From Nitrospinales bacterium (lineage in GTDB: Bacteria; Nitrospinota; Nitrospinia; Nitrospinales; JAJDAT01): a DNA stretch of 64,000 bases. How positions within the stretch are numbered: the first letter of the stretch is position 1; each line of letters opens with the position of its first letter. Of the stretch, positions 1-64,000 are shown piece by piece. The stretch covers positions 49,788 through 113,787 of the forward strand of contig JBHHYO010000001.1 of the NCBI GenBank assembly GCA_046757665.1, written 5' to 3'. The translations under genes and the position numbers were made by a program. The notes below the pieces were generated by a model. The model ran no database searches, was not told the DNA's origin, and worked only from the letters and a program-made list of their open reading frames with translations.

Positions 1-2401
1 GGTTCTCGATCTTGACTGGCTTCCGGACCCCGAGGACGAGGATATCCGCCGCATCGACTACAGTTATTCCGGCGGGCACCGCTGGACGCGCTACCGGGAA
101 ATCGAGGTTCACCCGTCGCGCGGGTGCCCTTACACGTGCGATTTTTGCGTAGCCGGCACCGTTTACTACGAAAACATCAACTGGCGTTTTCGCAAGCCGG
201 AACGGATCGTCAATGAGATCGAAACCCTGCGCCGCAAATATCCGCAAATGGAAGGCTGTTTCTTCAACGAAGAAACCCACATCATCAGGAAAAAAAACAT
301 TCTGGAATTTTGCGATGCCCTCATCGCCTCCGGCAACAACGACCTGCATTTCGAGGCCATGGCCAACCACCAGCGGCTGGACGAGGAAATTCTCGAAGCC
401 TTGAAGCGGGCCGGTTACTATAAACTGCGCATCGGCATCGAAAGCGTGGACGAAGCCACCGGGCAAAGCATCGGCCTGGTCAAGACCCGTCCCGACCGCC
501 TGGAAAAGGTTTTGAAAATCGCCGCCAAGCTGGGGATCGAAATGTACGGCACCTTTCTCTTCGGGGCATCCGGTTCCACCCGGGAGGGCGACCGCAAAAC
601 CATCGAGTTCGGACGCAGAGTTATCTCAAAGGGGTTGTTGACCAGTTGGCAGGCATCCATTGCCGTCCCCCACCCGGCAACGCCGTTTTACCGAAAAGCC
701 GTCGAAAACGACTGGCTGGTGACCGACAGCCTGGACCGCTTCAACGGCATCAGCGACACCGTGGTCAGCTATCCCGATTACCCGCGAGAGCAAATCCTGG
801 AAACGGTGAAGGAGATGGGACGGGAGTTTGAAGCCGCGCGGTCTTTCGATACCGTTCGCAGGCATAAATCCGTCGCCCAGGAAAAAACCGCTATCCTCAA
901 AAAAGACGAGGCCGTCGTTAATCGAAAACTGGACGCCCTGGCTCCGTTGTTCCAAAGCGGCGAAAACGAAAAAACCCTGGAAGCCGCAAGAGCCATCCTC
1001 AAGACTTTTCCGCAAGCCCTGACGGCCCGCCACGCGATCGGCTCCGTTTACAAGCGAATGGGGGATTTGGCCGCGGCCCGGCGGGAGTTCGAGTTCATTG
1101 TCGCCACCGCCTTCGATTATGAGGATGCGTTGCAGTATGCCGCCGGCGCGCATTTTCATCTCGGCGTTATCGGCCTGGCGGAAAATAAAATCGAGGAGGC
1201 TCGCCGGCATCTTAAAAACTGTATGCACCTGAACCCGGACCACGAGGAAGCCCGGCGGCACTATTGGATGTTGACGGAAACCGGCGGCCGGTGGCTGAGC
1301 CTCGAGCGCGCACTGCTCGCCTGGAAGCCGGAAGAGAAATGCCATTCCGCCATGATGGCGCTGTTCTCCCTTTGCGCGCCGTTGTTTCGGCTTTGGCTTA
1401 GACCCCCGCCAGCGGTAGCGCCCGCTCGCAAGAGGACACCGCTGGAGTTTAAAGTCCTGCACGAGCCCGCCTCCCGCGGCACGCCCGATGTCTCTGTCGT
1501 TATCCGCGCCTGCAACGAGGCCGAGTTGCTTGCCCAAACCCTGGATGCCGTTACGGAGCAGAAGGGAATCGAAAAAGAAATCATTGTGATCGACTCGCAA
1601 TCCACGGACGCCACGGTGGACATTGCGCGTTCCTTTTCGGCGCGGGTTGTTGAAATCGAAAAAAGCGGCTTCAACTATGCGGCGGCGCTGAACCTGGGTG
1701 TCCGCCTGGCGCGTGGGAAATATGTCGTCAACCTGAGCGCCCATGCCGTGCCGGTGGACACGCGATGGCTGGCGAACCTGATTCAACCCCTGGCCGAGGA
1801 CCCCGAAACGGCGGGAGTGCATGGCCGCGAGTTGCCCATGAGGAACCGGTGCGGCGTATTTGAATGGAAAATCCTTGCCGATTCGTTTCCGGACCGCCGG
1901 CTCGAGAAAAAGAACGATTTCTTTTTTTCCAATGCCAACTCCGCCATGCGCCGGGAGACGCTTGTGGCTTATCCCTTTGACGAATCCGTCGGCTGGGCGG
2001 AGGACCAGTTGTGGGCGGACCGGGTGCAGAAAGCCGGATACAAAACCGTTTACCAACCGGGCGCGGCGGTCTTTCATTCCCACAACCTGACGGCCAAACA
2101 GAACTTCGAGCGGTGCTTGAAATATTATCAAACACTGTTCGCCACCGTTTACCGCGACCGGGCTGTCGAGGTGCGCGGCGCGTTTCGCGCCTCGCTCGCG
2201 GCGCGCGCGGTGTCACTGCGCCGGTTTCTGGTCGAGCGGCGGTTGATGCGGCCGCTTCCGGCGTTCTTTTACGCGCCGTTTTGCGAATACGTCAATTACC
2301 TGGGTTGCGAGATTTCCTGCGCCGCCCGAACCGCCCCGGAAAAAATTTCCGGTATCCGGGAAAACCGTGTCCGGCAACCTCAAAATCAGGCTGTATCGTG
2401 A
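1..2401 (+). CDS. 5'-truncated radical SAM (cobalamin-dependent type) / TPR / GT2 glycosyltransferase fusion protein
   Basis: Frame 2 is open from base 2 (VLDLDWLPDP...HPSRGCPYTCDFC, with CxxxCxxC at 125-148) and continues into the 248..2401 ORF. Radical SAM core (RIGIES), TPR-like helices (AHFHLGVIGLAENKIEEARRHLKNCMHLNPDH), then GT2 motifs (VSVVIRACNE, IDSQSTD, FSNANSA, AEDQLW, VFHSHN). The start lies upstream of the window. Confidence 0.85.
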   Translation, partial: VLDLDWLPDPEDEDIRRIDYSYSGGHRWTRYREIEVHPSRGCPYTCDFCVAGTVYYENINWRFRKPERIVNEIETLRRKYPQMEGCFFNEETHIIRKKNILEFCDALIASGNNDLHFEAMANHQRLDEEILEALKRAGYYKLRIGIESVDEATGQSIGLVKTRPDRLEKVLKIAAKLGIEMYGTFLFGASGSTREGDRKTIEFGRRVISKGLLTSWQASIAVPHPATPFYRKAVENDWLVTDSLDRFNGISDTVVSYPDYPREQILETVKEMGREFEAARSFDTVRRHKSVAQEKTAILKKDEAVVNRKLDALAPLFQSGENEKTLEAARAILKTFPQALTARHAIGSVYKRMGDLAAARREFEFIVATAFDYEDALQYAAGAHFHLGVIGLAENKIEEARRHLKNCMHLNPDHEEARRHYWMLTETGGRWLSLERALLAWKPEEKCHSAMMALFSLCAPLFRLWLRPPPAVAPARKRTPLEFKVLHEPASRGTPDVSVVIRACNEAELLAQTLDAVTEQKGIEKEIIVIDSQSTDATVDIARSFSARVVEIEKSGFNYAAALNLGVRLARGKYVVNLSAHAVPVDTRWLANLIQPLAEDPETAGVHGRELPMRNRCGVFEWKILADSFPDRRLEKKNDFFFSNANSAMRRETLVAYPFDESVGWAEDQLWADRVQKAGYKTVYQPGAAVFHSHNLTAKQNFERCLKYYQTLFATVYRDRAVEVRGAFRASLAARAVSLRRFLVERRLMRPLPAFFYAPFCEYVNYLGCEISCAARTAPEKISGIRENRVRQPQNQAVS

Positions 2402-3363
2402 AAATCAGCGTCATCGTTCCCAATTGGAACGGCATCCGGTTCGTCGGCATGTGCCTGGACTCCCTGGCAAAATCGCAGTTCGATGATTGCGAGGTGATCG
2501 TCGTGGACAACGGCTCCACCGACGGGTCGAGGGAAATGATCCAGGAAAAATACCCCTGGGTGAGGCTGATCGCGCTTCCGCAAAATCTCGGTTTTGCCCG
2601 CGCCTGCAATGAGGGAATCAAGGCCTCGCGGGCCGAATATGTCGTCCTTCTCAACAACGACATCGAAGTAACTCCCCACTGGCTCCGCGAACTTTACGAC
2701 GGCATGGAACGGCATCCGGAATGCGGGATGGGAACCAGCAAGATGATGTTTCTGCACGACCGCGAAACGTTTTACAATGCGGGAGACTTGTTCTACGCCT
2801 GGTCGTCGGGCGGAGGCCGGGGCCAGGGCGAAAAGGATGTTGGACAATATGAACGGGAAGAACACGTTTTCGGCGCCTGCGCCGGAGCCGGGATTTACCG
2901 CCGCGGTTTGTTTCAAACCATCGGCTTGTTTGACGAGGATTTTTTTATCTTCGCCGAGGATGTCGATCTCAATCTGCGCAGTCAACTGCGGGGATTCAAG
3001 TCGGTTTACCTGCCCCGCGCCAAGGTGTACCACATCGGCACGGCCACCGTCGGCCTTTACAGTGACCGGCACATTTATCTTTGCAAGAGGAACGATATTT
3101 TAGTCATGGTCAAAAATTATTCCCTCGCCATGTACTTCAGGCATTTGTTGTCGATCATCAGGCATCAGTTGGCGGACATCGGCTATTTCTCCAGCCGGGG
3201 GCAGGGCGGGGCGCTTTTCAAGAGCAAGTGGCACGCCCTCGCCATGATGCCGAAAATGCTGGCCCGGCGCCGTTCCATTCAGCGTTCCAGAACGGCGCCG
3301 GACTCGGAAGTGGAACAAATGATAATCACCGACCGATGCCATGCCCCGCCGGGCTCAAGTTAA
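2398..3363 (+). CDS. GT2 family glycosyltransferase (WbbL/rhamnosyltransferase-like)
   Basis: GTG start overlaps the upstream TGA (GTGA, 2398-2401). Motifs KISVIVPNWNG, VVDNGSTD, NLGFARACN, LLNNDIE, FDEDFFIFAEDVDL. Confidence 0.9.
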   Translation: MKISVIVPNWNGIRFVGMCLDSLAKSQFDDCEVIVVDNGSTDGSREMIQEKYPWVRLIALPQNLGFARACNEGIKASRAEYVVLLNNDIEVTPHWLRELYDGMERHPECGMGTSKMMFLHDRETFYNAGDLFYAWSSGGGRGQGEKDVGQYEREEHVFGACAGAGIYRRGLFQTIGLFDEDFFIFAEDVDLNLRSQLRGFKSVYLPRAKVYHIGTATVGLYSDRHIYLCKRNDILVMVKNYSLAMYFRHLLSIIRHQLADIGYFSSRGQGGALFKSKWHALAMMPKMLARRRSIQRSRTAPDSEVEQMIITDRCHAPPGSS

Positions 3364-3425
3364 AGGGCTCGGATTCCGTTCAGGAAGAGAAAACCCTTGC
3401 GTTTCCTGGTAGCCGAAATAATATC

Positions 3426-5510
3426 ATGAAGATTCTTTTGCTCTATCCTCCCGACCGGGCGTTCCCGGCGGTTCCCTACGCCAGCCTGCCGGCCCTGGCG
3501 CCCTGTCTGCAACAGGCGGGCCACGAGGTCGTTCTCCGCGACGCTTCCCTGGATGTTTTTCATCGGTTGATGAAGGAGGAAACGCTTTTCCGCTATCTCA
3601 AGACGTATCGGGAGCGGTTGCGCGTTCTGGAAGCGAAAGTTTCCCTGAATCCCGATGAAGCGGAAGAATACAAGGCTCTCGTTCAAACTCTCGCGGTTCC
3701 CGAGGAAGCATTGCGCCGGGTGACCGCTTCCATCCGGATCATGCAAAGCGAGGAGTTTTACAAGCCCGAATCGTTCACGCGGGCCTGGGATGATTTGCGG
3801 AGCGCCATGCGGTTTTATTACGGACCGAACCCCATCGACTCGCCGAATTACCCCGACTTTGCCGACCGGCTCCGCAAAGCGTTAAGCGCCCGGTGGATCG
3901 ACCCCGTTGCCGACGTTTACGGTCAAGGTTACATCGAGAGCCTGTTGCGGGAAACACCCGACCTGATCGGAATCAGCATTCCGTTTATCGTGTCTTATTA
4001 CGAAGCCATGAAGCTGGCGAAACATATCCGTGCCCGAGCCCCACGCATCCCACTGGTGATCGGCGGCTCCCTGATCGACACTTACAAGGACGTTATGGCC
4101 GCCGATCCCGGATTATACGATCTTTTCGATTATGCCATGGTGGGCGAGGGAGAGGAAGCCGTCTGCCGGCTAGCCGCGGCGCTGGAAAACGGCGCCGGCC
4201 TGGATGCGGTGCCCAACCTGTATTACCGGGACGCCGCCGGCGCGGTGAAACATACCGCGAAAAAGTCCGTGGAGGATTTGAACGTGCTTCCGGCTCCGGA
4301 TTTCACGGGACTGCCGCTGGAAAAATATCTTTCGCCCGAACCGATCGCCAGTTTCCAGACTTCGCGTGGGTGTTACTACGGCAAGTGCACGTTTTGCTCC
4401 CTGTCTTTCCGCGATAACTTCCGCCTTCGGGACCCGCGGCGGGTTGTTCAGGATATGATCGACATCCACGCGAGCACGGGCATCAAGACATTTCTTTTGT
4501 GGGATTCCCTGTCGCCACCCAAGACAGTGCGCGCCGTCGCCGGTCAGGTCAGGGACGAGAACCTGGGGTTTCACTGGTTCGCCGAGACCAAGTTTGAAAA
4601 AACGTATCTGAATAAAAAGTTCCTGCAAGACCTTGGAGAGGGCGGATGCCGGTTCCTGCAATTCGGAATGGAGTCGGCCAGCGAGCGCATCCTCGACCTG
4701 ATCGACAAAGGCAACAAGAATGCGGAGATCGACGTCATGCTGGACAACATGGCGGCGGCGGGAATCGGCGCCAGCTTGACCTGGTTCATCGGTTTTCCCA
4801 CGGAAACCGAGGCGGAAGCCGACGCCAGTTACGATTTCATCGAGGCCCGCCGGCACAAGGTGACTCTTTCCGCCTATACCGGAACATATAACCTGTTGCC
4901 CGACCAGCCGTTGTTTTACGACCGGGACAGTTATGGGATCGACATCCATCGCAACGCCGATGGCGGCTATTATTTCACTTACCGGGACGGTTCCGAGCCT
5001 TACGACCGGAGCGAGCGCAACCACGCTTTTCTGGCGCGCGGCGATGCGGAGCTTCTCAAGCATGGCGCATACATTCTTTATTCGACCTATTGCCCGGACC
5101 GTATTCATAAACTGTCGGGCGCGTATCGGGTGGGTCCCCTGGTCCGCGACGTCGAGAACCTTGAGGAAGCGGTGGTGCAACGCACGCCGGAGACGCACAT
5201 CACCGCTTTTGCCAGGGACCCGATCAAGGATTTTAACGCGCCGCCTTCTCCCGTAAAACTGGTTTACCAGTCCATGACCGGGGAGGTTTTTCGGCTTCGG
5301 GGAAGGGAGATGGCCGTCCTTGATGCCGGCGCGGAGCCTGTGTCGCTCGCCGCGATTGGAAAAAGAATCGGCATGGACTGGCGGGAACTGGAGTCCATTG
5401 TTCATACCCTGACGAATCGCGGGTTGCTGAAATTCATTGTGAATGGGAACAGCCCGGACGCGCAAAACCGGGTTCTTGAGAAAATTGAAGCCTGCGTGGA
5501 GTCGCCATGA
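3426..5510 (+). CDS. B12-binding domain radical SAM protein, paralog 1, with C-terminal wHTH/RRE-like domain
   Basis: Start MKILLLYPP at 3426. B12-binding Rossmann motifs (PDLIGISI, PLVIGG, VGEGE), TSRGCYYGKCTFC, QFGMES, FIGFPTET. Confidence 0.88.
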   Translation: MKILLLYPPDRAFPAVPYASLPALAPCLQQAGHEVVLRDASLDVFHRLMKEETLFRYLKTYRERLRVLEAKVSLNPDEAEEYKALVQTLAVPEEALRRVTASIRIMQSEEFYKPESFTRAWDDLRSAMRFYYGPNPIDSPNYPDFADRLRKALSARWIDPVADVYGQGYIESLLRETPDLIGISIPFIVSYYEAMKLAKHIRARAPRIPLVIGGSLIDTYKDVMAADPGLYDLFDYAMVGEGEEAVCRLAAALENGAGLDAVPNLYYRDAAGAVKHTAKKSVEDLNVLPAPDFTGLPLEKYLSPEPIASFQTSRGCYYGKCTFCSLSFRDNFRLRDPRRVVQDMIDIHASTGIKTFLLWDSLSPPKTVRAVAGQVRDENLGFHWFAETKFEKTYLNKKFLQDLGEGGCRFLQFGMESASERILDLIDKGNKNAEIDVMLDNMAAAGIGASLTWFIGFPTETEAEADASYDFIEARRHKVTLSAYTGTYNLLPDQPLFYDRDSYGIDIHRNADGGYYFTYRDGSEPYDRSERNHAFLARGDAELLKHGAYILYSTYCPDRIHKLSGAYRVGPLVRDVENLEEAVVQRTPETHITAFARDPIKDFNAPPSPVKLVYQSMTGEVFRLRGREMAVLDAGAEPVSLAAIGKRIGMDWRELESIVHTLTNRGLLKFIVNGNSPDAQNRVLEKIEACVESP

Positions 5511-7594
5511 AGGTTCTATTGATATACCCGCCGGACAGGGGACTGCCGTCGGCTCCCTACGCCAGCTTGCCCGTCCTGGGCGCCGCCCTGAAACAGGGAG
5601 GCCACGAGGTGGTCCTGCGCGATATCAATCTTGAAGTCTTCCATGCGTTGGTGCGGGAGGAAACAGCGCTCCATTATCGCGAAGCTTTTGCCGGGCGGTT
5701 GCGGGACCTGGAAACCAGGCTGTCGTTGAATCCGCGCGAAGCCGAAGAATACAGCGCTCTCACGCAAATACTCTCCATTCCCGAACAGGCGCTGGGAAAC
5801 ACGTCTTCCGCCATCCGCGTTATGCAAAGTCCCGGCGATTTCTACAACCCCGAAAAATTTAACCGGGCGCACGACGATCTGGCGGACGCCATTCGATTTT
5901 ATTATGGACTGAACCCCCTGGAGTCGGCTGAACTGCCCAATCTGGTTGACCGGCTTTTCGCCGCGTTGGACGACCGGCCGGTCGATCCTGTAGCGGACAT
6001 ATACCGGCAAAAGATTGTTGCGGATATTTTGCGTGAGCAACCCGGCCTGATCGGACTCAGCATCCCGTTCATGATTTCTTACTATGAAACCATGAAGCTT
6101 ATAAAACATATCCGGGAGCAAGCCCCCGCCATTCCCATAGTGATCGGAGGGGTCATGCTGGAAAACCGCATCGACCCCCTGGCAACCGATCCGCGGCTTT
6201 ATCAACTGTTTGATTATGTCATCGTTGGGGAAGGCGATTTGGCTCTATGCGAGCTGGCCGCGGCTTTGGAAACGGGAGGCGATCTGGATTCGGTGTCCAA
6301 CTTGTGTTACCGGTCGTCCGACGGCACGGTGAAGCACACGGAAAAAAAGTCGGTGGAGAATTTAAACGATCTTCCGTCACCGGACTTCACCGAACTGCCG
6401 CTGGAGAAATACCTTTCGCCTGAACCCGTTGCCAGTTTCCAGACTTCGCGGGGATGTTACTATGGCAAGTGCACCTTTTGTTCCCTGTCCTTTCGCGACA
6501 ACTTCCGCCTTAGAGACCCGCGGCTGGTTGTCGAGGACATGATCCATGTTCACGAGGTTACAGGCATCAAAATGTTCCTGTTGTGGGACTCGCTGTCTCC
6601 GCCCAGGACGCTCAAGTATATCGCCCGGGAAATCCGGGAGAAAAATCTGGGGTTCCACTGGTTTGCCGAGACCAAGTTTGAAAAGGTTTTTCTAAAACCC
6701 GAATTTGCGAAAAAACTTTACGAAGGCGGATGCCGCGTTCTCCAGTTGGGGCTGGAGTCCTCCACCCAGCGCATCCTCGACCTGACCGAAAAAGGCAACC
6801 GGATCGAGGACGTGGACATAATGCTGGACAATATAGCGGCGGCGGGAATATTGAGCAGTGTGTTCTGGTTCATCGGATTTCCCGGCGAAACCGGGGAAGA
6901 GGCCCGGCGGACTTATGATTTTATCCAAAGCCGGCGCGCCAAAATCACGCTTTCGCCCTATACCGGGACCTATACCCTACTGCCCGATCAGCCGTTGTTT
7001 CATCAACCCGGCCGCTATGGCATACAAATCCACCGCGATGCAGACAGCGGCAAATACCGGTACACTTACGCGGACGGTTCCCCGCCTTGCGACCTGACGG
7101 AACTGGATTATGCGTTTCAATCCCGCAGTGACGCAAAACTGCTCACCCACGGCGTTTATCTGCCATACGCCGTGAACAATGCGCCGGGACTGAAAAAACT
7201 GACCGGCAACAACCGGCTGGGATTCCTGGCCCTCGAAATCGAAAGTCTGGACGAAGCGGTGGCGCAACGAACACCGGAAACTTATATTTATTCCTTCGCC
7301 AGGGACCCCATCAAGGATTTTGCCGCTCCGCCCCAGCCGGTAAAGCTGGTCTACCAAGCTGTTACGGGAAAAGTTTTTCGTCCGCGAGGCAGGGAGATGG
7401 CGGTTTTGGAAGCGATGCGTCAACCCACGCCGCTGTATTTGTTGACGGAAATCCTCGACATGGACTGGGAGGAGATCAAGCAAATTGTCGAAAAACTTTC
7501 CAACCGGGGGCTGATCAAATTCCTGGTCGGTTTATCCGCTTACCAGGACTGCGGCAGACCGGATGAGGCTTTTTCCGAAATGGTTCAGCCGTGA
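5507..7594 (+). CDS. B12-binding domain radical SAM protein, paralog 2, with C-terminal wHTH/RRE-like domain
   Basis: ATGA overlap with paralog 1. Same motifs (PGLIGLSI, VGEGD, TSRGCYYGKCTFC, QLGLES, FIGFPGET) and collinear with paralog 1 over its full length. Confidence 0.88.
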   Translation: MKVLLIYPPDRGLPSAPYASLPVLGAALKQGGHEVVLRDINLEVFHALVREETALHYREAFAGRLRDLETRLSLNPREAEEYSALTQILSIPEQALGNTSSAIRVMQSPGDFYNPEKFNRAHDDLADAIRFYYGLNPLESAELPNLVDRLFAALDDRPVDPVADIYRQKIVADILREQPGLIGLSIPFMISYYETMKLIKHIREQAPAIPIVIGGVMLENRIDPLATDPRLYQLFDYVIVGEGDLALCELAAALETGGDLDSVSNLCYRSSDGTVKHTEKKSVENLNDLPSPDFTELPLEKYLSPEPVASFQTSRGCYYGKCTFCSLSFRDNFRLRDPRLVVEDMIHVHEVTGIKMFLLWDSLSPPRTLKYIAREIREKNLGFHWFAETKFEKVFLKPEFAKKLYEGGCRVLQLGLESSTQRILDLTEKGNRIEDVDIMLDNIAAAGILSSVFWFIGFPGETGEEARRTYDFIQSRRAKITLSPYTGTYTLLPDQPLFHQPGRYGIQIHRDADSGKYRYTYADGSPPCDLTELDYAFQSRSDAKLLTHGVYLPYAVNNAPGLKKLTGNNRLGFLALEIESLDEAVAQRTPETYIYSFARDPIKDFAAPPQPVKLVYQAVTGKVFRPRGREMAVLEAMRQPTPLYLLTEILDMDWEEIKQIVEKLSNRGLIKFLVGLSAYQDCGRPDEAFSEMVQP

Positions 7595-7764
7595 TTCAAT
7601 CGGCAATGACGGGTACGCTCGTGCCATGATTTCCTGGTTCTTCTCCGCCGCGTGGTTCTTATGAAATTACTTTGAATTATTTTCCGGTTTATGTTTAGAT
7701 GCAAGGCAGAAGCTGACCGGAAAAAAAGTTTGATTCCTCCAGAAACCTCCTAACCGCTTCAAAA

Positions 7765-10700
7765 ATGCCGTACCCCGCCACTGGCCTCAAAAATTTTTCT
7801 CTGGACTTTAAAAACTCGTTTCGCCGTCCGCGGGACGGGGAAAAAATCGAATTGTCGCCGCCATCGGGGTTTGCCTTGATGCCCGAAGGCGGCCTGGTTG
7901 TCGCCGACGACTTCAACCACCGCATCCAGCTTTACGACCGGGAACACAACCTGCAAACCTGTTTCGGGGAAAAGGGAAAAGACAACGGACAGTTCATGTA
8001 TCCCCGGGGGATTGCCGTCGATTCCGAGGGACATATTTATGTCGCTGACAGCTGGAATCACCGTGTGCAAAAGTTCGACGCATCGGGAAACCATTTGTTG
8101 ACTTTTGGCGATCATGGGGAAGGGTGGGGACAGTTGAACGAGCCTTACGATGTTCTGGCGCTTCCCTCGGGCGAAATCGTCGTCGTGGAGCGATACAACC
8201 ATCGAATCCAGTTTTTCGACGCCGGGGGACATTCCCTCGGTTGGGTTGGAGCCCGCGGGACCGTGCTGGAAGACCGGCTGGCGCAGATTTATGAAACGCC
8301 TCCCCATCTTTTTCCCCGGCCGGTATTTGAATTTCCAACCTCCATCGCGCAGGACAGCCTGGGAAACTTTTTCGTCGCCGACAGCGGCAACCATAGAATC
8401 GTCAAGTTCGATCCGCGGTGGAACCTCGTTGGAGTCATTGGCGAAAAGGGCGGCGAAGCCGGGCAATTTCAATACCCTCTCTGCGTCGCAACCGGTCCAA
8501 ACGATTTGTTATACGTTGCCGACCTGAATAACAATCGGGTTCAGGTGTTTACCTCGCAAGGGCAGTTCCTGACGGCGATTGATGAAGGCGGCGAAAAAAT
8601 CCAAACGCCCTGCCTGACTCTTGTGGATGCCGAGGGACGACTGTACGTTGGGTTGACTTTCAACCCCGCCGTTCTGGTTTTTCAAACCTCATCCCGCTCT
8701 CCGGATTCTATTTATAAAAGCTTCGCCGAAGAGCAAGCGAAGGATTTCCGGGTGTTCTTTTCCCGGGGAAACTTTCACGAAGAAACCGGGTCGGCGGACC
8801 TCGCGCTGGAAGCCTACGGCAAGGCCGTTTCCATTTTAGCGGCTCAAGGCGGTCAGGATTCTTTTGACCCGTCTTTCGGTTTCGAGCAAGCCGCCTGTCT
8901 CCCCTTGCGTTTTTGCCGGGCGGCGGCTCAGGGTCCGCACGACCGGGAAATTGAGTCCTCGCTTCTGCAATGTCTGGATATTTATGATGCGCTTACCCGG
9001 AGCCTCTACCAAAAAATTCTGGATCGCAAGAAAGAATGGGACGACGCGGCGACAATTTATTTTCGGGAATTGATCCGCGAGGAAAACCTGATCCTGAACC
9101 AAAAAGAGGACCCCCTTGCGTTCAACAAAAAACTTTATTCGGCGGAAAAGGCGGACAAAACATTTTTCCGCGAAATCCGGATTTTGTTTTACTACTACAG
9201 GAAGGTTTGTGAGCAAAAGGCGGAATTCGTTCTTGCCTTGTTACATTCCGAATTGTCCGCCCAGGGCGTGGAAAAACTCGTGGCCTCCCTTGAATCCAGG
9301 TACCACGCCATCTGCGGCGAAATCAACGTGATTCTGGATGACAAGGAAAACCATGAGGTCGCCATGGTCGGCGCTTTGTCTGGCGCGGAAAATAACGAGG
9401 AGAAATGGGAGAGCTTTCGCATCAAATCCATGCTCAACGCCAGGCTCATGGACAGCCTCAAGCATTTTTTGTTTGAGTTGCGTTCTATTTTGAAAAGTAT
9501 CAAGGCGACGGCCTTGAAGTTTCAAAACGCTTCGGTAAGAAACTGCTTGACGGAACTGTTCATCAAAGTGCCCGTCGCTTCCCTGATTCCCTCCATTTTG
9601 TTACGGATTCAGGAAGATTGGGACACGCTCCCCTCCCTGGAAACGGAACACAAGGAAATTCTGGATATCTGGCTTGCGGGGCATCGGGGGCAAGGAGAAG
9701 TGCGGCGTGTCGACAACGATTTTTTCGCTCCGGTTCCTTACGATGTTGAGGATGTGGATACCGGGGACATTGTGCGTGCCCTGTTGATGGAGGGGGCGCC
9801 GCCGGCAAAAACCGAACAGGGGCTGGCTTGCGGTAATGAAATTTATCCGCCGGAATCCCTCGGAGACGATGCCGAAAACATCTGCGCACAGTTGCGGGCC
9901 GTGCTGGACAATTCCGCGACATATGAGAAAAAAACCGCAGAGACCTTCAAGGAGCTGGAATCTTTTTCCCTGCAAAAGGCCGACCTGGAAACCAAACTGA
10001 AGAACGTCAATCCTCGCGACAAAAAAGAGCCTATCCCTTTGCGCAACAACCTTCAGGTCGTGGAATTCCAGATCAACCTGTTGAAACGGATGATCAAGAC
10101 GTTGGAAATCAATGAAATGAACAACCTGCTCAAGCTGGTTCTCGGCGCCGCGTTGGCGGCTGTTGCTCCCGTCTGCCGCGACCGCAAGCCGACCCGGGAT
10201 TTGTTCGATGCGCTACGATCTTACCGGGACGATTTGCAGGCAAGGACCGCAAGCGCCACCCTGCAAATGAAATCCGTGGTCCTGAAAAAGGGCGCCCTGG
10301 AAAAGCAACTGAAAGAAGAACTTTTCAAACACGATATCAGTCATATCGATCAATCCGTTAAAATCAAGGACGGCCTTTTAAAGGCGCAAATAGAATTGAA
10401 CCGCTTGACGGCGGATTTGGCCCGCCGTTTCAGGCCTAAAAACCTCCTGGACAAATTATTCGATTTCGTTTCGCAAGCCGGGGAAGCCGCATCCGCGCAG
10501 GACGGTTTTCGCATGAAGTTCAAGTTTGTGTCCGGAGGGCTGGGTTTGGACGCCGGACACTTTCTTTATCCTCTCGGCATTACGCACACTCCGGAAGGCG
10601 ATTTGCTGATAGCCGACTATGACCGTCATTTGATCCGCAAATTTTCCCGGGAAGGGGTCTACCGCTTCTCTTTTGGGGGGATGGGCAATGCCCGGGGGGC

Positions 10701-11370
10701 TTTTAACTCGCCCGCCGGGGTGCAGGTCGATCCGCGGGGAAACATCTATGTGGCGGACCAACTGAACCACCGCATCCAGAAACTCGCGCCGGACGGGAAA
10801 TTCCTTTTGGCTTTTGGCGACCGGGGAAAACAGGAAGAGCGGCTGGGGGAAATCTATTCTCTTTCCATGGATACGGAAAACAATATCTGGGTGGCCGATC
10901 CGCAACATCACCGCGTGGCTATTTTCTCCCCGCTGGGGGAATACCTGCGCGCCATCGGCAAGCAGGGAAAGCGCCCCGAGGAACTTTGCGAGCCCGTCAG
11001 CGTCTGTTGCCTGGAAAACGGCGATTACCTGGTGGGAGACCGGTCGGAGTATGTTTTAAAACGTTTCAACCCGAAAGGCGAGCTGTTACACGTCCTCAAA
11101 AAAGACATTCCCACCATCGACGTGGTATTTTTCCTGACCTCGGATCCCCGCTACGGAATCTTCGCCGCGGAGTCGCTGAACAAACGGCTTCTCCGGCTGA
11201 ATTCCAAACTGGAGCCGGTCTTTATCTATCATTGTCCCGGCGACCGTGCCGGCGGATTTGGAATTATCGGCGGATTATCCATTCACGGCGACACCCTGAT
11301 GGTGACGGATTCGGGAAACCACCGGATCCAGGCTTTTGAGTTGCAACTGAAGGATCACGTCTCCACTTAG
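7765..11370 (+). CDS. Large protein with N- and C-terminal NHL beta-propellers joined by a helical/coiled-coil region
   Basis: Repeats such as FMYPRGIAVDSEGHIYVADSWNHRVQKF occur at both ends (C-terminal example FNSPAGVQVDPRGNIYVADQLNHRIQK). The central ~600 aa are rich in L/E/K. Confidence 0.85.
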   Translation: MPYPATGLKNFSLDFKNSFRRPRDGEKIELSPPSGFALMPEGGLVVADDFNHRIQLYDREHNLQTCFGEKGKDNGQFMYPRGIAVDSEGHIYVADSWNHRVQKFDASGNHLLTFGDHGEGWGQLNEPYDVLALPSGEIVVVERYNHRIQFFDAGGHSLGWVGARGTVLEDRLAQIYETPPHLFPRPVFEFPTSIAQDSLGNFFVADSGNHRIVKFDPRWNLVGVIGEKGGEAGQFQYPLCVATGPNDLLYVADLNNNRVQVFTSQGQFLTAIDEGGEKIQTPCLTLVDAEGRLYVGLTFNPAVLVFQTSSRSPDSIYKSFAEEQAKDFRVFFSRGNFHEETGSADLALEAYGKAVSILAAQGGQDSFDPSFGFEQAACLPLRFCRAAAQGPHDREIESSLLQCLDIYDALTRSLYQKILDRKKEWDDAATIYFRELIREENLILNQKEDPLAFNKKLYSAEKADKTFFREIRILFYYYRKVCEQKAEFVLALLHSELSAQGVEKLVASLESRYHAICGEINVILDDKENHEVAMVGALSGAENNEEKWESFRIKSMLNARLMDSLKHFLFELRSILKSIKATALKFQNASVRNCLTELFIKVPVASLIPSILLRIQEDWDTLPSLETEHKEILDIWLAGHRGQGEVRRVDNDFFAPVPYDVEDVDTGDIVRALLMEGAPPAKTEQGLACGNEIYPPESLGDDAENICAQLRAVLDNSATYEKKTAETFKELESFSLQKADLETKLKNVNPRDKKEPIPLRNNLQVVEFQINLLKRMIKTLEINEMNNLLKLVLGAALAAVAPVCRDRKPTRDLFDALRSYRDDLQARTASATLQMKSVVLKKGALEKQLKEELFKHDISHIDQSVKIKDGLLKAQIELNRLTADLARRFRPKNLLDKLFDFVSQAGEAASAQDGFRMKFKFVSGGLGLDAGHFLYPLGITHTPEGDLLIADYDRHLIRKFSREGVYRFSFGGMGNARGAFNSPAGVQVDPRGNIYVADQLNHRIQKLAPDGKFLLAFGDRGKQEERLGEIYSLSMDTENNIWVADPQHHRVAIFSPLGEYLRAIGKQGKRPEELCEPVSVCCLENGDYLVGDRSEYVLKRFNPKGELLHVLKKDIPTIDVVFFLTSDPRYGIFAAESLNKRLLRLNSKLEPVFIYHCPGDRAGGFGIIGGLSIHGDTLMVTDSGNHRIQAFELQLKDHVST

Positions 11371-12020
11371 CCCTTTTGGGTGACTCCCACTCTTTTGCAG
11401 AACTCGGCGATGCGGCATGAATCGCAAAGCGGCGATAAGGGTTTGCAGACGTTTTGCCCAAAAGCCACCAGCAAGCCGTTGAGTTCCTTCCAGAATTTTT
11501 TAGGCAATTTTTTCCTCAAAGCCTGTTCCGTGCTGTCCGGCGACCGGGTGGCGACGTAGCCCCACCGGTTGACGATCCTGTGAACATGGGTATCGACGCA
11601 GATTCCCGGTTTGTCGTAGCCCAGGATCACGGTCAGGTTGGCGGTTTTTCTGCCGACACCCTTGAGCTTCAGAAGTTCGTCTATGGAATCGGGAACCCGC
11701 CCGCCGTAGTTATCCAGCAGTCGCCGGCAGATATTGTGCAGGGTTTTGGTTTTCACCCGGTAGAAAGCCGCCGGGTAAATGGCGTTTTCAATGGATCGGG
11801 GGTCGAGACCGAGCATTGCGCCCGGCGTGTCGGCAAGGGCGAACAGGCGGCGAGTGGCGGCGTCCGTCACGGCGTCCCGCGTACGCAGGCTGAGGATGCA
11901 ACTCACGAGAACCCGGAACGGTTGTTTCTCCCGGCCGGCACGGACAACTGCTGGAGTTTCCCATTGCCGGGCGGCTTGTTTGACGAGATGGATTGCCTGT
12001 TCAATTTGTGATTGGGTCAC
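11367..12020 (-). CDS. nth: Endonuclease III (HhH-GPD DNA glycosylase)
   Basis: HhH motif LKGVGRKTAN, VDTHVHRI, and Fe-S motif CKPLSPLCDSCRIAEFC. Confidence 0.92.
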   Translation of the reverse strand: MTQSQIEQAIHLVKQAARQWETPAVVRAGREKQPFRVLVSCILSLRTRDAVTDAATRRLFALADTPGAMLGLDPRSIENAIYPAAFYRVKTKTLHNICRRLLDNYGGRVPDSIDELLKLKGVGRKTANLTVILGYDKPGICVDTHVHRIVNRWGYVATRSPDSTEQALRKKLPKKFWKELNGLLVAFGQNVCKPLSPLCDSCRIAEFCKRVGVTQKG

Positions 12021-12160
12021 GGTTGTTTCCCGGCGGCGGACAAAGTCGCGGGCTCTATGGAAAATGCGGAACGTTTTTGTTATTATAACCTCTTTGACCG
12101 CTCAAACTGAAAGCCCGTGGTTTGCGCTACTCATTAACTATTTAAACAACCTTTGACCCG

Positions 12161-12649
12161 ATGCAACATACGATTGCCGTTTTAGTCACCAACCGTTTTG
12201 GCGTGTTGTCGCGCATTTCCGGCTTGTTCAGTGGTCGCGGTTTCAATATCGAGAGTCTTAACGTAGCGGAAACCAACGACCCCAACGTCTCCCGAATGAC
12301 GATCGTCACCCGCGGCGACGACAAAAAAATCGAGCAAATTACCAAGCAGTTGAACAAGCTGATTGACATCATCAAGGTCGTCGACTTGACGGCGGAGAGC
12401 TTCATCGACCGTGAAATGATTCTGGTTAAAATGAACGCCGAACCCGCCGCGCGGGAGGAAATTCTTCGCATTGTCGGCATTTTCCGGGCCAAGGTTGTGG
12501 ATGTCAGCTCCTCCACCTACACGATCGAAATCACCGGCGACGAAGGCAAACTCAAGGGCATTTTGGAATTGTTGCGGCCCTTGGGGATCAAGGAAGTGGT
12601 GCGCTCCGGCAGAATCGCCCTGGCCCGGGGCATGAAGTCGATAAACTAA
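12161..12649 (+). CDS. ilvN: Acetolactate synthase small (regulatory) subunit
   Basis: ACT domain [51 protein letters not shown]. Confidence 0.95.
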
Positions 12650-12711
12650 TCGGCAGGGAACAAGTACGTCTGTTTCTTGCTTCTCGAAGCACATGGAATA
12701 AGGAGAAAAAC

Positions 12712-13719
12712 GTGGGAAACATCTATTATGACCGAGACGCCGATTTAAAATACCTGGAAGGCAAAACCGTCGCCGTCATCGGTTACGGTAGCCAGGGTCA
12801 TGCTCATGCCCGGAATTTATATGACAGCGGCGTCAAGTCCCTGGTCGGCTTGCGAAGGGAGAGCGCCTTTTGGGACTGCGTCGTTAAGGACGGCCTGGAG
12901 GTCTTGACCGTCGCCGAGGCTTCCAAAAAAGCCGATATCATCATGATTCTGGTCCCGGACGACAAGCAACGCGACGTTTATTTAAAAGACATCCGGCCGC
13001 ACCTCGAAAAGGGAAACGCCCTGGCTTTTGGACATGGATTCAACATCCATTTCGGCCAGGTGGTTCCCCCGGACAATGTCGACGTTTTCATGGTTGCGCC
13101 CAAGGGTCCCGGACACTTGGTGCGCCGCACCTATGAGTCGGGCGCCGGCGTGCCCTGCCTGCTGGCCGTCGAGCAGGACGTATCGGGGACTTGCCAGCAA
13201 GTCGCTCTCGCTTACGCGAAAGCCATCGGCGGAACCCGCGCCGGTGTCCTGGAAACCAGCTTCCGGGAAGAAACGGAAACCGATCTCTTCGGTGAACAAG
13301 CTGTGCTGTGCGGAGGGCTGACCGAGTTGATCCGCGCGGCTTTCGACACGTTGGTCGAGGCCGGATACAATCCCGACCTGGCTTACTTTGAATGCCTCCA
13401 CGAGGTTAAACTCATCGTGGACCTGATTTACGAGGGCGGCATCGACAATATGCGTTACTCCATCAGCACCACCGCGGCTTACGGAGATGTTACCCGCGGG
13501 CCGAGAATTATCACCCAGGAAACCCGCAAGGCGATGAAGGGGATCCTGCGGGAAATCCAGAACGGCAGTTTTGCCCGGGAATTCATTCTCGAAAACCAGG
13601 CCAACCGGCCGGTTTTCAATGCCCGGTTGAAAGAAGATTCTCAGCACATGATCGAAGATGTCGGCGAACGGTTGCGCAAAATGATGCCTTTTGTCGGTTC
13701 GAAAATTAACAAACCGTGA
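12712..13719 (+). CDS. ilvC: Ketol-acid reductoisomerase
   Basis: [43 protein letters not shown] precedes the GTG start. Confidence 0.97.
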
Positions 13720-14372
13720 TGGTGGAAAAAACACGGATACCGATAGCAAGGGAAGGACTTGTCTTCATCATTCCCTTGGGTTTGTTGAGCAGTTTTCTGT
13801 GGCTGGCGGAATGGACGATCACCGCCTCGGTCATTACCGGTTTATTTTTGTTTGTGCTTTATTTTTTTCGCGATCCGGAGCGGGCAATCCCGCCGGGTGA
13901 AGACATCATCGTTTCTCCGGCGGACGGGAAGATCATGGAAATTACCTCTGACGTGGATCCTTTCCTGGGCGAAGCGTTTACCCGCGTTACTATTTTTTTG
14001 TCTGTGTTCAACGTTCACATTAACCGGGCGCCCATTGGCGGGGAAGTCGAAAAAAAACGTTACGACCCCGGCAAAATGCTGGCCGCATTCAACCCCAGGG
14101 CTTCAAAGGAAAATGAGCAGAATATTCTTCTGTTCGGCAATGGCCGAGCCCATATTCTGGTCAAACAAATTACCGGACTGATCGCGCGCCGCATTGTTTG
14201 CTGGGCCAACGTGGGCGACAGCTATGCCCTGGGCCAGCGGTTTGGCCTGATCCGCTTCGGCTCGCGGGTGGACATTTTCGTCCCGGCGGGAACCCGGCTG
14301 GCAGTGAAACCGGGCGACCACGTCAAGGGTGCGAGCAGTCTCATCGGCTATTTGCCGAAGGATGCGCCATGA
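13716..14372 (+). CDS. psd: Phosphatidylserine decarboxylase proenzyme
   Basis: [25 protein letters not shown], and the autocleavage motif FGSRVD. Confidence 0.93.
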
Positions 14373-15121
14373 AAATAAGAAAAGGTATTTACATTCTGCC
14401 CAGTCTGTTCACGACGGGAAATATCTTCTGCGGCTTCTACACGTTTGTCGCCGTGTTGAATGAAGAGTTTTACCTGGCCGCCTGGGCCATCGTTCTGGCC
14501 ATTGTCTTTGACGGCCTGGACGGCAGAGTGGCCCGTTTGACCAAAACCACCAGTAAATTCGGCGTTCAATTCGATTCGCTGGCGGATATCATCTCATTCG
14601 GCATGGCGCCCGCGTTCATGGTTTTTTCCTGGAAGCTCAAGCCGTTCGGGCGCATAGGCTGGATGGCCGCCTTCCTGTTTTTGATCTGCGGAGCCTTGCG
14701 GCTGGCCCGATTCAATACCATGAAGTCCGACGAAGACGAAGATGGTTACTTTAACGGCCTTCCCATACCCGGCGCCGCCGCGGTGATTGCCTCGATTGTC
14801 ATTTTGTCCGAGGACCGGATTTTCACCCAGTTCCCGCCGGTATTTCTGGTCGTCATCGTTTACGTCTTGGCTTTTCTCATGGTCAGCAATATCAAATACC
14901 CCGCGTTCAAGAAGGTGGGGCTTAAAGCGCGGGTGCCTTTCGCCCGGTTTCTTTTTGTCGTTCTGGTGTTTTACCTGTTTGCGACGATTCCCCGCCTGGC
15001 TCTGGCATTTGTCAGTTTTTCTTACGCGCTCTTCGGCCCTTTGAGATTTTTGGTTTTGGTTGTCAGGAAAAAAACCGCTCCGAATACGTCGGCGACCCGG
15101 AACCGTCCGGAAAAATTTTGA
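14369..15121 (+). CDS. pssA: CDP-diacylglycerol--serine O-phosphatidyltransferase
   Basis: ATGA overlap with psd. DGLDGRVAR...G.QFDSLADIISFG and RLARFN motifs. Confidence 0.93.
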   Translation: MKIRKGIYILPSLFTTGNIFCGFYTFVAVLNEEFYLAAWAIVLAIVFDGLDGRVARLTKTTSKFGVQFDSLADIISFGMAPAFMVFSWKLKPFGRIGWMAAFLFLICGALRLARFNTMKSDEDEDGYFNGLPIPGAAAVIASIVILSEDRIFTQFPPVFLVVIVYVLAFLMVSNIKYPAFKKVGLKARVPFARFLFVVLVFYLFATIPRLALAFVSFSYALFGPLRFLVLVVRKKTAPNTSATRNRPEKF

Positions 15122-15242
15122 TCGCAAGGCATTTGGGGAATCAATACGCCTGGAGCGGATCCGGGAAGAATTTCCCTTTCACCAAGCGGTCCCCCCTCTC
15201 GCCGGGGAGATCCCCGTCTAAAGCTGTCGGCAAAAGGCCCTC

Positions 15243-16082
15243 ATGTCCTGGTTAGATAAATTCAAGGCCGGAATCGGCAAAAAAATTTCCAAACCCGAGG
15301 AAATCTGGGTTGAATGTCCGAAATGCCGGAAAAACAACCTCGCCGCCGAGCTGGAAACAATTCTCTTCGTCTGTCCCAAATGCGACAACCATCTTCGCAT
15401 GGGCGCCTTGGAGCGGATTCATATGATCCTCGAACCGGACGGTTTGACCCAGTACGATCAAGGCCTGGTGTCCGTCGATCCGTTGAAGTTCAAGGACAAA
15501 AAAAAATACAAGGATCGTATTAAATCAGCGCTCAAAAAAACATCCGGTAGCGATGCGGTCATTACCGCTTCCGGAATGCTGGGCGAGCACCGCGTCGAGG
15601 TGTGCGCGTTTGAGTTCAGCTTCATGGGAGGAAGCATGGGGTCGGTCGTCGGAGAAAAGATCACCCGTAGCATTGATCGGGCCATCCAGAACGACACGCC
15701 GTTGATTATTTTCAGCAGTTCGGGCGGCGCCCGTATGCAGGAGGGAATTCTTTCCCTGATGCAAATGGCCAAAACCTCCTCCGCCCTGCAACAGCTTGCG
15801 GAACGGAAGATTCCCTATATCTCCGTTTTAACCGATCCCACCACGGGAGGAGTCTCGGCCAGCCTGGCCATGCTGGGCGACATCATTCTGGCGGAACCGG
15901 GCGCCCTGATTGGTTTTGCCGGTCGCCGGGTGATCGAGCAGACCATTCAGGAAAAAATTCCCGACGGCTTTCAAACCGCCGAATTCCTGCTACAAAACGG
16001 ATTGATCGACAACGTAGTTCACAGGCGGGACATGAAAAAAACGCTGGCCAAGTTGCTGACCTTGCTCAAAAACCGGAATTGA
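15243..16082 (+). CDS. accD: Acetyl-CoA carboxylase carboxyltransferase beta subunit
   Basis: Zinc ribbon CPKC...CPKC, FMGGSMGSVVGE, SGGARMQEG, PTTGGV, GFAGRRVIEQ. Confidence 0.96.
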   Translation: MSWLDKFKAGIGKKISKPEEIWVECPKCRKNNLAAELETILFVCPKCDNHLRMGALERIHMILEPDGLTQYDQGLVSVDPLKFKDKKKYKDRIKSALKKTSGSDAVITASGMLGEHRVEVCAFEFSFMGGSMGSVVGEKITRSIDRAIQNDTPLIIFSSSGGARMQEGILSLMQMAKTSSALQQLAERKIPYISVLTDPTTGGVSASLAMLGDIILAEPGALIGFAGRRVIEQTIQEKIPDGFQTAEFLLQNGLIDNVVHRRDMKKTLAKLLTLLKNRN

Positions 16083-16085
16083 CCG

Positions 16086-17048
16086 TTAAACCCCAAGACT
16101 GCTCACGGCGTCCTGTAGCGACATGGCGATACAGGTAAAAATCGGAATGTCGTTTTCCGTGTAGCGGCTACCCTCCGTTTCCCTGAGGTCCATGACCAGG
16201 TCCAGAAAGTCCTGCGGATAGTCCGTCTCGAAGGCAACGACAAACTCGTTGTCGTCCAGACCGAACGAGTAGCTGGTGTTCAGTTTTACCGACGGGTACT
16301 TGTTGCCGATATAAATGTGCTCATCCATGATCCCCTGGCGGGTATGCTTGGTGAGCAGGTACCATTCCCGCTTCTTGGTGAAGGGGTAGATGAACAGATA
16401 CTTTGCCTTGCCCGGAATGATATGGGTCCGGTCTTCCTCATGTTCCGGGTTGAAGATATCGAGGTAGGTGGACTGTTTGGTCATGGAAAGATAAGAGTAA
16501 GTCTGGTTCAGGTATTTGCCTAACCCGGTGCTGTGCATCTTGGTGGTCATTTTCTGGAAATTTTCGATCTCATAGCTAATGCGCCAGAACATGATATCCG
16601 CGTCGCAACGAATACCCACCGTCGAATAACTCAGGACAATGATGTCGTCGTTGCTGTCGTAATCTTCGAGGACGTCGAGGTATTCCTTTTTCGCCTTGGC
16701 CTGCTCTTCCTGGGAAAGGCGCCTGAAAGCCGGGTCGAGCTTGTAAAACGCAAAATTGATGAACTGCCGCTTCACCTCTTTCTTGCCTTCAACAGCCTGG
16801 GTTTTTGCTTTTTCCTGTTCGGCTTGTCTTTTCTGCATCGCCGCGCCTTCACGCTCCTGCCGCGCGCGCGACACGACATCGTCATCTATGACCGAAACGC
16901 CGATGTCCTTGGCAAACTGCTCAATGCCGCGCACGACGCCCTTGCGCACGAAGAAAGGCACGTTTTTCATGCGGGCGCTGGCGCTTTCCGTCCATTGCAA
17001 CTCCGTTGTGGGCATCGACTCTTCCAGTTCCTTGTCATCAATACTCAT
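16086..17048 (-). CDS. Chlorite dismutase/coproheme decarboxylase (ChdC/HemQ) family protein with N-terminal PCP_red-like domain
   Basis: Probable start MSIDDK at 17048. N-terminal WTESASARMKNVPFFVRKGVVRGIEQFAK is PCP_red-like. C-terminal YPFTKKREWYLL, MDEHIYIG and SFGLDDNEFVVAFETD are Cld/ChdC-family motifs. Confidence 0.85.
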   Translation of the reverse strand: MSIDDKELEESMPTTELQWTESASARMKNVPFFVRKGVVRGIEQFAKDIGVSVIDDDVVSRARQEREGAAMQKRQAEQEKAKTQAVEGKKEVKRQFINFAFYKLDPAFRRLSQEEQAKAKKEYLDVLEDYDSNDDIIVLSYSTVGIRCDADIMFWRISYEIENFQKMTTKMHSTGLGKYLNQTYSYLSMTKQSTYLDIFNPEHEEDRTHIIPGKAKYLFIYPFTKKREWYLLTKHTRQGIMDEHIYIGNKYPSVKLNTSYSFGLDDNEFVVAFETDYPQDFLDLVMDLRETEGSRYTENDIPIFTCIAMSLQDAVSSLGV

Positions 17049-17260
17049 GGTTTGTTCTCTGCTTTGTTGGGTTTTTAAAAAAAATCTTTTCCGGTTCAGG
17101 GAGGATTCGACGGCCTTCCCGCGGAAGTTCACTTTAAAATGAATTGAATTAAAATCTATAATAGACTGGGCGAAATGGAATTTCAACCATTATGCCCCTC
17201 GATTTTTAGGCGGCGCGGTTTTCGATCTCCGGGGCGCCCGGTTCACAAGGAAGCGGAACG

Positions 17261-18463
17261 ATGAACACACAGGATTACATCCGATTGGAAAACGAATACG
17301 GCGCGCATAATTATCAGCCGCTCGATGTGGTATTGTGCCGGGGCGAAGGCATTTGGGTCTGGGATGTCGAAGGCAAAAAGTACCTGGATTGCCTGTCGTC
17401 CTACTCCGCCGTGAACCAGGGCCATTGCCACCCCAAAATCTTGCGTACCCTGGTCGAGCAGGCCGGCAAACTGACGCTCGTCTCGCGCGCGTTCCGCAAC
17501 GACCAACTGGGCTTGTTTTACCGGGAAATCTGCGAGCTGACCCGGTCGCACAGCGTACTGCCCATGAACAGCGGCGCCGAGGCCGTCGAGTCCGCCATCA
17601 AGGCGGTGCGCAAGTGGGGCTACCAGATCAAGAAAGTCCCGCCGGGCCGGGCGGAAATCATCACCTGCGCCAACAATTTTCACGGCCGCACCCTGACCAT
17701 TGTCGGATTCAGCACCGAGTCCCAGTACCGCGACGGTTACGCCCCCTTCACCCCCGGATTCAAAACCATCCCCTTCGGCGACGCGGCAAGCCTGGAGAAA
17801 ACCATCACCGACAATACCGTTGCGTTCCTGGTCGAGCCCATCCAGGGAGAGGGCGGGGTGGTCCTGCCGCCGCCGGGCTATTTGAAATCCGTCCGCAAAA
17901 TCTGCGACGACCGCAACGTCATTCTGGTGCTCGACGAAATACAAACCGGGCTGGGCCGCACCGGCAAACTGTTCGCCGAGGAGTACGATTCCATTCAGTC
18001 GGACCTGACCCTAGTGGGCAAGGCATTGTCCGGTGGCTTCTATCCCGTCTCCGCCGTACTCTCCAACAAGGAGGTGCTCGGCGTTTTCCGGCCGGGCGAC
18101 CACGGGAGCACCTTCGGCGGCAATCCCCTGGCCTGCGCCGTGGCGCGGACGGCGCTGAAAACGCTGGTGGAGGAACGTATGATCGAAAACGCCGCCGCCA
18201 TGGGAGAATATTTTTTAGCCAAACTTCATGAAATCGATTCCCCGCATATCAAGGAAATCCGCGGCCGGGGACTGCTGATCGGCGTCGAGCTGTTTCCGCA
18301 GGCCGGCGGGGCGCGCCGGTTTTGCGAGGCGCTCATGCAAACGGGCATCCTTTGCAAGGAAACCCATCAACACGTCATCCGCTTCGCGCCGCCCCTCATC
18401 ATCCGGAAAGAAAACATCGACTGGGCCATGGAGCGGATTCACACCGCGCTGACGCGGAAGTGA
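17261..18463 (+). CDS. rocD: Ornithine--oxo-acid aminotransferase
   Basis: [52 protein letters not shown] (PLP lysine), [11 protein letters not shown]. Confidence 0.95.
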
Positions 18464-18483
18464 TCGCGGCCCGCCTTTGACGC

Positions 18484-19233
18484 CTACAACCCGGTGGGAT
18501 AGTCGAGAAACTCGGTCTCGATGCCGAACTGGTCCCGCAAGTGACGGCCCACCGCCAAAACGCCGCCCGTTTCCGTGGCGTAATGGCCCGCCAGAATGAG
18601 CACGCATCCACCCTCGATGGCGTCGTGAAAGTGGTTGTTGGCGCCTTCCCCGGTGATATAGCAATCGAGATTTTCATTGACCGCCTGCTGAATGATATCG
18701 CCGGCGCCGCCGGTGACCAGGCCCAGCGTTTCGACGTCGCCACTGCCGATCACTTTCGCGGGCGCGCCCAGTTTTTCCTCAAGTTCCCGGCCCAGCGTCG
18801 CGGCGGAGCGGCGCGCGATTTTTCCCTTCAAACCGATTTTTATGCCGCCGTACTCGCCGAACGGTTCCCGATTCCGCAAATCCACCTTGTCGGCCAGGGC
18901 CTTGTTGTTTCCCAGGACGGGATGAACATCCAGAGGAATGTGGGCGGAGTACAAGCCGATGTTGGCCCGGATCATGAGCGCCAGCTTTTCGTATAACTTG
19001 CCGCGCACCGGCCGCGCTCCGCCCCAGAACATCCCGTGGTGGACGAAAAGCATGTCGCACTTTTTATCGACCGCCATCCGCAGAGTGGCCAGACAAAGAT
19101 CGACCGCCAACCCGATCCTCCTGACCTCGCCGGTGTTCTCCACTTGTAGCCCGTTGAAGGCGTTCGGCGAATCCTCGATGGAACCGATGTTCAGCAAGCC
19201 GTCCAGATAATGCGAAAGCCGTACGATGTCCAT
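18484..19233 (-). CDS. Nif3-like dinuclear metal centre hexameric protein (YbgI family)
   Basis: NGLQVEN, FVHHGMFW, YSAHIPLDVHPVLGNN, YITGE, GHYATE. Start MDIVRL at 19233. Confidence 0.93.
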   Translation of the reverse strand: MDIVRLSHYLDGLLNIGSIEDSPNAFNGLQVENTGEVRRIGLAVDLCLATLRMAVDKKCDMLFVHHGMFWGGARPVRGKLYEKLALMIRANIGLYSAHIPLDVHPVLGNNKALADKVDLRNREPFGEYGGIKIGLKGKIARRSAATLGRELEEKLGAPAKVIGSGDVETLGLVTGGAGDIIQQAVNENLDCYITGEGANNHFHDAIEGGCVLILAGHYATETGGVLAVGRHLRDQFGIETEFLDYPTGL

Positions 19234-19240
19234 GGCAAAA

Positions 19241-19269
19241 AGTATAACCGAAACCCGCCCCGGTGTCAT
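19241..19269 (-). promoter_or_regulatory. Predicted sigma70-type promoter for nif3 (leaderless)
   Basis: Minus strand reads ATGACA (19269-19264), 17 bp, TATACT (19246-19241), 7 nt, then ATG at 19233. No SD is present. Confidence 0.6.
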
Positions 19270-19343
19270 CGCGAGTCGCCCTGGGCGGCGTGGCGATCCA
19301 GCCTTCTGGATTGCTTCGTCGGCTGAGCCGCCTCGCAATGACA
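19264..19343. repeat. REP/RPE-like palindromic element (GTCATTGCGAG...CTCGCAATGAC type)
   Basis: Outer arms TGTCATCGCGAG / CTCGCAATGACA (one mismatch). Inner arms CGTGGCGATCCAG / CTGGATTGCTTCG. Two small side hairpins. Confidence 0.75.
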
Positions 19344-19674
19344 ATCAACCAAGGATACTTGTGCAAAGGTCTCTCAAGGAAGAAGGTTTAGGAAATTTTT
19401 TCTTCGCGTCCTCCGCGCCTTTGCGGTTCCAGATTTTTCCCGCCAACCGCCAACGGTCAACAGACCCTCTATAAATAGCGTACGGTGCAGGGTCCTCCGG
19501 GCGCAACGCCTTTGAATCCGGCAAGTTGAAAAGACAATGGGGGTAGGTGTTCGCCCGCGGAAAACAGGTCACGGAAAAATTATAACCAAATCCGTTACGG
19601 ACAAAAGTTATTCGCCAATATCTGTGTCTGGTATCATATTGCGTGTTAGAATTACTGACGATTTGTGGGGGAGA

Positions 19675-20877
19675 ATGGCGAGCGAGGATGGAATGATAAG
19701 TCCGGATAAAATTGAGACGTTAATAAAAAAACCCGAATCCGACCGAATCGAAAAGAAAGAATCGCTGTCGGATAAAGATAAAATCCGCCAAACCATTTGT
19801 GCCTTTGCCAACGATTTGCCCAATCATGACAAACCCGGTTATTTGTTGGTCGGCATTTGCGATGACGAGACATTTAGCGGTGTTGAAGTTACGGATAAAA
19901 TTCTGCGGGATTTGTCTGATTTAAGGTCAGACGGCAATATTCTTCCTCCGCCCGTAATTACGGTGGAAAAAGCCAACGCTCAAGGATATGATGTTGCCGT
20001 TGTGGCAGTGCAACCTTCAAGATCACCCCCTGTCCGATGTCGGGGGCGAACCTATGTTCGCGTGGGGCCTACGACTCGTGTTGCCAACGGGGAGGAGGAG
20101 AGGCGTCTCTCGGAAAAAAGGAGGCATAAAAATACTCCCTTTGATCAGCAACCTCAAGAAGAAGCCACATTAGATGATCTGGATTTGGAGTTTTTTAATA
20201 GAACCTATCTTCCTGGCGTTGTGGATCGAGAAGCTTTAAGAGCGAATGAACGTTTAGTTGGAGATAGGTTGATTTCTTGCCGCCTGCTGGCTCCCGATGG
20301 AAGGACTCCGACTATTGCCGGTATACTTATTTTGGGCATTGATCCCAAACGATGGATTCCCGGCGCGTATATCCAGTTTTTGCGTGTGGATGGTTCGGAA
20401 CTTTCCGATCCGATCATTGATTCCAAGGAATTAAGTAGCAACCTGAACTCCCAGGCTTCCCTGGTTGCTGATCTTTTGAAATTAAATATTCACTCCGCCT
20501 CGAACGTGGGGAAGGATTTTCGCAGGCAGGAAACTCTGGATTACCCCGATGAAGCATTGAGAGAGCTTGTTTTTAATGCCCTGATTCATCGAACTTATGA
20601 AGGAACCAACGCGCCAGTCAGAATAAGCTGGTTCGACGATAGGATAGAGATAACAAGTCCAGGTGGATTGTTCGGGAACGTCACTCCGGAAAATTTCGGG
20701 CAATTCACCGATTATCGAAACCCCACTATTGCGGAAGCCATGAGAGCCTTGGGATATGTTGAAAAATTTGGTGTTGGAGTCCAAAGGGCGAGAAAGCTTC
20801 TGGAAAAAAACGGCAATCCTCCGCCGGATTTTAACTTTGACGAGCAGGCATTTGTCCTGGTTACCGTAAAAAAGTGA
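19675..20877 (+). CDS. Schlafen/AlbA_2 domain plus HATPase_c_4 (RecG-C-like) domain protein
   Basis: ESDRIEKKES, ICAFAN and GYLLVGICDD (AlbA_2). YPDEALRELVFNALIHR, IEITSPGGL, YRNPTIA and VEKFGVGV (HATPase_c_4). Start at 19675 or 19693. Confidence 0.88.
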   Translation: MASEDGMISPDKIETLIKKPESDRIEKKESLSDKDKIRQTICAFANDLPNHDKPGYLLVGICDDETFSGVEVTDKILRDLSDLRSDGNILPPPVITVEKANAQGYDVAVVAVQPSRSPPVRCRGRTYVRVGPTTRVANGEEERRLSEKRRHKNTPFDQQPQEEATLDDLDLEFFNRTYLPGVVDREALRANERLVGDRLISCRLLAPDGRTPTIAGILILGIDPKRWIPGAYIQFLRVDGSELSDPIIDSKELSSNLNSQASLVADLLKLNIHSASNVGKDFRRQETLDYPDEALRELVFNALIHRTYEGTNAPVRISWFDDRIEITSPGGLFGNVTPENFGQFTDYRNPTIAEAMRALGYVEKFGVGVQRARKLLEKNGNPPPDFNFDEQAFVLVTVKK

Positions 20878-21878
20878 TCATGAAAACACTGGTTTTGTTC
20901 AACAATAAGGGAGGGGTGGGAAAAACCACGCTGGTCTATCATCTGGCGCATATGTTTTCCCGGATGGATTTCAGAACCTTGGCTGTCGATTTGGATCCCC
21001 AAGCCAATCTTACCAGTGCTTTTCTGGATGAGGACCGCGTGGAAGAGTTATGGGATCCCGACGATGGCGGGGATACCATCTTGGGTTGCCTTAACCCGAT
21101 CCTCGTCGGAGAGGGTGGGGTTGCGGAGCCGTCCTTGGAAGAAATTCGCGATAGGCTTTGGATACTTCCTGGTCATTTGGGGTTAAGCCGGTTTGAAGAT
21201 AAGCTTTCGGAAAGTTGGCCTAAAGTTTATAACGAAGATATTGCGGCTCTTAAAACGACGACGGCTTTTTATCGAATTATCCTTAAAGCAAGTAAGCAGG
21301 TCAATGCGGATGTGACTCTGATTGATGTCGGGCCAAACCTTGGCGCCATTAATCGGTCCGCAATCTTGGCCGCCGATTATCTTCTTGTGCCCTTGGCCGC
21401 CGACCTTTTTTCGCTTCAGGGTCTTAGGAACTTAGGACCCACCGTTCGAAAATGGAGAAGTCAGTGGCAAGACATGAAAGAAAAAGTTCCCGATGAAATT
21501 GAAATACCATCAGGGACAATGAAACCCATCGGTTATCTTGTGGTCCAGCATGAGGTTCGCAAGGATCGTCCGGTAAAAGCTTTTCTCCGCTGGGCGGATC
21601 GAATCCCTGGCGTTTACTCAAAGGATGTTTTGAGTGAGAAAGATTCACGATCAAGTATTGCTGAAGATCCCAATTGTCTCATTCAACTAAAAAACTTCAA
21701 AAGTTTGATGCCAATGGCTCAAGATGCCCGCAAACCCATGTTTGAACTTAAAAGCGCCGATGGAGCCATTGGCGGTCATGTCCGATTTGTTGCCGACTGT
21801 TATGATGAATTTGAAAAATTGGCCAGGAAAGTGTTGCAAAAAATCGGCTTGGAAATTTGTCAGCCGAAAGAGCCTTAG
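20874..21878 (+). CDS. ParA/Soj-family P-loop ATPase (orphan, no parB)
   Basis: Deviant Walker A FNNKGGVGKTT, VDLDPQANLT, LIDVGPNLGAINRS. GTG overlaps the upstream stop (GTGA); alternative ATG at 20880. Confidence 0.9.
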   Translation: MIMKTLVLFNNKGGVGKTTLVYHLAHMFSRMDFRTLAVDLDPQANLTSAFLDEDRVEELWDPDDGGDTILGCLNPILVGEGGVAEPSLEEIRDRLWILPGHLGLSRFEDKLSESWPKVYNEDIAALKTTTAFYRIILKASKQVNADVTLIDVGPNLGAINRSAILAADYLLVPLAADLFSLQGLRNLGPTVRKWRSQWQDMKEKVPDEIEIPSGTMKPIGYLVVQHEVRKDRPVKAFLRWADRIPGVYSKDVLSEKDSRSSIAEDPNCLIQLKNFKSLMPMAQDARKPMFELKSADGAIGGHVRFVADCYDEFEKLARKVLQKIGLEICQPKEP

Positions 21879-21926
21879 TCCCGATTTCAAGGAAGATGAG
21901 ATTTTGGCACATGCTTTTTGGTTACG

Positions 21927-24305
21927 TCAGAACTCGACGAGGGTGACGCCGTCGCCGCCTTCGCCGGGCGGGCCGGGGGTGACGCTTTTGCCGATGCCGC
22001 CGCTTTCCAGATAGTCGCGGACGAATTTCTTGATGGCTCCCGTGCCGTGGCCGTGGATGATTTTGACTTGCCCCATGTTGTTGAGCATGGCCTGATCGAT
22101 AAAGGATTCCAGGGCGCGTTTTGCCTCGTCCATCCTCATGCCGCGCAAATCGCAGGTATGTGATTGCGGCGGCGTGGATTCCACGGTCAGGTTGATCGTC
22201 GGTTTTGCCGGTTTGGGCGCGGGAGGGGTTTTGCCGTCGCCGGCGCGGCCGCGCAGGCGTTGGGTCTCGACGCGGGTTTCCAGGTTGCCGAGTTTGACGA
22301 GAACCTTCTTTTTGCCCTGCGGGTTTTCCAGAAGTTTGCCGCGCGCGCCGTAGGTATCGACGACGACGTCCTCGCCCTCCCGGAGTTTGTCGGCGGGAAC
22401 GTTCCATTCGGAAAGGTCGGGCCGGACGGCGGCCGGCGGGACGCGGCCCAGCGAACGAACCTGCCGGTCCGCCGCGCGGATTTTTTCCGGATCGCGGGCT
22501 CCCTTGATGTCGCGCAGTATTTTGTGGATCGTGTTCCGAGCGTCACGGACGGTTCCCTGAAGCCGCTTGGCTTTGTTCTTTTGAAACTCCAGTTCCCGGT
22601 CGCGCAGGTTTTGCGTCAGGGTTTGCTGTTCTTCCTTGAGTCGTTGCGTTTCTGCGAGCCGTTCGGCAAGCGATGCCTTTTCTTTCTCCAGGCGCAGTTT
22701 TTGATGGCGCAGGGATTGCAGAAGCGCGTCGGCGCGGGTGTCCTTCTCATCGTAAATGTTGCGGGCTCTGGCGATGATCTCGTGGCTCAGGCCCAGCCGT
22801 TCGGCGGTTTCCAGGGCGGCGCTACCGCCGGGCACGCCGAAGATCAGCTTGTAAGTGGGTTGCAGGGAGTCCCGGTCAAACTCGGTGCAGGCGTTGAGAA
22901 ACCCTTCCTGGGTTTGCGCCAGGGTTTTGAGCGCCAGAAAATGCGTGGACACCAGCGTCATCATGCCCTTGCGTTTCAATTCCAGGAGAATGGCCTCGGC
23001 CAGCGCCGCGCCCTGCAAGGGGTCCGTGGCGATTCCCAACTCGTCGAGCAGGACGAGTGAGCCGGGCGGGGCGTGGGTGAGGATGCTGACGATTTTGCCG
23101 AGATGCGCGGAAAAGGTCGAAAGGCTTTGCTGGATGTTTTGTTCGTCGCCGATGTCCGCGTAGACCCGCGGGAAGAATCCGATTTCGGAATCCTCGTCCA
23201 GCGGCAGGAGGAGACCGGCGCGCGCCATGAGCGCCATCAATCCCACGGTTTTCAGGGTGACCGTTTTGCCGCCGGTGTTGGGTCCGGAAATGATGATGAC
23301 GCGGCAGGCGTCGTCCCAGCAAATATCGTTGGCCACCACGTCTTGTCCGTTGAGAAGCAGTTCCGGGTTTCTTGCCCCTTTCAAGCGGACCCGGCACTCG
23401 CGGCTGAACGTGAACCGCCGGGCTTGCAGGGTTTTTGCCAGCCGGCGTTTGGCGTGAATGAGGTCGAGGTTGACGAGGACGGCGAAATCGGCGAGCAACG
23501 GCCGGCTGTGTTCCACCGCCGTCCGCGCCAGATGGCGCAGGATTCTCAGTTTTTCCTGCTCGACCTTGATGCGGTTGATTTTCAATTGGTTGTTCAGGGG
23601 GATCACTTTCGTGGGTTCCATGTAAAAGGTGGCGCCGCTTCCGGAACTGTCGTGGACGATGCCGTCAATCCGGCCCTTGTATTCCGAGCGGACGGGAAAG
23701 ACCAGCCGTCCCTCCCGCTCGGTGGTGTAGGAATCCTGGATGGCGTCCTTGAATTCGGGGCTTCCCAGCAGTTTGTTGACGGACTTGTCCCGTTTGTCCT
23801 TGGCCTCGCGGACGGCGCGCACCGCTTGTTTCAGTTCCGGGGAAGCGGTGTCTTTTATTTCGCTTTCGTCGCTGATGCAACGTTCCAGTTCCTTGAGAAA
23901 ATCGGGCAGGAGGGTCAGGCGGGCGGCGTAGTCGCCGAGCAGGCCGGAGCGTTTGGCGAAAAAACTTTTTATCGATTTCGCCAGGCGCAGGAATTTCAGG
24001 ATGTGTAGCGCTTGCTCCGGCTCGAGGATTCCCCGGGCGGCGGCGTCATCGAGAAGCGGGCGGATGTCCTCGAAGGCGCAGAGCGGCGGGGTTTCCGCCG
24101 CTTCATCCAGCGCGGTCATCTCTTCGGTCTCGCGCAGGGCTTTTTGGGCGCCGTCGAAATCGGGTTCGGGGCGGAGGTCAAGGCATCGGTCCCGGGTGGC
24201 CGGCGAATAGGCCAGACCGGCAAGCGCATTGCGGATGATGTCCCAGCCGAGCAGGGCCGTGGATTTCTCCAGCAATTGGCCGTGGTCCGGCGGGGATGGC
24301 ATCAT
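21927..24305 (-). CDS. mutS2: MutS2 endonuclease / ribosome collision factor
   Basis: SGPNTGGKT, ADIGDEQNIQQSLSTFSAH, LLDELG, and C-terminal Smr domain DLRGM...IIHGHGTG. Confidence 0.95.
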   Translation of the reverse strand: MMPSPPDHGQLLEKSTALLGWDIIRNALAGLAYSPATRDRCLDLRPEPDFDGAQKALRETEEMTALDEAAETPPLCAFEDIRPLLDDAAARGILEPEQALHILKFLRLAKSIKSFFAKRSGLLGDYAARLTLLPDFLKELERCISDESEIKDTASPELKQAVRAVREAKDKRDKSVNKLLGSPEFKDAIQDSYTTEREGRLVFPVRSEYKGRIDGIVHDSSGSGATFYMEPTKVIPLNNQLKINRIKVEQEKLRILRHLARTAVEHSRPLLADFAVLVNLDLIHAKRRLAKTLQARRFTFSRECRVRLKGARNPELLLNGQDVVANDICWDDACRVIIISGPNTGGKTVTLKTVGLMALMARAGLLLPLDEDSEIGFFPRVYADIGDEQNIQQSLSTFSAHLGKIVSILTHAPPGSLVLLDELGIATDPLQGAALAEAILLELKRKGMMTLVSTHFLALKTLAQTQEGFLNACTEFDRDSLQPTYKLIFGVPGGSAALETAERLGLSHEIIARARNIYDEKDTRADALLQSLRHQKLRLEKEKASLAERLAETQRLKEEQQTLTQNLRDRELEFQKNKAKRLQGTVRDARNTIHKILRDIKGARDPEKIRAADRQVRSLGRVPPAAVRPDLSEWNVPADKLREGEDVVVDTYGARGKLLENPQGKKKVLVKLGNLETRVETQRLRGRAGDGKTPPAPKPAKPTINLTVESTPPQSHTCDLRGMRMDEAKRALESFIDQAMLNNMGQVKIIHGHGTGAIKKFVRDYLESGGIGKSVTPGPPGEGGDGVTLVEF

Positions 24306-25639
24306 GGCATCCGCAGGCCGGCGACAGGTTCCTCCAGGGAAACCTCCACCATGGCGTCGAAGAGCAGGCCGGGGTCGCGGCGGGTTTTAAATCCCCTCAG
24401 CAATACTCCCATGTCCCGATCCACTTTTTGGTCGAAGCTGATTTGCGTTTCACCAGGCACCAACCGGTTGCCCCGGTCGATAATCCGTCGGGTGGTGATG
24501 CGCACCGGAAGGTCGAAATCCACCATGCCGGAATTGAGATAGACTTGATAGCGGGTGACGTTTTTTCCCAGGATTTCGATGCGGTTGCCGCCTTTTTGCA
24601 ACGCAAACAGAGTGGCGATTTTGCCGTCGCGGACGTTCAGGGGCTCATTTTCCGGCCCGGGAAGTTGCAGGGCGGCGAGATTCACTCCCGCCGTGATGCG
24701 AGCCCATTGAATGGCGTCCAGGTGGTTGCCCTCGCGGGTCATGCGGACGATTTTGGGATTGTGCCGGCGTTTTTGCTGATTCAGCCATTGTAGCAAGCGG
24801 GGCACCTCCGGCGCGGGCAGAAAATGGCCTCCATGCGCCGTTCCCGTTTCTTGGTGCTCCCGGTAAACTACGGAATATTTCAGGTCGGATAAAATTTTGT
24901 GCACGCGGCGTTGATAGGTGACCGGGAAGACGGGGTCCCTTGCCCCATGGATAATGTAGACGGGGGTGTTGTTCAGGTTGACCAGGAAGGGCATCAGTCT
25001 TTCGGTGATGGTTCCGGCGATGGGAACAATGCCCGCGAAGCGGTCGGGATAAAACATGCCGATCATGAACGTGCCGATGGCGCCGTTGGACAGTCCGGCG
25101 AGGAAGACGCGGTCGCCGTCCACGGGGTAATCCGATTTTGTTTTTTGGATCAATTGTAGTACGATTTCTTCAGCCGGCCGCGCCCACCATGCGCCCATCG
25201 GGTAGGAAGGGCACAGGATGATGAATTTGTTTTGCAACCGCTCGACCCATTTCCCGATTGTGGAATCCCCCGTGCCGCCCATGCCGTGCAGAATCACGAT
25301 CATGGGGAAATTCTCATCCGCGCCGCCCGAAGGCGGGGAAAACAGGGCGTAAGGATAGTTCTTGCCGTTGTGTTCGATGGTGAGGCCGGCTTGCAGTCCG
25401 GACGGAGCGCCGGCGCCATGAGGGCGCTTCCGCAACAGTTCTTTTACGTCTTCATTTCTAATACCATGTTGTTCCAACCTGCTTAACACCCGCGATTCCA
25501 CTTCCGGGTTCTCCGCCGATAAAAAAAGGTCGATCTCGGCCTTCAGGGAGTACGGCGCGGGCGTCGGTATTTCCGGCGCTTTCCCCGAATGGCACGCACC
25601 GATCAGGAAGAAAAAAATCAATGAAACAAGCAGTCTCAT
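24302..25639 (-). CDS. Predicted lipoprotein alpha/beta hydrolase (carboxylesterase/peptidase-like)
   Basis: Lipobox-like FLIGAC, VILHGMGG, nucleophile elbow GLSNG, IIHGARD, HGGH. ATGA overlap with mutS2. Confidence 0.8.
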   Translation of the reverse strand: MRLLVSLIFFFLIGACHSGKAPEIPTPAPYSLKAEIDLFLSAENPEVESRVLSRLEQHGIRNEDVKELLRKRPHGAGAPSGLQAGLTIEHNGKNYPYALFSPPSGGADENFPMIVILHGMGGTGDSTIGKWVERLQNKFIILCPSYPMGAWWARPAEEIVLQLIQKTKSDYPVDGDRVFLAGLSNGAIGTFMIGMFYPDRFAGIVPIAGTITERLMPFLVNLNNTPVYIIHGARDPVFPVTYQRRVHKILSDLKYSVVYREHQETGTAHGGHFLPAPEVPRLLQWLNQQKRRHNPKIVRMTREGNHLDAIQWARITAGVNLAALQLPGPENEPLNVRDGKIATLFALQKGGNRIEILGKNVTRYQVYLNSGMVDFDLPVRITTRRIIDRGNRLVPGETQISFDQKVDRDMGVLLRGFKTRRDPGLLFDAMVEVSLEEPVAGLRMP

Positions 25640-25683
25640 ATCTCCAACATAGTGGAATAACCCCTTAATGTAAAGGAGACGGA

Positions 25684-27924
25684 TTGAAAATGCCCGCCAA
25701 GTTCAGAGAGCATTCGACCGCCTTCGCCGTTTATATTTTTCTCGGCCTCCTGTTCTTCAGGGAAGTGGTTTTTCGCACCCAATGGTTCACGGAAGATTTT
25801 TTCATGCAGAATTTTCCCAGCCGGCATTTTGCGGCGGTGGAAATCAGCCGGGGTTCGGTGCCCTTGTGGAATCCGTACGTCTTCAGCGGCATGCCTTTTT
25901 TTGCCGACATACAAACCGCCGTCCTTTATCCGTTCAATCTTTTGATGTCGCTGGGGGTCGGGGAGGGAGGGCTTTCTTACGCCCTGTTTGAATATCAGGT
26001 GATCTTTCATTTCAGCCTCTGCGGTTATTTCATGTACCTGTTTTTGCGGAGTCTGGACCTGGACGCATGTAGTGCGTTGCTGGGCGGGATGGCGTTTGCG
26101 TTCAGCGGATTTTTCATCAATCATGCGCATCATTCCAACCTGATTCATTCGGCGGTTTGGTTGCCCGCGGTTTTCTATTGTTGCCGGCGGACGTTCACGG
26201 GTGCGCCGGGCTGGATATGGGGTTGCCCGGTTCTGTGGACGGTTTCTTTTTTCGGCGGCCATCCGCAGATGACGCTTTTTATTATCTATGCGTCCTCCGC
26301 CTATTATTTTTACCTGGCCGCCTGTCGGCGCGAACAAAGGGAACTGAAGCTGTCGCTGTGCCGCTTTGCGCTCGTTGCCGGTTTATTTGTTTTGCTGTCG
26401 CTTGTCCAGACACTGCCGACGATGGAATTTTTACAGCAGACCGGCCGGAAGACATTGGACTTTGCCGGAGCGACCAAGGACTCGCTTCCCTTGAAAGCGT
26501 TGTGGACGTTGTTTATGCCCGATCTCTTCTTGCCGTCTTACCAGTCCTGGCAGTACTGGGAGTTTCGGTGTTACGCCGGTGTCGGTGTGTTGATGGCGGC
26601 GGCGCTGGGAGTGTCGGTTCGGCCTCTCAAGAAAACAGTGTTCTTTCAAGGGCTGGCGGCGCTTGCCCTGGTTCTTGCCTTGGGAGAAAACACGGCGGCG
26701 TACAAGGCGTTTTTTACGCTGGTGCCCGGATTCGAGTTTTTCCGGGTGCCGGCGCGGTTTGTCTTTTTGTTCCTGTTTGCCGTGTCCGTTCTGGCGGCTT
26801 ACGGATTTTCCGCGTTGTTCGGCGCGCAGTCGGGCGATGCCGCTTTCGGGAAAACAAGTATTGCAAAGCGGCTTGCCTGCATCGCGGGCCTGTTCCTGTT
26901 GGCGGCGCCCGCGGCGGTTTTCGTTGCCGGCGACGCCGCCGCGTGGCGGCCGCATTTCTTGACCTATCTTGGCGTTGCCGCCGCCATGCTTGCGGCATTT
27001 TCGCTGGCGCTTCAATACCGCGCGGGACGCGCCATAAAATTTGTCGTTATGGCGTTGATTGTCGCCGACCTCTTTGCTTTTCGCGGCCCGTTCAACCAAA
27101 CCCGGCTGACGGAAAATCAAATGCACGCCATGATTTACGAAAACCCCGTCGCCGGGATATTGAGGGGCCAGGAGAAAGGCACCCGGTTCCTCGTCAAAAA
27201 CGGGTTTCCTGTATTTGCCAACATGGGCCAGGTATACAGGATGTCCAACACGTCGGGTTACAACCCTTTTCGGTTGAAGGGGTACGCGACGCTGAATCTG
27301 GACAAACCGCAAATCGCCAACTTGTTGAGTACGAAATTTCTCGACTTCAAATCCCTGGAACCCCCTCTGGAAAGCAAAAACCATGGCGAAGCGCGCCAGG
27401 TGCGGCTGGGGTTCAGGATCAACAAGGACGCACTGCCGCGCGGTTTTTTCGTCCGCCGCTCCGCCTTCGCCCCTGATTTTAATCTGCAACGGGCGGTCGA
27501 CAAGGGGGAATTTGATCCGCTGGATACCGTTTATCTGGAAAAAAAATTTCCAAACGCCAGGGATGAAACTTCCCCTGCGAAGGGTGTGGAATCCTCTCTC
27601 CTGCGATACGAAAATTCCGGAGACGAAATTTTGATCGATATGAAAAACAATTTGCCGGGTTTTATTTTTGTGTCCGAGGTTTATTATCCGGGTTGGCGGG
27701 TTTATGTGAATGGTCAAGAGAAGGAGGTCCTGCGGGCCAACGGGCTTTTCCGGGCGGTGCGTATTGAGGCGTCCCCCGGCGGAGCGTTGCCGAACCGGAT
27801 CAAATTCGTTTTTCAACCCCGGTCGGTTGTTCTGGGCGCGTGGGTTTCCGCGGCGGCCTTTGCCCTGACGCTCCTGGTTTTTGCGATCTCCTTTTTTAGG
27901 AAACGGTCAGCCCGTGAACCCTGA
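25684..27924 (+). CDS. YfhO-family (GT-C fold) membrane protein
   Basis: PLWNPYVFSGMPFFAD, multiple TM segments, GGHPQ, FRVPARF, SEVYYPGWRVYVNG...RANGLFRAV. Confidence 0.87.
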   Translation: MKMPAKFREHSTAFAVYIFLGLLFFREVVFRTQWFTEDFFMQNFPSRHFAAVEISRGSVPLWNPYVFSGMPFFADIQTAVLYPFNLLMSLGVGEGGLSYALFEYQVIFHFSLCGYFMYLFLRSLDLDACSALLGGMAFAFSGFFINHAHHSNLIHSAVWLPAVFYCCRRTFTGAPGWIWGCPVLWTVSFFGGHPQMTLFIIYASSAYYFYLAACRREQRELKLSLCRFALVAGLFVLLSLVQTLPTMEFLQQTGRKTLDFAGATKDSLPLKALWTLFMPDLFLPSYQSWQYWEFRCYAGVGVLMAAALGVSVRPLKKTVFFQGLAALALVLALGENTAAYKAFFTLVPGFEFFRVPARFVFLFLFAVSVLAAYGFSALFGAQSGDAAFGKTSIAKRLACIAGLFLLAAPAAVFVAGDAAAWRPHFLTYLGVAAAMLAAFSLALQYRAGRAIKFVVMALIVADLFAFRGPFNQTRLTENQMHAMIYENPVAGILRGQEKGTRFLVKNGFPVFANMGQVYRMSNTSGYNPFRLKGYATLNLDKPQIANLLSTKFLDFKSLEPPLESKNHGEARQVRLGFRINKDALPRGFFVRRSAFAPDFNLQRAVDKGEFDPLDTVYLEKKFPNARDETSPAKGVESSLLRYENSGDEILIDMKNNLPGFIFVSEVYYPGWRVYVNGQEKEVLRANGLFRAVRIEASPGGALPNRIKFVFQPRSVVLGAWVSAAAFALTLLVFAISFFRKRSAREP

Positions 27925-29572
27925 AACCCGTCCGATGGAAAACCCGTCTTCATTTGTCCGGAAACATTATCCGGTTGGCGTCTTGCTGGCGCTCTATCTG
28001 GTCACTCGGATGATCCATTTGACCGCGCTCCCCATTTTCGGCGACGAGGCGGTTTATCTTTATTGGGCCGAACTGATCCGGGAGGATGCCGGGAATCTTT
28101 GGATTTCCCTTGAAGCCGACAACAAAAAACCTCTGTTGTTTTGGTTGCTGACGGCCGGTTTGCAAATTTTTCAGGACCCGTTATGGGCGGGCCGCATGGT
28201 CTCCGTTGCCGCGGGCGCATTCTCGCTGGTGGGAATTTATTTTGTCGGGCGCCGATTGTATTCCGTCCGGGCGGCACAAGTGACGGCTTTCCTTTACGTC
28301 GCCAGTCCGTATCACTTGTTTTTCGACCGCATGATTTATGAGTCCAGCCTGCTCAACTGCATTTTCATCTGGACGATTTGGCTGACTCTGGCGCTCTTGC
28401 GGAAGGAAAAGCAGAAGCGCTTTTTCCATCACGGGTTGCTGGCGTTGCTGGTGGGGTTGGGGTTGCTGACTCATTCCTTCGCGGTTCTGTTTGTTCTCCT
28501 GCCTTTGTTATTCAAGGTTGTTTTTTGGCGGGAGAAGGATTTTCTGCCGTGGCGCAGTGTATTGCCCGCCTGCCTGGCGGGGATAACGATAGGCGGCGCG
28601 CCCTACGGGATTTTGTACCTCACGTCGGAAAAATTTCCCATCACCAATTATTTCATACCCACCAGGCACAGCCTGGGCCAAACGGGAGTGAGCGCGCTTT
28701 TATCCGAAATGCCCGCGAAGGTCCTTGCCGGCCTGGATGGCGTTTTAAGTTACTTCACGGGTTATTTGACCTGGCCGATTTTTTTGCCGGCGGTGGTTTT
28801 TCTGGTTTGGCGGTTCAGGACATTGGACCGTGGGCAGGCGGTTTTGGCGGCATACTTTCTTTTGCCCGTTCTTGTTGTGCTCGGCACGGCCGGCAAGGGG
28901 TTTTCAAGGTACTATCTGTTTTGCGCGACGCCCTTGTTGTTGTGGGCCGGACAGGCCATGACGTTGTTCCGGGATTTTCTGCGGAAAAATTTCTCCGGAA
29001 AACCGGCCGGCGTTCTCCCGGCGGTCCTGGCTTGCGCGTTAATTTTCCCGGCGGCGCGATTCGATTATTATCTGCTCACGCGGCCGGAAAAAGCGCTGCT
29101 CCCCGATATCGACCGGTACCAGTACATCCGTAGCCGGTTCTCCGGATACGGGATACCCGAGGCGGTGCGCTTTTTCCGCGACGCGGCCCGGAACAAAAAA
29201 ATCGTTATTTTCACTTCCGTGGCCTGGGGCAACCCCGCGGACGCAATGCGTGTTTACTTGCGCGGCCATCCCAATATAGAAATTTACATGGCGTACTGGA
29301 TGTACGAGAAGCCCATGTTGCCGCGGCGGGTCGAGACGATTTTTCCGCGGCAACCGTATACCGCAAAACCGTTGCGGAAAATCCAGACCGCCGATTTGCG
29401 CGAGGTGTATTTTGTCTGGCGAACCTCGCCGAAATTTTCCCGCAAGGAGTTTCTGGCGGTAAACCCGGATTTCCGCATGATCCGGGCGTTCCGGAAACCC
29501 GGCAGTACGGTCTTCGTGGAAATCTACAAGTGGCGGTCACCCCGGACGCCGCGAAAAAACGGCAAGCCGTAA
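27914..29572 (+). CDS. GT39/ArnT-PMT family membrane glycosyltransferase
   Basis: LPIFGDEAVYLYWA, KKPLLFW, GRMVSV, FDRMI, SRYYL, multiple TM segments. Start GTG 27914 or ATG 27935. Confidence 0.8.
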   Translation: MNPETRPMENPSSFVRKHYPVGVLLALYLVTRMIHLTALPIFGDEAVYLYWAELIREDAGNLWISLEADNKKPLLFWLLTAGLQIFQDPLWAGRMVSVAAGAFSLVGIYFVGRRLYSVRAAQVTAFLYVASPYHLFFDRMIYESSLLNCIFIWTIWLTLALLRKEKQKRFFHHGLLALLVGLGLLTHSFAVLFVLLPLLFKVVFWREKDFLPWRSVLPACLAGITIGGAPYGILYLTSEKFPITNYFIPTRHSLGQTGVSALLSEMPAKVLAGLDGVLSYFTGYLTWPIFLPAVVFLVWRFRTLDRGQAVLAAYFLLPVLVVLGTAGKGFSRYYLFCATPLLLWAGQAMTLFRDFLRKNFSGKPAGVLPAVLACALIFPAARFDYYLLTRPEKALLPDIDRYQYIRSRFSGYGIPEAVRFFRDAARNKKIVIFTSVAWGNPADAMRVYLRGHPNIEIYMAYWMYEKPMLPRRVETIFPRQPYTAKPLRKIQTADLREVYFVWRTSPKFSRKEFLAVNPDFRMIRAFRKPGSTVFVEIYKWRSPRTPRKNGKP

Positions 29573-29602
29573 GTCCCACCCGCGATTCCCCGCCGCCGGC
29601 AG

Positions 29603-30295
29603 TCAGACGATTTCAAGCGAGACGCGGTTTTTATTTTTAAATTTGTTGTAGATCGTCGGGATCAGGGCGAAGAGGCCGAGCAGGGCGAAAGCCCCGAGAA
29701 CGCCGGGCGAGGCAATGTCCTTCAACGATTCGATGGAAGCCAGGTTGCTACCCGCGTTGGCGTAAACGAAGGTGCCGGGCAGGGTGCCGAACATCGTCCC
29801 GAAAAAATATACGCCCAGGCGCACCCGGGTCAGGCCGGAAACCAGGTTGATCAGGAAAAAGGGGAAGAGGGGGACCAGGCGCAGGAACAGAATATAGTTG
29901 AGGGCGTTTTTGGAAAACCCCTCGTTGAACGGCTGAAGCTTGTCGCCGAATTTTTTTTCCACCCAGTCGCGTAGCAGGAACCGCGCCACCAGAAAGGCCA
30001 GCGTTGCGCCCGCCGTTGCGCCTACGTTGACGATCAGCGTTCCCTGGAACGCGCCGAAAACCGCGCCGCCGGAAAGCGTGAGAATCGTCGCCCCCGGCAG
30101 GGAGAAAGCGACCGTCAGGATGTAAACGCCGATGAATCCAAAAATCATCGGCCACCGGTGGCTCTGGTAGTATTCGTCCAGCCGGTTCTTGTTTTCCTTG
30201 AGGCTTTCCAGGGAAAGGTACTGCCCCAGGTCGTAATAAAAAAACAGTACGACCACCACCGCGACCAGGGCCAGCAACGACAATTTTTTGGTCAC
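29603..30295 (-). CDS. TVP38/TMEM64 (DedA/VTT) family membrane protein
   Basis: SLPGATILTLSGGAVFG, GATLAFLVARF, LRLVPLFPFFLIN, GTLPGTFVYANAG. Confidence 0.92.
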   Translation of the reverse strand: MTKKLSLLALVAVVVVLFFYYDLGQYLSLESLKENKNRLDEYYQSHRWPMIFGFIGVYILTVAFSLPGATILTLSGGAVFGAFQGTLIVNVGATAGATLAFLVARFLLRDWVEKKFGDKLQPFNEGFSKNALNYILFLRLVPLFPFFLINLVSGLTRVRLGVYFFGTMFGTLPGTFVYANAGSNLASIESLKDIASPGVLGAFALLGLFALIPTIYNKFKNKNRVSLEIV

Positions 30296-31215
30296 GACCG
30301 TCCTCCCTTGAAAACCTCCGTATCGGGATGAAAGGAGTACCAGGCGAACCAGAAACCCACCACGGACGGCAGTTCCTTGCCCGCGCGATCCCGGATCACG
30401 GCGGTTTGCGACGAGTTGTCGTAAAAAATGTTCACGGGCACCCCGCCGACGGTGTCCTTCACCATCGGTTTGCTCTTGGCCAATTCCGAAAACGGGTAGG
30501 CCTTGGTTTTGCCGCCGATTTCGATTCCGACCACTCTTTCCTTGGGGTGGTAAAGGTTACTGCGGTTATTGACGGAAAACATGATGTCGGGGCTGGTGTA
30601 GTAGCCTTCGTAGGGGTCGCGGTAATAGTTGCGCCGGTAACCGGTGTCGGTTGACAGGATCAGGGAGTCGGGGTGTTTTTTTCTCCATGCTCCCCAGGTC
30701 GTGTAGGAGGAGGGCAGGAGCACCAGCCGGGTGTCGGTCATCTTCCCGGTCACCGCCTGCGATTTGATCTGCGACCAAAGGCTTTCGGTTTGATGGTCAT
30801 AGAGCAGAACGTCGCTCTGGTAGAGCAGTCCGGACACGCCGAACGTCATTTGGCGGCCCTTGATCGTCGCGTCAAAAACCATTCCGGTTCCGCACAGGGG
30901 GCAGAAGGAGATGACCACGGCTTGCCCGCCGACCCGGTCGTTGACGATTTCGTGCCAGTTGAGGATTTTGATGGGGTAGGCCTTGGCCTGTCCGTTCAAA
31001 AACAGTCCCAGAACGCGGTCGCTGTCTTTCAGGTGTTCCGTTTCAGCTTCCGCCGCGGCGATGAATTTGGGTTTCAGCAATGCGGGAATGCCGTCCTTGG
31101 GCGGTCCGCCGCTGTGTATCTCGTCCAGGGGAATGTTATGCCTGGACTTGTCGAATCCCGTGGAAAAAATCATCATGGAAACGGCCAGCAAGAGCGCAAG
31201 CAATTTGGTATTCAT
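30292..31215 (-). CDS. DUF3179 domain exported protein
   Basis: Signal peptide [85 protein letters not shown]. Confidence 0.9.
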
Positions 31216-31357
31216 GGTGTTCCGACTCCTTTTTGTTGGGGCTCCTGCTTGGTCGGGGTCCGCCGTCCATTCCTTACAGACATGCGGTTCTCCTTCGCGT
31301 TGGCGGAGAATGTCCAAACAACTTTATGTTTTTCCTGGATTATTATATAATTTTTCC

Positions 31358-33544
31358 ATGCGAAACATGTCAGGGAAATCCCGGTTAGTTATAATCTGGG
31401 GCGCGGTTCTTCTTCTGTTGTTGGCGCCGCCCCTGGTTCTTCCGTTGAAGCCGGGCCTTGCGCCCTGGGCAGACACCGCCACGGAAGCGAACACCGCTCC
31501 GCCACCGGTACGCAAGCATTATAACAGGCTGGCCGCGGAAAAAAGCCCCTATCTGTTGCAACATGCCGACAACCCCATCTTCTGGTATCCCTGGGGCGAG
31601 GCGGCTTTTAAGGCCGCGCGCGAAGAGGACAAGCCCATCTTTCTCAGCATCGGTTATTCCACCTGCCACTGGTGCCACGTCCTGGAAAAAGAGTCGTTTG
31701 AAGACCGGCAAGTGGCGGATGTGCTGAACGAGGGTTTCATCTGCATCAAAGTGGACCGGGAAGAACATCCGGATGTGGACAAAATTTACATGGATGCCGT
31801 TCAGGCAATGACCGGAAGCGGCGGCTGGCCGTTGACGGTGGTGATGGGTCCCGACCTGATGCCGTTTTTCGGCGGCACATATTTCCCCAAGGAGGACCTG
31901 ATTCAAATCCTGCAAACCTTGAACGTTGCCTGGCAGAAGGACAGGGTAAAGATCGCGGCTATCGGCAAAAAAGTTCAGAGCTATTTGAATTCGCGGAATG
32001 TTTTATCCGCCGGATCGATAACGCTGGACGAGGGTGTGTTGAAACAAGCCTATCGGCGGATGCTCGCCCGATTCGATCCCGAGTACGGCGGATTCGGGCA
32101 CAGGCCCAAATTCCCTCCCACCATGAAACTGGGCCTGCTTGGCCGTATCGCCCGCCGCTCCGGCGAACCCAAAGCCTTGAAGATGGTGGCCGAGACGTTG
32201 GAATACATGGCGCGCGGCGGCATGTACGATCATCTCGGCGGCGGGTTCCACCGCTATTCCACCGACCGGGAATGGCTGACGCCGCATTTCGAAAAAATGC
32301 TTTACGATCAGGCGGCGCTGGCCAGAGTATATCTGGAGGGTTTTCAATTGACCGGAAACCCGATGTTCGAGCAAGTGGCGCGTGGCGTTCTGGATTATGT
32401 GCTCAGGGATATGACCGGGCCGCAGGGCCAGTTCTATTCGGCGGAGGACGCGGACAGCGAAGGCGTGGAAGGCAAGTTTTACGTTTGGTCCCTTCAGGAG
32501 TTGAAGAAGCATTTGAGCGAATCGGAATACCGGCGGTTCGCGGCCGTTTATGACGTTTCCGGCGAAGGAAATTTCGATCTCCCCGGACAGTCCGCGGCCA
32601 ACATTTTGGCCCTGAAGCAAGACGCGGACTGGCAGGCCAGGCAGGCGCTGGCATCCATCCGGCGCAAGCTGTTGCAAATCAGAAACCGCCGCGTTCATCC
32701 CTTCAAGGACGATAAAACCATAACCGCCTGGAATGGGTTGATGCTGGGGTCCCTGGCCAAGGCCTACCAGGTTCTGGGCGACGAGAAATACCTGAAAGCC
32801 GCGCGCCGCGCCGCGCGGTTCCTGCAAACCCACCTGTACCGTAGCGGCAAGTTACTGCGCCGCTACCGCCAGGGCGACGCCGAATACCCGGGAACCCTGG
32901 ACGACTACGCTTATCTCGTTCAAGGTCTGCTCACTCTTTACGAAGCGGATTTCGACGCCGCCTGGTTCCGCTGGGCGCGCGAACTGCAAGCCAAACAGGA
33001 TGAGTTACTTTGGGACGGCGACGGGTGGGGATACTTTTTTTCCGAGGCCGATTCCAATTTCCTGCCCCTGCGAAAAAAAGAGTTTCACGATAACGCCCGC
33101 CCCAGCGGCAACGGCGTAGCGGTTTTGAATCTCCTGCGCCTTTACAACTTCACCCTGGACGGGAGTTATAAAACCAAGGCGCAAAATGTCTTGAAAGGGA
33201 TTGGCGAACGCCTGACGCGGTTTCCCAACGGCTATTCGCAAATGTTGATCGCGCTGGATTTTTATCTGGACCGCGCCAAGCAGGTCGCCGTGGTCGGCGA
33301 CGCGCGCTCTCCGGCCAACAAGACCATTCTGCGGGCGTTTCAGACCCGGTTCCTGCCGAACAAAATTCTTGCCTTCAAATCCTCCTCCGACTCCGCGGCG
33401 GCACTGCCTGTCCTGAAAGACAAGGTCACCGCCCAGGGCAAAACCACCGTGTACGTCTGCGAGGAAAACGTCTGCAAATACCCGACCAGCGACCTGGACA
33501 AGGCCATCGCCCTTGCCGACGACCCCAGACATTATAAGCTTTAG
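31358..33544 (+). CDS. DUF255 thioredoxin-domain / (alpha/alpha)6 protein (YyaL/SPATA20 family) with N-terminal hydrophobic segment
   Basis: [77 protein letters not shown]. Confidence 0.93.
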
Positions 33545-33561
33545 CTAAAAACGGACAAACT

Positions 33562-33590
33562 TGTTATAATAAATTTTTCCTTGCAAGGAG
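33562..33590 (+). promoter_or_regulatory. Extended -10 promoter and SD upstream of the DUF3050 gene
   Basis: TGtTATAAT at 33562-33570 and AAGGAG at 33585-33590, ahead of GTG 33597. Confidence 0.5.
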
Positions 33591-33596
33591 TATGTT

Positions 33597-34436
33597 GTGG
33601 AAACAGCCAAACTGGGTGAACATTCGACCGCTTTTGAGGAAAACGTTTCCTCACTCGAGCCATTCCTCAAAATCATTCGTCCCCGTCATGACGCATTGAT
33701 GGAGCATCCCGTCTATTCTCAAGTTGCGGATGTTGCCTCACTGCGGCTGTTCATGGAGTCGCATGTGTTTGCGGTGTGGGATTTCATGGCGCTTCTCAAG
33801 ACGTTGCAGAAGCGGTTGACGTGTGTCGATGCGCTTTGGCTACCGCCCAAGGATACGGATTCGGCGCGATTGGTGAACGAGATTGTTTTGGCCGAGGAGA
33901 CGGACGAAGTTCAGGCCGGGAGTTATTTCAGCCATTTCGGGCTTTATCTGTCGGCAATGCGGGAAGTCGGCGCCAACACCCGGCCCGCCTTGAGTTTTAT
34001 TGATGCCTTGACGGGGGGGATCATTCCCGAGGTGGCCATGATGCCCCTTGCGGTTTCCCAATCGACACGGGACTTTGTCAATTCCACCCTGGAGATCGCC
34101 GGCAGGTCGAGCCATGAAGTGGCCGCGGCTTTTCTGTTTGGCCGGGAGGAAATTACGGGTCCGATGTTCCGGCAGATTTTGCGGAAACTGGAAGAGTTCC
34201 GTGGCCAGCCCTGTCCCGCGTTTCGCCTGTATCTGCGCCGCCATATCCACCTCGATGAAACACAGCACGTGCCGATGGGGAGAAAGTTACTGGAAAACCT
34301 CTGCAAACACGATCCGATGAAGTGGCGGGAATCCCTGGCCGCCGCCCTAGCCGCCCTGGAAGCGCGCCGCCGTTTGTGGGACGGCGTGGTCCGCTCCATA
34401 GCCGAACGGGAGCGCGGCGGGGGTGATAACGATTGA
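33597..34436 (+). CDS. DUF3050 family heme-oxygenase-like (HDO) protein
   Basis: FMESHVFAVWDFMALLKTLQ, RLVNEIVLAEETD, SHFGLYL, FGREE, YLRRHIHLD..QH. Confidence 0.85.
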   Translation: METAKLGEHSTAFEENVSSLEPFLKIIRPRHDALMEHPVYSQVADVASLRLFMESHVFAVWDFMALLKTLQKRLTCVDALWLPPKDTDSARLVNEIVLAEETDEVQAGSYFSHFGLYLSAMREVGANTRPALSFIDALTGGIIPEVAMMPLAVSQSTRDFVNSTLEIAGRSSHEVAAAFLFGREEITGPMFRQILRKLEEFRGQPCPAFRLYLRRHIHLDETQHVPMGRKLLENLCKHDPMKWRESLAAALAALEARRRLWDGVVRSIAERERGGGDND

Positions 34437-34494
34437 GCGGCTTTCCCTTGCCTTTTAGGGAGCACACCCCCCCACCCGGCCAAAGAGAACCGAC

Positions 34495-36405
34495 ATGCCG
34501 TTTAAACTGATAGGCGCTCTTTACTTTTTTTGCTTGCTGGAAAATTTTCTCATCCGCACCGTCCTGACCGTCAAGGAGTTCGGCCTCCTGGACAAGCCCA
34601 TCGCGGACATCCCCAGAATTTATCTTGTCGGTTTCTATTACGATTCCCTGTGTTTCAGCTACATTCTGATCCCCATCGTTTTATACCTGGCGCTTCTTCC
34701 AAAAGCCGTTTTGAATTCGAGAATTCATAAACGGGCGGTGCAGGTTTTTTTCTTTTTGTTGATCGCCTTGTTTTCTTTTCAAGCCCACGCGGAATGGTTT
34801 TTCTGGAATGAATTTACCAACCGATTCAATTTCATTGCCGTCGATTACCTGGTTTATACGACGGAAGTGGTCGGCAATATTGTGGAATCCTATCCCATGC
34901 ACTGGGTGTGGACCTCGGTGTTGCTGTCCTCCGCGCTGATTTATTTTTTGGGAAGAAAAACCATCGCCGCGGCGGCGGATGTTTCCATCCGGGCCGGCTT
35001 GGCGCGCCGCTCTGCGGCGGGGTGTTCGCTCTTGTTGCTCCCGGCGCTTGCCTGGTTTGTTTTGGGCGGTTTTTTGCGGGACGTTTCCCCGAACCGCGTG
35101 GTTGACCAGTTGGCCAAAAACGGATTGTATGAAGGGTTTTCCGCGTTTCGCAATAATGAGCTGGACTACTACACGTTTTACAAGACCTTCGACGACCGGG
35201 TCGTCATGGATGTCATGAAAAAAGAATTGAGCGCCGAAAACAGCCGGTTCATCGCCGATGCGCCCGTCCCCCTTGCCCGGCTCATTTCCAATCCGGGGCC
35301 GGAGCACAGATATAACGTCGTGATGATTGTTGTCGAAAGCCTGAGCGCCAGGTTTCTGGGTGTTTTCGGCGGCCCGTTTCATATAACGCCCTACCTGGAC
35401 CGTATCGCGGGGCAGTCGTTGTTGTTCACCAACTTCTATGCAACCGGCAACAGGACGGTGCGTGGACTGGAAGCCCTTATGTTGTCGGTTCCGCCCACTC
35501 CCGGCCACTCGATTTTGAAGCGCCCCGACAGCGAACACCTGTTCACCATGGGGCCGCTGTTTGCGCGCCGGGGATACGACAACAAATTCCTCTACGGCGG
35601 GTACGGCTATTTTGACAACATGAATTATTTTTTCGAACACAACGGGTTTCAAAAAATAGACCGAACGGATTTGAAGCGGAGCGAAATCGATTTCGCCAAC
35701 GTCTGGGGCGTGGCCGATGAAAATATATTGCAAAAGTCGCTGAAGGAGGCGGACAAGTCTTACGCCCAGGGACGGCCGTTTTTCCATTTTGTCTTGACCA
35801 CGTCCAACCATCTTCCCTTCACGTTTCCGGAGGGGCGGATCGACGTGCCCTCCAAATCCGGAGCAGTCGGGGGAATAAAGTATACGGATTATGCAATCGG
35901 CACATTCCTGGAGCGGGCCGCCGAAAAACCGTGGTTCGACAATACTATTTTCGTTGTCGTCGCCGATCATTGCATGGGTGGCAAGGGAAAGACCCATATT
36001 CCCATCCCCAATTACCATATCCCGCTGATCATCTACGCCCCAAAAATCGTCAAACCCGGAATCATCGACAAACTGGCCAGCCAGATGGATGTCGCCCCGA
36101 CCCTGCTGGGCCTGCTCCATTTCACCTATAAAAGCAAGTTTCTCGGCAAGGATATTCTGAAAATGAAAAAGAGCGAGGAACGGGCCCTGCTTGGCACCCA
36201 CGAAAACCTTGGTTTTCTTAGAGACGGAACGCTGGTTACCCTGTCGCCGAAAAATAAGGTGGAGTACTTCGCGTTCAATCCAAAAGACCGAACGATGCAG
36301 GCCGCCGCGCCGGACACGCGGAAGTTGAAGAAAGCCGTCGGTTATTACCAGTACGCCAGTTACCTGCTGACCCGTAACCTTTACAAGCGTTATGACCGTT
36401 CCTGA
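34495..36405 (+). CDS. LTA synthase family / sulfatase-fold phosphoglycerol transferase
   Basis: N-terminal TM block; EFTNRFNFIAVDYL, NVVMIVVESLS, GNRTVRG (catalytic Thr), TTSNHLP, VADH, SQMDVAPT. Confidence 0.9.
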   Translation: MPFKLIGALYFFCLLENFLIRTVLTVKEFGLLDKPIADIPRIYLVGFYYDSLCFSYILIPIVLYLALLPKAVLNSRIHKRAVQVFFFLLIALFSFQAHAEWFFWNEFTNRFNFIAVDYLVYTTEVVGNIVESYPMHWVWTSVLLSSALIYFLGRKTIAAAADVSIRAGLARRSAAGCSLLLLPALAWFVLGGFLRDVSPNRVVDQLAKNGLYEGFSAFRNNELDYYTFYKTFDDRVVMDVMKKELSAENSRFIADAPVPLARLISNPGPEHRYNVVMIVVESLSARFLGVFGGPFHITPYLDRIAGQSLLFTNFYATGNRTVRGLEALMLSVPPTPGHSILKRPDSEHLFTMGPLFARRGYDNKFLYGGYGYFDNMNYFFEHNGFQKIDRTDLKRSEIDFANVWGVADENILQKSLKEADKSYAQGRPFFHFVLTTSNHLPFTFPEGRIDVPSKSGAVGGIKYTDYAIGTFLERAAEKPWFDNTIFVVVADHCMGGKGKTHIPIPNYHIPLIIYAPKIVKPGIIDKLASQMDVAPTLLGLLHFTYKSKFLGKDILKMKKSEERALLGTHENLGFLRDGTLVTLSPKNKVEYFAFNPKDRTMQAAAPDTRKLKKAVGYYQYASYLLTRNLYKRYDRS

Positions 36406-37277
36406 GGCATGATAAGTTGAATCCGGTGAGGCGAAACGGTGACGGTCGCCGGCAGGGAGCCGGCACTGTCGCCGTCGGCTTGAACGGGTTCGGACCGCCC
36501 GCTGGTTATCGCAATGCGTTGTGCCCCGGAAATTTGCTTTCCGGGGCTTTGCCGGCCCAGGCCGAGAGCTACGAGGCCGCGGATGACGCCAGCCCGGCTC
36601 TCACCGCCGAACAGGGAAACGACAAAGCCCGGCTGTTGCAGATCGGCTGACGGAGCCTGTAAAAATTTTCCGCCGTAATACCGGCCGTTTGAGATGACGG
36701 CCCACGCCGCCCGGTATTCGGAACCGTCGATTGTTACCGTGAGGCTCGGCGGCGGTCGTTCCAGCAGATGCTTCAGCGCCAGGATCAAATATGCGCCCTT
36801 GCCGAAACGTTTCTTGAGCCGGGGCGGAACGCCGGCGACGGCGCGGGCGTCAAATCCGGCGCTGGCCATCAAGAGGAAAACACGGCCATTGAGGTCTCCC
36901 AAATGAATGGGCTGTGCGGCGCCGAAAGCAATGGCGTGGGCGGCGCATTCGGGCGTTGGCTCAAGGCCGATTTCGGCGGCCAGGACGTTTGCCGTGCCGA
37001 CAGGAATGATGCCCAGTGGCACGGACTCGCCGAGGAGGCCGTTGGCCGCTTCACGAATGGTCCCGTCGCCGCCCGCCGCGATGACGGCCTCGCAGGCGCC
37101 GCTTCTTGCGGCGTCCCGGGCCAGACTTTCCCCGTCGCCGGGCCGCCCGGTCTCCCGCACCTCAAGGCGCATTCCGAAGTCTTCCAGTTTACGGATCGTC
37201 GATTGAAGAACCCCCCCCTTTTGCCCCGCGGCGGGATTATGAATGATGCAGACCCGCTGTCGAAGCATAACCGTCAT
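36390..37277 (-). CDS. Diacylglycerol kinase family lipid kinase (DgkB/YegS-like)
   Basis: IIHNPAAG, AGGDGTIREAANG, LGIIPVGTANVLA, SNGRYYGG, QADGD. ATG at 37277 overlaps the TPR gene stop (ATGA). Confidence 0.9.
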   Translation of the reverse strand: MTVMLRQRVCIIHNPAAGQKGGVLQSTIRKLEDFGMRLEVRETGRPGDGESLARDAARSGACEAVIAAGGDGTIREAANGLLGESVPLGIIPVGTANVLAAEIGLEPTPECAAHAIAFGAAQPIHLGDLNGRVFLLMASAGFDARAVAGVPPRLKKRFGKGAYLILALKHLLERPPPSLTVTIDGSEYRAAWAVISNGRYYGGKFLQAPSADLQQPGFVVSLFGGESRAGVIRGLVALGLGRQSPGKQISGAQRIAITSGRSEPVQADGDSAGSLPATVTVSPHRIQLIMPQERS

Positions 37278-38857
37278 GCCGGCGGGTCGGCAAGGATTTG
37301 CCGGACGCGCGCGGCGCGTTGGTGGTCCTTGAGTTTCAAGTAAAGCTTTTCGGCTTTCTTGAGGTGGAATGCAGACTTTTCCGGGTCGGGGATTTTGCCG
37401 TGGTATAAAATGCCCAGCATGTAATGGGCGTCGGCGAAGTCGGGCTTGATGCGTATGGCCTCTTCCAGGGTCCGGCAGGCCTCCGGATACCTCAACATGT
37501 CGAAATAAGCCATAGCCAGCGAGTAATTGGCTTGCAACGAATCGGGTTTCAGGGCGACGGCTTGCTTTAAAACTTCGGCGGCTTTCTCCAGTTGCGAGGA
37601 CGCGCGGTAGGCAAGGCCGAGGTAATAAAAAACGACGTGGTTCCTCGGATCCACCTCCATGGCTTCGCGCAGAGTGGTTATGGCGTCGCCGATTTCGTTT
37701 TGTTTCAGGTAGGACGCTCCCAGCGCGGTGTAGGCGTGGATGAAATCCGGTTTGATCCGGATAGCTTCCCGCAAGGCCCCGATAGCTTTGTCGATCCGGG
37801 GAACGCCCATGTCCTCCAGACTGCCGTAGGCGATGCCCATGTTGTACAAGGCGTCCGGGAAACGGGGCTTGTGATGAACGGCTTCGCGGTAGGCGTCGAC
37901 GGCGCCCTGGTAGCGCCCGAGGCGTTGCAGGCGCAGTCCCTCCTTCAGCCAGGTTTCGGCGATTTTTTCCTTGTCGGCAGACTCGTTGGCGGGTCGCAGG
38001 ATTTGGTGGGCGAGACTGGCGCGGGGCAGATTGTTTTGCGTGACGAAAAATTTTTCGGCGCGCGCCAGGTACTTGGCGGCCCGTTTCGGGTTGCGCAGTT
38101 TTTTGATGTGCAGGGCGCCCAACTGGTAATACGCGCCGGCAAAGTCGGGTTTGGCGCTCACCGCTTCCTTGAAAGCCTGGCGCGCCGCGGCATGTAGGCC
38201 GAACTCGTTGTAGGCGTTGCCCAGCATGTAACAGGCATGGGCCAGGCAACGGTTTTTCCGGGTCTCCTCGTCGTGGCTGGGGATGGCGGGGTAGCGCCCC
38301 AGACGGTCGAGAACCAGTGTCAGCCAATGGTGCGCCAGGGCAAAGTCGGGGCTGATCGACACGGCTTGCTTGAAGGCGGCAAAAGCTTTCTTGTTTTTTC
38401 CGCTTCGCCAATAAGCGATACCCAGGTTGCAGTAAATCCGCGGGCAGTTGGGGTTGAGTCCGGCGGCCTTTTTATAATGCTCGATCTCTTCCTTGTGATT
38501 GCCCAGCGAGCCGCGGACAAAGCCTAAAAGATGCTGGGCGGGGTACGCCCGCGGGTCTTCCCGCAGGGCTTTTTCAAAAACCGCGGCGGCCTCCCGATTC
38601 CGGTTCTGAATGCAAAGCAGTATGCCTTCCTTGAACGTTTTCGGGTCGCGCCAGGGAAAGGGGAACATGTTTTTGAGGGTGTCCGCCAGCCGGAGGTCCG
38701 CTGTGTCCAATTCCGGGGTGCCGCCGGTTTTCGGACTTGCCGCTGGCCGGGTCTCTTGCAGTTCGGCGATCTTCCTCGCCATGGCCGGGTTTTTGTGCTT
38801 CAAGTCCTCGCCCAGCGTGGACAACGGGCCGCCGTCTCTGGCTTTCTTGCTTCGCAT
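37274..38857 (-). CDS. Tetratricopeptide repeat protein
   Basis: Many TPR units, e.g. AYREAVHHKPRFPDALYNMGIAY and LKQAVALKPDSLQANYSLAMAY. Start MRSKK at 38857 overlaps the pstB stop. Confidence 0.88.
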   Translation of the reverse strand: MRSKKARDGGPLSTLGEDLKHKNPAMARKIAELQETRPAASPKTGGTPELDTADLRLADTLKNMFPFPWRDPKTFKEGILLCIQNRNREAAAVFEKALREDPRAYPAQHLLGFVRGSLGNHKEEIEHYKKAAGLNPNCPRIYCNLGIAYWRSGKNKKAFAAFKQAVSISPDFALAHHWLTLVLDRLGRYPAIPSHDEETRKNRCLAHACYMLGNAYNEFGLHAAARQAFKEAVSAKPDFAGAYYQLGALHIKKLRNPKRAAKYLARAEKFFVTQNNLPRASLAHQILRPANESADKEKIAETWLKEGLRLQRLGRYQGAVDAYREAVHHKPRFPDALYNMGIAYGSLEDMGVPRIDKAIGALREAIRIKPDFIHAYTALGASYLKQNEIGDAITTLREAMEVDPRNHVVFYYLGLAYRASSQLEKAAEVLKQAVALKPDSLQANYSLAMAYFDMLRYPEACRTLEEAIRIKPDFADAHYMLGILYHGKIPDPEKSAFHLKKAEKLYLKLKDHQRAARVRQILADPPA

Positions 38858-39633
38858 CAGTTGCCTTGCTCGATATAGTCCTGCGTTTCCCGGCAACTGG
38901 GGTTGGCGAACAGGTCCGGTGTGCGGCCGGATTCGCAGACCCGCCCCTCGCACACAAAAACCGTTTCGTCGGAAACCCGCCGGGCCTGCTCCAGATTGTG
39001 AGTGACCAGGAGAATCGTATGTTTCTTCTTCAATGATACGATCAATTCTTCAATAACCCGTGACGATTTTGGGTCGAGGGCAGAGGTGGGCTCGTCCATC
39101 AACAGGGTCCGGGGCCTGACGATCAGGGCGCGGGCGATGGCGAGCCTTTGTTGCTGGCCCTGCGACAACGTATGGCCCGGCCGGCGAAGCCGGTCCTTGA
39201 CTTCGTCCCACAAAAACACTTCCCGCAGATACCGCTCGGCCAGGTCGGGAAACTCCTTGCGACGTTCCGGATGCAAGTATTTCAACCCGAAGACAACGTT
39301 GTCAAGGATGCTTTTCGGAAAGATGCAGGGTTTCTGGAACACCATTCCCACCTTGCGGCGTAGCCGGTTGACGTCTATACCGTTAGAGTAAATTTCGTTT
39401 CCATGGACGAAAACCCGGCCCTGGACGCGAAAGCCGTCGATCTTGTCGTTCATGCGGTTGAAAGTGCGGAGCAGTGTGGTCTTGCCGGACCCCGACGGGC
39501 CGATGATGCCGGTGACGGCGTGCGGACGGAACCGGCAGTGGATGTCTTGAAAAACGGCCTTGTCGTTAAAATGGATACTCACCCCGCGCATTTCCAGGGC
39601 GTTGGCTTGTTCGTTTTTGGGTTGCCCGTTCAT
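38857..39633 (-). CDS. pstB: Phosphate ABC transporter ATP-binding protein
   Basis: IGPSGSGKTTLLRTFNRMND, VGMVFQKP, LSQGQQQRLAIARAL, MDEPTSALDP, VTHNLEQARRVSD. Confidence 0.92.
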   Translation of the reverse strand: MNGQPKNEQANALEMRGVSIHFNDKAVFQDIHCRFRPHAVTGIIGPSGSGKTTLLRTFNRMNDKIDGFRVQGRVFVHGNEIYSNGIDVNRLRRKVGMVFQKPCIFPKSILDNVVFGLKYLHPERRKEFPDLAERYLREVFLWDEVKDRLRRPGHTLSQGQQQRLAIARALIVRPRTLLMDEPTSALDPKSSRVIEELIVSLKKKHTILLVTHNLEQARRVSDETVFVCEGRVCESGRTPDLFANPSCRETQDYIEQGN

Positions 39634-40478
39634 TGTTCCGCCTCCATGGGCGCCCGCGCGCGCAGGGCCAGCGAGCCGAGGATCAACACAAAGACCAGGG
39701 CCAGGAGCACCAGGCCCGCTCCCCAGGCATTTGTCAGGGCCTTGGGGTTCACGGCTTCCTGCGCCAGGACAAGGATATGGGTTTGCAACGTGGTCACGGG
39801 GTCGGTCCAGGAGTGAGGCAGTCGGACGCCTGAAAAGACCGTTGCCGTAAACATGATGGCGGCGGTTTCTCCACCGGCACGCGCCAATCCCAGAAGCGTC
39901 CCCGTTACGATGCCGAAAAAACTTTGCGGGACAATGATCGATTTGATTCCCTGCCAGGCCGACAGCCCCATCGCTATCCCGGCTTCCCGGTACCGGAGCG
40001 GCAGTGATTCGATGGCTTCCAGAATACTCATCTGCATGGTGGGCAGGATCATGACCGCGAGAATCAAAGTTCCCGTCAACCAGGAAACGCCTGTCTCCAG
40101 GAACACGCCGAAGAATATGTAACCGATCAGGCCGAAGATGATCGTGGGCACGCTGTTGAGCGAATACATCAGGAGCCGCAAAATTCGTTTAATGGGTTTT
40201 GAATCCAGGTACTCGGTTTGGAACAGCGCCGCGCCGAGGGCGATGGGCAGGCTGACCGCCGCCGCGCCCATCATCAGGATCAAGGTGCCGAGGGTCTGAT
40301 AAAAGATTCCGCCGCCGGCGCCGAAGTCGCGGGATTCCCGGGTCAGAAATGCCCAGTCGATGGCCGGGAGCCCCTTGGCGAAAACCGTTCCCAGAATAAC
40401 GACCGGCAGGGAGCAGGCGGCCAGCGTCAGTAAAAACAGGCCGCCAAGAGCGGCGCGTTCGCTCGTCCGGTTGCTCAT
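39630..40478 (-). CDS. pstA: Phosphate ABC transporter permease PstA
   Basis: GGGIFYQTLGT, VPTIIFGLIG, LAVMILP, LGLARAGGETAA. Confidence 0.9.
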   Translation of the reverse strand: MSNRTSERAALGGLFLLTLAACSLPVVILGTVFAKGLPAIDWAFLTRESRDFGAGGGIFYQTLGTLILMMGAAAVSLPIALGAALFQTEYLDSKPIKRILRLLMYSLNSVPTIIFGLIGYIFFGVFLETGVSWLTGTLILAVMILPTMQMSILEAIESLPLRYREAGIAMGLSAWQGIKSIIVPQSFFGIVTGTLLGLARAGGETAAIMFTATVFSGVRLPHSWTDPVTTLQTHILVLAQEAVNPKALTNAWGAGLVLLALVFVLILGSLALRARAPMEAEQ

Positions 40479-41341
40479 AACCGCGCCCGCCGCAAAAACA
40501 GGTTACCGGCAAGGGTCAGGCCCATCACCATGAGAAACAGGATCAGGCTCAACCCGACAAGGGCGCTCCAGTGCAGGTCCGAGCTCATGGCCTCGGCGGC
40601 CTCGCGTCCCAGTTTGGTCGGGATGCTTTGGGCGGGCGCAACGAGGTTGTACCAGGGTTGCGGAATGCGGTCAAGGCCGCCGATCACCAGCATCACCGCG
40701 ATGGTTTCGCCCATGGCGCGGCCCAGTCCCAGAAACACCGCGCCGACGATCCCCGGTAGCGCCCGCGGAGCCACCACGCGAAAAACCGTCGTTACGGGCG
40801 TCAAGCCCAGGCCCCAGGCGGTTTCCCGATATTCGCGGGGCACGGCCCGCAAGGCATCTTCCGAAAGGGTCATGATAGTCGGCAAAATCATGATGGCCAG
40901 CAATATCCCGGCGGTGAGAAGGGTGTTGCCGTCGATAAGGCCCAGGCTGTCGCGCACCAGGACGGTGAGAATGGAAACGCCGAGAAGACCGTAAATAATG
41001 CCCGGCACCCCGGCGAGTAGCTCCATCAGTGATTTAACACAGAGCCGGGAGCGGGACGACAAAAACTCGGCGGTGCAGACGGCGCTTCCGAGGGCGAAGG
41101 GCAACGCCAGAACCAGCGCCAGGCCCGTGACCATTACGGACCCGTAGATCATGGGCAGTGCGCCGTAAGCCTCGCCCACCAGCCAGTCGCCGCCGGTGAC
41201 GAACGACCATCCCTGAACCCGGAACACCGGGACGCTCTGAACAGCCAGGTAGAAAAAGAGAGTTCCCGCGCAGATGGCGGATACCATGGCCATGACGGTG
41301 GCAGTCCACCGCGCCGGTTCGAATTTAGCGGTTCGCCGCAT
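40475..41341 (-). CDS. pstC: Phosphate ABC transporter permease PstC
   Basis: YGALPMIYGS, ELLAGVPGIIYGLLG, AIMILPTIMTLSEDALRAVP, LGLGRAMGETIAV. Confidence 0.92.
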   Translation of the reverse strand: MRRTAKFEPARWTATVMAMVSAICAGTLFFYLAVQSVPVFRVQGWSFVTGGDWLVGEAYGALPMIYGSVMVTGLALVLALPFALGSAVCTAEFLSSRSRLCVKSLMELLAGVPGIIYGLLGVSILTVLVRDSLGLIDGNTLLTAGILLAIMILPTIMTLSEDALRAVPREYRETAWGLGLTPVTTVFRVVAPRALPGIVGAVFLGLGRAMGETIAVMLVIGGLDRIPQPWYNLVAPAQSIPTKLGREAAEAMSSDLHWSALVGLSLILFLMVMGLTLAGNLFLRRARL

Positions 41342-41487
41342 AACCGGTTTGCCCCACGATTTTCGTATGCCCTGAAAAAAATGTCAGCCCCATATTACAT
41401 GAATGGCCATAAATATGAAAGACCGTTCGGATAAGACGAAAGGAGGCGGCAAGCGGAAGGGCAGGGGGATAGAGCGGCGCTCTCTGT

Positions 41488-42396
41488 TTATTTTGGTTCC
41501 TCCGGGAGGGCGTTCATGATGGCGTAGGGCCGCGGACGGGAGGTATCGAGATTGTTTTCCTCGATGGATTTTAAAAATCCGGTTTGCGTGAAGTCATCTT
41601 CAAAAACAAACCCCGGCTGTTCGGCAAAGTCATCTTCCTTGTATGTGGCGGCGATATCTCTCATGGAAAGGCAACACGCCTGCGGGGGCGTCCAGTTCTC
41701 CGCGGCGGTCATCAAATCCCGGGAGGACATTTTTTCTTCCCTGTTGCAGGCAACCAGCGCCGTGGCGGTCCTCTCGGGGTCCTCGAAAAGATAAACCTGC
41801 CTGAACGCCCCGGTAAAGGTCCGCAAGTCATGCGGCTTGAGCAGGTTGCTCTTGCCGTAAAGGTTGGAAGCCACCACGCCGCCGGGCGACAGCAACCGGC
41901 AGATTTCCGCGTAAAATTGCAGGGTCTTTAAATGAAAAGGCACGGAGCCGCTTTTGAAGGCATCCAGCAGTACCATGTCATAAGCTTTCCGCCCGATTTT
42001 TTTTTGGACGAATAGCCTGCCGTCCTGGTCGTACACGCGGCAACGCGGCGTTTCCCGGAAAAAGAAATATTTTTTTGCCAGCTCAGTCACCCTGGAGTCG
42101 ATTTCTACAATGTCGATCTCGATTTCCGGATACAGGCCGGTCAGGAAGTTGGGGAACAACGCGCCCCCCAGGCCGATGACCAGGACCCGTTCGGGCCGGG
42201 GTTGAATCAGCAGGGAGGCCATCATCAGGTGGGAATAAATCATTATCGGTGAGTGAGGCCGGGTGACGTCGATGCGGCTTTGCAGAAAAAATTCCTTGCC
42301 GCCCTTGAACCACATCTCGCGGATATCGCCGTGTTGCAACACATAAATGTGGTTGAACCGGGTTTTCTTTTTGGCCAGAATTTGTGCTTTCGCCAT
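41488..42396 (-). CDS. Spermidine-synthase-like class I SAM-binding protein
   Basis: RVLVIGLGG, DIVEIDSRV, DGRLFV, YDMVLLDAF, PFHLKTLQFY. Confidence 0.82.
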   Translation of the reverse strand: MAKAQILAKKKTRFNHIYVLQHGDIREMWFKGGKEFFLQSRIDVTRPHSPIMIYSHLMMASLLIQPRPERVLVIGLGGALFPNFLTGLYPEIEIDIVEIDSRVTELAKKYFFFRETPRCRVYDQDGRLFVQKKIGRKAYDMVLLDAFKSGSVPFHLKTLQFYAEICRLLSPGGVVASNLYGKSNLLKPHDLRTFTGAFRQVYLFEDPERTATALVACNREEKMSSRDLMTAAENWTPPQACCLSMRDIAATYKEDDFAEQPGFVFEDDFTQTGFLKSIEENNLDTSRPRPYAIMNALPEEPK

Positions 42397-42647
42397 AAAA
42401 TCGCTTCCCGCAAAAATCGGGTTTTCAGCGGTATTTTACCGAAAAACGGCCCGGGTTTCTCAAAATAAATGGCAACGTTCGCTTGTATGGGCTTGAAAAC
42501 AAATAGTTTTAAATGCGGGGGTTCTATGTTAAATTGTTCACTATAGCAATTCGTTAAGCGCTCCCTTTCGCATTTTCGCGGGAGCCGGTCGAGCCGAGTC
42601 GGCTTGTCGATCAACCGTTTTTCCGGATACGCCGCAGGAGAAAACAG

Positions 42648-44309
42648 ATGCTTGAGAAAACCTTGAAACACAAAGTCGGCCTGGAACACCACGGTATCCG
42701 CAACACGGGCCGGATATTCTGGAATCTTCCGACTTCAAAACTTTACGAACATATCATTCAAAATAACGAGGGAGTCCTGTCTCATTTGGGGCCGGTGGTC
42801 GTCACGACGGGGGAACATACGGGGCGCGCTCCCAACGACAAGTTTATCGTCAAGGAACCTACCACCCAGGAAAATATCTGGTGGGGCGTCGTTAACAAGG
42901 CCTTTTCGCCGGAACAATTTGACGCCCTTTATTCGCGGGTGCTGGCCTATGTCCAGGGGAAAAATTTGTATGTTCAGGACTGTTATGCAGGCGCGGCTCC
43001 GGAGCATCGGCTTCATATTCGGGCGATCACGGAATTTGCCTGGCACAGCTTGTTTGCCCGCAACATGTTTATCCAGATTACCGAGCGCTCCAAGCTGGAG
43101 ACCTACAAACCGGCTTTCACCATTATTGATGTCCCCGGTTTCAAGGCGGTTCCGGCCATTGATGGGACCAACTCGGACGTGTTCGTCGTTATAGATTACG
43201 GCAGACAGCTTGTTCTGATCGGCGGAACCTCCTACGCGGGCGAGATCAAAAAATCCGTCTTCACCATTTTGAATTACCTGTTGCCCATGCAGTCGAAGGT
43301 GTTGTCCATGCACTGTTCCGCCAACATGGGCTCCGACGGCGACACGGCGGTTTTTTTCGGGCTTTCCGGGACGGGAAAGACCACCCTTTCCACCGACCCG
43401 AACCGCAAGTTGATCGGCGATGACGAGCACGGGTGGGACGATCAGGGCGTCTTCAATTTCGAAGGCGGTTGTTACGCCAAGGCGATTCGATTGTCCCGGG
43501 AGGCCGAGCCGGACATTTACCGGGTGACCCGTCTGTTTGGCACCATCCTGGAAAATGTGGTGCTCGATCCGGAGACCCGGCGGCTTGACCTCGACGATGC
43601 CAGCCTGACCGAAAACACCCGTGCCTCATATCCGCTGACTCATATCGAAAACGCGCAACTGTCGGGAATGGGCGGTCATCCGAAAAACGTCATTATGCTG
43701 ACTTGCGATGCCTTCGGCATCATGCCTCCGGTTTCAAAATTGACTCCCGAACAGGCCATGTACCATTTCCTTTCGGGATACACGGCAAAAGTTGCGGGAA
43801 CCGAAAAAGGCTTGAGCCGGGAGCCCACCGCCACTTTCAGCACCTGTTACGGAGCCCCTTTCATGGCCTTGCATCCCTCGGTTTACGCCAGTTTGCTGAG
43901 GGAAAAAATAGACAAGCATCAGGTCGACTGCTGGCTGGTGAACACCGGATGGACCGGCGGGTCTTATGGCGTGGGAAAAAGAATGTCCATCAATCACACG
44001 CGCACCATGATTCATGCCATTCTGAGCGGAGAGTTGAACCGGGTGCCCACAAAACCCGATCCGATCTTCGGCCTGCACATTCCGGAATCCTGCCGGGACG
44101 TACCCCGGGAACTGCTCAATCCGCGCAATACCTGGAAAACCCCCGCCGCCTATGACGCCAAGGCAAGGGAGTTGGCGGGCTTGTTCATTGAGCATTTCAA
44201 AAATTACCAGAATACGGTTGCCGCCGAAATCCAGTTGGCCGGGCCGAAAATCCCCAGCGCCGTGGCCGTGGGCAAGTCCCGGAGCAACATCAAAAAACTG
44301 AGAAAATGA
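42648..44309 (+). CDS. pckA: Phosphoenolpyruvate carboxykinase (ATP)
   Basis: TGRAPNDKFIV, YAGEIKK, MHCSAN, FGLSGTGKTTLS, LIGDDEHGW, FEGGCYAK, ENTRASYP. Confidence 0.97.
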   Translation: MLEKTLKHKVGLEHHGIRNTGRIFWNLPTSKLYEHIIQNNEGVLSHLGPVVVTTGEHTGRAPNDKFIVKEPTTQENIWWGVVNKAFSPEQFDALYSRVLAYVQGKNLYVQDCYAGAAPEHRLHIRAITEFAWHSLFARNMFIQITERSKLETYKPAFTIIDVPGFKAVPAIDGTNSDVFVVIDYGRQLVLIGGTSYAGEIKKSVFTILNYLLPMQSKVLSMHCSANMGSDGDTAVFFGLSGTGKTTLSTDPNRKLIGDDEHGWDDQGVFNFEGGCYAKAIRLSREAEPDIYRVTRLFGTILENVVLDPETRRLDLDDASLTENTRASYPLTHIENAQLSGMGGHPKNVIMLTCDAFGIMPPVSKLTPEQAMYHFLSGYTAKVAGTEKGLSREPTATFSTCYGAPFMALHPSVYASLLREKIDKHQVDCWLVNTGWTGGSYGVGKRMSINHTRTMIHAILSGELNRVPTKPDPIFGLHIPESCRDVPRELLNPRNTWKTPAAYDAKARELAGLFIEHFKNYQNTVAAEIQLAGPKIPSAVAVGKSRSNIKKLRK

Positions 44310-44360
44310 ACCTTGCGCGGGTTCACGGCAAGCCCTGCCGCTGACAGTTTCATTCCTTGG

Positions 44361-45410
44361 ATGAACCGCAAACCGAAAAACGTGTTGGAACCCTTGCCAC
44401 GCATTGCCATTACGATGGGAGACCCGGCCGGCATTGGCCCCGAAATCATCGTCAAGGCTTTCCGGGATGGAGAAATTTCGCGTTGCAGTCAAAGCCTGGT
44501 TGTGGGAGACGCGGCTTGCCTCGAGCAAGCGGCCGCGCGATACGGAGCGGCGTTGCGGATACTTCCCATTCATGACGCACGGCAGGCCCGCTTTGACGGG
44601 GCCGCCATCGAGGTGCTGGATTTGCGAAACGTCCCCGAAAACTTTCCCGTGGCACGAGCTACGGCCGAGGGCGGCAAGGCGTCAATGGAATATATTCGGA
44701 CGGCGGCGGACCTGGCCCTGCAAGACCGGGTCGATGCCATCACCACGGCTCCCATCAACAAAAAGGGAATCCACCTGGCGGGGTTCACATGCCCCGGTCA
44801 CACCGAGTTTCTGGCCGAATACACCCGCACCCGGGATTTCGCCCTGATGATGGCCGGACGCCGGCTTCGCGTCGTGCTCGTGACCAATCACATTCCCTTG
44901 CAAAAAGTGCCTGGGGCGATTGACAAAAACCTCGTGGCGCGCATCATACGCCTGACGCACCGCTGGCTTTCGCGGTTTGTTGCGCCATTCCCGAAAATCG
45001 CCGTTGCGGGCGTGAATCCGCATTGCGGCGAGGACGGTATTTTCGGCGAGGAAGAAAACGCCGCCATCGGTCCGGCGATCTCGGAAACGCAGTCGGAGGG
45101 AATCCAGGTAACCGGTCCCCATCCGGCGGACTCCCTGTTCCTTGAGGCCCGAAGCGAAAACTACGATGCCGTTATCGCCATGTATCATGATCAAGGGCTC
45201 GTTCCGGTGAAGATGGAATCCATGGGCCGCGCCGTCAACCTGACCCTGGGATTGCCCATCATCCGCACCTCCGTGGATCACGGGACGGCCTACGGCATTG
45301 TGGGCAGGGGAGAAGCTTCTCCGGAGTCGCTGATAGAAGCCGTCAAAACCGCGGCTTCCCTTTGCCGTCGGCGCGAGGAACTTTCTCCGCAACCCTGCAA
45401 GACCCGCTAG
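44361..45410 (+). CDS. pdxA: 4-hydroxythreonine-4-phosphate dehydrogenase
   Basis: TMGDPAGIGPEI, TAPINK, PGHTE, NPHCGE, MYHDQG, RTSVDHGTA. Confidence 0.95.
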   Translation: MNRKPKNVLEPLPRIAITMGDPAGIGPEIIVKAFRDGEISRCSQSLVVGDAACLEQAAARYGAALRILPIHDARQARFDGAAIEVLDLRNVPENFPVARATAEGGKASMEYIRTAADLALQDRVDAITTAPINKKGIHLAGFTCPGHTEFLAEYTRTRDFALMMAGRRLRVVLVTNHIPLQKVPGAIDKNLVARIIRLTHRWLSRFVAPFPKIAVAGVNPHCGEDGIFGEEENAAIGPAISETQSEGIQVTGPHPADSLFLEARSENYDAVIAMYHDQGLVPVKMESMGRAVNLTLGLPIIRTSVDHGTAYGIVGRGEASPESLIEAVKTAASLCRRREELSPQPCKTR

Positions 45411-45424
45411 GGCGAAGCCGAACG

Positions 45425-46213
45425 ATGAAAAAAAAAAGAAAATGGGGGCAAAACTTTCTGACCGATCCGTCAGCCGCCGGGCGAATCCTGGAGATCGCCG
45501 GTATTTCCCGCGACGATGCCGTTCTGGAAATCGGTCCTGGCAGGGGAATCCTCACGCAGGACCTGGTGCGCCGGGCGGGTGAATTGACGGCCCTGGAGAT
45601 CGACCCTAGGCTCTGCGCCGAACTGAAAAAGCGGTTCAGCGCCTTTCCCAATTTCCGCCTGTTGCAGGCGGATGCCTTGAAGTTCGACTACAGTTGCCTC
45701 GGCGACCGCTACAAGGTCGTCTCCAACCTGCCTTACTATGCCGCCACCCATATTTTGAAACGCCTGATTCATTATCGCGGTCGGATTGCCGACATGACGG
45801 TGATGTTGCAGAAGGAGGTCGTCGACCGCCTGACCGCGCGGCCCGGGCAGAAGGAGTATGGGTCGCTTTCGGTGTTCATCCAATACCATTGCCAGGTGGA
45901 GCGGGTTCTGGAAGTCAAGAAGGATGCTTTTTCCCCACCGCCCAGGATCGATTCCTCCGTCATCCGGCTCACCCCGCTGTCCCGGCCCAGAGTGAGCGTC
46001 GCCGATGAAAAGGCGTTCTTTCAAATTGTGCACGCGGCTTTTTTGCACAAACGGAAAATGTTGAAAAGCAACTTGAAGCAGTGGCAAAAACGCTATCAGG
46101 TGGAACAGGACCGGATTCGCCTGGCGGGAATTGATTTAAGCCGCCGCGGCGAGACACTTTCCCTTCAGGATTTTGCCGTCATCGCCAACCACATCAAGCC
46201 AGGCAACGGCTGA
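45425..46213 (+). CDS. rsmA: 16S rRNA m6,2A dimethyltransferase
   Basis: GQNFL, LEIGPGRG, SNLPY, MLQKEV, FSPPPRIDS, RKML. The pdxA-rsmA order is conserved. Confidence 0.95.
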   Translation: MKKKRKWGQNFLTDPSAAGRILEIAGISRDDAVLEIGPGRGILTQDLVRRAGELTALEIDPRLCAELKKRFSAFPNFRLLQADALKFDYSCLGDRYKVVSNLPYYAATHILKRLIHYRGRIADMTVMLQKEVVDRLTARPGQKEYGSLSVFIQYHCQVERVLEVKKDAFSPPPRIDSSVIRLTPLSRPRVSVADEKAFFQIVHAAFLHKRKMLKSNLKQWQKRYQVEQDRIRLAGIDLSRRGETLSLQDFAVIANHIKPGNG

Positions 46214-46235
46214 CCTCCCCCAGGTTTTTTCGTTA

Positions 46236-46264
46236 TTGTCTTGGCAAATTCATTTTGCTATCCT
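46236..46264 (+). promoter_or_regulatory. Predicted sigma70 promoter of the urease cluster
   Basis: TTGTCT (46236-46241), 17 bp, extended -10 TGcTATCCT (TATCCT at 46259-46264), then 7 nt to the ATG at 46272. Confidence 0.5.
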
Positions 46265-46271
46265 CCCCCTC

Positions 46272-47159
46272 ATGGAATCCAGCCGGTCCGCGGCCACGCG
46301 AAGCCGAGTTATGACGGACGCCAATGCCGACACATCCGGCGGCGGTTGGCGGGCCGCGTTGCGCCTGGGGTTTTCAAGTTTCAAGGAACGCACCATTCTT
46401 GACCGGCGGCAACACGAAGGGCCGCTGATGGTGCAAAGACCGTTTTATCCCGAACCCGGCGGCGTCTGTCATGTTTACATGCTACATCCGCCGGGAGGAG
46501 TGGTGGGCGGCGACCGCTTGCGGGTTGAGGTTGATGTCGGCCCGGACGCCCATGCCCTGGTGACGACGCCGGCGGCGGGAAAATTTTACCGTAGCGCCGG
46601 CGCGGAGGCTCAACAGCGTCAGATTCTGAACGTCTCTGCCGATGCAACCCTGGAGTGGTTCCCCCTGGAAAATATCTTTTATTCCGGGGCGCGGGTTGAG
46701 ACGACAACCCGGATTCACTTATCGACCGGCAGTCGGTTCATCGGTTGGGACATTTTGTGTCTGGGACGGCCTGCCTGCGGCGAGCGGTTTGAAAACGGTC
46801 GGATCGATCAACGATTGGAAATCTGGCGGGGCGATACACCTTTGCGGATCGAGCGTCTGTGCTTCGCGGGCAACGATCCGGTTCTCGATGCCCGGTGGGG
46901 AATGGCGGGATATCCGGTGATCGCCAGCATGGTCTGCGTTACGCCCCGCGAGGATTTGGCGGACAAGCTCAGGGAAATCAAAACCCGGCCCGGAGGCGAG
47001 GAAATGATTTCGGTCACCCGTCTCGACGGCCTGGTCATCTGCCGGTACCTGGGGCGCCATGTCGAACACGCCAGACAATATTTCATCGCCGCATGGGAAA
47101 TCCTGCGTCTTGCCGTACTGCGGCGAAAGGCCGTTATGCCGCGCATTTGGAGCACGTGA
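46272..47159 (+). CDS. ureD: Urease accessory protein UreD
   Basis: GPLMVQRPFYPE, LHPPGGVVGGD, TTPAAGKFYRS, LEWFPLENI, PRIWST. Start at 46272 or 46311. Confidence 0.93.
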   Translation: MESSRSAATRSRVMTDANADTSGGGWRAALRLGFSSFKERTILDRRQHEGPLMVQRPFYPEPGGVCHVYMLHPPGGVVGGDRLRVEVDVGPDAHALVTTPAAGKFYRSAGAEAQQRQILNVSADATLEWFPLENIFYSGARVETTTRIHLSTGSRFIGWDILCLGRPACGERFENGRIDQRLEIWRGDTPLRIERLCFAGNDPVLDARWGMAGYPVIASMVCVTPREDLADKLREIKTRPGGEEMISVTRLDGLVICRYLGRHVEHARQYFIAAWEILRLAVLRRKAVMPRIWST

Positions 47160-47215
47160 GGTTTGACCTTGCGGACGCCGCCGCGGCGGGCAACCATTGA
47201 ATCTAGGGGGATGCG

Positions 47216-47841
47216 ATGCAACTGTCGCCACGCGAAAAAGACAAACTGATGGTTTTTACCGCGGGGTTACTGGCCGAAAGACGCCTGGCCCGCGGGGTGA
47301 AACTGAATTATCCGGAAACGGTGGCCTATATTTCCGCCGCCATACTGGAAGGCGCCCGGGACGGCAAAAGCGTTGCCGAACTCATGAAATTCGGCGCCAC
47401 TTTGTTAAAGGACACCGACGTGATGGAGGGCGTGCCCGAAATGCTCCACGAAGTTCAGGTGGAGGCCACCTTTCCCGATGGGACGAAGCTGGTTACCGTG
47501 CATAACCCCATTCCCACGCCGAGCGGCATGACGCCGGGTGAAACCGCGCCGGTTGATGGCGACATCGAACTCAACCGCGGCCGGACGACCGTGACGCTGA
47601 CGGTAGCCAACACGGGCGACCGGCCGATTCAGGTGGGTTCGCACTACCATTTTTACGAAACCAACACAGCCTTGCAGTTCGACCGCGAAAAAACCCGCGG
47701 CTTCCGGCTCAACATCGCCGCGGGTACGGCAGTGCGCTTCGAGCCGGGGCAAAGTCGCGAAGTCGAATTGGTCGCCTATGCCGGCGACCGCCGCGTGTAC
47801 GGGTTCAACGCCAAGGTGATGGGCAACCTGGAGGACGGGCA

Positions 47842-47845
<4 letters not shown>
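47216..47845 (+). CDS. ureAB: Fused urease gamma/beta subunit
   Basis: [11 protein letters not shown]...[18 protein letters not shown] (gamma) runs without a stop into PGE...[17 protein letters not shown]...GTAVRFEPG (beta). Confidence 0.95.
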
Positions 47846-49539
<1,694 letters not shown>

Positions 49540-49574
49540 AACCTTTTTGGGGCGGCTCCACGCGCCCGGCCTTT

Positions 49575-50033
49575 ATGTTGCAAATCACCGAACGGTTGGA
49601 ACGCTCCGTCCCGCCCGCCGCGTACCTGACACTTACTTATGAACAGAGGCAAAAGAGCCGACTGCGGGTTCGCCTGGACGATGGCCGGGAGGCGGCGATG
49701 ATTCTGCCGCGTGGCGCGCCCTTGCGTCATGGCGATTTGTTGTGCGCGCAAGATGGCCTGGTCATCGAAGTGCGCGCCGCCGGGGAGGAGGTATCGATCG
49801 CATCGGCGTCGAACCCGCCGCTTCTGGCGCGGGCGTGTTATCACCTGGGAAACCGCCATGTCGCCTTGCAAATCGGCGCGGGCTGGTTGCGTTACCGCCG
49901 CGACCACGTTCTCGATGAAATGGTTCGATCCTTGTGCCTTGTCGTAAAACATGAAACCGCGTCTTTTGAACCGGAAAGCGGGGCCTATGGACGGCAACAC
50001 AGCCACACCCATTCTCACGAACATGACGACTGA
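49575..50033 (+). CDS. ureE: Urease accessory Ni-chaperone UreE
   Basis: RQKSRLR, ACYHLGNRH, FEPESGAY, and His-rich tail HSHTHSHEH. Confidence 0.95.
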   Translation: MLQITERLERSVPPAAYLTLTYEQRQKSRLRVRLDDGREAAMILPRGAPLRHGDLLCAQDGLVIEVRAAGEEVSIASASNPPLLARACYHLGNRHVALQIGAGWLRYRRDHVLDEMVRSLCLVVKHETASFEPESGAYGRQHSHTHSHEHDD

Positions 50034-50715
50034 TTCTCCGGACGGCCGCCTCGCGGAAAGTCTCCGCTTAATGCAACTCTCAAGTCCCATGCTACCGGTC
50101 GGCGCCTATGCCTATTCGCAGGGGCTTGAGTATGCCGTCGCCTGCCGATGGGTCGAGGATGAATCTTCCGCCGAGGATTGGATATTCGGATTGATGGGAC
50201 ATACCCTTCTCAAGCTGGACGTGCCGGTCTTGGCGCGAATACACCACGCCTGGCGGTCGAACGATGAGCCGCTTGCGCGTTCCTGGAGCGAATATTTGTA
50301 TGCCGCCCGGGACTCGGCGGAGTTGCAGGCGGAGGATCGGCAAATGGGCCAGGCGCTGGCCCGGCTCTTGGCGGATTTGGGACTGCCGGAGGCGGCTGTC
50401 TGGGCGGCTTGGCCGCGCACCTGTTTTCTTTCCTTGTTTGGGCTGGCGGCGGCGCGCTGGGGAATCGCCCCGGACAAGGCCGCTTGCGGCTATCTGTGGG
50501 CATGGGCCGAAAACCAGGTGACCGCCGCCATCAAACTCGTTCCCCTGGGACAGACGGCCGGACAGAAAATTTTGTCCACTGCCGCCGTTGCCATACCGGA
50601 TGTCGTCCGCTCGGGTCTGGCGCTGGAGGATGGCGAGATCGGTTTTACCGCCCCCATGCACGCAATGGCCGGGGCTCTGCATGAAACCCAATACACGCGC
50701 CTTTTCCGCTCATGA
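50023..50715 (+). CDS. ureF: Urease accessory protein UreF
   Basis: LSSPMLPVGAYAYSQGLE, KLVPLGQTAGQ, HETQYTRLFRS. Confidence 0.95.
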   Translation: MTTDSPDGRLAESLRLMQLSSPMLPVGAYAYSQGLEYAVACRWVEDESSAEDWIFGLMGHTLLKLDVPVLARIHHAWRSNDEPLARSWSEYLYAARDSAELQAEDRQMGQALARLLADLGLPEAAVWAAWPRTCFLSLFGLAAARWGIAPDKAACGYLWAWAENQVTAAIKLVPLGQTAGQKILSTAAVAIPDVVRSGLALEDGEIGFTAPMHAMAGALHETQYTRLFRS

Positions 50716-50742
50716 CAACCGCGTCCTTGGAGGAACCGCGCC

Positions 50743-51357
50743 ATGGCTGACAAACAGGTTTTGCGGATCGGCATCGGCGGGCCGGTGGGTTCGGGCAAAA
50801 CCTCCCTGGTGAATGCCTTGTGCAAACGAATGCGCTCCCGGTACCAGATCGCCGTGGTGACCAACGATATTTATACCCAGGAGGACGCGCAGTTTTTGAT
50901 TCGCAGTCAGGCTCTCGAGCAGGCCCGCATCATCGGCGTGGAGACCGGCGGTTGCCCGCACACGGCCATACGGGAAGACGCCTCGATGAACCTGTCGGCC
51001 ATCGACGAACTCTGCCAACGCTTTCCTGATTTGGACCTGTTGATGGTCGAAAGCGGCGGCGACAATCTCAGCGCCACCTTCAGCCCCGAACTCTCCGATT
51101 TGACCCTCTACGTGATTGACGTGGCCGCGGGAGACAAAATCCCGCGCAAGGGCGGCCCGGCGATCACCCGTTCGGACTTGCTGGTCATAAACAAAACGGA
51201 CCTGGCCCCTTATGTGGGCGCGTCTCTGGAAGTCATGGCGCGGGATGCGCAAAAAATGCGCGGCGACAAGCCCGTTGTGTTCACCAACCTGAAAACCGGC
51301 GAAGGCCTGGAACAAATCGTTGACATCATCAAGTTCCAGGGACTGCTCCCCGACTAA
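50743..51357 (+). CDS. ureG: Urease accessory GTPase UreG
   Basis: [35 protein letters not shown]. Confidence 0.97.
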
Positions 51358-51401
51358 ATCTCTTCCCTCCACATTAGCCACAAAAACAGGCAAAGAGCGG
51401 A

Positions 51402-51428
51402 GGCGTTGCAATAATTTTAAGCAACGCC
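51402..51428. promoter_or_regulatory. Palindromic putative enhancer-binding-protein (NtrC-like) site
   Basis: GGCGTTGC-N11-GCAACGCC, with core TGCAATAATTTTAAGCA (51407-51423) resembling the 17-bp NtrC box TGCA-N9-TGCA. Confidence 0.5.
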
Positions 51429-51497
51429 AGGTTCGGCGTTCTGATGGACGCTTAAGTATCTTTTTGTAAATTATGGAGTTATGTATTTCAGACCTTT

Positions 51498-51513
51498 TGG
51501 CATACTTTGTGCT
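51498..51513 (+). promoter_or_regulatory. Sigma54 (-24/-12) promoter of the porin-urtABCDE operon
   Basis: TGGCATACTTTGTGCT has exact GG-N10-GC spacing and ends 56 bp upstream of the porin ATG. Confidence 0.7.
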
Positions 51514-51569
51514 TTCTTGAAGCAATCTTGAATCGACTATTCACCTTCTGAAAACCGGGAGACCTTGGA

Positions 51570-52688
51570 ATGAAACGACCAGTTGTATATGCCCTTGTTC
51601 TAGTGATTGCTCTGTTTATGATACTTCCGCTTTCCGCGTCGGCGCAACCGGGAGTAAAACTGAAAAAGGACGATATCCGGTGGATTTCCCTCGGCGGCGG
51701 TTTGCGGAGTAGCTTCAGCGCTGTCGAGAAGGCGGCGCCGGACGGCACCGATTTTTCAAAAGATTTTAATTTTGAGGATTTCAGGTTATACATCAACGCC
51801 CAGGTTCATAAAGGCATCACTTTCGAGTTCAATACCCAGCAGGCCGACGGAAGCCGGCAGATATTGGATGCCGTCGCCAAGTTTCATTTTTCCCCCTTGT
51901 TTACCGTTTGGGCGGGACGATTTTTGCCTCCCAGCGACCGCGCTCTTCTCGACGGGCCGTTTTTTTTGAACACGTTCGATTTCCCCTTCGTGTCGGCTTA
52001 TCCCAATATCTCCGCCGGTCGTGATAACGGCGTGGCTTTTTGGGGGCTCGCCGGAAAACTCAAATACCAGGTTGGCGCTTTCCAGGGCCGGCAGGGCGGG
52101 GCCAACGTCAAGGACAATCCGTTGTTCACGGCGCGGATGACCTACAACTTCTGGGACCCCGAGCCGGAAATTTATTACAACCAAAGCGCCTATTATGGTG
52201 AAAAAGATATTCTGTCCATCGGTGTGGTTGCAATGTACCAGGACAACGGCGCGGGCACGGCGGAGGTGAACGGCGACTTCACGGGCTGGAACGTCGATTT
52301 CCTGATGGAAAAGAAACTGGGCAATAAAGGCGTCGTGAATCTGGAATTCGCCTATTACGATTATGAACTGGATGACGTGGATGACAGTTCTTTCTCCGGT
52401 TTTTCCCTCACCCAGGGTCAGAGTTATTTCATTCTGGGAAGCTATATGTTTCCCAGTACAGTCGGTTGGGGAAAATTCCAACCCCATGTGCGTTACCAGG
52501 AATTCGACCGCGACAGCACCAATGCGGTGGGTAATCGCGGGATTCGCAGTAAAATTGAGGGAGGGATTAACTACATCATCGACGGTCACAACGCGCGGCT
52601 GGCTCTGATTGCCGGTAGCGAGCGTCCCGGTCCGGGACAAGAAAGAATCAACTCAGTCAAACTGGGCTTACAGCTTCAATTGTTTTAA
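51570..52688 (+). CDS. Outer membrane porin (putative urea/short-chain amide porin, FmdC/OprO-P-like)
   Basis: Signal peptide ending ASA-Q, amphipathic beta strands, WAGRFLPPSDR, GRDNGVAFWG, NYIIDGHNAR, C-terminal Phe. Lies directly upstream of urtA. Confidence 0.8.
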   Translation: MKRPVVYALVLVIALFMILPLSASAQPGVKLKKDDIRWISLGGGLRSSFSAVEKAAPDGTDFSKDFNFEDFRLYINAQVHKGITFEFNTQQADGSRQILDAVAKFHFSPLFTVWAGRFLPPSDRALLDGPFFLNTFDFPFVSAYPNISAGRDNGVAFWGLAGKLKYQVGAFQGRQGGANVKDNPLFTARMTYNFWDPEPEIYYNQSAYYGEKDILSIGVVAMYQDNGAGTAEVNGDFTGWNVDFLMEKKLGNKGVVNLEFAYYDYELDDVDDSSFSGFSLTQGQSYFILGSYMFPSTVGWGKFQPHVRYQEFDRDSTNAVGNRGIRSKIEGGINYIIDGHNARLALIAGSERPGPGQERINSVKLGLQLQLF

Positions 52689-52730
52689 AGCCCGCAAACT
52701 CATATAACGAAGAAGAAGGAGGAGTGCATC

Positions 52731-54041
52731 ATGAAGAGCGGAAGACTTGTTTCACACAAAACCATCGGCTTGTTTTTTGGGTTGTTTGCCGGTTTTGGTT
52801 TGCTTTTATCGTCCATGGCTCATGCCGCGGATACCATCAAGGTGGGCATCCTGCATTCACTTTCCGGCACCATGGCCATCAGTGAAACCTCGTTGAAGGA
52901 CGTGGCGCTGATGACTATCGAGGAGATTAACGCCAAGGGCGGCTTGCTCGGCAAAAAGTTGGAGCCCGTCGTCGTCGACCCCGCCTCGAACTGGCCGCTG
53001 TTTGCGGAAAAAGCGCGCGAACTGCTTGTCAAGCACAAAGTGGCCGTGGTGTTCGGTTGCTGGACCTCGGTGTCGCGCAAATCCGTTCTGCCGGTTTTCG
53101 AGGAATTGAACGGTTTGCTGTTTTATCCGGTGCAATATGAGGGCGAGGAGTCGTCCTACAACGTGTTTTACACCGGCGCCGCGCCCAACCAGCAGGCTAT
53201 TCCCGCTACCGAATACCTGATGAGCGAGGACGGCGGCGGAGCCAAGCGGTTTGTACTGCTTGGCACCGATTACGTTTATCCCAGAACGACGAACAAGATT
53301 CTGCGATACTTCCTGAACTCCAAGGGCATTTCCAACAAGGACATCATGGAAACCTATACGCCGTTCGGGCACAGCGACTATCAAACCATCGTCGCGGACA
53401 TCAAAAAATTTGCCGCCGGCAAACCGACGGCAGTGATCTCCACCATCAACGGCGATTCCAATGTTCCGTTCTACAAGGAACTGGCCAATCAGGGCCTCAA
53501 GGCGGAAGACATTCCCGTAATTGCCTTCTCCGTCGGTGAAGAGGAACTGCGCGGCATCGACACCAAGCCGCTTGTCGGGCATCTTGCGGCATGGAACTAT
53601 TTCATGTCCATGAAAACGCCGCAGAACGCGGCCTTCATAAAAAAATGGCGGGCATACGTCAAGAAAAACAACCTTCCCAGCGGCGACAAGCGTGTCACCA
53701 ACGATCCCATGGAAGCGACCTACATCGGAATCCATATGTGGGCGCAGGCCGTGGCGCAAGCCGGGACAACGGATGTAGACGCCGTCCGCCAGGCAGTCGG
53801 TTTTCAAACCTTCGACGCTCCGTCGGGGTTTTCGATAACCATGGACGCCAAAAATCATCATTTGCACAAGCCCGTCGTGATCGGTGAAATACAGGAAAAC
53901 GGGCAATTCGACGTAGTGTGGAAAACCCCGGGACCCATTCGTGCCCAGGCCTGGAGTCCGTATATCCCCGACAGCGCCAAGAAAGTGGCGGACTGGACTT
54001 ATCCGTGGGTATGCGGCAACTGCATCAAGGCCAAGTTTTAG
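52731..54041 (+). CDS. urtA: Urea ABC transporter substrate-binding protein
   Basis: IKVGILHSLSGTMAISE, FGCWTSVSRKSVLPV, YPVQYEGEE, GTDYVYPRTTN, AAWNYF. Confidence 0.96.
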   Translation: MKSGRLVSHKTIGLFFGLFAGFGLLLSSMAHAADTIKVGILHSLSGTMAISETSLKDVALMTIEEINAKGGLLGKKLEPVVVDPASNWPLFAEKARELLVKHKVAVVFGCWTSVSRKSVLPVFEELNGLLFYPVQYEGEESSYNVFYTGAAPNQQAIPATEYLMSEDGGGAKRFVLLGTDYVYPRTTNKILRYFLNSKGISNKDIMETYTPFGHSDYQTIVADIKKFAAGKPTAVISTINGDSNVPFYKELANQGLKAEDIPVIAFSVGEEELRGIDTKPLVGHLAAWNYFMSMKTPQNAAFIKKWRAYVKKNNLPSGDKRVTNDPMEATYIGIHMWAQAVAQAGTTDVDAVRQAVGFQTFDAPSGFSITMDAKNHHLHKPVVIGEIQENGQFDVVWKTPGPIRAQAWSPYIPDSAKKVADWTYPWVCGNCIKAKF

Positions 54042-54051
54042 TCTTCTGCTC

Positions 54052-54085
54052 GTCCTCTCCGGTCCTTGGGCGGACCGGGGAGGAC
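54052..54085 (+). terminator. GC-rich stem-loop after urtA (mRNA stabiliser or partial terminator)
   Basis: GTCCTCTCCGGTCC-ttgggc-GGACCGGGGAGGAC forms a 14-bp stem with one G-U pair and has no immediate U-tract. Confidence 0.5.
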
Positions 54086-54263
54086 CCTCCTCCCAAGACA
54101 ATCTTTTCCCTTCCTTTGCGGCTCCAGCCTTCCGGTAAATTTGACCTGGGTTGCAAACATACGATAGGATATGGGCTTTTCAAAATAATGCCCTTGTTGT
54201 GCGCGGTATAATCTTCGCTATGTGTTGAACGGTGCTTCTAGTTATTGTACTTCCCATGCCCTT

Positions 54264-55907
54264 ATGCTGAGAGACCGGAAACTTTCATTTGCCGTTTTGC
54301 TGACCCTGTTTTTAAACTTCACCGCATGGATGTTGGCCGGTTCGCCGTCCGCGGCGGGCGAGTTGGAAACGGTCATGCGGGGTTTGGCCGACAAAAGCCG
54401 TACAACGCTGAAGAAGACCGTCATCAAGCTGGGTAAGCTGGGCGATCCGGCCGCACTGCCGGCCCTTGAGGCGCTCCTGAATAAACGGTTGCGCGTGGAT
54501 GGCGCCGGCAGATTGATTATCGTTGACGAAAACGAAACCGCCGGCGCCGATGCCGTCAGCGGCGAACCGGTGCCCATTGGCTCGCTTGAGTTGCGCACTC
54601 CCCGAATCAACAACGCCGTGCGGCGAGCCCTCCGTCCGGCCATTGCCAGGCTGAAACTGAATTCCGGGGACCCGGATGTCCGGCTGGCCGCGGCCGGGCA
54701 ACTAATGAAACGCCCCTCCGCCGGCATCCTGAATCTGGTGCAGGAGGCCCTGGAAAAGGAAACCGATTCAAGAGTCCGGGAAATCCTTTCCCTGGTGGTT
54801 GCGCAAATTCAATTGCAAGGGGATGACCAGGACCGGCAACTCCAGGCGTTGGCGCTGATCGACCAATTCGGCGACAACCGGTTTAAAAACGATCTGGAAA
54901 GGTTTCTGGCGAAAAACGCGGACGGCACTTTTCAGGAAACCAACCCGGACGTTCGCAATGCGGCCGCCAAGGCCATCGCTTCCATCGAACGGCGGCAATT
55001 TTTCAAAAATCAAATCGGCAACCTGTTTTACGGGTTGAGCCTCGGCAGTATCCTGTTGCTGGCCGCGCTGGGCCTGGCGATCACCTTCGGCCTCATGGGC
55101 GTGATCAACATGGCGCACGGCGAAATGCTGATGCTGGGAGCCTATTCGACTTACGTCGTTCAAAACCTGGTCAATGCCTACTTTCCCGAACTGTTCAACT
55201 GGTATCTGGCGGCGGCCATCCCGACGGCGTTTGTCGTCAGCGCCGTGGTGGGCATCGCCCTGGAACGCCTGGTGATCCGCCATCTTTATGGCCGGCCGCT
55301 GGAAACACTGCTGGCAACCTGGGGAATCAGCCTGGTTTTGATCCAGACCGTTCGCCTGATTTTTGGGGCGCAGAACGTCCAGGTTGCCAATCCTCCGTTT
55401 CTTTCCGGCGGCATCGAACTGCTTCAAGGCGTGGTCCTTCCTTATAATCGAATCGTTATTATTATTTTCGTGGTGTGCGTTGTCGGCCTGGTGTCGATGT
55501 TGTTGCTTCGCACCCCGTTGGGCTTGCAGGTGCGCGCGGTGACGCAAAACCGGCCGATGGCCTCCTGCATGGGCATCTCCACGAGTCAGATCGACATGTG
55601 GACGTTCGGGCTGGGCTCCGGAGTTGCCGGACTGGGCGGCGTGGCGCTTTCGCAGATCGGCAATGTCGGGCCGGAATTGGGGCAATTTTATATCGTCGAT
55701 TGCTTCATGGTCGTGGTGCTCGGCGGCGTGGGCAAAATCGCCGGCACGGTGGTCGGAGCCCTGGGCCTGGGCATCGTCAACAAGTTTCTCGAACCCGTGG
55801 CGGGCGCGGTGTTGGGCAAAATCGCCGTCCTGGTTTTTATCATCCTGTTTATCCAAAAGCGCCCACAGGGCATTTTCGCGCTGAAAGGACGCGCGGCGGA
55901 AAACTGA
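54264..55907 (+). CDS. urtB: Urea ABC transporter permease UrtB (long form with N-terminal periplasmic HEAT-like domain)
   Basis: RINNAVR, GLSLGSILLLAALGLAITFGLMGVINMAHGE, RPLETLLATWG, FIQKRPQG. Start at 54264 or GTG 54222. Confidence 0.94.
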   Translation: MLRDRKLSFAVLLTLFLNFTAWMLAGSPSAAGELETVMRGLADKSRTTLKKTVIKLGKLGDPAALPALEALLNKRLRVDGAGRLIIVDENETAGADAVSGEPVPIGSLELRTPRINNAVRRALRPAIARLKLNSGDPDVRLAAAGQLMKRPSAGILNLVQEALEKETDSRVREILSLVVAQIQLQGDDQDRQLQALALIDQFGDNRFKNDLERFLAKNADGTFQETNPDVRNAAAKAIASIERRQFFKNQIGNLFYGLSLGSILLLAALGLAITFGLMGVINMAHGEMLMLGAYSTYVVQNLVNAYFPELFNWYLAAAIPTAFVVSAVVGIALERLVIRHLYGRPLETLLATWGISLVLIQTVRLIFGAQNVQVANPPFLSGGIELLQGVVLPYNRIVIIIFVVCVVGLVSMLLLRTPLGLQVRAVTQNRPMASCMGISTSQIDMWTFGLGSGVAGLGGVALSQIGNVGPELGQFYIVDCFMVVVLGGVGKIAGTVVGALGLGIVNKFLEPVAGAVLGKIAVLVFIILFIQKRPQGIFALKGRAAEN

Positions 55908-55908
55908 C

Positions 55909-57015
55909 ATGATCGGCTCAGCCTCTGGACAAATCATGGAATTGCACTCGCCCCGGACCTGGCGCGGTGTTTGGGCGGCGCTGGCGGCGGCGCTCGTGGT
56001 TGTCCCGTCGCTCAACGCCTTCACCCCGCCGGATTCGTTTTGGCATGTTCCCGATTATATTATTCCTCTGCTCGGAAAGTATTTGTGCTATGCCCTGGTG
56101 GCGCTGGCGGTGGACCTGATTTGGGGCTACACCGGAATTCTCAGCCTGGGCCACGGCGTTTTCTTTGCCCTTGGCGGTTACGTCATGGGCATGTACCTGA
56201 TGTTGAGCATTGGCGGCGAGGGGGTTTACAAAAGTGACCTGCCGGATTTCATGGTGTTTCTCGACTGGAAGGAACTCCCCTGGTACTGGCAGGGGTTTGA
56301 TCATTTCGCGTTCGCCCTTTTCATGGTGCCGGTTGTGCCCGGCCTGCTGGCTTTTGCATTCGGTTTTTTTGCATTTCGTTCACGGATCAAGGGCGTGTAT
56401 TTTGCGATCATCACACAAGCCATGACCTACGCGCTGATGCTGTTGTTTTTCCGCAACGCCACCGGGTTTGGCGGCAACAATGGGTTGACCGACTTCAAAC
56501 GCATTCTGGGATTTTCATTGCAGGAACCGTCCACCAAGCGGGGTTTATACATTGTTACGGTCCTTGTGTTGTTTTTCAGTTATCTGTTGTGCCGGTACAT
56601 CGTCAAGTCCAAGTTGGGCCGGGCGCTCACCGCGATTCGTGACGCCGAGGGCCGCATCATGTTTTGCGGTTACGATCCGTTGAACTATAAACTGTTCGTT
56701 TGGACGTTGTCCGCCGTGCTCTGTGGGGTGGCGGGCGCACTCTACGTGCCGCAGGTGGGCATCATCAATCCCAGCGAAATGCAACCTTCCAATTCCATCG
56801 AAATGGCCATCTGGGTTGCCGTGGGCGGGCGCGGAACGCTGATCGGCGCGCTCGTCGGCGCCGGAATAATCAATAGCGCCAAAAGCTGGTTCACCGTGGC
56901 AATGCCCGATTTCTGGCTGTATTTTCTCGGTTTCCTGTTCATTGGAGTTACGTTGTTCATGCCGCGGGGAATTGTGGGTGTGATTGGACGTTTTTTCAAG
57001 CGGGATGCGTCATGA
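55909..57015 (+). CDS. urtC: Urea ABC transporter permease UrtC
   Basis: GKYLCYA, WGYTGILSLGHG, LPDFM, FRSRIKGVYF, GGNNGLTDFK, WVAVGGRGTL. Confidence 0.95.
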   Translation: MIGSASGQIMELHSPRTWRGVWAALAAALVVVPSLNAFTPPDSFWHVPDYIIPLLGKYLCYALVALAVDLIWGYTGILSLGHGVFFALGGYVMGMYLMLSIGGEGVYKSDLPDFMVFLDWKELPWYWQGFDHFAFALFMVPVVPGLLAFAFGFFAFRSRIKGVYFAIITQAMTYALMLLFFRNATGFGGNNGLTDFKRILGFSLQEPSTKRGLYIVTVLVLFFSYLLCRYIVKSKLGRALTAIRDAEGRIMFCGYDPLNYKLFVWTLSAVLCGVAGALYVPQVGIINPSEMQPSNSIEMAIWVAVGGRGTLIGALVGAGIINSAKSWFTVAMPDFWLYFLGFLFIGVTLFMPRGIVGVIGRFFKRDAS

Positions 57016-57812
57016 CGGAATCAAAAACAAACCTCGCCGAAGTCCATTCGCGGTCGGAAGGAGTCGATACAACTCATAATGTCATCCTCTACGTGGAAAA
57101 TGTGACGGTCAGTTTCGAGGGCCTCAAGGCGCTTGACGGCCTGACCCTGTACGTAGATGACGGCGAACTGCGTTGCATTATCGGACCCAATGGCGCGGGA
57201 AAAACAACCTTGATGGACGTTGTCACCGGCAAGACCCGGCCCGATTCCGGCACGGTGTTTCTGGGGCAAAGCCTGGACCTGACCCAGTTGACGGAATATG
57301 AAATCACTCATGCCGGTGTGGGGCGCAAATTTCAAAAGCCCACCGTCTTTCAAGGCCACACGGTGTTTGAAAACCTGGAACTCGCCCTGCGCGCCGACAA
57401 GACCGTATGGCACACCTTAACCGCCAGGATGGATGCGGCGCAACGCGAGACCATCGAGAGCACTTTGGAAACCATCGGCTTGACGGACAAAATAAATACC
57501 CGCGCCGGATTATTATCTCACGGGCAAAAACAGTGGCTGGAAATCGGCATCCTGCTGGTTCAGGAACCCAAGTTGTTGCTGGTTGATGAACCGGTTGCGG
57601 GAATGTCCCACCAGGAGACCGAACACACCGCCGAGTTGTTGCAATCCCTTGCCGGCCGGCACTCCGTGGTGGTGGTGGAACATGACATGGATTTCGTTCG
57701 TTCCATTGCCCGCAAGGTAACGGTCTTGCACGAAGGGCGCGTGCTGGCTGAAGGCAACATCGATGAGGTGCAAAACAATCCCGAGGTCATCGAAGTCTAT
57801 CTGGGGAGTTGA
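57012..57812 (+). CDS. urtD: Urea ABC transporter ATP-binding protein UrtD
   Basis: IGPNGAGKTT, GRKFQKP, LSHGQKQWLEIG, VVEHDM, EVYLG. Confidence 0.95.
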   Translation: MTESKTNLAEVHSRSEGVDTTHNVILYVENVTVSFEGLKALDGLTLYVDDGELRCIIGPNGAGKTTLMDVVTGKTRPDSGTVFLGQSLDLTQLTEYEITHAGVGRKFQKPTVFQGHTVFENLELALRADKTVWHTLTARMDAAQRETIESTLETIGLTDKINTRAGLLSHGQKQWLEIGILLVQEPKLLLVDEPVAGMSHQETEHTAELLQSLAGRHSVVVVEHDMDFVRSIARKVTVLHEGRVLAEGNIDEVQNNPEVIEVYLGS

Positions 57813-57815
57813 CTC

Positions 57816-58514
57816 GTGCTTGAAATCAGCGGTCTGAACCAATATTACGGAGAAAGCCACACGCTGTGGGATGTGGAATTGTCGGTTCCGAAGGGTTCGT
57901 GCACCTGCCTGATGGGGCGGAACGGCGCGGGCAAAACGACTTTGTTGCGGTCGGTCATGGGGTTACTGCCGATCGCTCCGGGAGGCCGTATTCATTTTGA
58001 GGGAAAGGAATTGGCCGGGCATCCCGTTGAATGGCGCGCCCGGCTGGGCATCGGGTACGTGCCTCAGGGCCGGGAAATCTTTCCCCAGCTTACAGTGGAG
58101 GAGAATCTGCGCGTCGGCCTGCTGGCGCGCGGGAAAGGTGCGCGGAAAATTCCGGAACTGATCTTCGAGCTGTTTCCCGTGCTCAAGGATATGCTGAAGC
58201 GTCGCGGCGGCAACCTTTCCGGCGGCCAGCAACAACAACTGGCCATCGGCCGCGCCCTGGCCGCCAGCCCCAAGCTGTTGATCCTGGACGAACCTACCGA
58301 GGGTATTCAACCCAATATCGTTCATGAAATCGGCGGCATCCTCATTCGCCTCAACCGGGAGCAAGGCCTGCCCCTGTTGCTGGTGGAAACCAAGTTGCCG
58401 TTCGCCCGCCGGGTCGCCCACCGGTTTTGCATCCTCGACAACGGCCGTAGCGTGGCCCACGGCGATATCGGCAGTCTCGATGACGATTTGATCAGCCGGC
58501 ATTTGACGGTTTAG
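57816..58514 (+). CDS. urtE: Urea ABC transporter ATP-binding protein UrtE
   Basis: YYGESHTL, MGRNGAGKT, YVPQGREIFP, LSGGQQQQLAIGRAL, DEPTEGIQP. Confidence 0.95.
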   Translation: MLEISGLNQYYGESHTLWDVELSVPKGSCTCLMGRNGAGKTTLLRSVMGLLPIAPGGRIHFEGKELAGHPVEWRARLGIGYVPQGREIFPQLTVEENLRVGLLARGKGARKIPELIFELFPVLKDMLKRRGGNLSGGQQQQLAIGRALAASPKLLILDEPTEGIQPNIVHEIGGILIRLNREQGLPLLLVETKLPFARRVAHRFCILDNGRSVAHGDIGSLDDDLISRHLTV

Positions 58515-58562
58515 CTTGTTCCGGCGCGACAGCGGCGTGAAAATTTGCGGCGAGACGAAAGT

Positions 58563-59219
58563 TTACAGCGGGCTGGACTCTCCGGGCGGCAGAAAAAGAT
58601 CCGTCATTTCCCTGTAGGCGGCCAATCCCGCGGCGGTCCAGTCGAGAGAGTTGAATGAAGGGGCGCTTACCGGGAAAAAACGGCATAGTTTCAGGTGTTG
58701 AATGGAATTGACGATTTGCCGGATTTCCTCGTCGGGAGTTTGCGCCACGTTTTTGAAATTGTCGTTTGTCCACTCCCATTCCCAAGGGGAGTTGTGGCAG
58801 GCGAAATGGATTTCCCGGGCGGCCGGACTGCGTTTCCCCGCCAGCAGGCGGTCCAGGTAACGGGGCAGTTTTTCGCCTTTGAGAATAAAGGCGAATACCA
58901 GGTAATGCCCCCACCAGAACAGGGTGCGGTAAGTAAACATTTCCGACCGGGAGAATTTTTTTGGTATGTCCAGGGAAAGAAAGGGAAACCCCTTGTGGTT
59001 TTCCCCCTTGACCAACTGGCCCTTGGTTAAATCCGTTCCCGGCGGAAAGGGCATTTGCGAGCGGGCGGTTTCCTCAATGATCGCTTGCTTTAATCGGCCG
59101 AGGTAGTCTTCGGCCTTTTTCATGATGGCCGGTTTTTGCCGGAATACTTCCACCACGTTGATCATTTCGATTTCCCGACTGGACCAAAAGGATGGTGTCG
59201 GGTTTTGCTCAGACATCAT
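58563..59219 (-). CDS. Hypothetical protein
   Basis: Fills the gap after alr and overlaps its stop. Ordered globular sequence (KGENHKGFPFLSLDIPKKFS, YRTLFWWGHY, SPWEW). Confidence 0.7.
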   Translation of the reverse strand: MMSEQNPTPSFWSSREIEMINVVEVFRQKPAIMKKAEDYLGRLKQAIIEETARSQMPFPPGTDLTKGQLVKGENHKGFPFLSLDIPKKFSRSEMFTYRTLFWWGHYLVFAFILKGEKLPRYLDRLLAGKRSPAAREIHFACHNSPWEWEWTNDNFKNVAQTPDEEIRQIVNSIQHLKLCRFFPVSAPSFNSLDWTAAGLAAYREMTDLFLPPGESSPL

Positions 59220-60351
59220 AGATTCTTGGCACACGCTTGCCGACGGCGCAGAGAATTTCATAGGGGATGGTGCCGCCCCAGGCGGCGGTTTCCTCGACGC
59301 GGATGCGTTGTTCCCCCTGTCCGCCGAAGATGATTACCTCATCGTCCACTTCCACGCCGGGGATGTCGGTTACGTCGATCAGGATCATGTCCATGCAAAC
59401 GGCGCCTACTTGCGGCGCTTTCTTTCCCCTGACGATAACCTGCATTTTTCCGGACAGGGTGCGTGTCAGTCCGTCGGCGTAGCCGATGGGCAGGGTGGCG
59501 ATCAAACTGTCCCGTTGCGTCACGTATTTTCTTCCGTAACTGAGGGGCGTGCCGCGGGCGGTTTGTTTGATCAGGATGATTTTGCTTTTCAACCGCATGA
59601 CGGAGGCCGGCGGTTCGCCGCCAAAAACCGGTTCCAGATAAGGCTGAAGCGCCGGCGAGGGTAACGCGCCGTAAAGTATGAGACCCGGACGCACCAGGTT
59701 GAACCGGCTTTGCGGATATTTCAGAATGGCGGCGCTGTTGGCGCAATGGATTTGCGGCGCCCGGATGCCTGCCGCTTGCAACTCGCCCAGCGCGGCCTCG
59801 AACCGGGACAACTGCTGAAGCGTGTAGGCGTCGTCCTCTTCGTCCGCCGAGGAAAAATGGGTGCAGACCCCTTCGATTTCCAGGTTGCCGCAGTCTCTGG
59901 CATTTTCCGCCAGGCAAAGCAAATCGTTTGTGGAAATTCCCAGCCGGGTCATTCCGGTATCGACCTTAATGTGGATGCGCGGGTGTTTTCCCGCTTGCGC
60001 GGCCCGTTTGGAAAGCGCCTGAACCAGGGATTGGGTATAAACCGTGGTGGCCAGGTCATGGTGGAGAAGGTCGTCGATTTCGTTGGCGGCGACTCCGCTC
60101 ATGACCAGGACAGGCGCCCGGATGCCGCTTTCCCGCAGTTCGATGCCCTCTTCAATGACGCCGACTCCCAGGCTGGTGGCGCCGGCTTCGAGGGCGGCCC
60201 TGGCGCAGGGGACCGCGCCGTGACCATAGGCGTCGGCCTTGACGACGGCCATGATATCGACCCCGACACCCAAGGCGGAACGCAGGGCGCTCAAGTTCCG
60301 CCGAAGGGCGCTCAAATCGATTTCTGCAAGCGTTGCCCTGTGATAGGCCAT
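59209..60351 (-). CDS. alr: Alanine racemase
   Basis: AVVKADAYGHG (PLP lysine), HIKVDTGMTRLG, CTHFSSAD, HCANSAA, VRPG, SYG, IGYADG, VCMDM, TIPYE. Confidence 0.97.
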   Translation of the reverse strand: MAYHRATLAEIDLSALRRNLSALRSALGVGVDIMAVVKADAYGHGAVPCARAALEAGATSLGVGVIEEGIELRESGIRAPVLVMSGVAANEIDDLLHHDLATTVYTQSLVQALSKRAAQAGKHPRIHIKVDTGMTRLGISTNDLLCLAENARDCGNLEIEGVCTHFSSADEEDDAYTLQQLSRFEAALGELQAAGIRAPQIHCANSAAILKYPQSRFNLVRPGLILYGALPSPALQPYLEPVFGGEPPASVMRLKSKIILIKQTARGTPLSYGRKYVTQRDSLIATLPIGYADGLTRTLSGKMQVIVRGKKAPQVGAVCMDMILIDVTDIPGVEVDDEVIIFGGQGEQRIRVEETAAWGGTIPYEILCAVGKRVPRIYDV

Positions 60352-60394
60352 GAGGTTCAGGGGAGAAGATGTGACAGGTTGAAAGGCAGACCGG

Positions 60395-60868
60395 TCATCT
60401 TCGAGTTCTGCCGGTCAGGGAGGTTCGTCCCGTTGCCTTGACGGCGGGGCCGGAAGAGCGCACCGGACGGCAGGTCATGTTGCTTTCGTCGGAGGTCTTT
60501 TTGCGTACCTGGTAGGCCCGGTCGCTGTAAAAATTGTAGGCCATGGCGTTGATGCCGTTCTCCTCCGCGCACCAGTAGGTGAATCCACAACCTTCGGGAA
60601 ACTGGTAATCGAGATGGACGATGTCTCCGTTAAAATCCGTGTTCTTGCATTCGTGGTCGTAAAGGTTGCGGCTTTCCTGGCTACTGGGCAGTCGCCAGTC
60701 GTCGTGGCCGGCGAATTTTTCCTCGTTCAAGCGGGCGACGAAGTTGTTGGCGCGTTTCCAGGAGCACCATTTCTCTTTCAACTGGTAATAATCTTTTTTC
60801 AACCACGTCAGGTTGTATTTGCTGTCGGTCAGAGTTCCGTCATTGTTATCCTTGAATCGTTCGGTCAT
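60395..60868 (-). CDS. DUF1566 (Lcl C-terminal) domain protein
   Basis: RFKDNNDGTLTD...LTWLK, FAGHDDWRLPS, YW, and CRPVR near the C-terminus. Confidence 0.85.
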   Translation of the reverse strand: MTERFKDNNDGTLTDSKYNLTWLKKDYYQLKEKWCSWKRANNFVARLNEEKFAGHDDWRLPSSQESRNLYDHECKNTDFNGDIVHLDYQFPEGCGFTYWCAEENGINAMAYNFYSDRAYQVRKKTSDESNMTCRPVRSSGPAVKATGRTSLTGRTRR

Positions 60869-61020
60869 GGTGGCCGTTTCTCCGGTTTAGAAACGCCTGT
60901 CGGAAAAAGTTTTTCATATCCCTTTATAATGGATTTTACAATATAATAGACAATATTTTTTTGCGGGGGCAAATAAATTTTCTCCCCGCCGGTCGCTTCC
61001 CCAGTCAACAAGGTGGGTTT

Positions 61021-61302
61021 ATGGCAAGCATAGAAGTCGAAAGTTTTTTTTACGACCTGTTTCATTGCAAGGATAAAATCCTTGAGAGCTTCAACGAATG
61101 GGATGAAAAGTACAACGATGACGAACGCGGCGCTCTGGTGGCGGGAATACGCGAGTGCCCGGACAGCCGGCTCATCCCCTTTTTGATGAACGTGCAAAAA
61201 CTGGCCGCCGGGTATGAGCGGATTCAGGAAATGATCCAGGCCGCCGAACAGGCCGAAGTGGATGCCGAATTGGAAGAAGAAGATGATGAGGATGACGATT
61301 AG
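61021..61302 (+). CDS. Small acidic hypothetical protein
   Basis: ATG at 61021 after AAGGTGGG. Helical sequence with an acidic tail ELEEEDDEDDD. Confidence 0.7.
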   Translation: MASIEVESFFYDLFHCKDKILESFNEWDEKYNDDERGALVAGIRECPDSRLIPFLMNVQKLAAGYERIQEMIQAAEQAEVDAELEEEDDEDDD

Positions 61303-61322
61303 CAGGAAAACCGTCGGCGAAA

Positions 61323-62174
61323 ATGAATTTTAAAAAAAACTGTGTCATGGCCCTGGGAATTTTTCTTGCGGGCTGTTTGACTGCCTGTTCGGGGACGGGA
61401 GGTTCCCTGCCGCCGGTGATTACTTCCGAGATCGACGGCAAGGAGATGGTTTTGATTCCGGCGGGCGAATTTATTATGGGAACCAACAAAGTCGATACGG
61501 CCAACACGCACCGGAAAATCGGTACCGTCAAGCCGCTTTACGCGGATCAGCATCCGGAGCGGAAAATTCGTCTGCCGGCTTATTACATGGATCGTTATGA
61601 GGTGACCAACCGGGAATACCGCCGGTTTTTGGAGGCGACGCAGTTTGACCGGGAACCGGGGCACTGGGAAAACGGGGGTTATCCGGAGGGAATGGGCGAT
61701 CGCCCGGTTACCAACATCACTTGGGATGAAGCCTTGGCGTATGCCCTGTGGGCGCATAAATGGTTGCCTACCGAGGCGCAATGGGAAAAAGCCGCGCGCG
61801 GGCCCGACGGGCGTCTTTTCCCTTGGGGAAACGAATTGTCCAAGAAGGCGGCGAATGTGGGGGTTGAGCAGGCGCGGGAGAGCCGGCCCGTGGGAAGCTA
61901 CCCCGAGGATGTCAGCCCATACCGGATTTATGATATGGCCGGCAACGTCATGGAGTGGACTCTCGATTGGTACCGCGCCTATCCGGGCAACGATTATAAC
62001 GACCCCCGCTTCGGCTCCGCTTTTAAAGTTATCCGCGGAAACGGGTTTCAAAAAGCCGGACACTATTTTCTCGATGCCTACCGTTATGCGTTTTACCGCA
62101 CCGAGGCCAAGCCGGAAGCTTATTTTGAAAATGTCGGGTTCCGCACCGTCACGTCGTTTATCGAGGAAAAATAG
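61323..62174 (+). CDS. FGE-sulfatase (SUMF1/EgtB/PvdO) domain lipoprotein
   Basis: Lipobox-like LAGC/LTAC; MVLIPAGEFIMG, YEVTN, PVTNITW, LPTEAQWEKAARG, DMAGNVMEW, VGFR. Confidence 0.88.
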   Translation: MNFKKNCVMALGIFLAGCLTACSGTGGSLPPVITSEIDGKEMVLIPAGEFIMGTNKVDTANTHRKIGTVKPLYADQHPERKIRLPAYYMDRYEVTNREYRRFLEATQFDREPGHWENGGYPEGMGDRPVTNITWDEALAYALWAHKWLPTEAQWEKAARGPDGRLFPWGNELSKKAANVGVEQARESRPVGSYPEDVSPYRIYDMAGNVMEWTLDWYRAYPGNDYNDPRFGSAFKVIRGNGFQKAGHYFLDAYRYAFYRTEAKPEAYFENVGFRTVTSFIEEK

Positions 62175-62189
62175 GTCGTCCGGAGCTTG

Positions 62190-63050
62190 TCAATGGTTGT
62201 CGTCCAGGCCGGTGTTCTCCAGGTTGGCGCCTTGGGTGATGATCTTGGTCGTGTTGGCGTCCACAAAATAGGCGTCCTTGAGGTTGGCATTGGTGAAATT
62301 CGTTCCGTGCAGATTGGCCTCCAGAAAGAACGCATTTTCCAGGTCCGCCCCTTCCAGGTTGGCGTAGGTCAGATCCGCTCCTTCCAGGTTCACTTCCTGC
62401 ATTTTCAATCCCGTGGCGATGGCGTCCTTGAATTCAACTCCAAGCATTTGCGAGTTGGCCAGGTTGACCTCCTTCAACGAACAGGAATTGAAGTCGGCAT
62501 ATTTCAGGTTGGCGCCGGTGATCTTCACTTCCGTGAGGTTGCTGAAACTGAAGTCGGCGCCTCTGGCATTGCCTCCGGTAAACGGAGTTTTTGAAATATT
62601 GATTTGTTTGAGGTTGGCGTACATCATTCGGCAGAAAGACAAGTCGCTGTTTTGGATTTGCGCCGAGTACAAATTTGAGAAATTCAGGTTGCAACCTTTG
62701 AAATTGCAGTTCGTGGCCTTGACGGAAGAAAAATTGCTGTGTTGGACGTTGGCGTTTTGAAAATTGCAGTTGACCAGGGTGGCCTCTTCGAAATCGGCGC
62801 CTTCCAGTTGAGCGTTTGCAAAATTCACATCTTTTATTTTGGCATTGCGGAAAGTCGACTTGTTTATTGTCGCCTGCGAAAAGTTTATTTCCAGCAACTC
62901 CGAGTCATCCAGGTTGGTCTCGGCGATGAAAGCGAAAACGAACGTCACGCCGTTCAGGCTGATTCCTTTTAAATCCTTGGAGTTGAATTCGGACCCGTCT
63001 TGATTGGGTTCTTTCAGGACCAGGGCGAGAACTTCATCGACATCGGACAT
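62190..63050 (-). CDS. Pentapeptide repeat protein
   Basis: A(D/N)(L/F)xx repeats run almost end to end, e.g. NLEGADLTYANLEGADLENAFFLEANLHGTNFTNANL. Confidence 0.92.
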   Translation of the reverse strand: MSDVDEVLALVLKEPNQDGSEFNSKDLKGISLNGVTFVFAFIAETNLDDSELLEINFSQATINKSTFRNAKIKDVNFANAQLEGADFEEATLVNCNFQNANVQHSNFSSVKATNCNFKGCNLNFSNLYSAQIQNSDLSFCRMMYANLKQINISKTPFTGGNARGADFSFSNLTEVKITGANLKYADFNSCSLKEVNLANSQMLGVEFKDAIATGLKMQEVNLEGADLTYANLEGADLENAFFLEANLHGTNFTNANLKDAYFVDANTTKIITQGANLENTGLDDNH

Positions 63051-63871
63051 TATCTTTGCTGATCGGGTGGTAAGAGGGAGTTCATGTTTCTCTGAATTTT
63101 TTGCGGGTTGAGTTTTTCGTTGATGCCCAAAACCCCGACGCGGATGGCCTTGATCAACATGGCTTCATTTTCCGTTCGGGTATTAAGTTTCGCTACGATG
63201 GGAGAGATGATCAAATTGGCCAGCATGAGGCCGTAGAAAGTTGTGATCAGGGCGACGGCCAGGCCGGGACCGATAGTGGCGGGGTCGTTGAGGTGCATGA
63301 GCATCTGGATGAGTCCAATCAAGGTCCCCGCCATCCCGAAGATAGGGGCTTGAACGGCCGCGAACCGCAGGATTTTCTGGCCCTGATTGTGCCGTTCGAT
63401 CAAGGAGCTGATTTGCCGTTCCATGACCTCATTAATTTCCCTGACGTTGTAGCCGTCCACCACCATGATCACACCTTCTTTCAGGAACCGGTTGTCCAGC
63501 AGGCCCTCGGCGCTTTCCAGTTGTTTCATGCCGCCGGACCGGTATTTGGTTACCAGATTCATGATTTCGTCGATGTAATCGGTGGGATGATGCACGTCGG
63601 GCTTGAAGGCGTTGACGATGATGGGGAACATTCCCAGGATTTTTTTTGAGGGAAAGGCGATAAACGACGTTGCCATGGTTCCGCCCAGCACGATGAACAT
63701 GCCGTTGACATTGATGAACGCTTCCGCACTGCCGCCGCGAATGATAGCGGTCATGATCAGGCCGACCCCGGCAAGAATGCCGAAGACCGTACCCATATCC
63801 ATTCCGCCCGGCCTTGCGACTTCCTCGTTGGAAAGGCCCTTGACGGTTGCTTCTTTAACTGCTGTGGCCAT
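63050..63871 (-). CDS. motA: Flagellar stator A subunit (MotA/PomA family)
   Basis: MDMGTVFG, FIVLGGT, YRSGGMKQLE (torque-residue region), FLKEGVIMVVDG, APIFGMAGTLIGLI, ALITTFYG. Confidence 0.85.
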   Translation of the reverse strand: MATAVKEATVKGLSNEEVARPGGMDMGTVFGILAGVGLIMTAIIRGGSAEAFINVNGMFIVLGGTMATSFIAFPSKKILGMFPIIVNAFKPDVHHPTDYIDEIMNLVTKYRSGGMKQLESAEGLLDNRFLKEGVIMVVDGYNVREINEVMERQISSLIERHNQGQKILRFAAVQAPIFGMAGTLIGLIQMLMHLNDPATIGPGLAVALITTFYGLMLANLIISPIVAKLNTRTENEAMLIKAIRVGVLGINEKLNPQKIQRNMNSLLPPDQQR

Positions 63872-64000
63872 AAGATTTCAGTTCAGGTTGCGACTTCTTC
63901 AGGCGAAGCCTTGGCTTTGGCTCCGGTTTTAAGGGCCAACATAATATCACTACTGTCCGGGGAAATTCTTGATCTCGTTGTTATAGTGTTTTCAAAGAAA

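Follow-up and report, generated by a model that had tools for sequence, protein, structure and literature searches.

Prokaryotic Schlafen proteins have been described as the set pSlfn1–55 (Perez Taboada et al., Nat Microbiol 2026, PMC13056530). The most frequent architecture in this set (2,017 of 5,930; group defence score 0.71) is pSlfn1 (pSlfn.His_Kinase_A), which joins an N-terminal Schlafen domain, with an Ex4(E/D)xK motif as defined in that paper, to a histidine-kinase-like domain. According to the same source, RorSlfn5, an Ex4(E/D)xK Schlafen, is a Mn-dependent tRNase triggered by a phage protein. Seven constructs were tested there, HisKinase-fused Schlafens among them; protection was limited to the DUF262 and Ig-like fusions, so the tested HisKinase fusions gave none. 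In the SLFN-pAgo protein RzAgo (10.64898/2026.05.29.728809), ATP binding by the PF13749 domain leads to tetramerization and tRNA cleavage. Schlafen-minimal histidine kinase-wHTH proteins are embedded as ‘backup effectors’ in BREX and BREX-related (DUF499) systems (NAR 2026, PMC12839542). Finally, a late-2026 preprint (10.64898/2026.10.19.760177) predicts a class of ‘ParA-effector systems’, item (iii) of which is the pairing of Schlafen with ParA; its section 16 offers prediction and no experiment. In the literature searched, we found no experimental study of a Schlafen-ParA pair and no experimental test of any ParA-effector system.

Here we analyse an islet of two genes from a Nitrospinota bacterium, located in a 64,000-nucleotide stretch of DNA that we call the window (Table 1). 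The first-pass annotation did not know the pairing of its Schlafen and ParA genes as a named system, a statement superseded by item (iii) of the preprint, and the islet is a further member of this recently predicted ParA-effector kind. We consider it probable that the islet is a horizontally acquired conflict cassette, anti-phage or anti-plasmid, in which a Schlafen effector is gated by ParA.

The islet resembles the described systems in part only. As in the ParA-effector systems, the ParA gene shares an operon with the gene for a Schlafen + GHKL/histidine-kinase-like effector, and we independently recovered the three couplings of sister ParAs reported there, with Sirtuin, HEPN and Tox-RelA (the last accompanied by a small gene upstream). 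The preprint describes rapidly evolving C-terminal extensions of ParA, whereas the C-terminal half is well conserved within the Schlafen-coupled sub-family. In the passages of the preprint searched, Hma, DUF1156 and DISARM are not mentioned, and BREX and R-M come up solely in connection with other ParA or PAACC systems, whereas we find the pair inside Hma, BREX and type III R-M loci. The pSlfns are single-gene systems with fused sensors, in contrast to the two genes of the islet, and ParA is absent as a pSlfn partner from the main-text passages and 12 of the 17 supplementary files of PMC13056530. RzAgo has the SLFN_AlbA_2 + PF13749 (‘Schlatpase’) module, SAFAN-type motif and N-box in common with the islet Schlafen, but possesses an Argonaute core that the islet protein lacks; in the islet, the sensor is presumably the separate ParA. 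The BREX backup effectors have the same Schlafen-GHKL core and lie inside BREX and DUF499/DUF1156 loci (PADLOC name: Hma), but they have a wHTH of their own and lack ParA, whereas the islet Schlafen has no wHTH and a ParA gene next to it; the word ‘ParA’ occurs 0 times in the searched text of PMC12839542. Nor did we find a ParA partner in the searched passages of further defence-discovery literature that mentions Schlafen.

Table 1. Features of the islet and its flanks in the window, followed by defence-related genes found near the pair in other loci
Feature	Position in window, or locus	Strand	Size, evidence or remarks
nif3 flank, DUF34_NIF3	18484..19344	-	Pfam
Spacer, divergent nif3 start to Schlafen start	19231..19674		GC 0.516, between the values of both sides
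Schlafen gene, longest ORF	19537..20877	+	446 aa
Schlafen (SLFN_AlbA_2) + GHKL (PF13749) protein, no HTH, predicted RNase effector	19675..20877	+	400 aa; Pfam, AF2 model, PDB and PADLOC matches
Ex4ExK nuclease motif ESDRIEKK, E21/E26/K28 numbered from ATG 19675	19735..19758	+	Homologue alignment
CAFAN motif, counterpart of Schlafen ‘SAFAN’	19798..19812	+	C42, N46 invariant
GHKL N-box, E297...N301-A302..H305-R306	20563..20592	+	N301, A302, H305, R306 invariant
GHKL G1-like box SPGG (family N/S-P-G-G)	20656..20667	+	P329, G330 invariant
Gene junction GTGATCATG	20874..20882	+	Schlafen TGA inside or next to ParA start (GTG 20874 or ATG 20880)
ParA/AAA_31 ATPase, predicted DNA-binding sensor or switch	20874..21878	+	334 aa (332 aa from ATG 20880); Pfam, AF2, PDB
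Deviant Walker A KGGVGKT (K12 signature lysine, K17)	20907..20927	+	Invariant in 26/26 sequences
mutS2 flank, MutS_V+Smr	21927..24305	-	Pfam; convergent with ParA gene
Hma genes near pair	L024, L049, L058, L064, L071, L080, L092		Neighbour scan
DUF1156 methylase near pair	L069		Neighbour scan
BREX, order PglX-[pair]-BrxC-PglZ	L018		Neighbour scan
Type III R-M, order Res-[pair]-Mod	L084		Neighbour scan
Methylase near pair	L016		Neighbour scan
SNF2/HNH cluster near pair	L077		Neighbour scan

The sequence bears out the first-pass description of two coupled genes between nif3 and mutS2: both ORFs are intact, they overlap or lie 2 nt apart, and the GTGA described at 20874–20877 is present. The start of the islet, earlier set at 19560, needs correction. 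The Schlafen gene most likely starts at ATG 19675, rather than at 19537 or 19560, because a Shine-Dalgarno sequence, GGGGGAG, lies just 5′ of this codon and the 400-aa product resembles the 393–425-aa ParA-coupled homologues. The real ParA start may be ATG 20880, two bases past the Schlafen TGA, since ParA homologues begin MKT...; the genes are coupled whichever ParA start holds. The spacer upstream of the Schlafen gene is presumably the site of the cassette promoter and the left boundary, with promoter-like matches in it no more frequent than in shuffles (5 vs 3.0 ± 1.8). Likewise, a terminator scan gave matches not above shuffles, and the only flanking direct repeats or candidate target-site duplications are short and at chance level.

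The islet is the lowest-GC 2.2 kb of the window, as the earlier remark on its clearly lower GC implied, with 46.8% GC against a window mean of 56.2% (s.d. 2.9%, 2.2-kb windows). GC this low is reached in 0.4% of 1236 sliding windows, every one of them overlapping the islet. Third-position GC is 0.444 and 0.465 in the two islet genes, compared with 0.771 in nif3, 0.767 in mutS2 and 0.793 in the gene at 17261–18463. A close ParA (E ≤ 1e-100) occurs in only three of 41 genomes (G000, G020 and G025), at unrelated sites, and the pair is present in both close relatives within the order, G020 and G025. Low GC and GC3 together with this patchy occurrence support horizontal acquisition of the islet, as had been proposed from the sequence. 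In the 20 relatives searched, nif3 and mutS2 are never adjacent, lying on different contigs or, in closed genomes, more than 1 Mb apart, and therefore no empty pre-insertion site can be demonstrated.

Judged by its sequence, the Schlafen protein has the ‘Schlatpase’/pSlfn1 architecture. Pfam assigns SLFN_AlbA_2 to residues 67–183 (7.8e-19; numbering of the 446-aa ORF) and HATPase_c_4 to residues 359–441 of 446 (8.9e-22), which leaves no space for a terminal HTH, and no HTH was matched by Pfam in this protein, in agreement with the first-pass view of a GHKL-like C-terminal domain without a terminal HTH. A COG2865-type AlbA_2-HATPase_c_4-wHTH regulator is thus rejected as family assignment, the C-terminal HTH being missing. 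The acidic motif noted in the first reading fits Ex4ExK, with E21 and E26 invariant in 45/45 ParA-coupled homologues, while K28 is K in 31/45 and T in 14/45. In the CAFAN motif, whose SAFAN counterpart was named for Schlafen domains in 10.64898/2026.05.29.728809, A43, F44 and A45 are each at least 90% conserved among the ParA-coupled homologues. At position 328 of the G1-like box, 23 homologues have N and 22 have S, and G366 and G368 of the GHKL domain are invariant too. The general base E314 of RzAgo, equated with position 297 by its place four residues before the N-box Asn rather than by structural superposition, is kept as E in the window copy and 17/45 relatives but is Q in 28/45; therefore, ATP hydrolysis by GHKL is not essential to the family mechanism.

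The AF2 model of the Schlafen protein (pLDDT 92.6) matches 3LMM best (E 2.1e-20), followed by histidine-kinase CA domains and human SLFN11/12/14. 3LMM (DIP2311) and 3PG5 (DIP2308), the best match of the ParA model, are uncharacterised structural-genomics proteins of Corynebacterium diphtheriae with locus tags three apart. 3LMM is longer (583 aa), its sequence aligns with the islet Schlafen over the GHKL part only, and an overall TM-score of only 0.47 (rmsd 12.8 Å) suggests that its domains are arranged differently. NCBIfam gave no match to the Schlafen protein, and PADLOC-DB v2.0.0 (2023) gave no system-level match to the pair. The PADLOC matches of the Schlafen protein are partial ones, to the SLFN-GHKL parts of pAgo-associated models (PDLC02394, pAgo, residues 67–437 of the 446-aa ORF, 1.1e-11; Aga_SIR2-PNTD1-PNTD2, residues 183–427, 1.3e-19), and that of ParA is a weak one to PDC-M28B (1.9e-6).

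ParA is matched by the Pfam models AAA_31 (1.3e-29) and CbiA, and its AF2 model is confident (pLDDT 89.5, pTM 0.89). In addition to the Walker A residues, D39, D41 and D151 of the Walker A′ and B regions are invariant in 26/26 sequences. 3PG5 (E 4.7e-17, TM 0.66–0.74) is followed among the structural matches by Soj/ParA/McdA, and the ParA family profile aligns with 3PG5 throughout (E 1.4e-44), the C-terminal part specific to the family included. The protein thus shares with ParABS/Soj-Spo0J the ParA fold, the deviant Walker A and Soj/ParA among its top structural matches, but there the partner is ParB/parS, whereas the islet ParA has an RNase-type gene upstream and the convergent mutS2 downstream. 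No parB lies beside it, as the first reading had stated, and NCBIfam partition models score far under their cut-offs (57.8 vs 180; 59.7 vs 348); a classical ParABS partition role is thus rejected. A separate Soj-like match is found elsewhere in the genome (G000:C51). A genuine ParA-ParB pair, seen in locus L009, differs in look.

Among 80 metagenome loci selected for a ParA 48–61% identical, the Schlafen gene immediately precedes ParA in the same orientation in 68, which is 68 of the 74 that can be judged from at least 400 nt of upstream sequence; the pairing is thus no accident. Stop and start overlap by 4 nt (ATGA, GTGA or TTGA) in 64 of 73 junctions of relatives. Furthermore, the distance matrices of the Schlafen and ParA proteins correlate (r 0.605; reached by 0 of 2000 Mantel permutations), which shows co-inheritance of the two sequences, not co-evolution. 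Adjacency, overlapping junctions and correlated distances support the proposed functional pair, and the proposed check for co-occurrence of homologues gave a positive answer. Mean pairwise identity is 56.6% for ParA and 49.8% for its Schlafen partner. ParA occurs without a Schlafen gene in six judgeable loci (L015, L025, L035, L041, L047 and L072); upstream genes there have no Pfam or PADLOC match, except a NOV_C/TmtA-like gene in L072, and in L025 AbiLi lies downstream of ParA.

Prediction of a Schlafen-ParA complex, another check suggested at the outset, gave ipSAE values of 0.51, 0.50 and 0.57 against 0.02 for the best control, with at least 86% of contacts shared between runs and a partner pLDDT of at least 85. 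In the calibration of this score, 116 of 157 solved complexes passed the mark, as did 2 of 215 mismatches, and the range up to 0.60 holds only 18 of the 157 solved complexes but both passing mismatches. The prediction lends weak support to physical contact of the two proteins.

The pair is found across several bacterial lineages, and its insertion site is different in every genome examined; at least one locus (L012) came from a search of genome contigs with the single ParA protein. Plasmid and isolated-phage collections yielded only distant ParA relatives (24.6–32.6% identity), none of the Schlafen-coupled clade, and hence offered no ready model in a laboratory host. Firm defence genes lie at most three genes from the pair in at least 12 of the 57 loci with scannable neighbours, with genes of Hma, BREX and type III R-M next to it on the same strand. 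In a further locus outside these 12, L060, for which the defence context is derived from the layout of L058, the pair adjoins an HTH-bearing Schlafen-GHKL neighbour (578 aa, MarR_2), which places the wHTH-type and ParA-coupled kinds side by side. Transposases adjoin the pair in L034, L042 and L086. The suggested proximity to defence islands thus holds for the 12 loci but not for 36 of the 57, where, as in the window, the flanks are only housekeeping or unannotated genes; the reading as a candidate anti-phage module gains support from the genomic context of the 12 scanned loci and the additional one.

ParA relatives at 28–33% identity are followed immediately by another gene: RelA_SpoT in L004, L005 and L006, SIR2_2 in nine viral-contig loci and HEPN in L116. 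These partners give indirect support to a place of the islet ParA in the ConB1 branch, for which Li, Burroughs and Aravind (2026) describe pairing with Tox-RelA, Sirtuin, HEPN and others.

Most likely, the Schlafen protein acts in abortive infection by cutting tRNA, under the gating of a ParA that binds DNA. The data show which domains the two proteins contain and that their motifs are intact, and they show tight coupling in an operon, co-inheritance, patchy occurrence with foreign composition, and positions within known defence operons. RNase activity and a tRNA target would be expected of the islet Schlafen from RorSlfn5 and RzAgo, and the physical binding of Schlafen and ParA, the signal sensed by ParA and the direction of control are likewise inferred. 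Specifically, the stand-alone Schlafen-GHKL protein would be the effector, in which, judging from characterised relatives, ATP binding to GHKL would drive formation of a dimer or tetramer and thereby a two-lobed Schlafen nuclease; tRNA cleavage would then stop translation and cause abortive infection. The ATP-bound ParA dimer would bind DNA and act in trans as the sensor or gate, the role played in other Schlafens by a fused wHTH, Argonaute or Ig-like domain, and it would keep the RNase inactive until its own nucleotide- or DNA-bound state is altered, either by invading DNA or because the host nucleoid is lost. This reading is weakened by the lack of protection from the tested HisKinase-fused Schlafens, by the 36 loci with housekeeping or unannotated flanks, the six ParA-only loci and the missing system-level PADLOC match, by Q at the GHKL general base and T in place of K28 in many relatives, by the low complex score and by the undemonstrated empty site. 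A bolder version, which we hold only tentatively and think rather doubtful, makes ParA the trans replacement of the fused wHTH, which is very common in Schlafen-GHKL proteins, and a DNA-state-sensing, ATP-dependent clamp that gates tetramerization of the tRNase; the cassette would be an abortive effector that plugs into methylation-based systems such as Hma, BREX and type III R-M as their second line. If this were true, the frequent replacement of Glu by Gln at the GHKL general base would signify a shift of the timing ATPase from effector to ParA, and the failure of stand-alone HisKinase-Schlafens to protect could sometimes mean an absent partner.

Several features of the pair would also fit a selfish, toxin-antitoxin-like addiction cassette, in which ParA neutralizes the Schlafen toxin by direct binding with no net phage protection: two overlapping genes, mobile and of low GC, the co-inheritance of Schlafen and ParA, their weakly supported contact (0.51 vs 0.02 for the best control), the neighbouring transposases and, in most loci, solitary insertion among housekeeping genes. 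Such a cassette would persist because its loss kills the cell, and its place in Hma and BREX operons would stabilize those islands. We nevertheless judge this unlikely. ParA, with 334 aa and all of its ATPase motifs invariant, is far bigger and more elaborate than known proteic antitoxins, and the association of one ParA clade with four unrelated effector chemistries is more readily explained by a shared sensor than by an antitoxin made to measure. Moreover, ParA stands alone in 6/74 loci, in a set sampled by ParA and not by the RNase alone, and toxin-antitoxin and abortive-infection roles are compatible rather than exclusive.

Section 16 of 10.64898/2026.10.19.760177 puts forward a model in which ParA is the first-line actor, its C-terminal region coating or sequestering phage or plasmid DNA to block replication or transcription, with the RNase as back-up. 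The fold of ParA, closest after 3PG5 to DNA-binding Soj/ParA structures, and the embedding in R-M-like operons, which recalls the BREX backup effectors (PMC12839542), speak for this model, but ParA is more conserved than its partner, and we regard the model as improbable for this pair. Most remote is a role outside conflict, as a regulatory or positioning module such as an RNA-processing enzyme tethered to the nucleoid, or a regulator of the COG2865 type, now without its HTH, that uses ParA as localisation factor. ParA proteins position many cargos, AlbA_2-HATPase_c_4 proteins have long been labelled regulators or ‘RecG-like’ (titles of 3LMM and 2KYY), and most pair loci have housekeeping flanks. 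Against this stand the patchy distribution among related genomes, the foreign composition of the islet, the changing insertion sites, the same-strand embedding in Hma, BREX and type III R-M operons, and the replacement of the partner by the toxin-type domains RelA_SpoT, SIR2 or HEPN.

On the preferred reading of a Schlafen effector gated by ParA, the conserved, translationally coupled ParA is a concrete candidate for the missing sensor of Schlafen-GHKL proteins, and ParA ATPases have been proposed as immune components only very recently. The Schlafen-ParA clade offers a practical entry point, with compact proteins, confident models, crystal structures of homologues (3PG5 and 3LMM) and genes evidently linked to Hma, BREX and R-M. 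Within the Nitrospinota genome, the cassette represents a recently acquired accessory gene pair with a putative role in defence.

The gap between the nif3-family gene and mutS2 is filled by two ORFs on one strand. In the first, Pfam detects SLFN_AlbA_2 (7.8e-19) and HATPase_c_4 (8.9e-22) and no other domain; the HATPase_c_4 match stops 5 residues short of the stop codon, and the Schlafen-GHKL protein therefore has no terminal HTH, in line with the first-pass annotation, which saw no obvious one. We place the start of this gene at 19675, which would give a protein of 400 aa, because homologues are 393–425 aa long and GGGGGAG precedes that ATG. The junction between the two genes reads GTGATCATG, and ParA may start either at the GTG overlapping the Schlafen TGA or at the ATG 2 bases past it, the latter agreeing with the MKT... 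start of relatives. The two coupled genes described in the first-pass annotation are retained, with both start sites slightly corrected.

Genes of the islet and its surroundings (window coordinates)
Feature	Coordinates	Strand	Remark
366-aa ORF	16086-17186	-	upstream of the region
nif3-family gene (DUF34_NIF3)	18484..19344	-	left flank of the islet
Schlafen-GHKL gene	19537..20877 (longest ORF)	+	start placed at 19675; Pfam
ParA/AAA_31 ATPase gene	20874..21878	+	Pfam 1.3e-29
mutS2	21927..24305	-	right flank of the islet

The domains, the gene junction and the base composition all bear out the description of a coupled, low-GC Schlafen and ParA pair. The islet has a GC content of 46.8% versus a window mean of 56.2% (sd 2.9%) and is the lowest-GC stretch of its size (2.2 kb) in the 64-kb window; a GC content as low occurs in 0.4% of 1236 sliding windows, every one of which overlaps the islet. 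GC3 is 0.44–0.47 in the pair versus 0.77–0.79 in three flanking genes. In addition, nif3 and mutS2 (window 18484-24305, with the islet between them) are adjacent only in the source genome; in 20 of 20 relatives searched (G001–G020), they are found on separate contigs or at a large distance from each other, and the islet therefore sits at a synteny breakpoint. The 366-aa ORF has a long N-terminal extension, and its C-terminal part looks, by eye, like a chlorite-dismutase/HemQ-type protein.

When 40 relatives from the order were searched, only G020 and G025 yielded a close ParA (50–52% identity, E about 1e-107). In both genomes, a Schlafen-GHKL gene lies directly upstream of the ParA gene and overlaps it, and the genes flanking the pair bear no relation to nif3 or mutS2. 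A search with the ParA-family profile (A1) retrieved 80 metagenome loci with a ParA 48–61% identical, of which 68 have a Schlafen homologue immediately upstream on the same strand, 6 have less than 400 nt upstream and are not judgeable, and 6 have room upstream and no Schlafen gene (L015, L025, L035, L041, L047 and L072). An ATGA, GTGA or TTGA overlap is found at 64 of 73 Schlafen-ParA junctions, counted over metagenome loci, genome loci and one close viral-contig locus, and the end of the Schlafen gene in these relatives usually contains an AGGAG-type site. Pairwise Schlafen and ParA distances at 45 loci are correlated (r 0.605; 0 of 2000 Mantel permutations as high), which is not in itself proof of co-evolution. 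The correlation shows that the two genes travel together, and the data as a whole uphold the proposed pairing. In the loci with ParA only, an HmaA/TmtA-like helicase C-terminus lies directly upstream in L072, an AbiLi-like ATPase lies downstream in L025, and the remaining upstream genes have no family match. One 393-aa ParA homologue (P0023) has a ~65-aa N-terminal extension that resembles the start of a Schlafen domain, with an ES-type acidic motif and an ALAN-type motif, and this extension may be what is left of the upstream gene after truncation or fusion.

The AF2 model of the Schlafen-GHKL protein is confident (pLDDT 92.6), and its best PDB matches are 3LMM, followed by histidine-kinase CA domains and human SLFN11, SLFN12 and SLFN14. 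In an alignment of 45 ParA-coupled sequences (A2; residues numbered from the ATG at 19675), E21 and E26 of the ESDRIEKK motif are invariant, the lysine of Ex4ExK is K in 31 sequences and T in 14, and the CAFAN motif is conserved. GHKL residues N301, A302, H305, R306, P329, G330, G366 and G368 are also invariant. In GHKL ATPases, the general base lies four residues ahead of the N-box Asn. At this position (residue 297, window 20563-20565), the window encodes Glu, and the family is split between Glu (17/45) and Gln (28/45).

All 26 ParA sequences aligned share K12, K17, D39, D41 and D151. The C-terminal half of the protein is specific to the family and well conserved, with a mean column identity of 0.66 over residues 191–320 versus 0.73 over residues 1–190. 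The best structural match of the ParA model (pLDDT 89.5) is 3PG5, followed by Soj, ParA and McdA, and the ParA-family profile matches 3PG5 end to end (E 1.4e-44). 3PG5 is DIP2308, a ParA-like protein, and 3LMM is DIP2311, an AlbA_2-GHKL-HTH protein; they come from one Corynebacterium diphtheriae genome, have locus tags three apart and were both deposited as uncharacterised proteins. DIP2308 and DIP2311 may form a related system of which both structures are already solved.

Prediction of a Schlafen-ParA complex with both alignments, a check that the first-pass annotation had proposed, yields ipSAE values of 0.51, 0.50 and 0.57 versus 0.02 for the best control, with at least 86% of contacts common between runs and partner pLDDT of at least 85. 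In calibration, 116 of 157 solved complexes reached the mark, as did 2 of 215 mismatches, and scores of 0.60 or below came from just 18 of the 157 solved complexes and from both passing mismatches. The prediction lends weak support to a physical contact between the two proteins.

We then scanned the neighbours of the pair, taking ORFs of at least 130 aa within three called genes; Pfam was run on 164 of 167, three L060 ORFs that repeat the layout of L058 being left out, and 40 neighbours were run against the PADLOC models of defence-system proteins. One or more neighbours could be scanned at 57 pair loci, and firm defence genes lie nearby in 12 of these. Specifically, same-strand Hma genes (HmaA helicase, HmaB DUF1156 methylase and HmaC DUF499 ATPase) flank the pair in L024, L049, L058, L064, L071, L080 and L092, and a DUF1156 methylase is found near it in L069. 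The gene order is PglX-[pair]-BrxC-PglZ in L018 and type III Res-[pair]-Mod in L084; a large methylase is present in L016, and an SNF2 helicase, an HNH gene and a DUF4062-GHKL gene in L077. For L060, we infer a defence context from the L058 layout. Weaker hints are found at 5 loci (L036, L037, L074, L075 and L085) and transposases at 3 (L034, L042 and L086). At the other 36 loci, as in the window, the flanks are housekeeping or unannotated. The cassette therefore occurs both as a solitary islet and as an insert in methylation-based defence operons. Directly after the pair in the Hma-type locus L060 is a second Schlafen-GHKL gene (L060:6043-7779), of 578 aa and with a MarR-type HTH, and thus the HTH and HTH-less kinds coexist.

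The more distant relatives of ParA are instead followed directly by other genes. In three related genomes (ParA 28–33% identical), this is a RelA_SpoT gene, and in two of these loci, L004 and L005, a small gene (about 190 aa) precedes ParA. On viral or prophage contigs, the downstream gene is SIR2_2 in 9 loci and a HEPN gene in 1. An ATPase that stays the same while its toxin-type partners are exchanged is what one would expect of a conflict system. A distant ParA-like gene (26% identity) is also found in the P22-like phages ST160 (a Salmonella phage; L124; NC_014900.1 11482-12555) and SE1, in the immunity region, with the c2 repressor on one side and gp24 on the other; it adjoins a DUF3024 gene. 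In such phages, this position is often home to phage-borne defence or exclusion genes.

The first-pass annotation did not know this pairing as a named system; it is already predicted within the 'ParA-effector systems' defined by Li, Burroughs and Aravind (bioRxiv 10.64898/2026.10.19.760177). In the available passages of that preprint, ParA is proposed to intercept invader DNA, the effector being released on failure, a model presented as a prediction with no experiment reported; Hma, DUF1156 and DISARM are not mentioned there. According to the accessible parts of Perez Taboada et al. (PMC13056530), Ex4(E/D)xK Schlafens protect against phage, a phage protein triggers the Mn-dependent tRNase RorSlfn5, pSlfn1, the HisKinase fusion, is the most frequent architecture (2,017/5,930), and, among 7 constructs tested, only DUF262 and Ig-like fusions protected; its text passages and 12 of its 17 supplementary files do not mention a ParA partner. 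The SLFN-pAgo study (10.64898/2026.05.29.728809), in the passages available, names the SLFN plus PF13749 unit 'Schlatpase'. Those of PMC12839542 describe backup effectors that lie inside BREX and DUF499 systems; these are Schlafen-minimal-kinase-wHTH proteins and come without ParA. Our literature search found no experiment on a ParA-coupled Schlafen-GHKL protein.

The evidence best supports reading the islet as a ParA-effector cassette acquired by horizontal transfer. Its Schlafen-GHKL protein would be an ATP-assembled tRNase, and ParA would act as a separate sensor or switch, in place of a fused wHTH, Ago or Ig-like sensor. Two features are absent from the literature passages available. One is that the ParA-coupled form, which lacks the HTH, lies on the same strand within Hma, BREX and type III R-M operons; the other is that the family is divided between Glu and Gln at the general base of the GHKL domain. 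Each adds modestly to a system already outlined by others.
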